Positions 1-64,000 of a stretch of 64,000 bases of DNA are shown here, piece by piece. The translations under genes were made by a program, and so were the position numbers. Under the pieces are notes generated by a model, which was given only the letters and a program-made list of their open reading frames with translations, was not told the origin of the DNA and searched no databases. The first letter of the stretch is position 1; each line of letters begins with the position of its first letter. This DNA comes from a virus (lineage: Duplodnaviria; Caudoviricetes), in IMG/VR virus record IMGVR_UViG_2744054855_000002, positions 1,399 through 65,398 of that record; one strand, 5' to 3'.

Positions 1-23
1 GCCATGTTTCACAGGAGGTCCTC

Positions 24-206
24 ATGGCCACTATCCAGATCATGTCCGTTGTCGGCAGCGCCGTCCCCACTCCACTGCGTGAGCAGGGCCTGCTGGCGTG
101 CTGGTACCTGGTACGCAACGGCGAAGCCGTGAGCGGGCCGATGCCATCCCTTGCCTCGGCCCAAGCCCTGGCTGAACAGTTGCAACCAGGCGTCCTGGTG
201 GCCTGA
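24..206 (+). CDS. small hypothetical protein (60 aa)
   Basis: AGGAGG RBS before ATG; followed by a terminator. Confidence 0.7.
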   Translation: MATIQIMSVVGSAVPTPLREQGLLACWYLVRNGEAVSGPMPSLASAQALAEQLQPGVLVA

Positions 207-243
207 CCCGAATTTGTTGTGCGTTGCTCCCTACGCCCTTATG

Positions 244-270
244 GCCCGCCAATTTGGCGGGCTTTTTTTT
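244..270 (+). terminator. rho-independent terminator
   Basis: GCCCGCC-AATTT-GGCGGGC followed by T8. Confidence 0.8.
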
Positions 271-301
271 GTTTTTGCCGGCCCTGTCACTCAGTGTTGG
301 C

Positions 302-616
302 TCAGCGTTGTGAGCTACGCCGCAGCTGGCTGGTCAGCGCCAGCACTTTGCCTTGCAGCCGCCCTACGGTCAGCACCAGATCGTTGCGCTCCCTGGCGAG
401 CTGATCAGCTTTGGCTTCTGCCTCTCGCCGGGCGTCCCGCTCAATGTCCAGCAACTCGGTCAGGCGGCGGATAACTGCAATATCTGCGTTGTCCATCGCA
501 CGCTCGGCTGCATCCCGGGACAGCCACTTGCGCAGCCATAGAAATGCACCTAGCAACACAGTGCCCGTGCCGCTCAGCCAAGTGACTGTGCCCGGGCCGA
601 GGTCGGTCGGATCCAT
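302..616 (-). CDS. phage holin-like membrane/coiled-coil protein, paralog of 36356-36727
   Basis: MDPTDLGPGT..WL.GTGTVLLG.FLWLRK..S.DAA.RAMDNADI shared with the prophage late gene; GAGG RBS. Confidence 0.75.
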   Translation of the reverse strand: MDPTDLGPGTVTWLSGTGTVLLGAFLWLRKWLSRDAAERAMDNADIAVIRRLTELLDIERDARREAEAKADQLARERNDLVLTVGRLQGKVLALTSQLRRSSQR

Positions 617-695
617 GTAAACCTCATTACCGATGATGATGCGACGAGCCCTGGACAAAAATGTCTCAGTGGCTTTTCTTGTTGATGGATTTAAT

Positions 696-760
696 TTAGC
701 CTATAGCTAACATTGCAACAAGAGCTAATTTAGCCATGCGCACATTTAGCAACAAGCTAA
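696..760. promoter_or_regulatory. OR-like operators TTAGC-N5-GCTAA (696-710, 746-760)
   Basis: two perfect 15-bp inverted repeats between the divergent holin-like and repressor genes. Confidence 0.7.
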
Positions 761-780
761 ACACTGGCATGCTTCGTCCT

Positions 781-1605
781 ATGGACATCTACGACATTCG
801 CAAGCACAACCTGGTCAAGCTTATCGGCAGCCAGAAGAAGGGATCCTGCGCAGAACGCTGGGGGATGGCGCCTGCACACCTGAGCCAGATTCTTTCCGAC
901 AAGACCGCGAAAAACCTGGGCGATGATGTGGCCCGCAGAATCGAGGGCGTCGAAGGCCTGCCCCGGGGTTGGTTCGACGCACTGTCGGCAGGCGACCCCG
1001 TGCAGCCGTCGGTCGAAGCGGGCGAAGGCAAGCTTTCGGCGGCCGACCTGGTCAAGCAGATGCTTGCCCGAAGCGGCAAGGGCATCCCTGAAGAAACCCG
1101 GCAAAGGTTGCTGGCCGCTGCAGAAGAACCTCAGGATGCCACGCTGATAAAGGCTGACTTTGTTCGCCCGGGCCTGGTCGGTGACGAAGTGTGGATTGCC
1201 CACTACGATGTGCGGGCCGCCATGGGCGGTGGCCAGATCCCCCACGACTACCCCGAGATGTTCAAGGACGTTCGCGTCAGCCCCAGCCATCTTCGCGAGC
1301 TGGGTGTGGCGTTCGCTGAACACCACCACCTGAAGATGATCACCGGCTGGGGCCAGTCGATGGAGCCGACCATCAAGCACCGCGACCCGCTGATCGTCGA
1401 TGTCAGCATCCGCGAGTTTGTCGGCGATGGCATCTACTTCTTCTCCTGGGGTGATCACATCTATATCAAGCGATTGCAGATCGCTGACGATGACCACTTC
1501 GAGATGATTTCCGACAACTCGCGGCACAAGGACCGCATGATTCGCCGGGAAGAAACCTACATTCAGGCCAGGGTGCTCTTGGTGTGGAATGCGCACCTGG
1601 TATGA
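781..1605 (+). CDS. CI/LexA-like repressor (HTH + S24 autopeptidase)
   Basis: N-terminal HTH; C-terminal GQSMEP (Ser) and IKRL (Lys); C-terminal domain highly similar to 44504-45346; start could be 769 or 781. Confidence 0.9.
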   Translation: MDIYDIRKHNLVKLIGSQKKGSCAERWGMAPAHLSQILSDKTAKNLGDDVARRIEGVEGLPRGWFDALSAGDPVQPSVEAGEGKLSAADLVKQMLARSGKGIPEETRQRLLAAAEEPQDATLIKADFVRPGLVGDEVWIAHYDVRAAMGGGQIPHDYPEMFKDVRVSPSHLRELGVAFAEHHHLKMITGWGQSMEPTIKHRDPLIVDVSIREFVGDGIYFFSWGDHIYIKRLQIADDDHFEMISDNSRHKDRMIRREETYIQARVLLVWNAHLV

Positions 1606-1610
1606 AGCCG

Positions 1611-1634
1611 AAGCCCGCCACCCAGGCGGGCTTT
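1611..1634. terminator. terminator hairpin between convergent genes
   Basis: AAGCCCGCC-ACCCA-GGCGGGCTTT. Confidence 0.65.
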
Positions 1635-1643
1635 GCATAACGC

Positions 1644-1967
1644 TCAGAAAGGCGCTGCCGCTTCAACCTCCTCCTTGCTGAACTGCTCGACGATAAAGTC
1701 GTCACGCTCCTCCACACTGCTACGCTCCCAGCGCACGGTGACGCTTTCGTCGTCGTTGAACGTCAGGTCCAACTCAGGCGTGTCGGACAGCAGGCCCATC
1801 ACTTCCTCCCACTCCGCATCACCATCGGTATCCAGGCGATGCACAACGACCCAGCGCTGCGTCTGTGCGAGCGGGTGGTTGATCATCGACGACACCCGCA
1901 GGCCAAGCCGCTCTACTCCGGTCATTTCCTGATGTTGCTGGGGTGCAGCCTTCATGTGCTTAGACAT
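1644..1967 (-). CDS. DUF1654-like protein, paralog of 46381-46707
   Basis: ERLGLRVSSMINHP.AQ.QRWV..HRLDTDGD.EWEEVMGLL shared by both copies. Confidence 0.85.
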   Translation of the reverse strand: MSKHMKAAPQQHQEMTGVERLGLRVSSMINHPLAQTQRWVVVHRLDTDGDAEWEEVMGLLSDTPELDLTFNDDESVTVRWERSSVEERDDFIVEQFSKEEVEAAAPF

Positions 1968-1983
1968 ATTCTCATCCTGATAG

Positions 1984-1999
1984 CTGTATATTCGTACAG
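1984..1999. promoter_or_regulatory. LexA (SOS) box
   Basis: CTGTATATTCGTACAG matches CTG-N10-CAG, just upstream of the DUF1654 gene. Confidence 0.75.
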
Positions 2000-2093
2000 T
2001 GCTCGACGAGAGCTTATCTCACCGCCAAATCCAGCGTAAAGCCCTGTCACAGAAAAATTTCGCCAGCAGGTAATTTGTCTCAGAGCGATTTTT

Positions 2094-2136
2094 TTAGCTG
2101 ATAGCTATTGACCATATTTTAGCCTTTGGCTAATGT
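2094..2136 (+). promoter_or_regulatory. pL-like sigma70 promoter overlapped by two operators
   Basis: TTGACC (2108-2113)-17 bp-TAATGT (2131-2136); operators TTAGC-TGATA-GCTAT (2094-2108) and TTAGC-CTTTG-GCTAA (2119-2133). Confidence 0.75.
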
Positions 2137-2208
2137 TCGATTCGGCAGCCAGATGCAAGGCTGCTCGATCGGTTCATCCTTCAAGCCACTTTTTTGTCAG
2201 GAGCCCCC

Positions 2209-2883
2209 ATGACCGTACACATCAGCAACCTCACCATCGCCACCCCGGTGGCCGTCTCCTCAACCAATCCTATAGCACTCGAACTCAACGGTGCCGAAGC
2301 GATCGCGCGGTTGCCGAGTGTGGTAACGGTACTCAGCGATGGCTCGATCCAGCTTTCAGCCCCTACCAAAGGTGCTTCGAGCAAAAGCACCCACAGGACC
2401 CGCTGCGAGTGGACAGAAACCGAAGACTGGACATTGTCCAGCGCCCAGGATCACTGGAATCGCCAAACCATGACCCTGACCAAGGTCAACTCGGCGCTGA
2501 AGGTGGTGATCGCCCAGATGCACGTGCGTGGGGATGACAGCCCGCCGGTGAAGGTGTTCTGGAACAAAGGCAACATTACCCTGGGGTTTCGGCGGACCTA
2601 CAACCAGACCGACCCGGTGAACTCGACCGTGCTCAAAGGGGTGCCTCTGGGGGCGCAGTTCAACGTGAGCATCCACACCACGTCTGCAGGCGTGGTGAAT
2701 GTAACGGCCAAATGCAACGGGGTGTCCGGCGCCTCTGGTGATTTACAGCTCGACAGCACTTGGGCGTCGCGCCTGTTCGAATTCCACGGCGGCATCTACA
2801 ACCAGGTTGACTACACCGATGCAACGCCGGCCACTGACGGCTCGGTCTGCATCATCAGCGAGCTCTCGCTGATCCATCGCTGA
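2209..2883 (+). CDS. polysaccharide lyase family 7 (alginate lyase-like), no signal peptide
   Basis: PL7-type motifs RTRCE, QMH and FHGGIYNQ; AGGAG RBS. Confidence 0.8.
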   Translation: MTVHISNLTIATPVAVSSTNPIALELNGAEAIARLPSVVTVLSDGSIQLSAPTKGASSKSTHRTRCEWTETEDWTLSSAQDHWNRQTMTLTKVNSALKVVIAQMHVRGDDSPPVKVFWNKGNITLGFRRTYNQTDPVNSTVLKGVPLGAQFNVSIHTTSAGVVNVTAKCNGVSGASGDLQLDSTWASRLFEFHGGIYNQVDYTDATPATDGSVCIISELSLIHR

Positions 2884-3069
2884 GCGTCGAAAGCCGGCAA
2901 CGCATCCCGATGTCCCGCCCGTCACAAATGGCATCGGGACGCCGGCTAACCAAAAGCGCGTGGTTGACACGCGTGACACGCCACGCCATTGATTAGTCTC
3001 GATGAGTCATATTGTTGCCTACCCGCTCTCAGACTAATAATTAGCTATCTGCCTGGGGAGGTGCGAAAC

Positions 3070-3306
3070 ATGCAACCAAGATTCGTTATCGTTCCTGCTG
3101 TGCCAGTGGAAGGCGAGTCCTTCTGCATTGGCAACCGGTTCTATGCCGCTACAACTTCGGGCGGCTTCGATATCTACGACAACCAGGAGAAACAGCGGCT
3201 CAAGCGCGGCTTTATCAACAAGTCCGAGGCCGCGACTGCGTGCGCATTGATGAACGCCGAATCACGCAATCCAGCGGCGCAGTTCCCGATCTTGCGCACA
3301 GATTGA
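3070..3306 (+). CDS. small hypothetical protein, similar to 34854-35045
   Basis: GGAGG RBS; shared RF..V.A.P.EG and G..I.D..E..RL...F.N..EA...C...N pattern. Confidence 0.7.
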   Translation: MQPRFVIVPAVPVEGESFCIGNRFYAATTSGGFDIYDNQEKQRLKRGFINKSEAATACALMNAESRNPAAQFPILRTD

Positions 3307-3716
3307 TGTGCGGTATCACGCTGCCTTAACGCTAGCGGCAGCAGCGGACCAGTCCACCCGGTGAAGCGGCAGGAAACAGGCGCTCGAAAGGGCTTGCAGT
3401 GTCAAGTCGCCGTGCCGTAAATTTGCCCGATCCTGTCATTCCTGCTGGTGTTGAGGAGTGACGCTGAAGCCCAACACTCAGTTGGGCTTTTTCGTTTTTG
3501 CGACAGGGCGATTTTTCAATGGTGTGCCGATTGTTGCGATTCATTAAAAGAAAGTTCTCAAGAATGCTGCGAAAGTGGTTTGTATACCTCGTGGTTGCAG
3601 GGCTGGCGGGTAACTACAGCCGATTGTTCGATCATCTTTCAATCTGGAAACCTTGGCGCTTGGCCAAGGGCGTAGCGGCCTACCTCATCGCATCCTGACG
3701 CGTCATTCACGCGGCG

Positions 3717-3756
3717 CAGGATTAAATTTCGGTCACCTTGCGCCCTTCAGTCATAA
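3717..3756 (+). repeat. truncated third copy of the int-end/att-proximal sequence
   Basis: CAGGATTAAATTTCGGTCACCTTGCGCCCTTCAGTCATAA matches about 5108-5147 and 62936-62975. Confidence 0.8.
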
Positions 3757-3827
3757 CGCATAGGATCCAATGGCAGGCTTTGACTTCGGCGGGATATCAT
3801 CAGGTCTTCGGAGGATAGGGGGCTGAT

Positions 3828-4187
3828 ATGAAACCATGGATTGGGATAGTACTCGTAACCGCGCTGAGTGGATGCGGAACCGTTCGCACGGTGTCGGAAG
3901 AGTCGAAAGCCGTGGGCGATCTGGCTGAATGGAACTCGTACTGCCCAGCCATCCCTCGGGTGTACAGCGGCGTTGCCTACCAGTTTTGCAACTTAACTGG
4001 GCCGGAAAGAACGGGAATACATTCGGACCCGTATGAAATCTTGGTCGACATGGCCGCATCTTGTATTGCTGATACCGTTGTGCTGCCATACACCAGCTAT
4101 AAGCAATACAAATACGGCAATATGGTGATTCCGAGCTTCAGCCTGCAGATGCATCAAGAACCGGCTCAGTCAGGCGGCTCGAAATGA
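3828..4187 (+). CDS. YceK/YidQ-like lipoprotein
   Basis: lipobox LSGC-GTV; RVYSGV and D...S..ADTVVLPYT motifs. Confidence 0.75.
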   Translation: MKPWIGIVLVTALSGCGTVRTVSEESKAVGDLAEWNSYCPAIPRVYSGVAYQFCNLTGPERTGIHSDPYEILVDMAASCIADTVVLPYTSYKQYKYGNMVIPSFSLQMHQEPAQSGGSK

Positions 4188-4384
4188 CAGTAGCCTCGCG
4201 GCTGTAACCCTTCAGAACCTGAGCTACGCGGACCTAGCCATCGAGAACTGCCTCAACTGTAACCAGCGTGGTTGGTCTCCAGGTGAAAAAACGCCCACGC
4301 TTGGCGTGGCAATGGCGTGGCAATGGCGTGTCGTTGTCAAAGGCGAACTCGTCTCAAATCAACCATACAATGGATGAGATATCT

Positions 4385-4573
4385 ATGGGCAAAGGAGTTT
4401 TGGTGGGGCTAGTGATTGTTCTATCCGGGTGTAATCACTACTTCAATAGCCCTTATGGAAGTCGTTGGGATCAGCGAAACCTACCGTGCAATGCCACCCC
4501 TCCAAACCAACCAGGGTGCTATGACAGTGAGCACCAAGAGGGGCTTCTGAACAGGCTACTTGATGCTCACTAA
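4385..4573 (+). CDS. small lipoprotein
   Basis: hydrophobic signal ending LSGC. Confidence 0.6.
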   Translation: MGKGVLVGLVIVLSGCNHYFNSPYGSRWDQRNLPCNATPPNQPGCYDSEHQEGLLNRLLDAH

Positions 4574-4739
4574 GCAACCGGCACACCTCATTCTGCGGGC
4601 CTGGTTGGCGACTCTGTAGTCAATACTCAGGTTGACGACGACAACATGGGCTTTCTCCACGCGATAGAGGCAGGCTACTCCGGACAACAGTGCCTTAGCT
4701 GGTGGAATGATCGCCAGTACTAGGCCCTTGCAAAGGTCA

Positions 4740-4880
4740 TCATTCAACCTCCTTTTCGGCTGGGTCCTGAACAGTTACGGTCACGGTTGCCCGGTACTCG
4801 CTCAGCACCTGAGCCACCAGCACCTGGGCGGCCGGGAACTACTGCCGGATTTCCCGGCCTTTAGGCAACGTCGACTTCAC
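4740..4880 (-). pseudogene. decayed copy of the small tail-associated gene 9613-9837
   Basis: reads REIRQ*FPAAQVLVAQVLSEYRATVTVTVQDPAE versus REILTQFPAAQVCVAQVLKDYTAKVSISAKDPAE; internal stop. Confidence 0.75.
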
Positions 4881-4939
4881 CTGACCAGTCCACCGCGTTC
4901 ATCATGACAGCGTGTTGCCCTGCTGAGAGACGGTAGAGG

Positions 4940-5116
4940 TATGCCACGATGTGCCTCATGTCGGGGATGAATCCAGCGTTTATTGCTGGGCAGCTTGGCC
5001 ACTCGGTGCAGGTGCTTCTCTCGACCTACACAAAGTGGTTGAATTCTGCCAACGATTGGGCGGAACTGGCAGAACTGGAAAAGAACGTGATTGGTACAGA
5101 ATTGGTAAAGGATTAA
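4940..5116 (+). pseudogene. 3' remnant of a related phage integrase
   Basis: YATMCLMSGMNPAFIAGQLGHSVQVLLSTYTKWLNSANDWAELAELEKNVIGTELVKD; 51 of 58 aa identical to 62768-62944 by manual count. Confidence 0.9.
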
Positions 5117-5119
5117 ATT

Positions 5120-5179
5120 TCGTTCACCTTGCGCCCTTTAGTCATAAGGCATTCGACAGCAAATCAGCCATACTCCAGA
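5120..5179 (+). repeat. attL region; probable core TCAGCCATACTCCAGA (5164-5179)
   Basis: 60-bp direct repeat of 62948-63007 with 2 mismatches; the sequences diverge immediately after. Confidence 0.85.
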
Positions 5180-5282
5180 GATGTTTTCCGCGTTTTGAAG
5201 AGTTTCGCAAAGCGGAGAAAGCCCGTATTTACGGGCCCTCCAGCCCTCCCCGCAACACTCCATCCCCCTCCAAAACACAGCC

Positions 5283-5303
5283 ATTGGTACAAAAATTGGT
5301 ACG
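5283..5303 (+). promoter_or_regulatory. putative integrase arm-type sites (ATTGGTAC x2)
   Basis: the same tandem occurs at 62918-62937 and 5090-5109, on the other side of the core. Confidence 0.65.
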
Positions 5304-5466
5304 AGCCGGCTGTACGTCCATCCAGCACATTCCAGTACTGCAGCAGTAGCGTGAGATTCGGACATCAGGCCGCGCCACATGCGGCCTGCACTTAGCCCCT
5401 GTCTAATACAGTTCAGTCAGTTTCAGTGACTTTGACCCAGTAAAAACGAGAAGCTTTCGAGCAGTT

Positions 5467-5778
5467 TTAGACAGCTTTAGCACCCCATCCAGGCGTCCTG
5501 CCAACCACGATCCGTCCTGGGTCGTCGCTTACACCCTCCTCCCACAATTCATACTTGAACAGGCCAATGTGATAGGCCTCTTCGAACTCCATCAACCCCC
5601 AGGCCCTCGCCGCCTCGGACAGCTCCAGCATGTCAACCAGGTTCTCGGCGCTGACCTCTCGCCGACGATGGGCGGCATAGGCCATCTCATCGAGCACGGC
5701 AGCGCGCCCGTCCGGATCGGTGATCAGGGCGAACTGGTCGTTCAGCTCATCAAGCCAAGCCTGCGGTATCCCGGCCAT
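5467..5778 (-). CDS. hypothetical protein, second gene of an SOS-boxed operon
   Basis: ORF translationally coupled to 5778-6071. Confidence 0.7.
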
Positions 5779-6071
5779 CATTCTGCCCTGCACCACCAGG
5801 ACTGCGCGTACAGCACGCCGTCGATCTCCTCGACCCCGTTAATGTTCATCCCGAGCTGGGCCATGCCGTTGACCTTGGCGTCGTGCAGCCGCGGGATGAT
5901 GTCGGGTCCTGGCGTCGGATTGAACACCCAGGCCTGGGTCGACACCCGGCCAAGCGGCTCACTGTGGTGGTCACCTATATGGATGTCAGCCCGCAGGGGT
6001 TGGATCTTTCTGAGCTGATCGGAAGGGATGGCCACGCCATTCACGCGGCGGCGAACGAGGAGGAAATACAT
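5778..6071 (-). CDS. hypothetical protein (MYFLLVRRR...)
   Basis: ORF directly downstream of a LexA box. Confidence 0.75.
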
Positions 6072-6084
6072 GCGGCACCAAATA

Positions 6085-6100
6085 CTGTATATAGATACAG
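6085..6100. promoter_or_regulatory. LexA (SOS) box
   Basis: CTGTATATAGATACAG, near consensus. Confidence 0.85.
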
Positions 6101-6146
6101 CATCGTATCCACCAAGGCAGCACATGGGCAACTGCCGGTCAGCGGG

Positions 6147-6371
6147 TCAGTGCAGCGGGGGCAGATCCTTTCCCCGAGCCTTGGCGATGACGCGGAGCTG
6201 GTAATCGGACACAACCTGGAAGAGTGACTCGGCGAGGAGGCGCAATCGCTCGACTTCTTCCGCTGGCGCACCGCGATCTTGGGCCTGGTGATACTCGCGC
6301 ATGGCGTCAATAGCCTGCTGAATCAGCGGCTCGCCGGCCTCGACCATTCCAATGAAGGTGCGCTTGTCCAA
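6147..6371 (-). CDS. small helical hypothetical protein
   Basis: ORF with GGAG RBS before TTG. Confidence 0.65.
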   Translation of the reverse strand: MDKRTFIGMVEAGEPLIQQAIDAMREYHQAQDRGAPAEEVERLRLLAESLFQVVSDYQLRVIAKARGKDLPPLH

Positions 6372-6418
6372 GCCCTGCTCCAATCAGCGTCAGATTGCAC
6401 AAAAGGCCAAGATATTTC

Positions 6419-6976
6419 CTACCATGGCCCAAATGCACTGTTTGTATTAAGGCACCTATTCTTCGCGACCGAGGTAGCATTCTCGCCATTCGAAAGGGCT
6501 GGATAGGAACCAATTTCTTTAAACCACTGAATTCCCCGTTGCACACACTCCATGTAGGTGAGACTACGCGAATTCGAGCCTTCTATTGATGCCACTTCAC
6601 GCTCAGAGGCGGCGATCGCCTGAAGCCTTAATTTTTCTTCGAATCTCATTTTTTCATCAGCTATTTCAACGATGTCTAGCTGGGTTTTATCTGCGGAATG
6701 ATCAATCATCGTGGTTCCTCCGAATATCAAAAGGACTACAACGATCACCGTCCGCAAGCTGCTCAGGAGCCGAGATCGAGGAAGGCCGATGCGATCTGTG
6801 ATTCTGGGGAACGCCAAGATCAGCGCCGCACCCAACAGAGCTAATTTTAGACCAGTGTTTCCATCTGAATCGCTTGATGCCAGCCAGGTTCGCCCTTGAG
6901 TACAGACAATCATCACTACCCAGGTATATGCAATCCAAGCCGAGGCAGCTAGGACCTGCGCCATCATCCTATCCAT
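6419..6976 (-). CDS. membrane protein (3 predicted TM segments plus a Cys-pair C-terminal domain), moron
   Basis: hydrophobic segments, lower GC; start uncertain. Confidence 0.65.
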   Translation of the reverse strand: MDRMMAQVLAASAWIAYTWVVMIVCTQGRTWLASSDSDGNTGLKLALLGAALILAFPRITDRIGLPRSRLLSSLRTVIVVVLLIFGGTTMIDHSADKTQLDIVEIADEKMRFEEKLRLQAIAASEREVASIEGSNSRSLTYMECVQRGIQWFKEIGSYPALSNGENATSVAKNRCLNTNSAFGPW

Positions 6977-7071
6977 CACCGCATTGATGCGCTTCAGCAC
7001 TGAATTCCCCCGGTTTAACGAAGCCGCAAATTCCATGCAACGCAAAGTACCACGAGGCTTCAGCTTTCAAA

Positions 7072-7566
7072 TCATTTAATCAGCGCATTATAGGACGCTT
7101 CGCAGGCCTGGCCCGCTATTCGGGCTTGGTCATAAGCTTTCGCCAACTCTCCCGCTCGAGCATCAGCCCGTGCGAACAGCTCGGAGAGCACCATGGCGGC
7201 GCGGGTGGCTGCCTCGCCTCTGGCGACAGCGGCGGTATTCGTGCCGGCGCAACTGACGGCGGCGGCGAGCTGGGTGGCGTCACTGCGCAGCCGCTGGCCA
7301 GAAGCATCGGCGTCAGCAGCGCCAGCATCAGCAATCGTTCTTTCTTCCTGGGCATAGGCTCTCGCCTCCTCCTGCGCCTCGGCGCGTCGTTGTTCTTCCT
7401 GCCGGGCACCGCGCTCGCCGATGACCTCGGCCAGCCGATCACCACTGTCACGTTGCGCTGACGCTTGGCCGGCAACCGCGCGCTCCACCGACCGGCCATG
7501 CTGGTAGGCGCCCCAGTAGGACGTCACCACAAGGACCAAGGCTGCGGTCTTGACCCAGCCTTTCAC
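7072..7566 (-). CDS. rz: i-spanin (Rz-like, DUF2514-like)
   Basis: N-terminal TM plus coiled coil, overlapping the endolysin stop. Confidence 0.85.
   Translation of the reverse strand: MKGWVKTAALVLVVTSYWGAYQHGRSVERAVAGQASAQRDSGDRLAEVIGERGARQEEQRRAEAQEEARAYAQEERTIADAGAADADASGQRLRSDATQLAAAVSCAGTNTAAVARGEAATRAAMVLSELFARADARAGELAKAYDQARIAGQACEASYNALIK
7116..7355 (-). CDS. rz1: o-spanin lipoprotein embedded in the i-spanin gene
   Basis: MPRKKERLLMLALLTPMLLASGC lipobox, Pro-rich, alternate frame. Confidence 0.8.
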   Translation of the reverse strand: MPRKKERLLMLALLTPMLLASGCAVTPPSSPPPSVAPARIPPLSPEARQPPAPPWCSPSCSHGLMLERESWRKLMTKPE

Positions 7567-8102
7567 GCCGCCATCTCCCCGCCGCAGGCGCTGAACATCG
7601 CAAGCAGCTGATCTTGTGGCTTGGCCTCGACCGCCCTCTCCGCTTCGTAGATGCCCAGCAGCGCGGCCAGCTTGTGCTCGCGCTGGCCATAGCCAGCACC
7701 GGGCAGACTGGCCCAGATCGGGGCAGCCTTGGCGATCGCTTCGGCAATGCGGCCGGCCTTGATGAGCGGCAGCGCGCCGCACTCCGTCAGCAACTTGATT
7801 GCAGCCAGGTCCTGGGCCTCGGGAATGAAACGGCCCTTGAAACCATAGTTCTTCACGATGGCGTCCCAGGTGCCGGCGAGGAACTGATACCGGCCGGCAG
7901 CGGAGCTGTAGATGCTGTACTTCGGCAGCCACACCTTCACCTTAGGGTGCTTGCTGTAGTCGCTGAACAGCTTCCCGCCCACCAGGACGTTGTACCCGTC
8001 GTCACTGGCCTTGATAGTCGAAGTGCCTTCGGACCAGGCCAGCATGTCCAGGAAGGCAATCACGTTTACGCCGCCAGCACCCGCGGCAGGAATTCGGGCC
8101 AT
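7563..8102 (-). CDS. endolysin, lambda R-type lysozyme/transglycosylase
   Basis: AFLDMLAWSEGT, SAAGRYQFL and WASLPGAGYGQ motifs. Confidence 0.92.
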   Translation of the reverse strand: MARIPAAGAGGVNVIAFLDMLAWSEGTSTIKASDDGYNVLVGGKLFSDYSKHPKVKVWLPKYSIYSSAAGRYQFLAGTWDAIVKNYGFKGRFIPEAQDLAAIKLLTECGALPLIKAGRIAEAIAKAAPIWASLPGAGYGQREHKLAALLGIYEAERAVEAKPQDQLLAMFSACGGEMAA

Positions 8103-8490
8103 GGTTTTCTCCAGGCAAAAAGAAGCCTGCGCAATGCAGGCGTGAGGTGACTGCGGGCGTCAAGCGACAGGCGCTTCCGGTTCCGGCGCCGGATCGGAGG
8201 CGCGGCGCGGCTTGGCAGCGCCCGCCTCCAGCACGAACTGGGCATGGGTTGTCATTGCGGACACCGCGTGCAGTCATTCGAGTTACTCCAAAGTTGAAAG
8301 TGTGATGAGGCAGGTCTATGCCGATTTCGGCCGTGGACCGTAGGTTTAAGAAGAGCAATCCGCAGCGACACGAAATCGACGAACCTGGCCGTTTAATTTA
8401 CAATCCACCTGCGCCACTTTCTGACCGACAGGACAAGAAAAATTCTAATAACCGGAATTTCTAGCCAGGCACTTTTAGGAGCAAGACCTT

Positions 8491-9543
8491 ATGAAGGATG
8501 TTCACAACCCTCTTCCCGGCGTACCGAAGATTGAATCGCCTTTCTTCAGTAAATTCTTCAATACCGAAGTCGTGGATGCGGAAACCCTGCGAATCGCTCT
8601 GGAGCTCAACACAAGGGGCTATGCAGTTATTGACTTTCCAGATGCTGAAATCTCGAACATGGCTGAAGAGATCAAACAAGATCTCGACAAAGAGTTTGAG
8701 TGGGAAGGCTGGAGAAAATTTGGATTCGAAAACGAGATTTCCCTACGCGTTCAAGACGCCTGGAAGTTCAACAAGAACGTCCACAGAATCGCCACTAACC
8801 CAAAAATTCTTGACTTGCTTTCCCAGTTGTATGGTCGTCGGGCATGGCCCTTCCAAACCTTAAACTTTCCAGTAGGTACGCAGCAGCACTTCCATACTGA
8901 TTCCATTCACTTTAGTTCCATGCCAGAGCGCTTCATGTGTGGTGTCTGGGTCGCATTGGAAGACATCACTATGGAAAGCGGCCCGCTCGTGTACTACCCT
9001 GGCACGCATAAGTGGCCTGTCTATACAAACGAGTTCTTGGGGATCTGTGCCACAGAGCTGGCCGAGCACCCGCATCAAAAAATGTATGAACCGCTCTGGC
9101 GCGAGCTGGTCGAGCACTACAAAGTTGAGCCAGAGCATTTCACCGCCAAGAAAGGTCAGGCGTTGATTTGGACTGCAAACCTGTTGCACGGCGGAAGCAA
9201 GCAGCAAGACCCAAATAAAACCCGCTGGTCTCAAGTAACTCATTACTACTTCGAAAACTGCTCTTACTACTCGCCCTTGTCTTCCGACCCCTTCTACGGA
9301 ACCATCAACTTTAAAAACGTAACCAACCTGATCACTCAGAAACGTACAGAAAATTTGTACTGCGGACATACGATCCCAAAAGAGTTTGTTGATGCAGTTC
9401 GCTACAAAGGCAAAGTAATCGACCCGAACTTCAATTCTGCCGCATACCTCAGAGCCAATCCAGACGTTGCTAAGTCAGGAGTAGATGCAGAATGGCACTG
9501 GGAGAATTACGGCAAGAAAGAAGGCCGTAGCCTGGGCATATAA
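8491..9543 (+). CDS. phytanoyl-CoA dioxygenase-like 2OG-Fe(II) oxygenase, moron
   Basis: HTD and LLHGG iron triad, GPLVYYPGTHK; C-terminal YLRANPDVA...HW..YG.KEGR module; antisense to the late operon, lower GC. Confidence 0.85.
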   Translation: MKDVHNPLPGVPKIESPFFSKFFNTEVVDAETLRIALELNTRGYAVIDFPDAEISNMAEEIKQDLDKEFEWEGWRKFGFENEISLRVQDAWKFNKNVHRIATNPKILDLLSQLYGRRAWPFQTLNFPVGTQQHFHTDSIHFSSMPERFMCGVWVALEDITMESGPLVYYPGTHKWPVYTNEFLGICATELAEHPHQKMYEPLWRELVEHYKVEPEHFTAKKGQALIWTANLLHGGSKQQDPNKTRWSQVTHYYFENCSYYSPLSSDPFYGTINFKNVTNLITQKRTENLYCGHTIPKEFVDAVRYKGKVIDPNFNSAAYLRANPDVAKSGVDAEWHWENYGKKEGRSLGI

Positions 9544-9550
9544 GCAGGAG

Positions 9551-9587
9551 CATGTAGGCGCCCCGCGTTAATCGAGGCGCCTACATG
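9551..9587. terminator. hairpin between convergent genes
   Basis: CATGTAGGCGCC...GGCGCCTACATG. Confidence 0.6.
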
Positions 9588-9612
9588 TGCAATTCCAAGA
9601 TCTTGAAATTTA

Positions 9613-9837
9613 CTATGCAGTTTGCGCTTCAGGCTCCGGTACTGGCTCTGCCGGATCTTTCGCGCTGATGGAGACCTTGGCGGTGTAGTCCTTCAGCACC
9701 TGCGCGACACAGACCTGGGCGGCCGGGAACTGGGTCAGGATCTCGCGGGCCCGGGCGTCAGCCTCCTCTTGGGTGGCGTAGCGGGTTTTGTTGGCAACTT
9801 CGTAGTCATTGCTCAGGTTGATGGCGACAAATGGCAT
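9613..9837 (-). CDS. small tail-associated hypothetical protein
   Basis: GGAGA RBS; downstream of the tail-tip genes. Confidence 0.7.
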   Translation of the reverse strand: MPFVAINLSNDYEVANKTRYATQEEADARAREILTQFPAAQVCVAQVLKDYTAKVSISAKDPAEPVPEPEAQTA

Positions 9838-9896
9838 AGGTTTTCTCCAGATAAAAATAAGCCCGCTCGACGGCGGGCATTGGGTAGGTGTTGCGT

Positions 9897-10256
9897 TCAG
9901 GTTTTAGGGTGTTGCTGCTTGACCCGTTGCAGGGTCGTGTAGAAGGGTTCGGCCTTGGGCATCGCCCCTTGGTCCATGGCGTGCCAGAGCATGTCCAACT
10001 GCTCTTCAATGGGCGGGTAACCGTCCCGGCGCGCCAGGTCGTAACTCACATCGGGCGTGTAGAGCTCGAACTCGCCGTTGATGTATTTGAAGCGGCCCTG
10101 TGGGGCCGTCCCCAAGTGAAGCCGGCCACCTTGGGCGTGGTCATTCAGATGCAGGCGCTGGGAAGTGCCCGTCTGAATGACCACGCCCTGCTGGTCGGTA
10201 ACGAAATAAGAGACGACCTCATACGGGTCGTCCCCGTCCACGGTAGAACTGTTCAT
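9897..10256 (-). CDS. tail fibre assembly/chaperone-like protein
   Basis: RRDGYPPIEEQLDMLWHAMD...VKQQHPK; ATGA overlap with the tail-tip gene. Confidence 0.7.
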   Translation of the reverse strand: MNSSTVDGDDPYEVVSYFVTDQQGVVIQTGTSQRLHLNDHAQGGRLHLGTAPQGRFKYINGEFELYTPDVSYDLARRDGYPPIEEQLDMLWHAMDQGAMPKAEPFYTTLQRVKQQHPKT

Positions 10257-13200
10257 CGTTTGCATACCACCGCAAGAATCGAGGCGCCGTTAGTGTTGCC
10301 GCCGTGGTTTGAGGAAAGGGTGTAGGTGTGCGTACCTGGCCCCGGGTAATCCATCACACCGCGACTTGCCAGCGTTGAATTCTGGGGCCGCTCCGTCCAG
10401 AGCAGGACGCCGTTACGGGTCATGCTGATATCCGACTGATAGGTTTGCGTCAGGGACCCCAGCAGGAACACTGGATAGTTGCCATCCAACGTTACCGTCA
10501 CGCTAACCGTGCTGGACCCTGCGAAGGCGCCCACCGGGATCGTCACCGCATTGCCACGGATACGCAGCGTGTCCACCTCCGCATCCCCAATCTTGGCCGA
10601 CGTAATGGCAGCGTTGGCGATCTTGGCGTTCGTTATGCTGGCATCGCGGATGTACGCGTCACTGATAAACGTCTGGTTGCCATATACGGCAAACGGGCTT
10701 GAGATCGCATCCCCTGACGGATTGAGAATCGCAAAACGTCCTGCGAGGATCGCAAACGTCGACTGCACAGCACCCTTGGAGTTGTCGATGCTCAGGCCGA
10801 ACCCAGCGACGTGCCGGATGCCGTTGGCAGTGATCTGAACCTTGACCACTTCCGAGGCGTTCGCCACGCCATTGAGCTGGTTGAGCGTCGTGCTGACTCG
10901 CTGTACAGATGCAGTCGTCTCCCCCAAAGTCGCCTGCGTGGTCTGTAGCTGCTGGCTCAGCGCCGAGTCGGCGTTGGTCCGTGCCGTGATCTCGTTCTGG
11001 ATTGCTGCCTGGGCGTTGCCCACCGACGTGTACAGCCCGTCGATACGCTGCGCCTCGGCTGTCAGCTTGTCGCCCTGCTGGGTGACCGTCGAGGTCAGCG
11101 ACTCGACCACGCGGCTCGAAGCTGATGGGCCTACCCGACCCACTGCGATCCAGTCCACGTCCCATACAGAGTCGAGGTCATTGGCGAAGTTAAACCGCAA
11201 CCGACCAATCTGACTTTCAATCCAGTTCGTGCCGCCAGCAACCAAATTGGTCATGTCCCACTCAACAACAGCAGACTGACCCACCGCGATGTTCGGATTT
11301 GGAGCAGTGGCCCTGTAGTTGCTCGAAATTCCATGGTTGACCGTCGCGTAGTACAGACTGCCAGTCCATGCGGTGGCTGCGCCTCCACGTCGCGTCAGCC
11401 CCACCCGCACCTTGGTGTATTGAGCACCCGGGATGCTGAGGCTGAGCGCACCGCTGCTGCTGAGCAGTTGCGGGTCATTACTGGTCGGTGTCAGGCGAAG
11501 AGATCCGCCAGACGATGCAATATTAGCGTTGATGCTTACCCACCCCTCAGCGCCGGCATCAAACTGCCAGTAGGCGCCGGGAGCGGGATCAAGACCGGAT
11601 GCGCCCAAACCGCTCTGGATTGCACCGACGTTGTTGCTCAAGTCGATCAGGCTCGCGGACTGGCTGGTATTCACCCCCTCAGCCGCAGCAACACGGTTGG
11701 TAAGGGTTTGCAGCGCGGATGCCTCGGCTTTGGTGGCAACCTGAGTGAGCGCCGACTGAGCAGCGGCCGCAGCATCGATCGCCGCCTTATCGGTGACCGC
11801 CACCCAGGCGCTGCCGCTCCACCGTTTCGGCGTGTTGGCGTTGTTGGTGGTGTCGATCCACAAGTTCTGGGCTAGGCGATCCGCCACCGCCGGTGCGGCA
11901 GACTGGTAAAGCACCTTGCCCTTGGCCCCTGCCGAATCGGCTGCCGCTTGTGCCGCCTGCTGCGCGGTCGTGACGTTTTGGTTGGTCACGGTCAGGCTGT
12001 TGTCCATGGCCGTGATCGCCTGGCCCTGCGAGGTCAGCTTGCCCTCGGCATCGGTCACCCGCGAATTAATGCCCTGGACAACTGAGGAGTCGGCTTTGGT
12101 CTGTGCTACCGATAACGCATTCGCTGCAGCGGCCGCAGCATCGGTAGCCGCCTTGTCCGTGACCGCCACCCAGGCAGTGCCGCTCCAGCGCTTGGGGGTG
12201 TTGGCATTGCTGGCCGTGTCGATCCACAGGTTTTGTGCCAGTCGATCCGCCACGGCCGGCGCCGTCGCCTGAATGATCACCTTGCCCTTGCCGCCCGCCA
12301 GGGTGTTCGCCGCATCAGCAGCCTGCTGGGCGGTGGCCACGTTCTGGTTGGTGGTGGTCAGGCTGTTTTCCAGGGTAGTTGTCCGGGTGCTTACGCCAGA
12401 CAAATTACCGGCCTGCTGCGAGACAGCTGAACTCAGCGAGTCCACTGCCTGCGAGGTGGCTGCTTGCTGCGCGGCAACTGAGCCGACACTGTTATTCAGG
12501 TCAGTCAGCTGCTTGGAAGCGCTGGAAAGCCCTTGCTCGTTCTGGCTGACCTTGGTCGTGAGCGCAGAGGTCGCAGCCGCATTAGCGTCCACTTGTGCCT
12601 GCTCGGTCACATCCTCAATGTCGAAGAAATCAAAGATGGCCTGCCCGCCCATGCTGTCGTAACCCGCGATGAGCATGGGCGAGAACCAGGCCGTCCCTTC
12701 CTTCAGTCGCTTCGGGTCTGCCAGCGTGCCCGAACCGGCTCCACCACCTTCGCTGCCGGTGGTATGGCCTTTCACATAGGTCTCGGCGGTCAGCCATTCG
12801 CCCTGAGGGATTTTGCGGTTGGTTAAAACCACATAGTGCGAAGATCCCACGCTGTTCGCACCAGTTGTGGCAATGCGCGTAATACCGTCCTCTGCAAAGC
12901 AGTCAACGCCGGCATATGTACCAGGCGACCCCGCGCCCATCAGGACCTGTTGCACGCGCACGGTCAGCTTGTACAGTCGCGAAGGATCAAACCTGAGCTT
13001 GCGCGTGGAAGCGCCCCACCAGGTCTTGTTGGCAGCCCCGCCACTCACGACCAAGGCCGCCCCCCGAGTGATGCCGGCAGGCGTTCCGTACGAAATAGTG
13101 GAACCTACGCCGCTGTTGGTCGATACCCACTGATCCATGGACATGTCTGAGAACACGCTTTGGTAGACCTTGGTGGGCGAGTTATCCAACGCGCGCCCAA

Positions 13201-16200
13201 TGGTGCTACCCAGCGACACCACGTTGTTGCTGGTGGCAGTCAGGTCTCGTCCTTGCTGATCCACCTTGCTGTTCAGCGACTGCACCGCACTGGCATCGGC
13301 CTTCTTGGCCACTTCTGACAGGGCGGCGGCCGCCGCTGCCGCCGCCTCGGTAGCGACCTTATCAGTCACCGCTGCCCAGGCGTTGCCAGTCCAACGCTTT
13401 GGCGTGTTGGCGTTGCCCGTGGTGTCGATCCAGAGGTTTTGCACCAAGCGATCTGCCACAGCTGGTTCAGCCGCTTGTACCAGCACCTTGCCTTTGGTAC
13501 CCGCCAGGTCCGAAGCGGCCTGCGCGGCCTGCTGGGCCTTTTCAAGATTCTGGTTGGTGGTGGTCAGGCTATTGCCTAGCTGAGTGGTCTGGCTGCTGAC
13601 CGAGCTCAGTCCCTGCTCGGTCTTCTCCACTCGCCCGGTAAGTGCTGTGGTTGCCATCGCCCCTGCATCGATCTGAGCCTGCTCGGTCGCGTCCTCGATG
13701 TCGAACAGGTCGACCACCAGCCTGCCGCCCATACCGTTGTAGCCGGCGATGACCAGAGGCGAGAGCCATGCCACTCCGGTCTTGAGTCGCTTGGGGTCGG
13801 TAAAGGTGCCTGCCCCAGACCCACCGTCTTCGCCCGCAGCCGAATAACCTTTCACATAGGCTTCGACGGTTACCCACTCCCCTACCGAGAGCTGCCGGCT
13901 GTTCATCAGCACGTAATGAGCAGAGCCGATGCCTGTCCCACCGGCAGTCGTCACGCGAGTAGCGCCATCCTCGGCGAAGCAGTCCAGGCCCAGATACGTC
14001 AACGGGGCACCGGCGCCGGAGGATACCTGCTGAACCCGCGCCGTCAGCTTGTACAGGCGGGATGGATCGAAACGAATCTTGCGGGTCGAGGCGCCCCACC
14101 AAGTGGCGTTGCCCGTGCCGCCGTTCAGGATCAATGCAGCGCCCCGAGTGATGCCTGCCGAAGTGCCAAAGCTTGCCACCGCACCGGCACCGCTGTTGGT
14201 CGATACCCACTGGTCTGCCGAGAGGTCCGAAAACACGCTCTGGTAGACCTTCGTCGGCGAGTTGTCTTGGCCGGCCAGCAGTTTCGTGTCGATTCGAGTC
14301 AGCGCCTGACCTTGGGCGGTCTGGTTCTGGCCTTGGGTCTTCACATCATTGCTCAGGGCTTGGACGGTGGCTGCTTCAGCCTTCTTGCTCACGCTGTCGG
14401 TCAGCGAGATCAGGGCCTGGCTCTGCGAAGTAAGCTGCTGGTCTTGTACCGCATCCTTTTGCTCGGTGTCCGTGACGCGGTTGCTGACCTGCTGCAACGA
14501 CTGAGAACTGGCCTTGCCGTCGATGCTGGTCTGCATCCCATCCATGCGGGTGGCCTGAGACGACAGCTTACCCTCGGCCTCACTGACCCGGGTTGCCACG
14601 CTGTTGACCACGGTGGCATCGGCCTTCAGGGCGACCTGAGACAGCGCCGACTGGGCGGCGGCCGCCGCATCGGAAGCCGCCTTGTCCGTGACCGCCACCC
14701 AGGTGGTACCGTTCCAGCGCTTCGGCGTGTTGGCGTTGCCCGTGGTATCAATCCACAGGTTCTGCGCCAAACGGTCAGCAACGGCCGGGGCCGCTGCCTG
14801 AACGATCACCTTGCCCTTGCCACCCGCCAGCGTGTTTGCCGCATCTGCGGCCTGCTGGGCGGCGGTCACGTTCTGGTTGGTTGCCGTCAGCCCTGACTGC
14901 AACCCGCCGATCTGCGACGCCTGGGCCGTGCTCTTGCCGTCCAGCGTGAACACGTCGGTTTCGACCTTCGACACGCGCGAAGCTGTGCCGGCCGCCGTGA
15001 CAATGGCCTGGCCAACGTCGGTCCAATAGGTCGCGTTCGGTGGCGGAGTGTTCTTCGGTACCGCTTTCAGCGCCTGATACAGCTTGCCGTCAGCACCCAG
15101 CACCCCCTGATTGGTGGTGTAGGTCTTGTCCTTGTTGTACGGCAACGAGCCGGCCAGTACAGATACCGAGTCGATTTTCTGCTGCAGGTCGGCCTTGGCA
15201 GCGTCAACCTCCCCATCCACCACGGCGATCTGCTGCTCGAGGGCAGATTTAGCGTCCGCGACATTCTGGTTTGTAGCAGTAATCTGCTGCTCCAGGTTGC
15301 CCTTGGCGGTGGCCAGCGCGTTGTTGACCTCGCTGATTTGCTGAGCCAGCTCGGTCTTGGCGGAACCCACTCGCTCGTTCACCGACCCAGGGCCATTGCC
15401 ATCGATAAGGTCGATCTTCTCGGTGAGTTGCTGGCCAAGGTGGCTTTCGAGGATCTCGCCCTTGATCACCTCGAGCATCTGCGTGGGGTCATCGGACGTT
15501 GCGGCAGCCACGTACAGGAAATCGCTCTTCCCATAAGCGTTGGCCGAACGCACGTAGTAGAAGTACTGCTTGGCAAACGCCAACCCCGTGTGGGTGAAGG
15601 TCAGTCCCTGCCCCAGGTACACGGCATCAGCGATGGGCGTTTGGGGGTTGGTCGCATGGAAGTATTCGTACGTCCCGCCGTTCAGGCTGTTCTGCCGGTT
15701 GACCGGTACCAGGGTGATGCTGTCCACCGAGGCGAAATAATCGCAACTCTCTGGCACGGGCGGACCGCCCACGTTCACGTTGATGCTCGCCTCGCCCGAT
15801 CGGGTACCCGGGCCGAAGGCAACGACGCTCATGGCATAGGTGCCGGAGGCCAGGCCATTGATGTTGCAGCTTACGGCCTCCCCGCCCACCTTGAGCGACT
15901 GGACGACCTCAGTGCCCTTGCGGATCGTCACGGTGTAGCTCAGCACGGTCTGCGCCGGGGACACCCAGCTGAGAACGCCTTGGATGATCTCGGCCACGCT
16001 GCTGGGCGTCCACGCCAGGCCGGTGACTGCAGCCAGGCCGCCCACGGGCAGGTTGATGAACCCCAGCGGGTCGTAGGGCTGGCCCACAGCATCATCAAAG
16101 ATGGCCTGCTCGTAGGGCTTGAGGGTCACTTTGCAGGCATCGGCAGCGCCCATGGTCCACTCCGTGACCATGAACTCGCCCAGAATGTTCAGCGAAGGCA

Positions 16201-17416
16201 GATCGACCTTGACTGCACGCCCCGGGCGGCAGTTGTAGCCGTTGAAGTTCAACGGCATGGATACAGAGCCGCCGGAGCGTCGGCGTCGTAGGCTGATGTT
16301 TGCGAGCCGCTGCGCCAGGTAGGCGTCTGTCACATAGGCAAACGACTGCGACTCAGCGAGCTCGCCACCGTCTGCGGTGATCCAGTCCTGAATCGCGACC
16401 TCGGGGTAGTCGGTCTCGGCCCAGGCCTGTGCAGGGTCAACAAACGTCCCGCGCATGGTGTTGATGGCATCGCTGTTACTGACCTCGGTCGTGCCCTCAA
16501 CGGTACCGATCACCATGTCTTCGTTGATGGTGAAGTCGGCCGGCCCATAGTAGGCGCCCACCTGGAGCGACCAGCGCCCGCCGACCCGGATCAAGGTGCC
16601 GGCACAGGCCGACAGCAGGTTGTCCAAAACGGTATTGCGCTTCTCGTCGGCGCCAATGACGGCACCTGCAAAGTAGCGAGGTGTCACTGTGCCGTCCGGC
16701 CCACCAACGGCCTCATCACTGATGTTGGCCGCACTGGCAAAGGACTGGAAGATGATCTCGTCGTCGGGAATGCCACAGCGGTTGCGCAGATACCAGAGGA
16801 TCAGCAGCGCTGTGTTGGCCGAATAGCCGGAGCTCCCGTTGCGGGGGTCATAAATGTCGCGTCGCCCACGAACCACGAAACGCACATCCGGTATGCCCGA
16901 CGGAAACTTCTCGGCGTCGTACTTGAACGACAGCCGGACAAACGACAGGCCCCGACCGATCTGCTCTTGGCGCCAGTCTGGGCAGTTGGCCAAAAGGAAG
17001 GCGTTAACCTGGGCCGGGTCAATGATCACCTCAGACGTGGCATTCTCCCCCAGCTCAGACAGCGGGCGCTCATCTACGTAGATCTGATCGACGCCCGCGA
17101 TGGCCCCCTCAGACAGCACGTAAACGATGTGCAGCCACTCGCCACTGGTCTGGTCGCCAGGCTGCTCCTGAATCCAGGCCAGCACACCACCGGTGCTGGC
17201 CCGACCGAGAATGAAGCGCACCGGGGCCTTGGAGGAGCGGACAGTCTGTGAGCTGGGCTCCGAGCTGCCGGCCCCCGAAACCTTGGCCGCACCGGTCAGG
17301 CCCGCGAAGATACCCTGCACGCCGCCGAACACGTCCTTGAAGGCGCCCACCGGGTCGTAAAGCGCTTTGATGGGCGCAGTGACGAGCTTCACGACTGATT
17401 TGATCGAGCTTCCCAC
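10253..17416 (-). CDS. central tail-tip/host-specificity protein (J-like), 2387 aa, with repeated modules
   Basis: N-terminal J-like region, FN3-like part, internal repeats, C-terminal DUF1983-like region. Confidence 0.9.
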   Translation of the reverse strand: MGSSIKSVVKLVTAPIKALYDPVGAFKDVFGGVQGIFAGLTGAAKVSGAGSSEPSSQTVRSSKAPVRFILGRASTGGVLAWIQEQPGDQTSGEWLHIVYVLSEGAIAGVDQIYVDERPLSELGENATSEVIIDPAQVNAFLLANCPDWRQEQIGRGLSFVRLSFKYDAEKFPSGIPDVRFVVRGRRDIYDPRNGSSGYSANTALLILWYLRNRCGIPDDEIIFQSFASAANISDEAVGGPDGTVTPRYFAGAVIGADEKRNTVLDNLLSACAGTLIRVGGRWSLQVGAYYGPADFTINEDMVIGTVEGTTEVSNSDAINTMRGTFVDPAQAWAETDYPEVAIQDWITADGGELAESQSFAYVTDAYLAQRLANISLRRRRSGGSVSMPLNFNGYNCRPGRAVKVDLPSLNILGEFMVTEWTMGAADACKVTLKPYEQAIFDDAVGQPYDPLGFINLPVGGLAAVTGLAWTPSSVAEIIQGVLSWVSPAQTVLSYTVTIRKGTEVVQSLKVGGEAVSCNINGLASGTYAMSVVAFGPGTRSGEASINVNVGGPPVPESCDYFASVDSITLVPVNRQNSLNGGTYEYFHATNPQTPIADAVYLGQGLTFTHTGLAFAKQYFYYVRSANAYGKSDFLYVAAATSDDPTQMLEVIKGEILESHLGQQLTEKIDLIDGNGPGSVNERVGSAKTELAQQISEVNNALATAKGNLEQQITATNQNVADAKSALEQQIAVVDGEVDAAKADLQQKIDSVSVLAGSLPYNKDKTYTTNQGVLGADGKLYQALKAVPKNTPPPNATYWTDVGQAIVTAAGTASRVSKVETDVFTLDGKSTAQASQIGGLQSGLTATNQNVTAAQQAADAANTLAGGKGKVIVQAAAPAVADRLAQNLWIDTTGNANTPKRWNGTTWVAVTDKAASDAAAAAQSALSQVALKADATVVNSVATRVSEAEGKLSSQATRMDGMQTSIDGKASSQSLQQVSNRVTDTEQKDAVQDQQLTSQSQALISLTDSVSKKAEAATVQALSNDVKTQGQNQTAQGQALTRIDTKLLAGQDNSPTKVYQSVFSDLSADQWVSTNSGAGAVASFGTSAGITRGAALILNGGTGNATWWGASTRKIRFDPSRLYKLTARVQQVSSGAGAPLTYLGLDCFAEDGATRVTTAGGTGIGSAHYVLMNSRQLSVGEWVTVEAYVKGYSAAGEDGGSGAGTFTDPKRLKTGVAWLSPLVIAGYNGMGGRLVVDLFDIEDATEQAQIDAGAMATTALTGRVEKTEQGLSSVSSQTTQLGNSLTTTNQNLEKAQQAAQAASDLAGTKGKVLVQAAEPAVADRLVQNLWIDTTGNANTPKRWTGNAWAAVTDKVATEAAAAAAAALSEVAKKADASAVQSLNSKVDQQGRDLTATSNNVVSLGSTIGRALDNSPTKVYQSVFSDMSMDQWVSTNSGVGSTISYGTPAGITRGAALVVSGGAANKTWWGASTRKLRFDPSRLYKLTVRVQQVLMGAGSPGTYAGVDCFAEDGITRIATTGANSVGSSHYVVLTNRKIPQGEWLTAETYVKGHTTGSEGGGAGSGTLADPKRLKEGTAWFSPMLIAGYDSMGGQAIFDFFDIEDVTEQAQVDANAAATSALTTKVSQNEQGLSSASKQLTDLNNSVGSVAAQQAATSQAVDSLSSAVSQQAGNLSGVSTRTTTLENSLTTTNQNVATAQQAADAANTLAGGKGKVIIQATAPAVADRLAQNLWIDTASNANTPKRWSGTAWVAVTDKAATDAAAAAANALSVAQTKADSSVVQGINSRVTDAEGKLTSQGQAITAMDNSLTVTNQNVTTAQQAAQAAADSAGAKGKVLYQSAAPAVADRLAQNLWIDTTNNANTPKRWSGSAWVAVTDKAAIDAAAAAQSALTQVATKAEASALQTLTNRVAAAEGVNTSQSASLIDLSNNVGAIQSGLGASGLDPAPGAYWQFDAGAEGWVSINANIASSGGSLRLTPTSNDPQLLSSSGALSLSIPGAQYTKVRVGLTRRGGAATAWTGSLYYATVNHGISSNYRATAPNPNIAVGQSAVVEWDMTNLVAGGTNWIESQIGRLRFNFANDLDSVWDVDWIAVGRVGPSASSRVVESLTSTVTQQGDKLTAEAQRIDGLYTSVGNAQAAIQNEITARTNADSALSQQLQTTQATLGETTASVQRVSTTLNQLNGVANASEVVKVQITANGIRHVAGFGLSIDNSKGAVQSTFAILAGRFAILNPSGDAISSPFAVYGNQTFISDAYIRDASITNAKIANAAITSAKIGDAEVDTLRIRGNAVTIPVGAFAGSSTVSVTVTLDGNYPVFLLGSLTQTYQSDISMTRNGVLLWTERPQNSTLASRGVMDYPGPGTHTYTLSSNHGGNTNGASILAVVCKR
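11720..14885 (-). repeat. intragenic repeats: 4 x ~270 bp (NLWIDT/NTPKRW module) and 2 x ~600 bp (DNSPTKVYQ domain)
   Basis: approximate copies 11720-11995, 12085-12362, 13292-13565, 14615-14885; and 12587-13186, 13668-14266. Confidence 0.9.
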
Positions 17417-17814
17417 TATTCAACTCTCCAGGCCACCAAGGGCTCGCAATCAACGGCTGCAGCACCAGACTCGGTAGCCGCCCAATACCGGCCACTCCAG
17501 AGCACTGCCACGCACTTCCCCGATTCGTTTTCGAACGTGACGATGTCGCCGCGCTGAGCGAACTGCACATCAACCCTTTCGAAGCAGGTGTCCAGCGCCG
17601 CCTCGACCGATCCGTGCGTCGACGCCATCACGCGCTTGGCGCCGATCTCTGTCTTGTACCGCCCGCGGTACTCCTTCGCCGGGTCAACGCCGCAGATCGC
17701 CACCGCGCAGTCCGCTACAAACAGGCAGCAGTCAAATTCGCCCCACAAAAAAGGCCGCTCGAAAGCGGCCTGGATGGTCTCGTGTAGCCTCGTGGGCCAG
17801 TCTCGATAGCGCAT
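17416..17814 (-). CDS. tail-tip NlpC/P60-like protein
   Basis: WGEFDCCLF and RGDIV motifs. Confidence 0.8.
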   Translation of the reverse strand: MRYRDWPTRLHETIQAAFERPFLWGEFDCCLFVADCAVAICGVDPAKEYRGRYKTEIGAKRVMASTHGSVEAALDTCFERVDVQFAQRGDIVTFENESGKCVAVLWSGRYWAATESGAAAVDCEPLVAWRVE

Positions 17815-17819
17815 GGCGT

Positions 17820-18416
17820 TTACTCGTAGGTGAAGGACGGCGCGTCTTTCTTGGCGCCCCAGTAGATGGGCCATTCGGCCATCTGCGCGACGGCGTAGAA
17901 GAAGCGGTCACCGTCATGCCGGGCGCGGTGGTTCTCATCGGTCCAGCGCTCAGTACCGATCCGGTTCCACTCTGCCATCCGGTCAATGATGGTGACCGTG
18001 ATCGAGCTGTCGCCTGTCGAGCCGCCGTAAGACAACTTGGCGGCGTCCATGCGACCGCTGAACAGGATGTCGGCGGCGTAATTCCCCGCCTCGTCGTAGA
18101 CGACGAACATCAGGCGAGCCAACCGGCCCCGGCAGCCAGCCACAGAGGTCTGGGAAAGGATGTAGCTGTCCAGGCCGTTTAGCGTAAGGTCAATGGACAG
18201 CGATGACCCCGATTCGGCGCTCTCGCTGGCCGTGCCTACTTCCCCGAAGGTGCCAACACCATCGTAGACCTGGCCGTTGATCGTCAGTTGGCCGGTACCC
18301 GTATGCGCCCGGACCATGCCATCGGCAAAATCCAGCTCGCAGGCGAAAACCGGCGTGAAGTTGCCGGCGGCAATGATGTTCAGCACCGACGGCGAGAAAG
18401 GGAAAACCAATGCCAT
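17820..18416 (-). CDS. minor tail protein
   Basis: position; LFSGRMD and HDGDRFF motifs. Confidence 0.75.
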   Translation of the reverse strand: MALVFPFSPSVLNIIAAGNFTPVFACELDFADGMVRAHTGTGQLTINGQVYDGVGTFGEVGTASESAESGSSLSIDLTLNGLDSYILSQTSVAGCRGRLARLMFVVYDEAGNYAADILFSGRMDAAKLSYGGSTGDSSITVTIIDRMAEWNRIGTERWTDENHRARHDGDRFFYAVAQMAEWPIYWGAKKDAPSFTYE

Positions 18417-19001
18417 TTAAAACGCCTCCCGGCATTCGATGGTCAGTTCAGCCACCACGGGCCTGACTGATAGGGTGTAGCTGTCCTCAGACAGGCGCAT
18501 GATCGAGTAAGGGTTTCGATACTCAACCGGGGTGCCGGAAATCAGGGCCGCCCGCAAACGCCTGTTGAGGGGCAGCACCGCCACCCCTTGCGCGCTCGAA
18601 ATCACATCTTCGACCACCTCATGCATCACGCCATCAATGGTGATGTAGTCACCCTGACTAAAGACCTTCCGGTTTACCGGCACAGCCCCGAGCGTGATGT
18701 GGGAAGCCATTGCGAGGCCACCCAGCACAACGGGAGCGCCGATGTTGTCAGTGCGCCGGCGGGTGAACGCGGGCAGTTTGAACGTGCCAAAGCGGCCCTG
18801 CAGGCGCCCCATGAAAGCAGTCACGATACGGTCGCGGTCGCGGGTCAACAGTGGCAACGACATCGAGCATTTCCAGTACGAACCCGGATAGCCCACGATC
18901 TGCTGGCTGTTATTCAGCGTGGAGCTGAAGTCGCGGTTGTTGTAAACCATGCCCCAGCTCATCTGCGCCGGGCATACCTCGGCGGGCCATTCGATCGCCA
19001 T
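18417..19001 (-). CDS. distal tail protein-like
   Basis: directly after the tape measure gene. Confidence 0.7.
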   Translation of the reverse strand: MAIEWPAEVCPAQMSWGMVYNNRDFSSTLNNSQQIVGYPGSYWKCSMSLPLLTRDRDRIVTAFMGRLQGRFGTFKLPAFTRRRTDNIGAPVVLGGLAMASHITLGAVPVNRKVFSQGDYITIDGVMHEVVEDVISSAQGVAVLPLNRRLRAALISGTPVEYRNPYSIMRLSEDSYTLSVRPVVAELTIECREAF

Positions 19002-19010
19002 ACTCACACC

Positions 19011-22000
19011 TTAAATTTTCTTGCGAATGGTCTGCATGATCTGGCCATTCCGATTAACGTCCTGGAGGATCGCGGTCATGGTCTGTCGCATGCCTTGCTG
19101 AACCATGGCGACCGTCTGAGCGCTTACGTCGCTACCAATGTTGAAGACCTGCTGTATGTTGGTACTGCCACCTGCGGCAGCTGAACTGGTGCCGGCCTGG
19201 AGCGGTGATCCTCCACCGCCGCCAGTTGAGCGTGCAGCGCTGATCGGTGTGACGTTCCCGGTGCGCAGCCCTTCTACTGCCGAAACACCACCGAAGCGTC
19301 GAATATCTGCCTGACTCCAGACAACCTCGCCTTTGTGCACTATTCCCGCTGGCTCGTTCACTCCACCAGGACCGGTGTAGCCACCTCCGGAAAAGCCTTT
19401 GATCAGGGCGTATGCGGCAATCAACGCTGCACCACCTACCACCGCAGCCGCTCCGAAAGAGCCAATCGACGCGACCAGCGCCGCAGGAAGCCAGGCCGCT
19501 GCCGTTGTACCGGCGGCCGCAACCTGCGCTGAAGTGGTGGTTGCTGTTGCGGCGAGCGACGACGCGGTGGTGACAGCGTCCGAGCTCAATTTTGCGGCCG
19601 TCTTGGTGGCTTCTCCTGCTACGGTAGCCGTAGTTTCGGCTGTGATACCCGCCATTTTCAGGGCCTGGACGACGACCCACTGCGCTGCGATATCGGCCAG
19701 TGCGCTCAGCACCGAATTAGCCATGGTTCCGGCAAGATTGCCGAAGGCATCCCCCAGGCTCTCCGTGCCCTTTACCATGCCCTGGATGCTGCTGGAAATT
19801 GACGAGGTGGTGTCGCCAAGGATCGACTCGGTAGCCGCCCGGGCCTGCTCGTTGTAGTTGGTGGCAATGTCGACGTAGTTCTGCCAAGACTCCGACACTC
19901 CAACCAGCCACTCGCTACGCATTGCATCCTGCGCTGCGTAGTAGTTCTGCTGATCAACCATGCGCGTGGCCAACGCCGCTCGCAGGGCTTCGGTCTCGCC
20001 CTTGTAGAGGTCAGTGTCGGCTGTGGTCGGGTTCTCGATCCGGTTGTAGTCCCGGGTCAGCTTGTCCAGCTGCTTCTGATAGTCCTGGCGGATCTTCAGA
20101 TCGTCCTGGAGGCGCCGGCGCAACCGGTCGCTTTGCCCTGCCCCAGCCAGTTCAACCTCTTGACCCTCGCGCGAAAGCTCAAGCTGCGACTGCAGGTTCT
20201 CCCTGAAAGCCTTCAGCTTTGCCTCGTTCTCAAGTCGCGCCTGGGTCAGCTGGTTGGCCTTCTCCAGTTCAGCGTTCTGCTTCTGCTGGGCCAGGTTCAG
20301 CTCAGCCATCGCCAGAACCTGCTTCTGCGACGTGGTGAGGGTCTTTTTCTCCTTGAGGTTGGAGATCTCGGTTTCGAGCTCGATCAGCTTCTTGGCTTCG
20401 GCGCCCAGCGCCTTGCCACCACTACCTTGAAGTTGAATTTCCTTACTCTGCTGCTGGAGTACTGCGTAACGCTGGCGGGCGTCATCCAGAAGCTTTTGGC
20501 CCGCATTCTCCAGAACCTTCGCATCCTTAAGGGTGCTTTTGTTCGGGTCGGTCGTTTCGTTAAGGCGGGCAATGTCCTCATTCGCCAGCTGCTGTGGCGT
20601 TTTGCGAGGAAGCACCTTAGGCGCTTCGGGTGTGCCGCCATTGGTGAGAAGACCGTAACCGGCCAAGTTCTGGCGGGGCGCGCCGGGGAACACAAGATTC
20701 CTGGCCGCCGACACCACCCGATTCATCTGCTCAAGCTGCTTGTCCGCACTTTCCTTTGCCGCCTTAGCAGCGTCTTCGTGCGATTTCTTGACCGCTGCCG
20801 CTGCATCCTCGGCTGCCTGCTGCTGGGTATAGAGGGCTACCAGCTGAGCCTTAAGCGCCGCCTGCTGTACCTTGTCGTTTTCCTTGATCGCATCCTGGTA
20901 CTTCTTCAGGGTATCGATCTGCCCCGCGACCAGCTCAGCCTGTTTGGCCTGCTCGGCGGTGAGGCCCATCTTGGTGGCGCGGTACTTCGCCTCAGCCTTC
21001 TCGTTGGCCCCCAGCAAGTCGCGGGTTTCGGTCAACTTGGCGATGTACTTTTGCCACTCAGCCAGCTGAGCCTTGGTTTGGCCTTGCGAACCGGCTTGCG
21101 CGGTAGAGAGCGCCGCAGTGCTCTTCGTGGCTTTGGCATTGGCGCCATCGACCTGGCTGAGTACTGATTCGAGATCCCTGCCGCGCTGCGAGCTTTTCTC
21201 GTACTCGGCGGCAATGATGGATAACGCCTTCTCCACGTCCGGTGAGATATCAGCCGTCTGCTTCAGCCAATCGGTCACGCTGTCCAGGTCGCGCTTGCCA
21301 GCCTGGACCTCCTTGATCATGCCCCGGAAGTTTGCTGCTACACCATCATCAAGGCCTATAACCTTCTCGGCGTCAGCGTACTTCTGGAGGGATTCAGTAG
21401 CTTCCTTGATCTTCTCGGCACGCTCATCGACCCACTCAATCAGCTTTACGCGTTGCTGAGCCTTGCCGAGCTCGTTGAACTTCTCGACCAGTTGGTCAAT
21501 CGTCAAGCCTTGAGCGTCGAGAGACTCGGTGGCGTCGTCAGAATTTCCCGCCATAAGCAGGTAAGTTGCTGCGATAGTTCCCACCGTCAGCGCCAGTCCC
21601 AGAGGGCCGCCAAGAACACCTAGAACGCTGGTGGTTGCAACGGCAAGTCCGCGCTGCGCCACTCCCACAGCGGTGGTTGCTGCAGCCTCCTTCATCCTAG
21701 CTTCAGCCACGGCTACAGATGCGATTGTTTGGGCTGCGGTTCCTCTAGCTGCTATAGCTTCCCGCTCGGCCAGAATTACTGCTGTTTGAGCCTTTACCTG
21801 ATCGGCCTTTGCAGCCTCCAGTGTGGCCGACGCAGAGGCCATGGCTGCGGCTCTATTTGCATAGTACGAGTAAACAGATTGCCCCAAGGCAAACACAAGC
21901 TGTCCTACCTTTGCCGTCAACAAAATAGCTGCGGCGGATCCTGCGCCAACCATCACCGCATTCAGTGTTTCCAGTGCTTTGGCTGTCTCGGCTGATGTCG

Positions 22001-23168
22001 AGTTGATGGAGTCAATCGCCCTGGACACGACCAGGAAGTCGGCAGCGATAGCTTGGCTAGTTCCACTCGCCTGATCAAGCTTGCCGACCATTTGAGTAAA
22101 TGAGTTTCCGAAAGCGGTTAGGCTATTCCCGATTGTTACCGCAGTTTTATTGAATAGTGCCTCTACTGCAGCCTCCTGGGTCTGTAGGGCTTTCACCACA
22201 GCCTCAGCGGTGAGTAGGCCGGCAGCCCCGAGGGCTCGTAGCTCGCCTACAGTTTTCCCCATACCAGCAGCAATCGCCTGGGCCAGTGCCGGAGCTTGCT
22301 CCATCACGCTATTCAGCTCTTCGCCACGTAGCGTTCCGGAGGCGAATGCTTGTCCAAGCTGAACTAAGGCAGCGCTTGAAGATGCAGCGGAGGCACCGGA
22401 TATCGCGAGGGTCTTGCTAATCGTCCCTACAATCCCAGCCACCCCTTCCCCAGTGAGTTTAAGCTCTTTCTGATTTGTGGCGATCCGCTGATACAGTTCG
22501 GCTGTTGCTGTCAGCGGCTGATATGCACTCTGGGCGATCTGGAAGACAGATGACTGAGCAACGCTAAGCTCATTAGCGGTTTCCGTAACCAAACGCATTC
22601 GGTTAGTCAGTGCGGAATAAGCTTCACTGGCTTGGTAGACCGAGCTAGCCAGTTGAGCGCCACCAAAAAGACCCAGCAGCGGGCCAGCCAAACTCAGAGC
22701 GGTAGCCCGAAGTGATCCCAAGCTGCTGTTCAGCCCGCCCACGGCGCCTGCCGCATTTCGAGTTGTAACCGTTACCGACCCTCCAACCCCATTCAACGCC
22801 GCCGTCGTGCGCAATGATGACTGTTGAAGCTCGTTCATAGCCCTCGTAGCTGCAGCAAGTCTTGCCTCTGCTGCTGCCGCATTTGCCCCAGTGGTAGCTA
22901 GCCCGCCAGACGCACCGGATAACGACTGCCCGGCCTTGGATCCCGCAGTGCCTAGACCATTCAGCGCTGCCTGGGCCGCTTTGATGCTGTTGGCTGCAGC
23001 ATTTATTGAGCTAACCGAACTAGACACGCTATTGAAGACGCTTGCCAGAGCCGGTCCGGTGCGTAACCCGGCCTGAGTTAGGGCATCTAGAGCGACCCGA
23101 ACTGCATTCACCTGCTGCTCGGCTGTACGGCCATCGACTTCAAGTTCGAGGCGAGATTTCAGAGCCAT
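19011..23168 (-). CDS. tail tape measure protein
   Basis: 1385 aa, Ala-rich; QLGQAFASGTLRGEELNSV; C-terminal FSGGGYTGPGG..EPAGIVHKGE. Confidence 0.95.
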   Translation of the reverse strand: MALKSRLELEVDGRTAEQQVNAVRVALDALTQAGLRTGPALASVFNSVSSSVSSINAAANSIKAAQAALNGLGTAGSKAGQSLSGASGGLATTGANAAAAEARLAAATRAMNELQQSSLRTTAALNGVGGSVTVTTRNAAGAVGGLNSSLGSLRATALSLAGPLLGLFGGAQLASSVYQASEAYSALTNRMRLVTETANELSVAQSSVFQIAQSAYQPLTATAELYQRIATNQKELKLTGEGVAGIVGTISKTLAISGASAASSSAALVQLGQAFASGTLRGEELNSVMEQAPALAQAIAAGMGKTVGELRALGAAGLLTAEAVVKALQTQEAAVEALFNKTAVTIGNSLTAFGNSFTQMVGKLDQASGTSQAIAADFLVVSRAIDSINSTSAETAKALETLNAVMVGAGSAAAILLTAKVGQLVFALGQSVYSYYANRAAAMASASATLEAAKADQVKAQTAVILAEREAIAARGTAAQTIASVAVAEARMKEAAATTAVGVAQRGLAVATTSVLGVLGGPLGLALTVGTIAATYLLMAGNSDDATESLDAQGLTIDQLVEKFNELGKAQQRVKLIEWVDERAEKIKEATESLQKYADAEKVIGLDDGVAANFRGMIKEVQAGKRDLDSVTDWLKQTADISPDVEKALSIIAAEYEKSSQRGRDLESVLSQVDGANAKATKSTAALSTAQAGSQGQTKAQLAEWQKYIAKLTETRDLLGANEKAEAKYRATKMGLTAEQAKQAELVAGQIDTLKKYQDAIKENDKVQQAALKAQLVALYTQQQAAEDAAAAVKKSHEDAAKAAKESADKQLEQMNRVVSAARNLVFPGAPRQNLAGYGLLTNGGTPEAPKVLPRKTPQQLANEDIARLNETTDPNKSTLKDAKVLENAGQKLLDDARQRYAVLQQQSKEIQLQGSGGKALGAEAKKLIELETEISNLKEKKTLTTSQKQVLAMAELNLAQQKQNAELEKANQLTQARLENEAKLKAFRENLQSQLELSREGQEVELAGAGQSDRLRRRLQDDLKIRQDYQKQLDKLTRDYNRIENPTTADTDLYKGETEALRAALATRMVDQQNYYAAQDAMRSEWLVGVSESWQNYVDIATNYNEQARAATESILGDTTSSISSSIQGMVKGTESLGDAFGNLAGTMANSVLSALADIAAQWVVVQALKMAGITAETTATVAGEATKTAAKLSSDAVTTASSLAATATTTSAQVAAAGTTAAAWLPAALVASIGSFGAAAVVGGAALIAAYALIKGFSGGGYTGPGGVNEPAGIVHKGEVVWSQADIRRFGGVSAVEGLRTGNVTPISAARSTGGGGGSPLQAGTSSAAAGGSTNIQQVFNIGSDVSAQTVAMVQQGMRQTMTAILQDVNRNGQIMQTIRKKI

Positions 23169-23225
23169 ACTTTACTCCGGGCATAAAAAACCCGCACTAG
23201 GCGGGCTCTTTGGTGTTTATTTTGG

Positions 23226-23621
23226 TTAGCGCTTGAATATCATGATTATGAAAAACAGGGCTACAGCCGCGCCAATAACGGCTGAATAGGCTTTTGCTTT
23301 CAGCGCTTTTTGCTCGTCGACCATTTTTTTGGTGGACGCCTGGATAGCGACGGTAGACTCATTGAGGATCTTTGTGTATTCCTGGGAATAGATGGTATGG
23401 AACTGCATGCGATCAGCATCTTCCCAGTCCGTGAGATAGCCATGCAGCCGGTCCTGCTGGCTTTCGACGATTGCGTGAGAGTCTTCACCTAGAGCTAGCC
23501 TGTTCGTCATGTCAGACTGCTCTGACTGGATGTAGGTGCGCACCTTATCCCTGGAGATGGCGCCGTTTTCCAGCCACGGGTTTAGCTCTTTCATTCCCTT
23601 GCTATGCGATTCGTTCGGCAC
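23226..23621 (-). CDS. hypothetical protein with C-terminal TM, moron
   Basis: own TGGTAGATT-like extended -10 upstream and a terminator at about 23183-23212. Confidence 0.7.
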   Translation of the reverse strand: MPNESHSKGMKELNPWLENGAISRDKVRTYIQSEQSDMTNRLALGEDSHAIVESQQDRLHGYLTDWEDADRMQFHTIYSQEYTKILNESTVAIQASTKKMVDEQKALKAKAYSAVIGAAVALFFIIMIFKR

Positions 23622-23726
23622 CTAGATACTCCCCTGTAAATACCAGCAATCTACCACTATCAGCAGGAAGCGCCAAAACCCCGAAAGGCGGACTCTACGC
23701 TACTATCGCCACGACAAAGGACTGCC

Positions 23727-24128
23727 ATGCGACAAGAATTCTCCTTAGACACGCTCGGCCTCCAGGCCAAGGTCGGCGAGACTGCCACGTATGATCTTGC
23801 TGACTCAGGGAAGAACGACCCCGAAGTCATGCAGGCCTGCTGTGAGGCGGAATCGGCCAACTACTGGAAGCAGCCTGAAGGCGCTCGCATTTGTGCGGCG
23901 CCGTACTACTTTGAGCGGCTTGCCATCCTGCGCCGAAAGGTCAAGGACTACTCTGCCGAAATCTCAATCTGCGAGCAGTGGAAGGCGATCATCAACGACT
24001 ACAAGTCTCAGCCCATGGTGAAGAATGGGAGCGCCGCACTCGTACACAAAGGAGGTCGATCAGAAGCCATCCTGGCCAGGATTAAAAAGGCTCGTGACCT
24101 TCTAAAGAGGCAGAAATCCAAGCCGTAG
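23727..24128 (+). CDS. helical (TPR-like) hypothetical protein, moron
   Basis: AAGGA RBS; PYYFERLAILRRK..DY..EI.ICE; antisense to tail genes. Confidence 0.7.
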   Translation: MRQEFSLDTLGLQAKVGETATYDLADSGKNDPEVMQACCEAESANYWKQPEGARICAAPYYFERLAILRRKVKDYSAEISICEQWKAIINDYKSQPMVKNGSAALVHKGGRSEAILARIKKARDLLKRQKSKP

Positions 24129-24129
24129 G

Positions 24130-24456
24130 CTATTCATCCGCTTCCTTGGCCAGCGCTATCTCGTCCAAGGCGAACATCACCTCATCGACGATCAGGCGCG
24201 GCAGTGGCAGCGGGTGCACCTCCAGCCAGTCGGTGATTTCCCTGGCCGAAAGGCGCAAAGGCTGCACTGCAGTGGACCCTACCAGGTATCGACGAGCGCG
24301 GGATGCATTTCGGAAGGCATTCAGCAGGCTGCTGGTGATCACGTCCTGCGCCGGCTCTTCCGGAACCGCGATACGCAGCTTCTGGTAGATCAGGCTCTTC
24401 TTTACGCTTGAAGAGCCCCAGTCTCGCTCCCACTTGAAGCGGTCGACTGCTTTCCC
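24130..24456 (-). CDS. tail chaperone GT-type -1 frameshift extension
   Basis: GGGAAAG slippery site (24450-24456, minus strand) leads into an open frame ending at 24130. Confidence 0.8.
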   Translation of the reverse strand, partial: GKAVDRFKWERDWGSSSVKKSLIYQKLRIAVPEEPAQDVITSSLLNAFRNASRARRYLVGSTAVQPLRLSAREITDWLEVHPLPLPRLIVDEVMFALDEIALAKEADE

Positions 24457-24863
24457 TTGATCTCTTCCTGCTCCTTTTTGTTGTCGGCTGCGATGGTTGC
24501 TGCTCGCTTAATGACAAACACGAAGAAATCGGTATCGCCGCGCAGCATTTCGGTGGCGATGGACTCGCTGTACTTCAGCGGGTTTCCATCCTCGTCTTGG
24601 GCGCCCTGCCAGTCCTGCAGGATGAACTGGGCCAGCAGCATGCAGTGGTTATCATGCTCAGTCTTCTCGCCAGCGATCACGCCAACCGAGCCTTCGCCGA
24701 ACTGGGCGTCATTGCGATCTAGGCGACGGCGCATACGCTCCAGCGCGATCTGATACTGCTGATTATCCAGCGGCATCAGCAGTACCTGAGTGTCTTCGTC
24801 GAACTTCTCCCAGCGCGCCTCACCGCTCTTGCTGGTGTCAGTCTTTTTCAATTTGAGAGCCAT
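24402..24863 (-). CDS. tail assembly chaperone (G-like)
   Basis: lies between the major tail and tape measure genes; slippery site near its 3' end. Confidence 0.85.
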   Translation of the reverse strand: MALKLKKTDTSKSGEARWEKFDEDTQVLLMPLDNQQYQIALERMRRRLDRNDAQFGEGSVGVIAGEKTEHDNHCMLLAQFILQDWQGAQDEDGNPLKYSESIATEMLRGDTDFFVFVIKRAATIAADNKKEQEEIKGKQSTASSGSETGALQA

Positions 24864-24940
24864 GAATCATCCTCACGCCACGCCATAAAAAAGGCCGCAC
24901 CAGGTGGCGTTGTCCTGGTGCGGCCGAAAGGTAATGCTGG

Positions 24941-26104
24941 TTAAGCGGTGACAGTGATCGCCGAAGTGGCGGTCTTGGTCGGGTCCGAGACGCTGGTGGC
25001 GGTGATAACTGCCGACCCGGCGGCAACGCCAGTGACCAAGCCACTGGAGCTAACGGTGGCCACCGAAGGCGCCGAGCTGCTCCAGGTCACGTTCTGGCCG
25101 GCGCCGGATGGCAGGGCTGACGCAGTGAGTTGGCGCGTCGCGGCCGCGGCGATCGATGCAGTTGTTGGGGTTACCGAAACGCTGGTGACTGGAACGAATG
25201 GCACGCGGGTGATGGTCGGAGCCACCTTGGCCACGGTGTAGTTCAAGGTCACTTCGATCAGGTCCCGCTTGCCGCCATTCGGCAGATCACCATCGACCTC
25301 AAGCGCCGGGAACGACAGGTCATAGCGGTTGCCCAGGCTGTCGATGATCGGGAATTCAACCGCTACGGTTTTCCGCGTGAAGGTGTTCTTCCAGATCTGC
25401 CAAGCCAGCGGAGACCATGCCAAGGTGATGGAGCCGGTAATCGCCGCCTCGGTGGCGATCTGCGCGCCTGGGCCAAGCTTTCCGTTACCGATACAGCGCT
25501 GCGCCTGCAGGCTGTTGTCGAGATTGACGGTCAGAGCCGAAACACACGCCTGACCCTCCAGGCTCTGGCCATCCACCGTGATGGAGCCAACGTTCTGATT
25601 GCTCATGAACGGCGTGGTGGTCGGCTGGCTGATGGACGCTACGGTATTGGTGTCGCCATCGGCGTAGTCCAGGCCGGCCATGGTGAAGGTGGCGGTGATC
25701 TTCCCGTCAGACGGGATATCCAGGGCAAAGACCGATACGTGCATACCCTTGAACAGGGCGTACACGTTCACGTCGTTGAAGTTCTTCGCGACGGTGAAGG
25801 TCCGGCGCGTGCTGCCTACGGTCAGGACGTCATCGTCCCAGGTTCCGTAGAATGCCGCTTCCAGCAACTTGTCGAAGGTGCTGTAGGACAGTTCGCCTAC
25901 CAGGTCACCCTGAATATCGGTGCTGGAGACCACCGAACCTTGGCTGATGCGAGATTCGGTGATTTCGTCGCTGACCTGGGTGTTCACGGTCGGCGACAGG
26001 GTGTTGCTGGTTAGGCGCAAGGTATCCCAGGCCCCAGTGGCTGGGGTTACACCCGGAGAGAGCTCAGTGATCATGTAACTTGTGACTTGGGCGCCGCTGC
26101 TCAT
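24941..26104 (-). CDS. major tail tube protein with C-terminal Ig-like domain
   Basis: VPVTSVSVTP...VTWSSSAPSVATVSSSGLVTGVAAG. Confidence 0.9.
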   Translation of the reverse strand: MSSGAQVTSYMITELSPGVTPATGAWDTLRLTSNTLSPTVNTQVSDEITESRISQGSVVSSTDIQGDLVGELSYSTFDKLLEAAFYGTWDDDVLTVGSTRRTFTVAKNFNDVNVYALFKGMHVSVFALDIPSDGKITATFTMAGLDYADGDTNTVASISQPTTTPFMSNQNVGSITVDGQSLEGQACVSALTVNLDNSLQAQRCIGNGKLGPGAQIATEAAITGSITLAWSPLAWQIWKNTFTRKTVAVEFPIIDSLGNRYDLSFPALEVDGDLPNGGKRDLIEVTLNYTVAKVAPTITRVPFVPVTSVSVTPTTASIAAAATRQLTASALPSGAGQNVTWSSSAPSVATVSSSGLVTGVAAGSAVITATSVSDPTKTATSAITVTA

Positions 26105-26169
26105 GGGTTATCTCCGTTCTGCGGGCATAAAAAAACCCGCTCGCGGCGGGTGGGTCATGGTGTTTCGGG

Positions 26170-26592
26170 TCAGCCGGCGCGGAACCGGACGTTCACGTTG
26201 AACTGGCGAAAACCTTCAAATTCATCGGCGTCAACTACGCCGGTTTCAATGCACTCAAGGTCGCCAGTGCTCCAGTACGAAAAATGTGACTCAAGGGCGT
26301 CGGCGAGCGCGCTCAGGTTTTTGATACCAGTCTGCTCACGAGCAAAACACTGGATAGTGATCATTCCGGGCTTTCGCGTGTGCGGCCTGTCTGCCATACC
26401 TGCCATGAAAGGCGTTGCGTAGCCTATGTTTAGGCGGCACCAGAGCCCTGTCGCCGGAGGCTTGAACAGGCCGGATGTATCCTTGTCTTTTGCCTGAAGC
26501 TGGGCGTTGGGATAGTAAATCCTGTCCTGGGCGATTCCAGGAAATCCCCTCATGCGAAGGATGATGGCGTCGTAGATTTCGCTGTAGGTCAT
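26170..26592 (-). CDS. tail terminator-like protein
   Basis: position and size. Confidence 0.7.
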   Translation of the reverse strand: MTYSEIYDAIILRMRGFPGIAQDRIYYPNAQLQAKDKDTSGLFKPPATGLWCRLNIGYATPFMAGMADRPHTRKPGMITIQCFAREQTGIKNLSALADALESHFSYWSTGDLECIETGVVDADEFEGFRQFNVNVRFRAG

Positions 26593-26969
26593 GATCCGTA
26601 CGCCGCTGCCACGCCGGTGAAGGAAATTCCAAACACTCCATTTGGGGCTTTCTTAGAGTGACCATTTTCGAGCTTCTCGGCATACACCAAGTTGTTCTGC
26701 AGGAAGATCCGCGTGTATGGCTTGAGCCCCAGCAGTACCGCCTGACCAGCTGCAATCGTCGCGGCTCCGTCCTTATCAACATTGTCGGTTGTGGCGAATA
26801 CTGGGACCCCTATGCTCACCATGGTGTTGCCACGAAACCGACCCGTGTCTACGGGAGACCTCAGGACGATCTCGCCGAGCAATGCCATGGCGATGATTCT
26901 CGCCTGCTTTACCAGGTCGCTCTCTATCTGGTCAGCGAATGCGGTAGGTGGAATGCTCCATCCAGCCAT
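26589..26969 (-). CDS. HK97 gp10-like tail completion protein
   Basis: SPVDTGRFRGN and YAEKLENGHS motifs. Confidence 0.8.
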   Translation of the reverse strand: MAGWSIPPTAFADQIESDLVKQARIIAMALLGEIVLRSPVDTGRFRGNTMVSIGVPVFATTDNVDKDGAATIAAGQAVLLGLKPYTRIFLQNNLVYAEKLENGHSKKAPNGVFGISFTGVAAAYGS

Positions 26970-27352
26970 TACGACCTCCTGAGCTGAATCTCGTAGTGGG
27001 CCTTGGCTGGATCCATGGCCGCGCCCTCTACTCGGTATGAGACGACCTCGTCGGTGATCAGGTCCAAGGTCGTAATCTGGTGCCCGACCTGTGGCCGGTC
27101 AGTCACTTCGTTGGCCAGGCAGATCAGCAGCAAATCACCGACCTTGATGTTGATGTTGTCGATACGACGACTGTCGTAGCTGTCGAGCACGCCGCGACCG
27201 GTGTAGGTGACAGGCTGGGCAGTGCTGGTCTCGCTCACGGGATCCCATACGCCAGGCCCCACGTAGGTGCCGGTGAAGGTGGACACCGCATCAGCCAGAT
27301 CATCATCGAAGGCTTCGGCCAGGTCAGCCTGGATATCGTCGCGAAGGCCCAT
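26969..27352 (-). CDS. head closure-like protein
   Basis: position in the head-tail cluster. Confidence 0.65.
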   Translation of the reverse strand: MGLRDDIQADLAEAFDDDLADAVSTFTGTYVGPGVWDPVSETSTAQPVTYTGRGVLDSYDSRRIDNINIKVGDLLLICLANEVTDRPQVGHQITTLDLITDEVVSYRVEGAAMDPAKAHYEIQLRRS

Positions 27353-27354
27353 CC

Positions 27355-27747
27355 CTACCCCCTTTTCACGGCGAAGGCGAACGGGTTGCTGCTCCAAGGT
27401 GCGAGCAGGGCCAGAGCCAACTGCACGCAGGCAGGCTGCGCGGCCGTGGTGGTCTTGTCGATCGAGCCGAAGGTCTTGCTGGTCGTTACCGAGCCGGCCT
27501 TGACGGTCTTCGCCTCAAGCGAGCCCTCGGTCTGCTGCTGGTAAAGCTTGCCTTGGGACGCGCATTTGGCCAGCCGGGCGCCCGCCTGCTTCACATCGTC
27601 AGGGATATCATCCATGTCGATGCCGACCAGGTTGAGCGACGTCAGGTAGGCATTCGCCTCGAAAACCGCCTCTTCCTTGAGCTCTGCAGCTGCCCAGCCG
27701 GCCCCAAGGATGCTATCCACGTCGGCCACGGTGATGTAGGTAGCCAT
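27355..27747 (-). CDS. head-tail adaptor-like protein
   Basis: YITVADVD and IPDDVKQA motifs; position. Confidence 0.7.
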   Translation of the reverse strand: MATYITVADVDSILGAGWAAAELKEEAVFEANAYLTSLNLVGIDMDDIPDDVKQAGARLAKCASQGKLYQQQTEGSLEAKTVKAGSVTTSKTFGSIDKTTTAAQPACVQLALALLAPWSSNPFAFAVKRG

Positions 27748-27788
27748 CCGGCCTCCGCTTGAGTTAAGTGGGGCCAAGGCCCCCGGGA

Positions 27789-28373
27789 TTACTGCTTGTC
27801 GAGCTCGGCGACCTGTTTCTGGAGCGACTCTTTCGAGGCGTTGGCGCGGTAAGTCACGCCGGCCTTGTCCAGGGCAGCCTTCAGCGCCTCGACCTCAGGG
27901 TCGGGAGCAGCAGCCTTGAGGGTATCGATCTGCTTCAGCAGGTCGGCCTTCTCTTGCTCCAGGTCGATTACCTTCTGGACTTCGCCGTCGCGCTCGCGCT
28001 GCAAGCTGGCGATGCCGGTATTGACCGCTTCCAGGACCTGGAATAGGCGACCAGCCATCTCGCCCAGGTCGCCTTCCGGCCGCTCCAGGCGCTGCTCGGC
28101 GAACGACTCGACGATCACGCCGATGGAGGCCAGTTCGGCAATCAGACGATCAAGCTCAGCCTGGTCAGGACCTTCGACGATAGCCACATGCTTCGGAGCC
28201 TCGACAACCGACACCTCGGCACCGGCCTCCTCATAAGCGGCTGCCACCTTGGACCACTCGCCAACGATCACGACAGCCTTCACGCCTGGTTCCGGGCGAT
28301 CGAAGTGCTGAGGGTTACGGTAGCGCTTACCCGGCTCAAAACCAGACGCCTGCACGGTATAGATTAGTTCCAT
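27789..28373 (-). CDS. head-associated hypothetical protein with C-terminal HeH-like motif
   Basis: LKAALDKAGVTYRANASKESL. Confidence 0.65.
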   Translation of the reverse strand: MELIYTVQASGFEPGKRYRNPQHFDRPEPGVKAVVIVGEWSKVAAAYEEAGAEVSVVEAPKHVAIVEGPDQAELDRLIAELASIGVIVESFAEQRLERPEGDLGEMAGRLFQVLEAVNTGIASLQRERDGEVQKVIDLEQEKADLLKQIDTLKAAAPDPEVEALKAALDKAGVTYRANASKESLQKQVAELDKQ

Positions 28374-28415
28374 GGTGATCTCCAAGGCGACCCACGCATG
28401 AGTCGCCCAACGTGG

Positions 28416-29363
28416 TTACGGGGTTCCGAGATCGATCAGGACGCCAGCAGTGGCTTTGTCGCTGGTCGCGTACTTCGCCCAGTTGGCGCCCGCGCCGACA
28501 GCAGCCAGGTTCGGGTTGATGCCGCCGGTGGCGTCTGCCCAGCTGTAACCCAGCAGGTCCAGGTTGAAGGTGCCCTCGGCACGGAAACCCATCGCCAAGT
28601 TTTCCTGGTTGTCGATGTTGTACGAGCGGAAGCCCGGAGCCTGGGATTCGGTGACGCGAATCGCGCCCGATTGCAGTCCGAAGATGGTTTCGGCTGGGTG
28701 AGTGTCGGTAACCAGTACCGGCTTGCCCATGGTGCCCGGCTGGCCGCCGTAGATCACCACGCCCGCTTCTTCGTAGATCTTCTCGCTGATCGCTTGGTCG
28801 ACCATGTCGAAGTAGGTGGCCGAGTCCATGGTCCACAGCGCGATGCGGCCGAAGCGGTCACCGAACTTGCGCATGCCCTTGGTCAGCACCTTCTTGCCGT
28901 CAGTGGCAAAGCTCCCGGTAGCCACCATGTTGGCGTTCGCGCCGATAGAGGCCTTGAGGGCGGCCATCGCGTACTGGATGTAGCCTTCCAGCACCGCGTC
29001 AGCGTAGTCCTGACCAACCAGCTCGGAGAACTCTTCAGGCGAGCGAGCACGGCGCTTGAAGGCCTCTTCGGTGGTCTCGTACGGGCCGTACTTGAACGGA
29101 ACCTTCACGCCGACCATCTCGCCAGCACCGATCTTGGAGCCGGTCACGGTAGCGCTGGAGTTCACGTCGCGGTGACCGATCGCGCCGCCGATCTTGTAGA
29201 AGGCCCGCTTGCGCAGATCACCTTCGATAAGCTCGTTGTTCAGCACGATTGCGCCATTCGACGAGGCGTTGAAGACATCGATCACGTCCTGGATGCGCTC
29301 CAGGTAGGCGGTTTGGGCAAGATCGTTGTAAACGATCATGTCCGAGTTGACGGTGGTCGCCAT
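28416..29363 (-). CDS. major capsid protein
   Basis: 315 aa after the scaffold gene; IDVFNASSNGAIVL. Confidence 0.85.
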   Translation of the reverse strand: MATTVNSDMIVYNDLAQTAYLERIQDVIDVFNASSNGAIVLNNELIEGDLRKRAFYKIGGAIGHRDVNSSATVTGSKIGAGEMVGVKVPFKYGPYETTEEAFKRRARSPEEFSELVGQDYADAVLEGYIQYAMAALKASIGANANMVATGSFATDGKKVLTKGMRKFGDRFGRIALWTMDSATYFDMVDQAISEKIYEEAGVVIYGGQPGTMGKPVLVTDTHPAETIFGLQSGAIRVTESQAPGFRSYNIDNQENLAMGFRAEGTFNLDLLGYSWADATGGINPNLAAVGAGANWAKYATSDKATAGVLIDLGTP

Positions 29364-29373
29364 GTGTTACTCC

Positions 29374-30093
29374 CTATTTGGGCAATTTGAGGTAGGCGCT
29401 CTGCCCGTGCGCTTCAATGAACTCGCGCTTCTGGGTAGAGGACATTTCGGAACGTTTCAGCGCGGCCCCGCCGCCACCTTTTGCACCTCCGGCCCCGCCG
29501 CCAGATGCTTTACTGCCAACAATCAACGGGCCAAAGGCCGGATCGTTGGTGAATTCTGCTTTCAACTCGTCCAGCGTTGCCGCCGAGAGCTTGCCGGCCG
29601 CGTCCAGCACGACGACGGTGGGTTTGCCGTCGCGCTGCTCGACGCTCAGCCGGCGTTCGATGTGGGGAAGCAATGCCTTGGCGCTGCCTGGGACAGCCAG
29701 AGTGGTCGCGATCTCTGTAGCGGTGCGGCCCACGGTCAGATCCCGGATCTGGCCTTGCAGGGTGCTGTTGGTGCTTTCGAGCTGGCCGGTCAGTTCAGCC
29801 TCGCGGCGCGCGTACTTCTCGGACCAGGACTTTTCGAGCTCCTCGACGTTGCCCGACTTGCGGGCGGCCTCTTCGCGCTCGAGGCGAGCGGTTTCCTCGG
29901 CCTCCTTGCGCGCCTTCTCTGCCGCCTTCTTCTCGCCGAGCAGTTCGTCGACCTTGGCCTTCAGGCCGGTAACGTCTTCCTGCTGCGGGAGGCCGTCGAT
30001 GCCCAGGACGAACTTTCCGTCCTTCTCGACATACAAGGCTGCTACCGATTCTTCTACGCCTTCGAGGCTGTCCAGTTGGAATTTCAAGGTCAT
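29374..30093 (-). CDS. capsid scaffolding protein
   Basis: coiled coil, GSKASGGGAGG linker, REFIEAHGQSAYLKLPK C-terminus. Confidence 0.8.
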   Translation of the reverse strand: MTLKFQLDSLEGVEESVAALYVEKDGKFVLGIDGLPQQEDVTGLKAKVDELLGEKKAAEKARKEAEETARLEREEAARKSGNVEELEKSWSEKYARREAELTGQLESTNSTLQGQIRDLTVGRTATEIATTLAVPGSAKALLPHIERRLSVEQRDGKPTVVVLDAAGKLSAATLDELKAEFTNDPAFGPLIVGSKASGGGAGGAKGGGGAALKRSEMSSTQKREFIEAHGQSAYLKLPK

Positions 30094-30170
30094 TGCTGTC
30101 TCCCAGAGACGTTGAGCAGGCCCTGCCTGCGGATACAAAAAAGCCCCGACTCAGCCAGGGCTTGGAATCT

Positions 30171-30207
30171 CGCGCCACGAAATTGAGACGCTATGTTTTG
30201 TGGCGCG
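30171..30207. repeat. dispersed inverted repeat CGCGCCACGAAA-N13-TTTTGTGGCGCG, copy 1
   Basis: identical arms at 36001-36037 and 43536-43571. Confidence 0.9.
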
Positions 30208-30209
30208 GA

Positions 30210-31256
30210 TCAGTTCAGCCCGGCCCGCTCGAAAGCAATCGGCTCACGCTCGCGCAGTTGTTGAAGATTCAGTGTTTTACCGTTGGCATCCGTGAATCGC
30301 TCAATAGGCAACTCGCCTTTCTTGAACAGGGCATACCGGGACGGTCCAAGCACCTCCTTCTGGAAGCCAGCAGACTGGCGCGCCAGCCATTCGGGGTAGC
30401 TGGTGTCGCTAGCCACAGGCTTGATGCCATCCGGCCCAACCGATGGCCGTGTTGAGCCAGGTATCTTCCGCTCGTACTCAGGCTTGAGCGCCGGGATGAT
30501 GGTGGTCCGGCAGTTCCAGTGGTACGGCGGTCGAGGACCATCGAGCGGGATAACCGTCTGGTCGATGCTCATGCAGTAGAGCGATGTACGCGAATCCAAC
30601 GTGGCGATGCGGCGCATGCCCAGCAGGATGTCGTCGTTCGCCTTCAGGGTTTCGACCCTGGCGGTGCTGGCGATGTGGTTCGTGGCCGTTCTCACTAGAG
30701 ATGACGCCTGATCACGCTGCACCTGGTGCAGGCTGTTGAGGCGCCTGGCGATTGCCGGGGTGGTCTCTCCAAGGGCGGAGCCGATCTTGATCTCGCTGAG
30801 GATGTCGGCGGCCTTCTTGGTGCCGAACTCGTCCAGCGCGCCGCTGATACTGATCTTCTGGACGCCCTTGCGAGCCTCCAATGCCATCGGATCAAGCTTG
30901 GCCGCCGAAGTTACGATCTGCGGCGAAGGCGTGTTGAGCTGAACCCTCGGTTTCACCACCTGCTCCAGCAGGTCGATGTTGTACTTGGCCTCCACGCCGG
31001 CGAAAGACTGAAGCTCAAGCTCCATCTGGCCCTTCATTCCGGTGTAGATGCCAGCAAGATCCTTTTGTAGAACTCGGATCTGCTGCTCGTACCGCCTAGT
31101 GCCGTAAGCGCTCAGGCCCTCAGCCACCCTACTCTTGGCCATGTCGATGGCCTGGGCGATGAATACCGCTATCTCTTCCGCGTTGTGAGCCGCGTAGAGC
31201 TGGACGTATATGGCGTGACGGGTGGCTTCGTCTTCAAGGTAGCCGTCGGCGCTCAT
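30210..31256 (-). CDS. minor head protein (Mu gpF/SPP1 gp7-like)
   Basis: ATLDSRTS..C and PPYHWNCRT motifs. Confidence 0.88.
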   Translation of the reverse strand: MSADGYLEDEATRHAIYVQLYAAHNAEEIAVFIAQAIDMAKSRVAEGLSAYGTRRYEQQIRVLQKDLAGIYTGMKGQMELELQSFAGVEAKYNIDLLEQVVKPRVQLNTPSPQIVTSAAKLDPMALEARKGVQKISISGALDEFGTKKAADILSEIKIGSALGETTPAIARRLNSLHQVQRDQASSLVRTATNHIASTARVETLKANDDILLGMRRIATLDSRTSLYCMSIDQTVIPLDGPRPPYHWNCRTTIIPALKPEYERKIPGSTRPSVGPDGIKPVASDTSYPEWLARQSAGFQKEVLGPSRYALFKKGELPIERFTDANGKTLNLQQLREREPIAFERAGLN

Positions 31257-32675
31257 CTACTCTTCCTCGTTGACCGTGACGCCCGATGTTATGGGTGCCT
31301 CGCCCTCGCGGTCCGCATCGATCAACTCATCAGTGCGATCAGCCTCAAGAACGCCGCCTTGGCGCAGGTTGACCCGAACATCACGCTTGGCGATCAGGCC
31401 CTGCTGCCAGAGCTGTACCTGGGCAAGGATGTCCTGGGCGGTCATCGTCTCGTCGAAGAACGATTGGTTGAGCCAGAACACTGTCCCGGCATCGTCCGGC
31501 TCGCCCATCATGAATCGCTCGGCGTCGAGAATGGCCCGCTTCAGGGCCTCAGACACGTTGCCGGCGATGGTACCCAGCACGCTGTTGTCCGAGCTGTAGC
31601 GGATGCGCACCGCCTCAGCCGTCTCGGCCCCGCCAGCTTTCTGCACGATGCGCGCGCCGATCATGAGCATCTGCTCTTCCTTGTCCTTCAGCAGCGTGCG
31701 AGCCAGCTGGCTTTCGGTTGCCTGGACGAGGGTCGCAGTACCGCTCTTGCCGAGGTTGTAGCCGCGGGTCGAGCCGATGTGCATGCCGTTCGGGTTCACC
31801 TTGGCGAATTCGTCGGCGCTGATGTCGGTGGTGATGAACAGCGTGGGCTGGCTGCTGATGAAGCCGCTCTCCTCCACCGTGGCGCTGTTGCCGTAGTGCA
31901 GGATGTTCACGTCAGCCAGGTCTTCAAGAGGCGACTTGTCGACGCTGGCGTCGTTGTTCTGGGCGCCGTAGAAGCTGAACAGGATGTGGTCGAATGGGCG
32001 ACCATTCTTGTCGAGCGGCGCGACCTCGCTGTAGCTGTTGCCGTCCTCGGCGTAGACGCGCTGGACGTAGCGGCCATCAACCAGCAGCAGCACGCGATAT
32101 TCGGTGCTGGTTGTGCGCTCCAGGCTGTCCGGGCTGAATACGGACACGCATTCCAGCAGGCAGACATAGACCAGGCGCTTCACGCCATCGACCACCTGCT
32201 CGTCCCAGTCGATGATCGACTCGGCGCCGTAGTGGTGAATCAGCGCGCTGCGGCCCTGCATGTCAGCCATCGAGGACACGCCCTCAACCGCAGGGAAGTC
32301 AACGAGGAAGCCGCCGCGACCGGAGTCCAGGCATTCGCCCACGGCATCTTTAGATAGCTGCTCCAGGCTTGTACCGTCGCCGCTGGCGTTCTCCTTGAGG
32401 TACTCGACCCCGGCTGGCAACTCCAGCTCCGCAGTCTTGCGGAACACGGCGCCCAGCAGGCCGGTGCGCGTGCGCCCTGTGATGTTCAGGAACATCGCCC
32501 GCTTCTTGTACTGCTTGTACCGCGCCTGGTTCTCGGGAGACTTGTTCTCCGGGTCCGGCATCGGCAGGTAAATATCGTGCTTGCGCACCTCGCGGGCGCC
32601 CGCCACGCAGCGCTTGACCAGCTGCCAGCCGGGCAAGGCCTCCGAGTACTCTGCCCGGGGGAGGAAGTTAGGCAT
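31257..32675 (-). CDS. portal protein (DUF4055-like)
   Basis: 472 aa after the terminase; RYKQYKKRAMFLN. Confidence 0.88.
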   Translation of the reverse strand: MPNFLPRAEYSEALPGWQLVKRCVAGAREVRKHDIYLPMPDPENKSPENQARYKQYKKRAMFLNITGRTRTGLLGAVFRKTAELELPAGVEYLKENASGDGTSLEQLSKDAVGECLDSGRGGFLVDFPAVEGVSSMADMQGRSALIHHYGAESIIDWDEQVVDGVKRLVYVCLLECVSVFSPDSLERTTSTEYRVLLLVDGRYVQRVYAEDGNSYSEVAPLDKNGRPFDHILFSFYGAQNNDASVDKSPLEDLADVNILHYGNSATVEESGFISSQPTLFITTDISADEFAKVNPNGMHIGSTRGYNLGKSGTATLVQATESQLARTLLKDKEEQMLMIGARIVQKAGGAETAEAVRIRYSSDNSVLGTIAGNVSEALKRAILDAERFMMGEPDDAGTVFWLNQSFFDETMTAQDILAQVQLWQQGLIAKRDVRVNLRQGGVLEADRTDELIDADREGEAPITSGVTVNEEE

Positions 32676-32683
32676 GGATGGCC

Positions 32684-34171
32684 TCAGAAAGTGAACGAGA
32701 TTGGGACGTGCTTGACCACGGAGCGCTTGGTCTTGGCCACGGCGAAGTAGCGGAAGGCGTCGGCCGGGTGGGAAGACCAGTCGTGCAGGGGCTTGTCCTT
32801 CCAGCACCCGCGCTTGTCGTCCCACTCCTTGCGGTAGCTCTCCAGGGCGGTGATGCCCTCCTCGCACTTGGATTCGTCGAAAGCGCAGTTCGGGAGGATT
32901 TCCCGTGCCTGCTCGATGCCTTCGTCAACACCGAGCTTCGGCACCACCTGAAAGGTCATCCGATACACCTGGCCGTCGATCTCGTAGCCCTCTCGCGCGA
33001 GTTCGCGTCGAGTCTTGCCGTCGCTACCAAATTCCCGGTTGTCGATATCGTGGGGCCCCCAGTGCTCGCCGTACTCGTAGCCGCGATCCTTCAGCACCTT
33101 CATGTAGTGCCGCAGGCCTTCACCGCTGTTCTGGTAGAAGTCGACAACGTGGTACTCCTCGCCGACGATCCGGACGAACCAGATGGCCGTGGAGTCGCCC
33201 ACGCCGATGTCCCAGAAGGTGTGCACCGGAAGGTGGCTGTTGTCTGGCAGCTTGCCGATGCGCTGGGCGGCGTAGAGCTTGGTGAACTGCTTGGCGTAGT
33301 ACGCGCCTTCGATCGTCTGCTGGAATGCCTCGGCAGGGATCGACGGGTACTCCCGCTTCATGTCGTCGCCGAGGGTCTTTTCCTTTGCGCTGTACCAGGC
33401 GCGCTGGCCTGGACTGGTGACGATGCCGTGCTTGGCGCTCAACTCGTCGAAATACTTGGTCAAGCGGTCCGGGATCGTGACGTCGGTCGGATCCAGCGAG
33501 TAGAGAGGGTTTCGCCACCAGCTGAAGAAGAAGAACTTCCAGTCCAGCAGGCCCAGAGGCACGCCGGCCAGCTGCTGCTTCTCGGCTGACTGGCTATAGT
33601 CGAAGAAATACCCGGCCCGTCCTTCAGCCGTCGATTCGATGGTGACGAAGCACTCGGCGGCAACAGCCTCGAACGCACCGGTGACGATCTCCCGCGCCTT
33701 GTGCGGGAACTTGGCGCAGATCTTCCCGAACTCGGAAACGTGCAGGTAGCGCAGCGTGCCGCCCCGGAACGAGGTGGATACGTAGAGCGACCCGCCCTTG
33801 CTGAAGACCAACTCACCCGCGGCGTCGTTGCGCGCCGGGTTGGCTGCCTTGATCTCCTTGGGCAGGTGATCGTAGGCGTACTTCACCTTCTCCCGGAACA
33901 GGCGCTTGGCGTCGCTCAGGGTGTGGGCGATCAGGGCGCACTTGGCAGCCTCGAACAGCGCGGCGTCGAGCTGGACGATGCAGACCAGCGTGGTGAAGCC
34001 CAGCTGCCGAGCCTTGAGGATGATGTTGCGGGTATGCATCCCCTGGAAGTAGTCGATCTGCTCCTGGGTCATCCGGAAGCGGACCTTCTTGCCCTGCTTG
34101 TCCGTGATGAAGTACAGGTTATTCAGCCGCCAGAACCGATCCCGGAGCAGTTTCATGTGCTCGGGCTTCAT
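32684..34171 (-). CDS. terL: terminase large subunit
   Basis: ILKARQLGFTT Walker A, LHVSE Walker B, WDIGVGD nuclease, HPADAFRY. Confidence 0.95.
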   Translation of the reverse strand: MKPEHMKLLRDRFWRLNNLYFITDKQGKKVRFRMTQEQIDYFQGMHTRNIILKARQLGFTTLVCIVQLDAALFEAAKCALIAHTLSDAKRLFREKVKYAYDHLPKEIKAANPARNDAAGELVFSKGGSLYVSTSFRGGTLRYLHVSEFGKICAKFPHKAREIVTGAFEAVAAECFVTIESTAEGRAGYFFDYSQSAEKQQLAGVPLGLLDWKFFFFSWWRNPLYSLDPTDVTIPDRLTKYFDELSAKHGIVTSPGQRAWYSAKEKTLGDDMKREYPSIPAEAFQQTIEGAYYAKQFTKLYAAQRIGKLPDNSHLPVHTFWDIGVGDSTAIWFVRIVGEEYHVVDFYQNSGEGLRHYMKVLKDRGYEYGEHWGPHDIDNREFGSDGKTRRELAREGYEIDGQVYRMTFQVVPKLGVDEGIEQAREILPNCAFDESKCEEGITALESYRKEWDDKRGCWKDKPLHDWSSHPADAFRYFAVAKTKRSVVKHVPISFTF

Positions 34172-34173
34172 GG

Positions 34174-34779
34174 TCAGGCATCCTTCGATAATTCATCCAT
34201 CAGCTTGGATAAGGTGTCTTCCTCGCTACCACCCTGCTTCGCGTCGAGGTCATAGGCCTGGCGCTCCAGGGCAACGAGCGTCTTCAGCGTCTCGGCCAGT
34301 TCCTTCATGGTCTTGGTGCGGCCCGGCAGGTCGATGATCTTGTTGTACAGGTCGTTGCGCTTGTCCTGACCATTGTCGTCAGGGTTTCGCATCAGCTCGC
34401 CGAGCTCTTCGAACAGGCCGCGGTTGTCGGTCAGGCCTTCAAGCTCATCCAGCAACTTGTTGGTCAGACGGCGACTGCGGGAAATGTCACCCCGGTGCGC
34501 CATCCGAATGTTCGCTATGACCTCGGCGTTGAGCTCAATAATCTCCCTTTCGGTTTCCGCCTGTTTGCTGGAAACCTCTGTGGAAACCTCGCGCTTGGAA
34601 ACCAGCGCATCGGCCTTGGCCTTGATCTTCGCCTTGAGGTCGCGATCCCAGCCATCACGCTTTGCGCGCTTGTTGATTGCTGTATGGGATACCTCGTGGG
34701 CAGCTGCGATCTCTCGCACGGAAAGCACGCCTGCCCGGTAGGCTCGCTCGATCGCCTCCCAGTCGGGTTGCTTTGTCAT
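34174..34779 (-). CDS. terS: terminase small subunit
   Basis: N-terminal HTH PDWEAIERAYRAG; directly upstream of terL. Confidence 0.8.
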   Translation of the reverse strand: MTKQPDWEAIERAYRAGVLSVREIAAAHEVSHTAINKRAKRDGWDRDLKAKIKAKADALVSKREVSTEVSSKQAETEREIIELNAEVIANIRMAHRGDISRSRRLTNKLLDELEGLTDNRGLFEELGELMRNPDDNGQDKRNDLYNKIIDLPGRTKTMKELAETLKTLVALERQAYDLDAKQGGSEEDTLSKLMDELSKDA

Positions 34780-34853
34780 TTGGATTCCCTAAAACTTGTA
34801 CCGGATGCAGATCACGGGGAACGGCTTCAAGAGTCGCTTGCGGGAGTGCCCAG

Positions 34854-35045
34854 ATGCCAGATCGATTCATTGTCGTAAATGCTCGACCCCTTGAGGGAGT
34901 TAAGGTCGACGACAAGCCCGAAGCACCCCACTGGAAAGTTCGCGGCTACCGGATCCTGGATACGCACGAAAATTGCAGACTCCAAGCTACGTTCAGGAAT
35001 CGCGACGAAGCCCAGGCGGAGTGCGATCGACGAAACGGGAAATAA
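34854..35045 (+). CDS. small moron protein
   Basis: GGGAG RBS; similar to 3070-3306. Confidence 0.6.
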   Translation: MPDRFIVVNARPLEGVKVDDKPEAPHWKVRGYRILDTHENCRLQATFRNRDEAQAECDRRNGK

Positions 35046-35050
35046 CGCAA

Positions 35051-35488
35051 CTACCTTTCCAGCCCGCCAAGCCTCAGCGTCCGAACCTTGCCGCCGGTGC
35101 TCGTATCGCGCTTGGCCGCCATCTCGACGGCCCTTTCAGCGGACGCCCCCATATCCATCGCAGCGAATGCGTATGGCGTGCCGCTGCCGATGGCGTATGG
35201 ACGATCAGGCTTGATTGGCGACTTCCATAGGCCGGTATCGTCATCTACGGCAACCGTCATCAGTCTGCCGCCATCAAGGACGATTGCAGATGCGTCGACC
35301 TTCCCCGATGGGGCAGTGCCGAAGTAGGCAGCCACCAGCGCGTCATAGTCACAGAGGGCGCCCGACATGAAGAACTTCACACCGTCACGCTCAATGCACT
35401 TGTCACAGTCGTCATCGGTGATCAGGTCGCCGCGGGTTACCCGAGAGTCGTAGGCGATCACGCCGTCCTTGTAGGCGATGGTGGTCAT
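35051..35488 (-). CDS. proteasome beta/HslV-like Ntn hydrolase
   Basis: N-terminal MTTIA, AYDSRVT, YAIGSG, RDTSTGG. Confidence 0.85.
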   Translation of the reverse strand: MTTIAYKDGVIAYDSRVTRGDLITDDDCDKCIERDGVKFFMSGALCDYDALVAAYFGTAPSGKVDASAIVLDGGRLMTVAVDDDTGLWKSPIKPDRPYAIGSGTPYAFAAMDMGASAERAVEMAAKRDTSTGGKVRTLRLGGLER

Positions 35489-35496
35489 GGCTGCAC

Positions 35497-35727
35497 TCAG
35501 TCGAAAGGATCGGCCGGCTTGGCGATCGAGCGCACAAACCACATGAAACCCTGCTGCAGGTTGGTCTTGGCCAGGGCCAGGGTGCGCTGGTCAACGCCTT
35601 CGATCTGGCCGATCTGCTTGAAGAGTTCGCCGGCATCGGCCTCCAGGGCCTTGATCGAGTTCATGCCGTCGATCTCGCTCTGGGTGAGGTCGCGGTAGCC
35701 GGTGATCTTCTTGTGCTGGTTGTCCAT
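35497..35727 (-). CDS. acb2: Acb2-like cyclic-oligonucleotide sponge (anti-CBASS)
   Basis: MDNQHKKITGYRDLTQSEID.MN.IK...R.LALAKT.LQ.GFM..VR.IA.P matches my recollection of the Acb2 family. Confidence 0.8.
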   Translation of the reverse strand: MDNQHKKITGYRDLTQSEIDGMNSIKALEADAGELFKQIGQIEGVDQRTLALAKTNLQQGFMWFVRSIAKPADPFD

Positions 35728-35773
35728 GGATGATTCTCTATGCTGTTTGCAAGGCCTAATGGAGAAGGACGCT

Positions 35774-35977
35774 ATGGAAGGAAAAAAGGATCTCGCCAAA
35801 AAGCATCTAGAGCTGATCGACCAACTCAAGCGGCTTTCTAGCATGCTGCACGATCACCCAGGCAGCACCGATCCACTGCTGGTCATGCGGCTTGATTATC
35901 GAATACACCAACTAGAACAAGCTGTCGTGCAGGAGAAAGGCTGGCGATCTCCATTTTCGACAGGGGTTAAAAGATAG
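35774..35977 (+). CDS. small hypothetical moron
   Basis: AAGGA RBS, lower GC, antisense to late genes. Confidence 0.45.
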   Translation: MEGKKDLAKKHLELIDQLKRLSSMLHDHPGSTDPLLVMRLDYRIHQLEQAVVQEKGWRSPFSTGVKR

Positions 35978-36000
35978 GCGCCTGATCTGTCAGTCAGCAT

Positions 36001-36037
36001 CGCGCCACGAAACGGCGCATTTCGATTTTGTGGCGCG
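36001..36037. repeat. dispersed inverted repeat, copy 2
   Basis: CGCGCCACGAAA-CGGCGCATTTCGA-TTTTGTGGCGCG. Confidence 0.9.
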
Positions 36038-36038
36038 A

Positions 36039-36356
36039 CTAAGGCGATACGCGATTCAGGGCCTCATCAGCCTTGTCGGCCGCCTTGGTAGCGGTGGTCG
36101 CCGCCTTGGTTGCCTTCTCGGCTGCCGAACTGGTCTTGCGGGTCAGCTCATCCAGGCGATGGTCACGTTGCAGCGTGGCCTCGTCGTAGGCGGCGCGTAT
36201 CTCGGCGACCTGCTGGCGGTACGAATCTGCCAGCGCCCACTGACCCAGCTGGAAGCCGAAGAAGACCCCGCCGGTCACCAGCAGCATGGCGATGAACCAC
36301 ACTTCGACACGGCGCCACCAGTGGCGGGCCATGAACTGGATTGCGCACTTGTCCAT
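36039..36356 (-). CDS. membrane-anchored coiled-coil protein coupled to the holin-like gene
   Basis: single TM; TGATG overlap. Confidence 0.75.
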   Translation of the reverse strand: MDKCAIQFMARHWWRRVEVWFIAMLLVTGGVFFGFQLGQWALADSYRQQVAEIRAAYDEATLQRDHRLDELTRKTSSAAEKATKAATTATKAADKADEALNRVSP

Positions 36357-36727
36357 CAGGTAGTACCTCCCAGCTTGATGCGCAGACGGGCGATCTCGTC
36401 GCTTTGTAGCGTCACCCGCTCTGTGAGGTTGGCGACCTGACTGGTCAGGGCTTCGATCTTCCCTTCCATGCGGCCGACGGTTGCGGCCAGGTCATTGCGC
36501 TCTTTGGCGAACTGGTCGGCGCGGGCCTCGGCAAGCTTGCGGGCCTCACGCTCGGAGTCGAGGAGTTCATTCAGCCGGCGCACAGTGCCGATGTCGGCGT
36601 TATCCATGGCGCGATCAGCAGCGTCCTTGGATAGGAACTTGCGCAGCCAGAGGAAGCCGCCCAGCAATACAGTGCCCGTTCCGCCCAGCCAGGTAGCTGT
36701 GCCTGGGCCGAGGTCGGTTGGGTCCAT
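36356..36727 (-). CDS. holin-like protein, first late gene
   Basis: TM plus coiled coil, directly after the Q-like gene; holin function inferred from position. Confidence 0.7.
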   Translation of the reverse strand: MDPTDLGPGTATWLGGTGTVLLGGFLWLRKFLSKDAADRAMDNADIGTVRRLNELLDSEREARKLAEARADQFAKERNDLAATVGRMEGKIEALTSQVANLTERVTLQSDEIARLRIKLGGTT

Positions 36728-36774
36728 ATTTGCTCCGCCCCGTCCGGGACTCTTGAGGCCCTCTTTGCGGGCAA

Positions 36775-36807
36775 TAAAAAACCCGGCACTTAGGCCGGGC
36801 TTCTTTT
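36775..36807 (-). terminator. terminator at the start of the late operon (tR'-like)
   Basis: CCCGGC-CTAAGT-GCCGGG followed by T6 on the minus strand. Confidence 0.65.
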
Positions 36808-36871
36808 GGTCACTCCTAAACGCGCAGGAATGACAGGATGGGCGCATATTGGCTCATTGGCTCACTCGCCG

Positions 36872-37417
36872 TCAAGCGACATTTGCCACCAAAAGGCCTT
36901 CATGGTCGAGAATGTGCTGGGCCTCGACCAAAGCGGCGTCTACTTCGCGCTCCAGAGCCTTGCGGATATCGCGCCTCCAGCGCTCCTGAGTCTTGATCGG
37001 GTGCGGCTCGTTGCTCCAGTTGTCCATCTCGTACCAGGCGGCTGGCAGGACGCTGGTACTGCGCTTACCGTCCACACCTGGCAGCTTGGGCATGGCCCAG
37101 GTCAGGATCGCGCAGTGGCGGAAACGCTCTGGCGCCGGCGAGCGATGAGAACGAGTGATTTCCTCGATCGCTGCATGCTTCCTGTCGACGTGCGTCGAGT
37201 ACTTCGCCACCAGGTGCCGCCAGTGCTCAGCTGAGAGCGACTTGTGCAGCCGGCCGAACACCCAGCAGTCCACGAGGAATGCAGCTTCCTTGCCGACGAT
37301 CTCGCCCTTCTGCTTGGCCGCTTGAACCTTCGGTTCGAAGTCACACCCGCCTGCGCTGTTGATCGTCTCGGCCGCCAGGGCTCGAACGACTGCGGAAATT
37401 ACGTTCTGATAGCTCAT
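36872..37417 (-). CDS. late antiterminator Q-like protein
   Basis: last early-right gene before the late operon. Confidence 0.6.
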   Translation of the reverse strand: MSYQNVISAVVRALAAETINSAGGCDFEPKVQAAKQKGEIVGKEAAFLVDCWVFGRLHKSLSAEHWRHLVAKYSTHVDRKHAAIEEITRSHRSPAPERFRHCAILTWAMPKLPGVDGKRSTSVLPAAWYEMDNWSNEPHPIKTQERWRRDIRKALEREVDAALVEAQHILDHEGLLVANVA

Positions 37418-37560
37418 TGCTTACCCCCGGCCTGCTTGGCCTCGCTCAAAATGGATTCTTCGTAGCTGCGCTTGCGGCGAACTGCCCCTGCCCAGGACAA
37501 CGCCACACCACCCACCACCATGAGGGTGGCCAAAATCAGGAATCCCCATGCTGGTGTCAT
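37414..37560 (-). CDS. small membrane protein
   Basis: MTPAWGFLILATLMVVGGVALSW; coupled overlaps on both sides. Confidence 0.55.
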   Translation of the reverse strand: MTPAWGFLILATLMVVGGVALSWAGAVRRKRSYEESILSEAKQAGGKQ

Positions 37561-37916
37561 GCTGCTTGCTCCTGTGCCTGGATACGGACGCGCACGGCGC
37601 CGCCTTTGATCGTTTCCTTGCTCACCCTGATCTGCGTGGCGAACACGTTGTCGTCGATTCCCAGGGCGTCTGCCAGGCCGTCACGGCCCGCCTTAAACAT
37701 CGCCAGCAGGTTGTCGTCGTCGCGCCGGCGGCGATCTGGCGGAACGAACTCGAGCATGAGCAGCGCTTCACCCTTGGGCGCCTGGATACCGGCCTGCTTC
37801 GCCAGCATGTGGCAGGCTGCCCGGTACGACTTGGCCGCCCTGCTCTTCTTGCTCCAGTGCCCGCGCGCGTTCGGGCTGCATGCGGCCGGTGGCCACGGTA
37901 GTGTCAGGTCTGTCAT
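37557..37916 (-). CDS. RusA-like endodeoxyribonuclease
   Basis: PPDRRRRDDDNL...K...DGLADALGIDD. Confidence 0.85.
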   Translation of the reverse strand: MTDLTLPWPPAACSPNARGHWSKKSRAAKSYRAACHMLAKQAGIQAPKGEALLMLEFVPPDRRRRDDDNLLAMFKAGRDGLADALGIDDNVFATQIRVSKETIKGGAVRVRIQAQEQAA

Positions 37917-38209
37917 GCGGCCACCACTCCTTCGCTAACCAGAATGTCATTGGTCCGGATAACGCCCTCGGCGTGATACAAACGCATTTCGTCACGCGGC
38001 ATGTCATAGCGAGCCCGGCCATCAATACGGTCATGGCACCAAGAGCAACACCAAGCACCCTGCAAGTTGTTCGGCTTGATCCCCATGCCGCAGGTGCCAG
38101 CCAATCGGTAATGGGCAAGCACTGTGGTTTCGGTGTCGTTCGGGCATCCTGGGAGTCGGACCATGCAGTCTCGCCCGCGAGCCGCTTTAGTGAGCCTTGT
38201 CTGCTTCAT
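37913..38209 (-). CDS. DUF1364 nuclease-like protein (intact)
   Basis: ARGRDCMVRLPGC...TTVLAHYR...GMGIKP...CCSWCHDRIDGR. Confidence 0.85.
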   Translation of the reverse strand: MKQTRLTKAARGRDCMVRLPGCPNDTETTVLAHYRLAGTCGMGIKPNNLQGAWCCSWCHDRIDGRARYDMPRDEMRLYHAEGVIRTNDILVSEGVVAA

Positions 38210-38853
38210 TTGCTCACCTCGGCAAGCTCCAACTTGTAGGTTTTCCCGCGCTTTATGTTGCAGATCGTTTGAGCGGACACTCCATATTCAGCGGCCAAGG
38301 TCTTATAAGACCCTTCGGCGCTGAGCACTTCCAATGCCTGGGCTGGGCTCAGCTTGCTCTGGTAGCTCGAGGCGCCCGAAGGGATAAGTCCATTAGCGAA
38401 TCCATGTGCCGCATTTTCGCTGCGGGTCGACCACTCAAGATTCGCTGCCTGGTTATTCAGCTTGTTGCCATCGAGGTGGTTAACTTCATCCTTCGATTCT
38501 GGATTTGGAATGAATGCTTCCGCGACAAGTCGATGGATCATTCGGTATGAAGGCTTGGCTTTTTGGCCGGAATAGAGCCCGACAAACTGGTAGCCTCCGG
38601 GCTTAATACCTGGGCGCAATGGTTTCCAACCCTTCTTCGCAGAAAGCACCTGTCCATCAGACGTGATTGCGTATAACCCTTCAAAGCCATGAATCGCCAC
38701 GGTGTCGAAGCCCTTCATGCCCATGCCCTTTTGCCCGCATGGCAGGTGGGCCAGTACGGTGGTCTCCGGATTGAAGTTGCAGATGCCTATCAACCTGACC
38801 GTACAATCCTGTCCCCTAGCGCTTTCTCTGATTTTCTTGCTAACGACCTTCAT
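38206..38853 (-). CDS. DUF1364 N-terminus fused to a NUMOD4-HNH endonuclease
   Basis: ARGQDCTVRL...TTVLAHLPCGQKGMGMKGFDTVA, then GFEGLY..TSDG, IHRLVAEAF, VNHLDGNKLNN...NLEW. Confidence 0.85.
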   Translation of the reverse strand: MKVVSKKIRESARGQDCTVRLIGICNFNPETTVLAHLPCGQKGMGMKGFDTVAIHGFEGLYAITSDGQVLSAKKGWKPLRPGIKPGGYQFVGLYSGQKAKPSYRMIHRLVAEAFIPNPESKDEVNHLDGNKLNNQAANLEWSTRSENAAHGFANGLIPSGASSYQSKLSPAQALEVLSAEGSYKTLAAEYGVSAQTICNIKRGKTYKLELAEVSK

Positions 38854-39437
38854 GCGTAGCTCCCCATCATGTCGGCAGCAGCCAGCGCAGCAGCCTCGGT
38901 TTCGAAGTGAGCCGACAGCACCAGCCTCCAGCAGGCGTTGAACACGTCGCGGTACAGCGGCTCGAAGGCTGTGTCATCCATGTTCGCCCAACTGATCGAC
39001 TTGGCTTCCTTGCGCACGCCATCTGGCGTCTGCACCAGGTGGAAGTGGCCAGCCTCGATGGTTACCCACTCGCGGAAGGCATCCCGGCTCTTGTCCACCA
39101 CCGGGAAGCGGTCGGCGCGGTCGGCCTCCAGCTTGGCGATGTAGCCCTCCACTGCACTTGTGAGCTGGCCTGGGCGCTGGTTGAGCTCTTCGAAGTACTT
39201 GGCCAAGCCCCAGATACCCCGCAGCTCCTGCCGGGGCACCAGGCCGCCAGAGGGCTCCCAGTACTCCCACGCCAGATCCAGCATCGAGAAGAACTTGCGG
39301 TGGAACTTGGCGTTGCGCATCTTGGTGAACTTGCCGTGGATGACCTGGCCAGCCTTCCAGTGCAGGATGGTTTCGCGGTCGGCATCGGTCGCCGGCACCA
39401 GGCCTTGAGGCGTGCGGATAAGTGCGAGTTCAGCCAT
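38850..39437 (-). CDS. DUF1367-like protein
   Basis: RNAKFHRKFF and KSISWANMD motifs. Confidence 0.8.
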   Translation of the reverse strand: MAELALIRTPQGLVPATDADRETILHWKAGQVIHGKFTKMRNAKFHRKFFSMLDLAWEYWEPSGGLVPRQELRGIWGLAKYFEELNQRPGQLTSAVEGYIAKLEADRADRFPVVDKSRDAFREWVTIEAGHFHLVQTPDGVRKEAKSISWANMDDTAFEPLYRDVFNACWRLVLSAHFETEAAALAAADMMGSYA

Positions 39438-39729
39438 TGCTCGCCTCCTTGGCCATGGCTGCGTCGATGATCTCGTCAATGTTGTCGCAGTAGCCGTAGA
39501 TATCCTGTACATCACCTCGGCAGTTCACTACGTCACGGACAGCGCATCTGATGTTCCCATCAACCTGGCCGCTGATTTCGCCCAAGGCTTTACGCAACGC
39601 CTCGTTCTCGGCCTTGAGCTGGTCGTAGGCCTCCGCCATTACCACCTCAGGCCCGTGCGGGTCGTAGCTGATCCGGCTGCCGCCCTCGGAAAGCATCTTG
39701 ACGACTTTGTAGCGATGGACTTCGGTCAT
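39430..39729 (-). CDS. hypothetical protein
   Basis: coupled ORF in the nin region. Confidence 0.65.
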   Translation of the reverse strand: MTEVHRYKVVKMLSEGGSRISYDPHGPEVVMAEAYDQLKAENEALRKALGEISGQVDGNIRCAVRDVVNCRGDVQDIYGYCDNIDEIIDAAMAKEASNG

Positions 39730-40031
39730 GGCGCCACCTTCATGCCTTGGGCCTCGATCGAGGAGCGCAGCGACTCACGCATGTCACGCTCCATGCTGGC
39801 CGGGTAGTCTTCAAACTTCGGCAGCTCCACCACCACGGCCTCGCGGGAGGCCTGCCAGGCCCACCATGCGAGAGACTCGGTGATGTTCTGATAGTCGCCG
39901 TCGGGCTTCTTCTGGCTGAGCGAGTACAGGACGGTAGGGCGGAACCCTTCGCCGCCGCGGCGACACATCTCCTGGACGAACTCTGACTCGAACTGCTCGC
40001 GGCTGATGTCGCGCATCTTGTTGGTGTCCAT
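39726..40031 (-). CDS. hypothetical protein
   Basis: SREQFE...AWWAWQASR pattern typical of nin-region genes. Confidence 0.7.
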   Translation of the reverse strand: MDTNKMRDISREQFESEFVQEMCRRGGEGFRPTVLYSLSQKKPDGDYQNITESLAWWAWQASREAVVVELPKFEDYPASMERDMRESLRSSIEAQGMKVAP

Positions 40032-40396
40032 CAGTGCTTCTCCTGCATGCGCATGCCGATGTTCGCAGCGGCAATCAGGATTGCGCGGGCCACGTTCTCA
40101 CTCGTCGGATGCAGGTCCGTGCCTTGGCCATAGCCAACGATGCCGTGCATCTCGAAGTTCTCCTTGTCCTCGTTGCGGCGGCAGACGACCTGCTTGAAAC
40201 CGTCCAAGAACTCGACGTCGAGGCGCAGCTTCGTGGCAAGGATCAGCGCCTGCTCCTTGAAATCCAGCGGGCTGAACCAGCCACTGAACCCCACGGCCGT
40301 GAACTTGCGAATGTCGCCCTTGAATGAAGGCTCATGGGCGGTCGCGCCGATGGCGATTGCTGCGAACTCGATGAGATCGCGATCTGTCAGGCTCAT
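40031..40396 (-). CDS. hypothetical protein
   Basis: coupled ORF. Confidence 0.65.
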   Translation of the reverse strand: MSLTDRDLIEFAAIAIGATAHEPSFKGDIRKFTAVGFSGWFSPLDFKEQALILATKLRLDVEFLDGFKQVVCRRNEDKENFEMHGIVGYGQGTDLHPTSENVARAILIAAANIGMRMQEKH

Positions 40397-40584
40397 ACGC
40401 CCTCCCCGGCCGGCTGCCCGGCGCGCTTGAATTCAACGTGATACCCGCGCTTCTGACTGCCATCAGCCATCACTACGCGGCGGTCGGCGCCCTTGGTCAT
40501 GCGGACGATTTCGCGTCCTTCCACGACCTGCGCGAAGCCCTGGCTCTTGAGCTGGGCGACTGTGATTTCTTGTGCGGGGGTCAT
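40393..40584 (-). CDS. hypothetical protein
   Basis: coupled ORF. Confidence 0.6.
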   Translation of the reverse strand: MTPAQEITVAQLKSQGFAQVVEGREIVRMTKGADRRVVMADGSQKRGYHVEFKRAGQPAGEGV

Positions 40585-41390
40585 CAGATAGCCTCCTTGC
40601 CGCGGTGCGATTCCCACTCGAACGGCACGACGATCATCCCGCCCTCGCGCAGGCGATCGACGCAGCGCTCGCCCATAGCAACCGGCAACTGCTCGGGGCC
40701 CAGGTTGGAAATGACCACCGTGGGCTTCACCTGCTCGTACCGGCCGTTGATGATCGCGAACAGGGTCGTCAGCTCGAAGTCGCTCGGCTGCTCCTTGCTC
40801 ACGCCGACTTCGTCCAGCACCAGCAGGGATGGCTCGATGAGGCTGGCCAGGATGCTCGCCTCGGTCGCCTCGCTGGAGCGGTCGTAGGTGGCGCGGATGG
40901 CCTGCAGGATCGAACCGACCGTGCGGTACACAGCCGAATGCGAGGTGCTGCGCATCAGGTCGTTGGCCATGCCGGCGCCAAGGTGGGTCTTGCCGGTACC
41001 AGGCTTGCCCAGCAGCACCATGCAGCGGCCGGTCTCGGCGATCTGGTCGAAGGTCTTCACGTAGTGGCGGCAGAAGCGCAGAGCCTCGGCCTGGCCCTTG
41101 TGCTCGGCCTTGTAGTTCGCCAGAGAGCGATCAGCGAAGCGTTTCGGGATCAGTGAGTCGCCAAGCTTGCGGGAGATCGCCAGGCGCACGTTCAGGGCCT
41201 GCTCGGCCTCGGCCCGGGCCTCTCGCTCCTCCTTGGCAATTCGGGCGCACTCAGGGCAATGACTGCGCAGTGCCTTGCCCAGCAGCATGGTGACCTTCTG
41301 CTCGAAGGCGCCGTGCTTCTCGCATTCGGCTGGCTGGATACGGGCAACGACCGCGCCTTGGTCGATCTGGACGACTTTTTCAGAGCGCAT
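40584..41390 (-). CDS. DnaC/IstB-like helicase loader ATPase
   Basis: GKPGTGKT Walker A, LLVLDEVG Walker B. Confidence 0.9.
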   Translation of the reverse strand: MRSEKVVQIDQGAVVARIQPAECEKHGAFEQKVTMLLGKALRSHCPECARIAKEEREARAEAEQALNVRLAISRKLGDSLIPKRFADRSLANYKAEHKGQAEALRFCRHYVKTFDQIAETGRCMVLLGKPGTGKTHLGAGMANDLMRSTSHSAVYRTVGSILQAIRATYDRSSEATEASILASLIEPSLLVLDEVGVSKEQPSDFELTTLFAIINGRYEQVKPTVVISNLGPEQLPVAMGERCVDRLREGGMIVVPFEWESHRGKEAI

Positions 41391-42186
41391 AGCTGCCGTC
41401 CTCCCGACGCTTCAAGCCTGAGGTGTAGTCGCGCTCAGCGAAGCCGTGGTGGCGGCTGGCTGGCAGGTGATGGACGTTGTCAGCAGGAACCTCGACCTCG
41501 TCCTCCCAGCGCTTGCCGTTGAGCCAGGTGGCCGCGTGAGGGATGAACTGGCCTTTGTCCTTAGTCCAGCCAGGCAACAGGCAATGCTTGGCAAGAGCCG
41601 TGACGATGGTGTCGAACAAATCAGCGGTCAGCTTGAGCTTTGCCCAGGCCTTCTCAGCTTTGTCCTTCCCGACCTTGCGCGGGTACAGCTTCCAGAACCG
41701 CGAAAACAACTCGGCCGAATCAACCGGAGCTGGCGACGGGTTGAGGGAATCAGGAATCAGGAATCCGGAATCAAGAGAGAGGGAATCAGCAGGGAAAGAA
41801 CTGTGCGAGTCTGGTGCTTGCACCGTGCTTTCCTCATGCCTTCCCTGGCACTCGTCTAGCACGGGCATTTCAGGGATAGTGCTCTTGGCTTCCTTGACGT
41901 GCGGGTTCTGGTGTTTCGCCCAGTTCACCACCTGGATGGCCTTGATCTCGCCAACGGTGTACCGCTTGATGAACCCCAAATGATCCAGGTCATCTAGCAT
42001 GCGGTCGAGGTCGACATTGTCAGCCGGGAACAGGGCCATTTTCAGTCGGCGCGGGCGATCTTCGAGGCGCCCTTCACGGTCTGCCTCGGTCCAAAGCCCG
42101 ATGAACAGGAGGCGTGTGGCAAAGTCCAGCTCTGCCAGGTGTTCGTTCGAGAAGAACCCCGGCTTGATGTTTCGGGATCTGGCCAT
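41380..42186 (-). CDS. replication initiator protein
   Basis: MARSRNIKPGFF; FWKLYPRKVGK; ATWLNGKRWEDE. Confidence 0.88.
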   Translation of the reverse strand: MARSRNIKPGFFSNEHLAELDFATRLLFIGLWTEADREGRLEDRPRRLKMALFPADNVDLDRMLDDLDHLGFIKRYTVGEIKAIQVVNWAKHQNPHVKEAKSTIPEMPVLDECQGRHEESTVQAPDSHSSFPADSLSLDSGFLIPDSLNPSPAPVDSAELFSRFWKLYPRKVGKDKAEKAWAKLKLTADLFDTIVTALAKHCLLPGWTKDKGQFIPHAATWLNGKRWEDEVEVPADNVHHLPASRHHGFAERDYTSGLKRREDGSYAL

Positions 42187-42818
42187 CATTGGGCCTCCTG
42201 GGTGTTCTGGGCCTTCTCGGCTCGACGTTTGTCGCGGTAGGCGTAAACCTCTTCCAGGCCTTCCTCGATCTTTACTACCTCGCGGTCGAAGTAGGCTTGG
42301 GCCTGCGTTTCTTCTTCCGGAGGCAGCTCACCAGGGCCACGCAAGCCGTTCCAGATCCACTGCATCGCGGCATCGGCACCTTTACCGTGCTGCCACTCAA
42401 TCACTGCGCCGCGCATGCCGAGCAGGGTTCGGCCGAAAAGCAGGTCCATTTCCTTCACCAGCATGCGCAGGTCTTGGTTCTCGGTCTTGAGACCTTCCGC
42501 ATCCTGCAGTCGACGCTCTGCTCTCTTGATATCGCGCTGCGATGCTCGGATCTGCTTCTGCATCTTCGAGGCGTCTTCGCCCATGCGCTTGGTGCTGCCA
42601 CGCATGGCGTTGTTGTCGGCCTCAAGTCGTTCAATTTCGGCGAGCAATTCGAGGACGGCGTTGGGGTTTGCGGCCGCGAGAAAGTCCATATCCGTATAGG
42701 TGGCTCGTCGGTGCCCTTTCTTTTTGTCCCACACCTCAACGCGATCACCTTTGCCAACCTCAGTGAAGTGGGTGCTCGTCTTGGCCAGTGCTTTCAGTTT
42801 CTGCTTGTCGATGCTCAT
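42186..42818 (-). CDS. Ead/Ea22-like protein
   Basis: IDKQKLKALA and FLAAANPNAVLELLAEIE motifs. Confidence 0.7.
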   Translation of the reverse strand: MSIDKQKLKALAKTSTHFTEVGKGDRVEVWDKKKGHRRATYTDMDFLAAANPNAVLELLAEIERLEADNNAMRGSTKRMGEDASKMQKQIRASQRDIKRAERRLQDAEGLKTENQDLRMLVKEMDLLFGRTLLGMRGAVIEWQHGKGADAAMQWIWNGLRGPGELPPEEETQAQAYFDREVVKIEEGLEEVYAYRDKRRAEKAQNTQEAQ

Positions 42819-43606
42819 GCTGCACCCCGCACGGCCTTGTCGTGGGTATGCAGGCCGTCCCAGTTCTTCTTCATGGGCAGCTCGCCGGCCAGGTACAGTT
42901 CGTACAGGCGCACCGCGCCCTTGCGCAGCAGGATAGGGGTGTAGCTGATGAAGGCCTCTTTGCCGTGAGGGGTGATGGTCTGTTGGTGCTCGGTCATGTA
43001 CTTGTCGCGGGCGTAGGCGCCGACGCGGTACCGGGTTCCGGACTTGCTCTCGTTGTAGAGCCAGTTGCGGCCTTCGAGGAAGTGGCCGACCTGCATCACG
43101 TTGACCCCATTGAGGCCCTTGCAGAACTGGACGTGGCTCATGCCTTCCTTGAACAGGTTCTCCAGGTGGTCGATCTTCTTGGCCTGGGCCTGGACCTGAA
43201 CGGTGAGCAGGACGCGGGCTTTCTCCGACTCCAGGGCCATCTGGAGGATTTCAAGCTTGCTGAGGTCGGCGGGCGCCGATGGGGCGACCCTCGCTTCGAG
43301 CTCCTGCCAGCGGTCGATGACCCTGGCCCTGTGTTCGTCGCTGTAACCAGCCACGACCAGGTGGGTGTCACGCTCAATCAGGTCGTAGACATCGACTGGG
43401 CGACCGCCAGTAGCCTCGCGGCGGCTTTTACGACTTGATCGTAAAAGGTTTTTGGCGAAGAGCCGCTCGATGGTGGCGACCACATCGTTGTGGCGAGCCT
43501 CCACAAGCTCGGCGATCTCGCGCGAAGACATGGTCCGCGCCACGAAATCGTGGTTCGCATTTTGTGGCGCGAGGGCCACGGTATTGATTTGGCTACCAAG
43601 GTGCAT
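42815..43606 (-). CDS. Rha-family regulator with antirepressor-like C-terminus
   Basis: TMSSREIAEL...H..V and GYS...RARVIDRWQELE motifs. Confidence 0.8.
   Translation of the reverse strand: MHLGSQINTVALAPQNANHDFVARTMSSREIAELVEARHNDVVATIERLFAKNLLRSSRKSRREATGGRPVDVYDLIERDTHLVVAGYSDEHRARVIDRWQELEARVAPSAPADLSKLEILQMALESEKARVLLTVQVQAQAKKIDHLENLFKEGMSHVQFCKGLNGVNVMQVGHFLEGRNWLYNESKSGTRYRVGAYARDKYMTEHQQTITPHGKEAFISYTPILLRKGAVRLYELYLAGELPMKKNWDGLHTHDKAVRGAA
43536..43571. repeat. dispersed inverted repeat, copy 3 (inside the Rha-like 5' end)
   Basis: same arms, 12-bp spacer. Confidence 0.9.
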
Positions 43607-43732
43607 ATATGATTGCCTCGCACATGTATTACGAATGCAGTACAAGAAGCCGGTCTAGCCACCGGCTTTTTTGCGTCTGCGGTTTGGGTTTTGGTGCTTT
43701 CAACGGCAGTTCCTCATGAGTCCCTCAGGGGC

Positions 43733-43921
43733 TTAATAGCCCTTGCGAAACGACCGAACGTTGCTTCGGCCAGGCTCTGTTCTCGTCATCCGGTCGAGAG
43801 CCTCATTAATGATTCGTGCCGCCAGTTGCTCAGGGGTTAAGCCCTTCTGCCTGGCAAGAAACTCCAGATCTGAATTGCCCTTCCCGTCGAGCTGGATTCC
43901 CAGCTCTTTGCTTTCTGGCAC
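43733..43921 (-). CDS. small putative DNA-binding protein
   Basis: GGAGG RBS; ribbon-helix-helix-like pattern. Confidence 0.6.
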   Translation of the reverse strand: MPESKELGIQLDGKGNSDLEFLARQKGLTPEQLAARIINEALDRMTRTEPGRSNVRSFRKGY

Positions 43922-43939
43922 AGGGCCTCCTCGGCCACT

Positions 43940-44131
43940 TCAGGCCGCGTCAGTGTTCGCGTTAAGCTCTTGCATCATCTGGTCGAGACCGCGCTCCAAA
44001 ATTTCCCTGGCGAGCACAGCCTTTTGCGTGCGCTTGAAACGAGCCATCGCCGAAAGCAAGTCGTCGGCAGCCTCATCCAAGCGAACCTTGGTGGGCTTGT
44101 TGTGCAGGTGGTCGGGGTCGAAGTACGACAC
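43940..44131 (-). CDS. small regulator at the cII position
   Basis: TKVRLDE...QKAVLAREIL; follows cro. Confidence 0.65.
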   Translation of the reverse strand: MSYFDPDHLHNKPTKVRLDEAADDLLSAMARFKRTQKAVLAREILERGLDQMMQELNANTDAA

Positions 44132-44158
44132 GGTGGGTTCCTTTGTGGTTGAAAGTGG

Positions 44159-44407
44159 TTAAGCGGCGGAAAGCGCGTGGGTCGGATTGCTGTCGATCTG
44201 GTTCCATGGGAACGAAGGACACAGGTCGGCACGATTCACGGCGCCATTCGTAAGCGCCTCAATCTGTAATGCGCGCTTGGCTGGGACCGTGCGCTCTCCT
44301 GAACACCATTGGTTGACGGTTGGTGCCGCAACACTCAGCCGGCGCGCCAATTCCGCCTGGCTGCCCAGCACGCGGGATGCTTCTTTGGCTGCTTCTGCTG
44401 ATTTCAT
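44159..44407 (-). CDS. cro: Cro-like (YdaS family) HTH regulator
   Basis: GSQAELARRLSVAAPTVNQW; divergent from the repressor. Confidence 0.88.
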   Translation of the reverse strand: MKSAEAAKEASRVLGSQAELARRLSVAAPTVNQWCSGERTVPAKRALQIEALTNGAVNRADLCPSFPWNQIDSNPTHALSAA

Positions 44408-44438
44408 GAGTTCTCTCCTGGAGATTTACCGATGAATA

Positions 44439-44511
44439 TAAGGCATTACCTTATCTCGCACAAGCCATTGCCTAATCGCTCTAGCCATAGGCCTAATTAG
44501 GCAATGCTTAC
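44439..44511. promoter_or_regulatory. OR operators (AGGCATTACCT-like, 3 copies)
   Basis: 44439-44453, 44461-44475, 44497-44511; same motif found at pL. Confidence 0.7.
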
Positions 44512-45346
44512 CGGACCAGAATTAGGCGCAGCCATTGATGCCGCGCGGATCGCCAAGGGCGTATCGAAGAAACAACTCGCAGACGACTTCCAGGTGAAGC
44601 CTCCGTCGGTGCAGGGCTGGGTGAAAAACGGCCGGATTGACAAGTCCAAGCTGATGGATGTGATCGTTTATTTTTCTGACGTGGTGGGCCCCGAGCACTG
44701 GGGGCTTCGGCCTGGCTTCTCTTACGAGAGCCTCCCGGAGGTCACTTCGGAGCCTGTCGCCGAGCCGGCGCCGGCCTCAGCTGCCGAAATGGTTCGCGCC
44801 ATGCTCGCCAAGCAAGGCAAGAACTTGTCGGATACAGCGCGCGCGCAGTTGATTGCAGCCGCCGAAGCGACTGATGAGGGAAATGTGATTACCGCAGACT
44901 TCTCTCGGCCTGGCCTGGTCGGTGATGAGGTTAGGATCGCTCACTACGACATCCGCGCGGCCATGGGCGGAGGCCAGATTCCGCACGATTACCCGGAGAT
45001 GCTCAAGGATATTCGCGTCAGTCCGAGCCATCTACGCGAGCTGGGGGTCGAGTTCGAGGAGCACTACCACCTGAAGGTCGTCACCGGATGGGGCCAGTCC
45101 ATGGAGCCCACCATCAAGCACCGCGACCCGCTGATCGTGAACATCAACGTCCGCGACTTCGTGGGCGATGGGGTGTACCTCTTCGTCTGGGATGACCTGC
45201 TCTACATCAAGCGCCTGCAGGTTGCTGATGAAGAGCACTACGAGATGATTTCGGACAACCCGCGACACAAGGATCGGCTGATCCGCCGGGACATGACCTA
45301 CATCCAGGCCCGGGTGCTGCTGGTGTGGAATGCGCACTTGGTTTAG
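44504..45346 (+). CDS. cI: prophage CI repressor (HTH + S24), probably leaderless
   Basis: HTH, GQSMEP and IKRL motifs; no SD before ATG. Confidence 0.92.
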   Translation: MLTGPELGAAIDAARIAKGVSKKQLADDFQVKPPSVQGWVKNGRIDKSKLMDVIVYFSDVVGPEHWGLRPGFSYESLPEVTSEPVAEPAPASAAEMVRAMLAKQGKNLSDTARAQLIAAAEATDEGNVITADFSRPGLVGDEVRIAHYDIRAAMGGGQIPHDYPEMLKDIRVSPSHLRELGVEFEEHYHLKVVTGWGQSMEPTIKHRDPLIVNINVRDFVGDGVYLFVWDDLLYIKRLQVADEEHYEMISDNPRHKDRLIRRDMTYIQARVLLVWNAHLV

Positions 45347-45398
45347 CTGCGCACATTGAACACCCAGCCCTAAAATTCGCCAGAAGTGAGGCATCCTA

Positions 45399-45758
45399 AT
45401 GTCAGATAGCCCTAAGCCAGTAAAGCCTCGCATGACCATGCTATCCGTATCTCCGGATGATTTTGTGCGGTTCATTACCGCCAAAGGGACGCAGACCGAC
45501 GAATGTCCAGTTTGCGGTCACACTGAATGGTCCGTGCTTTGCAGTCCTGATGATGAACCTGTTTTTCGGGTAGGTATGCCCGTTCGCAATCGGGAAGAAG
45601 AATTCTATCTGTCCGCGTTCGGTTACTACTGTGAGAGCTGCGGCTACCTACGGCAACACATGGCCCCCGTTGTTCATAAATGGGTCCAAGACAATCCAGC
45701 GCCTGGTGATGCTGTGATCGACAAAATGGAGTCAGGCGGGATCGATTCAGATGCTTAA
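45399..45758 (+). CDS. Zn-binding hypothetical protein at the rex-like position
   Basis: CPVC...CESC; GAGG RBS. Confidence 0.75.
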   Translation: MSDSPKPVKPRMTMLSVSPDDFVRFITAKGTQTDECPVCGHTEWSVLCSPDDEPVFRVGMPVRNREEEFYLSAFGYYCESCGYLRQHMAPVVHKWVQDNPAPGDAVIDKMESGGIDSDA

Positions 45759-45894
45759 AACCACCTCGTGCGATAGCCCAGAATCAATCAAGGCACGGCT
45801 TGGAAAATGCACTCCACACCTCAACATCCACGCTAACGTACGTGGTAAAGAATTGAAGAGTGACAACCCTCCGGTCGAGAGCGATACTCACCTC

Positions 45895-46347
45895 ATGAAC
45901 GACATCACTCGCGAAGAATTCAACGCCAAGCTCGAGACCATTGAAGCCAAGATGGATGCTCGCGCTGAAGCTGTGTCTTCGAAAATCGATGCATTTTTAG
46001 CTGTTCAGGCCGAGCGTGATCAGCGTTTCAAAGAGCGACTAAATTCGTCGATCGTGCTCTCGGATGAATGGAACCAGAAATTTAGGATGCTGGCAGAGCA
46101 GTCTGTCCAGGCTGCTGCAAGTGCAGAGGCTTCTGCCAAGGAGGCCGCCACCCTAAAGACGCACTTCTGGGCAAGCGTCATCGCACAGCTACTAGCTGTA
46201 GGTGCAATAGTAGTTGGGGCATACTTTGCCAATCAGGCGAATGTGCTGTCGGCGGTGTCTACCACAGTCTCTGTTTTCCAGGCAGGCAAAGACCAAGGTA
46301 ACACCCGAGACAGTCAGCCTCCTTCGGTTCAGCAAGAAAGCAACTGA
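45895..46347 (+). CDS. coiled-coil protein with C-terminal TM
   Basis: MNDITREEFNAKLETIEAKMD; start could be 45751. Confidence 0.75.
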   Translation: MNDITREEFNAKLETIEAKMDARAEAVSSKIDAFLAVQAERDQRFKERLNSSIVLSDEWNQKFRMLAEQSVQAAASAEASAKEAATLKTHFWASVIAQLLAVGAIVVGAYFANQANVLSAVSTTVSVFQAGKDQGNTRDSQPPSVQQESN

Positions 46348-46348
46348 A

Positions 46349-46373
46349 CAAGCCCGCCTCAGCGGGCTTTTTC
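46349..46373. terminator. terminator
   Basis: AAGCCCGC-CTCA-GCGGGCTTTTT. Confidence 0.75.
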
Positions 46374-46380
46374 ATGCCCG

Positions 46381-46707
46381 TCAGAAAGGCGCCTCCTCCT
46401 CTACCCTCTCCTCCTCCCAATCCCGCTCCACGACCAAGTCGTCTCGATCCTCGGCGCTCTGCTCCTCCCACCTAACCGTCACGCTCTCATCGTCGTTAAA
46501 CGTCAGGTCCAATTCCGGCGTTTCTGCCAGCAGTCCCATCACCTCCTCCCACTCCATGTCTCCATCCGTGTCCAGGCGATGGATAGTCACCCAGCGCTGC
46601 GACTGCGCGATCGGGTGATTGATCATCGACGATACCCGCAGGCCCAGGCGCTCAAGCGCGGTCATCTCTTGGCGCGCTTGTGGGGTCGACTTTTTCTGCT
46701 TGGCCAT
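46381..46707 (-). CDS. DUF1654-like protein
   Basis: paralog of 1644-1967; GGAGG RBS. Confidence 0.85.
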   Translation of the reverse strand: MAKQKKSTPQARQEMTALERLGLRVSSMINHPIAQSQRWVTIHRLDTDGDMEWEEVMGLLAETPELDLTFNDDESVTVRWEEQSAEDRDDLVVERDWEEERVEEEAPF

Positions 46708-46722
46708 ACCTTCCTCCGTTAA

Positions 46723-46738
46723 CTGTACATCCATCCAG
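46723..46738. promoter_or_regulatory. LexA (SOS) box
   Basis: CTGTACATCCATCCAG, same position relative to DUF1654 as 1984-1999. Confidence 0.7.
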
Positions 46739-46810
46739 TATTAGGCAGAGCTTACCCGAGCCAGCGAACGATGCAAGCCCGGATAGCTGATTAGGCGCAC
46801 ATGAAAAAAG

Positions 46811-46853
46811 TTAGGCATTACCTATTTACAATAATTAGGCATTGGCTTATCGT
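46811..46853 (+). promoter_or_regulatory. pL promoter with OL operators
   Basis: TTTACA (46825-30)-17 bp-TATCGT (46848-53); operators 46811-46825 and 46835-46849. Confidence 0.8.
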
Positions 46854-46903
46854 TCATTCCATCGAGGCGCTACACAGCCCCTCGGGAGGCCCTCAAGCCT
46901 CAC

Positions 46904-46916
46904 CGCTCTTTAACAA
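46904..46916 (+). promoter_or_regulatory. boxA antitermination element
   Basis: CGCTCTTTAACAA, matching the rrn/lambdoid boxA consensus. Confidence 0.75.

Positions 46917-64000: not shown

What the first reader, a model, noticed from the sequence alone, without database searches (positions are those of the whole stretch)
302..2883. Possibly domesticated phage switch controlling a holin-like gene and a cytoplasmic polysaccharide lyase
Seen: outside the prophage, a 2.6-kb block copies the prophage immunity layout (repressor, convergent LexA-boxed DUF1654, then operator/-35/operator/-10). It has four TTAGC-N5-GCTA(A/T) palindromes (696, 746, 2094, 2119), and all four ORFs are open. There is no cro. 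The pL-equivalent promoter points straight at a PL7 lyase, and the opposite side faces a holin-like gene that in the prophage lies about 8 kb from cI. Known: RecA-cleavable phage-type repressors are co-opted for host lysis programs (PrtR and AlpR in P. aeruginosa). Inference: a minimal DNA-damage-inducible module that makes an alginate-degrading enzyme and may release it by permeabilisation or lysis, for example for biofilm remodelling.
Basis: partly seen in the sequence, partly recalled or inferred. Interest (0 to 1): 0.85.

Follow-up and report, generated by a model that had tools for sequence, protein, structure and literature searches.

The report
Domesticated phage switch driving a lyase
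A small leftover of an old phage, kept intact in about twenty Pseudomonas putida-group species, still carries the phage's repressor switch, which now appears to hold a sugar-polymer-cutting enzyme and a membrane (lysis-type) protein under DNA-damage control.

Summary
Four TTAGC-N5-GCTA(A/T) palindromes occur at 696, 746, 2094 and 2119 and nowhere else in the window (expected 0.03). All four ORFs are open, there is no cro, and the block lies outside the resident prophage (att repeats at 3718/5109/62937).

The block is not sporadic or decaying. It sits at the same chromosomal site in 17 of 44 lyase-bearing species genomes. In an even sample of 401 Pseudomonas species, 10 of the 11 closest to the window carry it. 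The next relatives have an empty site.

- Every ORF checked is intact.
- dN/dS is 0.08-0.17 (flanking gene 0.06).
- Operator half-sites, promoter hexamers and the LexA box are invariant while spacers drift.

Viral contigs with the same repressor and operators show the parent layout: cro-like gene, repressor, DUF1654, pL, lyase. A deletion put the holin-like gene in cro's place. Three species keep an intact lambda-R-type endolysin behind it. A sister lyase clade carries a LexA box directly upstream (12 of 12).

Best reading: a co-opted, cro-less, SOS-linked phage repressor module of the PrtR/AlpR/FddR kind with a new output. Induction, operator binding, lyase substrate and lyase release remain untested. 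The scan had noted PL7 genes behind pL in other phage DNA.

The parts
302..616 (-). Holin-like gene: 104 aa, one weakly hydrophobic N-terminal segment followed by a coiled coil. It sits in the slot where the parent phage has cro.
   Evidence: PHROG 2658 'hol-like chemotaxis', E 1.2e-34. No Pfam family. 72% aa to the prophage copy at 36356-36727. ATG 616 and its GAGG are conserved, and the ORF is intact in 15 of 15 loci that have it. dN/dS is 0.10 on codons 1-95. Maximum KD(19) is 1.34 at residues 10-28. In L029, L033 and L054 an intact endolysin gene follows it.
692..720 (-). Inferred promoter of the holin-like gene: TTGnnn (720-715), 17 nt, TAAATT (697-692).
   Evidence: TTG and AATTTA are invariant in the 15 loci that have the gene. 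The hexamers are my reading. The consensus scan did not call it.
696..710 (.). Operator palindrome TTAGCCTATAGCTAA, between -35 and -10 of the holin-like promoter.
   Evidence: Half-sites are invariant and the spacer varies.
730..744 (.). Weak third site TTAGCCATGCGCACA. Only the left half-site is conserved.
   Evidence: AATTTAGC(C/T) is invariant in the 15 loci with the holin-like gene. The right half matches 3 of 5. A role in autoregulation is inferred only.
746..760 (.). Operator TTAGCAACAAGCTAA, overlapping the repressor's own -10 (TAAACA, 758-763).
   Evidence: It is kept in all 17 aligned loci, including the two aligned loci that lack the holin-like gene. It is also present before the P. 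vranovensis repressor and in viral contigs.
769..1605 (+). CI-type repressor of 274-278 aa: near-invariant N-terminal DNA-binding head, variable linker, S24 peptidase domain. The mRNA may be leaderless from ATG 769.
   Evidence: Pfam S24, E 1.2e-17. PHROG 4, 6201 and 5736. Intact in 17 of 17 loci. dN/dS 0.077. S193 and K230 are invariant, and AAMGGG stands where Ala-Gly is expected.
1613..1631 (.). GC-rich hairpin between the convergent repressor and DUF1654 genes, terminator-like.
   Evidence: Read directly. The terminator scan did not list it because there is no long T run.
1644..1967 (-). DUF1654 gene, 107 aa, convergent to the repressor.
   Evidence: Pfam, E 1.7e-27. Intact in 17 of 17 loci. 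dN/dS 0.17. Acidic tail ending in an invariant APF.
1984..1999 (.). LexA (SOS) box CTGTATATTCGTACAG, 16 nt before the DUF1654 start codon.
   Evidence: CTGT-N8-ACAG is present in 19 of 19 block loci at the same place.
2011..2040 (-). Inferred DUF1654 promoter: TTTACG, 18 nt, TAAGCT.
   Evidence: The stretch 2010-2045 is almost invariant in 17 loci. The hexamers are my reading.
2094..2108 (.). Operator TTAGCTGATAGCTAT, abutting the -35 of the lyase promoter.
   Evidence: 19 of 19 loci, spacer varies.
2109..2137 (+). pL-equivalent promoter: TTGACC, 17 nt, TAATGT.
   Evidence: TTGAC is invariant, and TAA of the -10 is the end of the operator half-site. It matches 8 of 12, below the scan's threshold.
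2119..2133 (.). Operator TTAGCCTTTGGCTAA, between -35 and -10 of the lyase promoter.
   Evidence: 19 of 19.
2209..2883 (+). PL7-family lyase of 224 aa, without a signal peptide.
   Evidence: Pfam Alginate_lyase2 covers residues 4-223. PA1167/1VAV, E 5e-9. RTRCEW, QMH and G(V/I)YNQ are each kept in 18 of 18. dN/dS 0.16. No K/R in the first 10 residues.
3070..3306 (+). Small 78-aa ORF with an Arm-DNA-binding domain. It is an accessory part kept in a subset of species.
   Evidence: Pfam, E 2.7e-6. 85-97% in L005-L008 and L011. Not similar to the resident integrase.
3718..3761 (.). att-like 44-nt repeat that ends the conserved island. Later phages integrate here.
   Evidence: Copies at 3718, 5109 and 62937. 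In L005 the island ends here and the Peptidase_S11 (pbpG-like) gene follows.

Best explanation
The block is the stripped-down remnant of a lambdoid Pseudomonas prophage. That phage entered between a small host gene and a pbpG-like gene in the ancestor of one clade of the P. putida group. The remnant has since been inherited vertically under purifying selection.

**What it keeps from the phage.**
- The CI-type S24 repressor and its TTAGC-N5-GCTAA operators.
- The LexA-boxed DUF1654 gene.
- The first gene of the phage's pL operon, a signal-less PL7 lyase.
- A late-operon holin-like gene. A deletion removed cro and everything up to this gene, which brought it under the pR-side promoter. In some species a lambda-R-type endolysin follows it.

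**Inferred mechanism.**
- Repressor dimers sit on an operator placed between -35 and -10 at both outward promoters. The -10 begins in the TAA of the half-site. This holds the lyase and the holin-like gene off.
- The repressor autoregulates through the operator over its own -10.
- DNA damage lifts repression, most likely by RecA*-stimulated self-cleavage. LexA cleavage turns on DUF1654 at the same time.
- Without cro the switch is not bistable. It resets when repressor is remade.
- Output is a burst of cytoplasmic lyase plus a membrane-active protein. With an endolysin, whether in the block or from co-induced prophages or tailocins, the lyase would be released.

**Shown versus inferred.** Shown: anatomy, phage origin, conservation and selection. 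Inferred: operator binding, induction, lyase activity and release.
For: **Operators.** They are unique to the block.

**Conserved at one chromosomal site.**
- The same four-gene order and the same flanks occur in 17 of 44 lyase-bearing species genomes. 15 of those have the holin-like gene.
- Among 401 evenly sampled Pseudomonas species, 11 have a left flank at least 87% identical. 10 of the 11 hold the block and the eleventh (G201) has a decayed copy.
- The 10 genomes with an 80-84% flank hold none. The 4 of them that I fetched show the two host genes about 85 bp apart.

**Under selection and inherited vertically.**
- ORFs intact: repressor 17/17, DUF1654 17/17, lyase 17/17, holin-like 15/15.
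- Median dN/dS: 0.077, 0.172, 0.159 and 0.153, against 0.064 for the flank gene, with dS 0.5-0.7.
- Block distances track flank distances: rho 0.66, Mantel 0 of 2000.
- The block lyases form one clade, support 99/98.

**Regulatory sites footprinted.**
- Half-sites, TTGAC, the -10 starts and the LexA box are invariant while the 5-nt spacers vary (19 of 19).
- In a closely related strain, the operator differences among the 40 of 60 differences listed all lie in spacers.

**Phage origin.** Viral contigs L070, L071, L072 and L075 have a repressor 82-84% identical over full length, plus DUF1654 and the lyase. In the three searched for operators (L070, L071, L075) the half-sites are the same. In L071 a cro-like gene (phrog_35) sits where the block has the holin-like gene.

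**SOS link.**
- S193 and K230 are invariant.
- The sister lyase clade has CTGT-N8-ACAG about 136 nt before the lyase in 12 of 12 loci, with no repressor.
- L030 pairs the lyase with a heteroimmune repressor, DUF1654 and a LexA box.
- P. vranovensis keeps the same-head repressor and the same operators at its lyase promoter 3.5 kb away.

**Lysis link.** An intact 161-aa endolysin lies right behind the holin-like gene in L029, L033 and L054, with dN/dS 0.08-0.17.
Against: - **No expression or binding data.** RNA-library contigs span the whole region as 5-7 kb pieces and say nothing about transcription.
- **Weak promoters.** The hexamers are below the consensus scan's threshold, which found 0.
- **Cleavage site.** The expected Ala-Gly is replaced by an invariant AAMGGG, so RecA*-dependent self-cleavage is not assured.
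- **Holin-like protein.** It belongs to no Pfam holin family and its hydrophobic segment is marginal, KD 1.34. In the resident prophage an endolysin and a spanin lie elsewhere, at 7.0-8.1 kb.
- **Loss of lysis parts.** The window's block has no endolysin. L036, L037 and L053 lack the holin-like gene. G201 has lost the repressor, the lyase and most of DUF1654.
- **Lyase.** It departs from the canonical YFKAG motif (reads EFHGG), and its substrate is unknown.
- **DUF1654.** Its role is unknown. Mutants of DUF1654 genes in P. fluorescens were reported as cisplatin-sensitive (passage read, 10.1101/072470). That fits a protective role rather than an inducer.
Confidence: 0.7

Rival explanations
1. 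The repressor is kept mainly as superinfection immunity, a defence against phages that use the same operators. The operators at the two outward promoters are kept only to silence leftover, potentially harmful phage genes. The lyase has no host role.
For: Homoimmune phages exist. Viral contigs L070, L071, L072 and L075 carry repressors 82-84% identical, with identical operator half-sites in the three searched, L070, L071 and L075. The DNA-binding head is the most conserved part of the protein. In block-bearing genomes of the 401-genome sample, second repressor copies match only the C-terminal domain.
Against: The lyase is intact in 17 of 17 loci, with dN/dS 0.16 and its catalytic motifs kept in 18 of 18. 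A useless, harmless passenger should decay. The rep-DUF1654-lyase core is what survives when the holin-like gene is lost (L036, L037, L053). Related lyases are wired separately to LexA (12 of 12), which points to a host use for damage-induced lyase. Immunity and a host output are not exclusive.
Confidence: 0.15
2. The anatomy is the same, but induction does not go through RecA*-driven self-cleavage. LexA-controlled DUF1654 is the inducer (an antirepressor, as Tum is for coliphage 186) or a co-regulator of the S24 repressor (as DdrR is for UmuDAb in Acinetobacter).
For: The LexA box before DUF1654 is kept in 19 of 19 loci. DUF1654 lies 1-3 kb from repressors with this C-terminal domain in many other genomes. 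There is no canonical Ala-Gly. The P. vranovensis repressor lacks both the 35-residue middle segment and a DUF1654 neighbour. DdrR/UmuDAb is known to me from the abstract listing. Tum is recalled.
Against: The S24 Ser and Lys are invariant, which a non-cleaving repressor would not need. Loss of DUF1654 genes made P. fluorescens more cisplatin-sensitive, the opposite of what loss of an inducer of lysis genes predicts.
Confidence: 0.12
3. It is an inert prophage scar that is merely young or hitch-hiking, with no function of its own.
For: The block lies beside an att hotspot with layered phage scars. IMG/VR files the whole record as a provirus. One species (G201) has deleted most of it.
Against: It has diverged as much as the flank (dS 0.6-0.7), yet every ORF checked in the 17 loci is intact and dN/dS is 0.08-0.17. 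Non-coding operators and boxes are invariant while their spacers vary.
Confidence: 0.03

Closest known systems
PrtR (with PrtN) control of pyocin genes, and AlpR (with AlpA) control of the alpBCDE lysis genes, in Pseudomonas aeruginosa (recalled, not checked in a call)
   Same: A chromosomal CI/LexA-like S24 repressor of phage descent ties DNA damage to phage-derived genes, including a lysis cassette.
   Different: No intermediate activator or antiterminator gene (PrtN or AlpA type) was seen in the block. The repressor's operators sit directly in the output promoters. The outputs are a PL7 lyase and a single holin-like gene, with an endolysin in only three species. A LexA-boxed DUF1654 gene is built in. 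No sequence relationship to PrtR or AlpR was tested.
FddR of Francisella, a co-opted phage S24 repressor (abstract read, PMC13148647)
   Same: A phage repressor recruited as a genus- or clade-wide DNA-damage regulator. It is autoregulated through a palindrome and acts on divergently transcribed genes.
   Different: FddR acts where canonical SOS genes are not damage-induced and the LexA-family protein is highly diverged, and it binds GTG-N11-CAC. Here LexA boxes are present alongside, the motif is TTAGC-N5-GCTAA, and the regulated genes are phage cargo.
Lambdoid immunity region (CI, OR/OL, cro, pL/pR)
   Same: Repressor with an S24 domain, operators overlapping outward promoters on both sides, and a possible leaderless repressor mRNA. 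Homoimmune phages with cro exist.
   Different: There is no cro, so no bistable switch. There are two full operators on the lyase side, and two plus a half-site on the other side, not three. The module has no N, replication or integration genes.
Coliphage 186 Tum (LexA-controlled antirepressor; recalled) and Acinetobacter UmuDAb-DdrR (abstract listing)
   Same: A small DNA-damage-induced protein is encoded beside an SOS-type or phage repressor.
   Different: DUF1654 has no detected similarity to either. Its fold search gave no match at E <= 0.001. The published phenotype of DUF1654 genes points to protection.
PA1167, the PL7 alginate lyase of P. aeruginosa (PDB 1VAV)
   Same: About 220 aa, a single PL7 domain, no room for a signal peptide. 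The R-x-E, Q-x-H and G-x-Y-x-Q motifs are present.
   Different: Only a distant match (E 5e-9). YFKAG reads EFHGG. This lyase clade is tied to phage repressors or LexA boxes.

Membership tests
LexA/CI-type self-cleaving S24 repressors | C-terminal Peptidase_S24 domain | tested here: met
   Pfam PF00717, E 1.2e-17, 64 bits against a cut-off of 23.3.
LexA/CI-type self-cleaving S24 repressors | Catalytic Ser and Lys | tested here: met
   S193 (in GQSMEPT) and K230 (in IKRL) are invariant in 20 of 20 aligned repressors. Assigning these as the catalytic pair rests on recalled motifs.
LexA/CI-type self-cleaving S24 repressors | Ala-Gly (or Cys-Gly) cleavage site before the S24 core | tested here: inconclusive
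   An invariant AAMGGG (SMGSG in P. vranovensis) stands at the expected place. There is no Ala-Gly there. Ala-Gly pairs do occur in the variable linker.
LexA/CI-type self-cleaving S24 repressors | RecA*-stimulated cleavage | not testable with these tools
   Needs an in vitro or in vivo cleavage assay.
Co-opted (domesticated) phage repressor modules (PrtR/AlpR/FddR kind) | Chromosomal, fixed across species, and present without a functional prophage | tested here: met
   17 of 44 lyase loci. 10 of the 11 nearest species in a 401-genome sample. L005 has an empty att site.
Co-opted (domesticated) phage repressor modules (PrtR/AlpR/FddR kind) | Purifying selection on the repressor, its sites and its targets | tested here: met
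   dN/dS 0.077-0.172. Half-sites invariant while spacers vary.
Co-opted (domesticated) phage repressor modules (PrtR/AlpR/FddR kind) | Damage-dependent derepression of the targets | not testable with these tools
   RNA-library contigs were uninformative.
Polysaccharide lyase family 7 | PL7 domain over the full length | tested here: met
   PF08787, E 4.1e-45, profile positions 2-225 of 225. 1VAV, E 5e-9.
Polysaccharide lyase family 7 | Catalytic Arg, Gln, His and Tyr (motifs R-x-E, Q-I/V-H, YFKAGxYxQ; recalled) | tested here: inconclusive
   RTRCEW, QMH and G(V/I)YNQ are each kept in 18 of 18. The first Tyr and the Lys of YFKAG are replaced (EFHGG).
Polysaccharide lyase family 7 | Lyase activity on alginate or another polyuronate | not testable with these tools
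   Needs an enzyme assay.
Holins | Small membrane protein with at least one transmembrane segment | tested here: inconclusive
   There is one segment, residues 10-28, with KD(19) of 1.34. It is Gly/Thr-rich, with an acidic N-end and basic residues after it.
Holins | Membership of a described holin family | tested here: not met
   No Pfam hit at E <= 1. The only hit is PHROG 2658, labelled 'hol-like chemotaxis'. The Atlas neighbours are automatic names only.
Holins | Sits in a lysis cassette next to an endolysin | tested here: met
   In L029, L033 and L054 an intact endolysin (phrog_90, E 1.7e-48 for the window paralogue) starts about 66 nt after its stop (measured in L029). In the prophage an Rz-like gene follows it. 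In phiPSA1 an annotated lipoprotein gene follows it.
LexA regulon (for DUF1654) | SOS box CTGT-N8-ACAG in the promoter region | tested here: met
   19 of 19 block loci, 16 nt before the start codon.

The most novel reading that the evidence does not exclude
In the P. putida group, cutting a uronate polymer is a regular arm of the DNA-damage response. One lyase family has been wired to the SOS signal at least three separate ways: a co-opted phage repressor with TTAGC operators, a heteroimmune phage repressor, and a plain LexA box. In the block-bearing clade a cro-less phage switch fires the lyase together with a holin-type protein, and in some species an endolysin. Damaged cells would then open up and release an enzyme that loosens the matrix, to the benefit of kin, tailocins or phage. 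DUF1654, with its SSB-tip-like acidic ...APF tail, would set the threshold of this response.
Probability: 0.3. Interest if true: 0.8.

Novelty: new variant of a known kind. Interest (0 to 1): 0.68.

Why it matters
Co-opted phage repressors that tie DNA damage to self-lysis or bacteriocin release are known from a few model cases. This one is a compact, clade-wide example whose evolutionary steps can still be read:
- the parent phages survive in metagenomes;
- relatives with the empty site exist;
- species at successive stages of loss exist (endolysin, then holin-like gene, then everything).

It links the SOS response to a polysaccharide lyase. Four full-text searches found no paper describing that link, and sister lyases with LexA boxes support it independently. 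It offers a simple four-site operator system for testing how a bistable phage switch becomes a plain inducible regulon. It also gives a defined context for the unknown, LexA-controlled DUF1654 family.

Tried and rejected
**RNA evidence.** Runs X1, X2, X3 and X5 were laid on window 1-3800. They cover it with single 5-7 kb contigs that cross intergenic regions. This says nothing about transcription, starts or induction. I used only the strain differences.

**Complex prediction (repressor with DUF1654).** No verdict.

**DUF1654 fold.** AlphaFold2 gave pLDDT 75.9 with a helix-helix-strand-helix-strand-strand core. Foldseek against the PDB found no match at E <= 0.001, only weak winged-helix-like rows.

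**Solved relatives of the repressor.** None at E <= 0.01.

**Small ORF 3070-3306 as a stump of the resident integrase.** No significant similarity.

**Rfam on 1-5500.** Only sub-threshold hits.

**RNAalifold on the lyase leader.** No consensus structure, although a GCAGCC...GGCTGC hairpin is visible by eye.

**'relatives' mode of the genome search.** It returned the same genus-wide sample, so it did not help with within-clade prevalence. I used flank identity instead.

**Consensus promoter scan.** 0 sites. My promoter calls rest on conservation plus partial hexamer matches.

**Protein Atlas for the holin-like protein.** Automatic names only ('putative chemotaxis protein' 0.95, a cluster named DUF2730 0.93). 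These are leads, not evidence.

**Literature.**
- DUF1654: 2 papers, both read as passages.
- LexA + P. putida + alginate lyase + SOS: 2 irrelevant papers.
- LexA1/LexA2 + putida: 5 papers, judged from the listing only.
- PL7 + SOS response: 1 irrelevant paper.
- PA1167: 41 papers, 12 listed, all enzymology by title.
- Supplements were closed. A fitness or transcriptome table could hold data on these genes.

**Unpublished genomes.** G155 and G103 enter only the tallies 172 of 401 and 65 of 401. No specific claim rests on them.

Full report
**1. What is in the sequence**

The window is bases 1399-65398 of an IMG/VR record filed as a provirus. The 1398 bases to its left hold host genes, including a shikimate-dehydrogenase-like ORF.

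The block contains these ORFs:
- An ORF at 302-658(-) with no Pfam family. It matches PHROG 2658, labelled 'hol-like chemotaxis'.
- A Peptidase_S24 repressor at 736-1605(+).
- A DUF1654 gene at 1644-1967(-).
- A full-length PL7 (Alginate_lyase2) gene at 2194-2883(+).

The pattern TTAGC-N5-GCTAW hits four sites, at 696, 746, 2094 and 2119. It hits nowhere else in 64 kb. The expectation is 0.03, and 0 of 100 shuffles reach the count. A perfect SOS box, CTGTATATTCGTACAG, lies at 1984-1999, 16 nt before the DUF1654 start codon.

Alignment with orthologues corrects two starts:
- The repressor begins at ATG 769 or 781, because ATG 736 is not conserved.
- The holin-like gene begins at ATG 616, giving 104 aa.

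**2. The block is outside the resident prophage**

A 44-nt direct repeat stands at 3718, 5109 and 62937. The last copy follows the integrase gene at 61751-62944. The middle copy follows a 3' integrase fragment.

The intact prophage therefore spans about 5109-62980. Between 3718 and 5152 lies an older scar. The block sits to the left of all of this.

Three block genes have paralogues in the prophage:
- The repressor's C-terminal 185 residues are 72% identical, while the N-terminal heads are unrelated.
- DUF1654 is 74% identical at nucleotide level.
- The holin-like gene is 72% identical at amino-acid level.

**3. Distribution**

A scan of one genome per species found the lyase in 44 loci, all of them Pseudomonas.
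- 17 loci have the repressor (85-99% aa), DUF1654 and the lyase in the same order.
- 15 of those also have the holin-like gene.
- The 15 of these 17 whose contigs reach that far share the same left flank.
- In L005 one 94% alignment runs from the left flank through the block to 3761. It then continues directly into window 62936-64000, a Peptidase_S11 (pbpG-like) gene. That is the block with an empty att site.

I also searched an even sample of 401 Pseudomonas species with the block and with the left flank.
- 11 genomes have a flank at least 87% identical.
- 10 of the 11 hold the block. G186 lacks the holin-like gene.
- The eleventh, G201, has a decayed copy. The repressor, most of DUF1654 and the lyase are deleted, while the holin-like gene and the small ORF are kept.
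- The 10 genomes with an 80-84% flank have no block.
- In the 4 of these that I fetched, the terminator of the small left-hand gene lies about 85 bp from the pbpG-like region.

The block is therefore one insertion, fixed in one clade.

**4. Selection**

- In the 17 loci the ORFs are intact: repressor 17/17, DUF1654 17/17, lyase 17/17, holin-like 15/15.
- Nei-Gojobori medians of dN/dS are 0.077 (repressor), 0.172 (DUF1654), 0.159 (lyase) and 0.153 (holin-like). The flanking host gene gives 0.064. dS is 0.5-0.7 throughout.
- Codons 1-95 of the holin-like gene give 0.105 in the 12 sequences that have no endolysin beside them. Its last 10-25 codons are variable.
- Pairwise distances of the block track those of the flank: rho 0.66, with 0 of 2000 Mantel permutations as high.
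- The 20 block lyases form one clade with support 99/98.

**5. Footprints in the non-coding DNA**

In both intergenic regions the half-sites TTAGC and GCTA never vary, while the five spacer bases differ from species to species. Counting over 19 loci gives 19 of 19 for both lyase-side operators and for the LexA box.

The following also do not vary:
- TTGAC of the lyase -35.
- The run GCTAA+nTT that forms the lyase -10.
- AATTTA upstream of the holin-like gene.
- GCTAAACACTGGCATGC before the repressor.

Read together, three promoters share one design. An operator lies in the spacer, and the -10 begins in the TAA of the operator's right half-site:
- P_lya: TTGACC, 17 nt, TAATGT.
- P_hol: TTGnnn, 17 nt, TAAATT.
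- P_rep: -10 TAAACA, seven bases before ATG 769, which suggests a leaderless mRNA.

These hexamer calls are mine. The consensus scan found none at its 9-of-12 threshold.

A closely related strain, seen in sequencing-run contigs, differs at 61 of 3702 positions. Of the 40 of 60 differences listed, those inside operators (704, 752, 2101, 2102, 2124, 2126, 2127) all lie in spacers.

**6. Origin**

Viral contigs hold the lyase in 21 loci.
- Three (L061, L062, L064) are the same block at the edge of a provirus call.
- Four (L070, L071, L072, L075) have a repressor 82-84% identical over its full length, plus DUF1654 and the lyase in the same order.
- In the three of these searched for sites (L070, L071, L075), operators with the same half-sites stand on both sides, and a LexA box stands before DUF1654.
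- In L071 a 78-aa cro-like gene (phrog_35, E 1e-7) sits exactly where the block has the holin-like gene. A leader of about 430 nt precedes the lyase, and further early genes follow it.
- Three more (L065, L066, L068) combine a heteroimmune repressor with DUF1654 and the lyase.

The lyase as first pL gene is therefore a phage arrangement. The block derives from such a phage by deletions. One deletion ran from just past pR to the first late gene and placed the holin-like gene under pR.

Earlier notes of this scan had flagged PL7 genes behind pL in other phage DNA. bear that out for this family.

**7. The lysis connection**

- In the prophage the holin-like gene lies between a 181-aa protein of unknown family and an Rz-like spanin.
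- In phage phiPSA1 the homologue precedes an annotated lipoprotein gene.
- In L029, L033 and L054, and in the provirus record L064, an intact 161-aa ORF follows the holin-like gene. In L029 it starts about 66 nt after the stop.
- That ORF is 72-74% identical to the prophage gene 7563-8102, which matches phrog_90 'endolysin' at E 1.7e-48.
- Among these copies dN/dS is 0.08-0.17.

This gene order is the best argument that the 104-aa protein is a holin-type protein. Against that:
- No described holin family matches it.
- Its hydrophobic segment is marginal, KD 1.34.

The pattern across species reads as stepwise loss of lysis parts. Three species keep the endolysin. The holin-like gene is lost in L036, L037 and L053. 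The repressor-DUF1654-lyase core stays.

**8. The SOS connection**

- The repressor's S193 and K230 are invariant in 20 aligned sequences, and its head (residues 1-65) is almost invariant. An invariant AAMGGG stands where Ala-Gly is expected.
- The lyase family is tied to DNA damage in other ways too. In the sister clade, at another chromosomal site, 12 of 12 loci carry CTGT-N8-ACAG about 136 nt before the lyase. They have no repressor and no DUF1654.
- A more distant clade at that same site has no such box (0 of 4).
- L032 also has a LexA box.
- L030 has a 42%-identical repressor, DUF1654, a LexA box and different palindromes.
- P. vranovensis has a same-head S24 repressor with its own TTAGC...GCTAA site. 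Its lyase promoter, 3.5 kb away, has the same operator layout.

**9. The lyase**

- The PL7 domain fills residues 4-223, so there is no room for a signal peptide. There is no K or R in the first ten residues.
- The closest solved relative is PA1167, at E 5e-9.
- RTRCEW, QMH and G(V/I)YNQ are each kept in 18 of 18 orthologues. The canonical YFKAG reads EFHGG.
- The substrate is unknown.

**10. DUF1654**

- The 21 aligned sequences end in an acidic tail with an invariant APF. From memory, this resembles the tip of SSB.
- The predicted core is small and mixed alpha/beta, and has no clear structural relative.
- A preprint reports that DUF1654 genes of P. fluorescens are important for resisting cisplatin and are predicted LexA targets (passage read).
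- This argues against a simple inducer role.

**11. Verdict**

This is a co-opted, cro-less phage repressor module, probably SOS-responsive. It belongs to the known kind represented by:
- PrtR and AlpR (recalled);
- FddR (abstract read).

Its output set is new, and its evolutionary history is unusually legible.

Binding, induction, enzyme activity and release are all still inferred.

Noticed in passing
window 1644-1967(-); alignment A1: All 21 DUF1654 proteins end in an acidic, predicted-disordered tail with an invariant C-terminal Ala-Pro-Phe. From memory this resembles the acidic ...IPF tip of SSB that recruits repair and replication proteins.
   Followed up: partly
window 2138-2208; L071 4930-5000; L016 5900-6000: The lyase has a conserved leader. 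Phage contigs, the LexA-boxed sister clade and several other contexts share a ~65-nt stretch with a GGATGCG...CGCATCC hairpin ending in TTTTATCGTCAGGAG. The block has a different hairpin (GCAGCC...GGCTGC) at the same place. RNAalifold gave no consensus.
   Followed up: partly
L016-L028, L039 (about 136 nt before the lyase start at 6001): A sister clade of the lyase at another chromosomal site has a strict LexA box directly upstream in 12 of 12 species, behind a terminator-like hairpin (seen in L016 and L026). This looks like a directly SOS-regulated PL7 lyase. In L016, HigB/HigA-like genes follow the lyase.
   Followed up: partly
L044 (P. vranovensis) 1728-2433 and 5912-5950: A same-head S24 repressor and the operator-flanked lyase promoter are separated by three ORFs totalling 3.5 kb, which I did not scan. 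It looks like a regulon link kept across an insertion, with no DUF1654.
   Followed up: partly
L056 (G201) 1790-3200: A natural decay stage. The holin-like gene and the small Arm-domain ORF are kept. The repressor is reduced to a 48-nt scrap. The DUF1654 5' end and the LexA box are kept. The lyase is gone.
   Followed up: yes
window 3718-5152: Between two att copies lie a DUF1375 lipoprotein-like gene (3828-4187), another small ORF (4268-4573) and a 3' integrase fragment (4931-5116, 86% to 62759-63007). These are layered integration scars.
   Followed up: partly
window 781-1605 and 44504-45346: The block's repressor and the resident prophage's repressor share 72% identity over the last 185 residues but have unrelated heads. 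Both would meet the same inducing signal, and mixed dimers are conceivable.
   Followed up: partly
window 7072-8102(-): The prophage has an endolysin (phrog_90) and a DUF2514 Rz-like spanin near its left end, far from the holin-like and Rz-like pair at 36.0-36.7 kb. Its lysis functions seem to be split over two places.
   Followed up: partly
L077-L080 (viral contigs of 170-250 kb): Very large viral contigs carry a PL7 homologue 56-59% identical to the block's lyase, with no repressor or DUF1654 found within the 5-kb flanks searched.
   Followed up: no
L017 4907-5575 and 6001-6669: Two PL7 lyase genes in tandem, 59% and 83% identical to the window's lyase. They belong to the two different clades found at that chromosomal site.
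   Followed up: no
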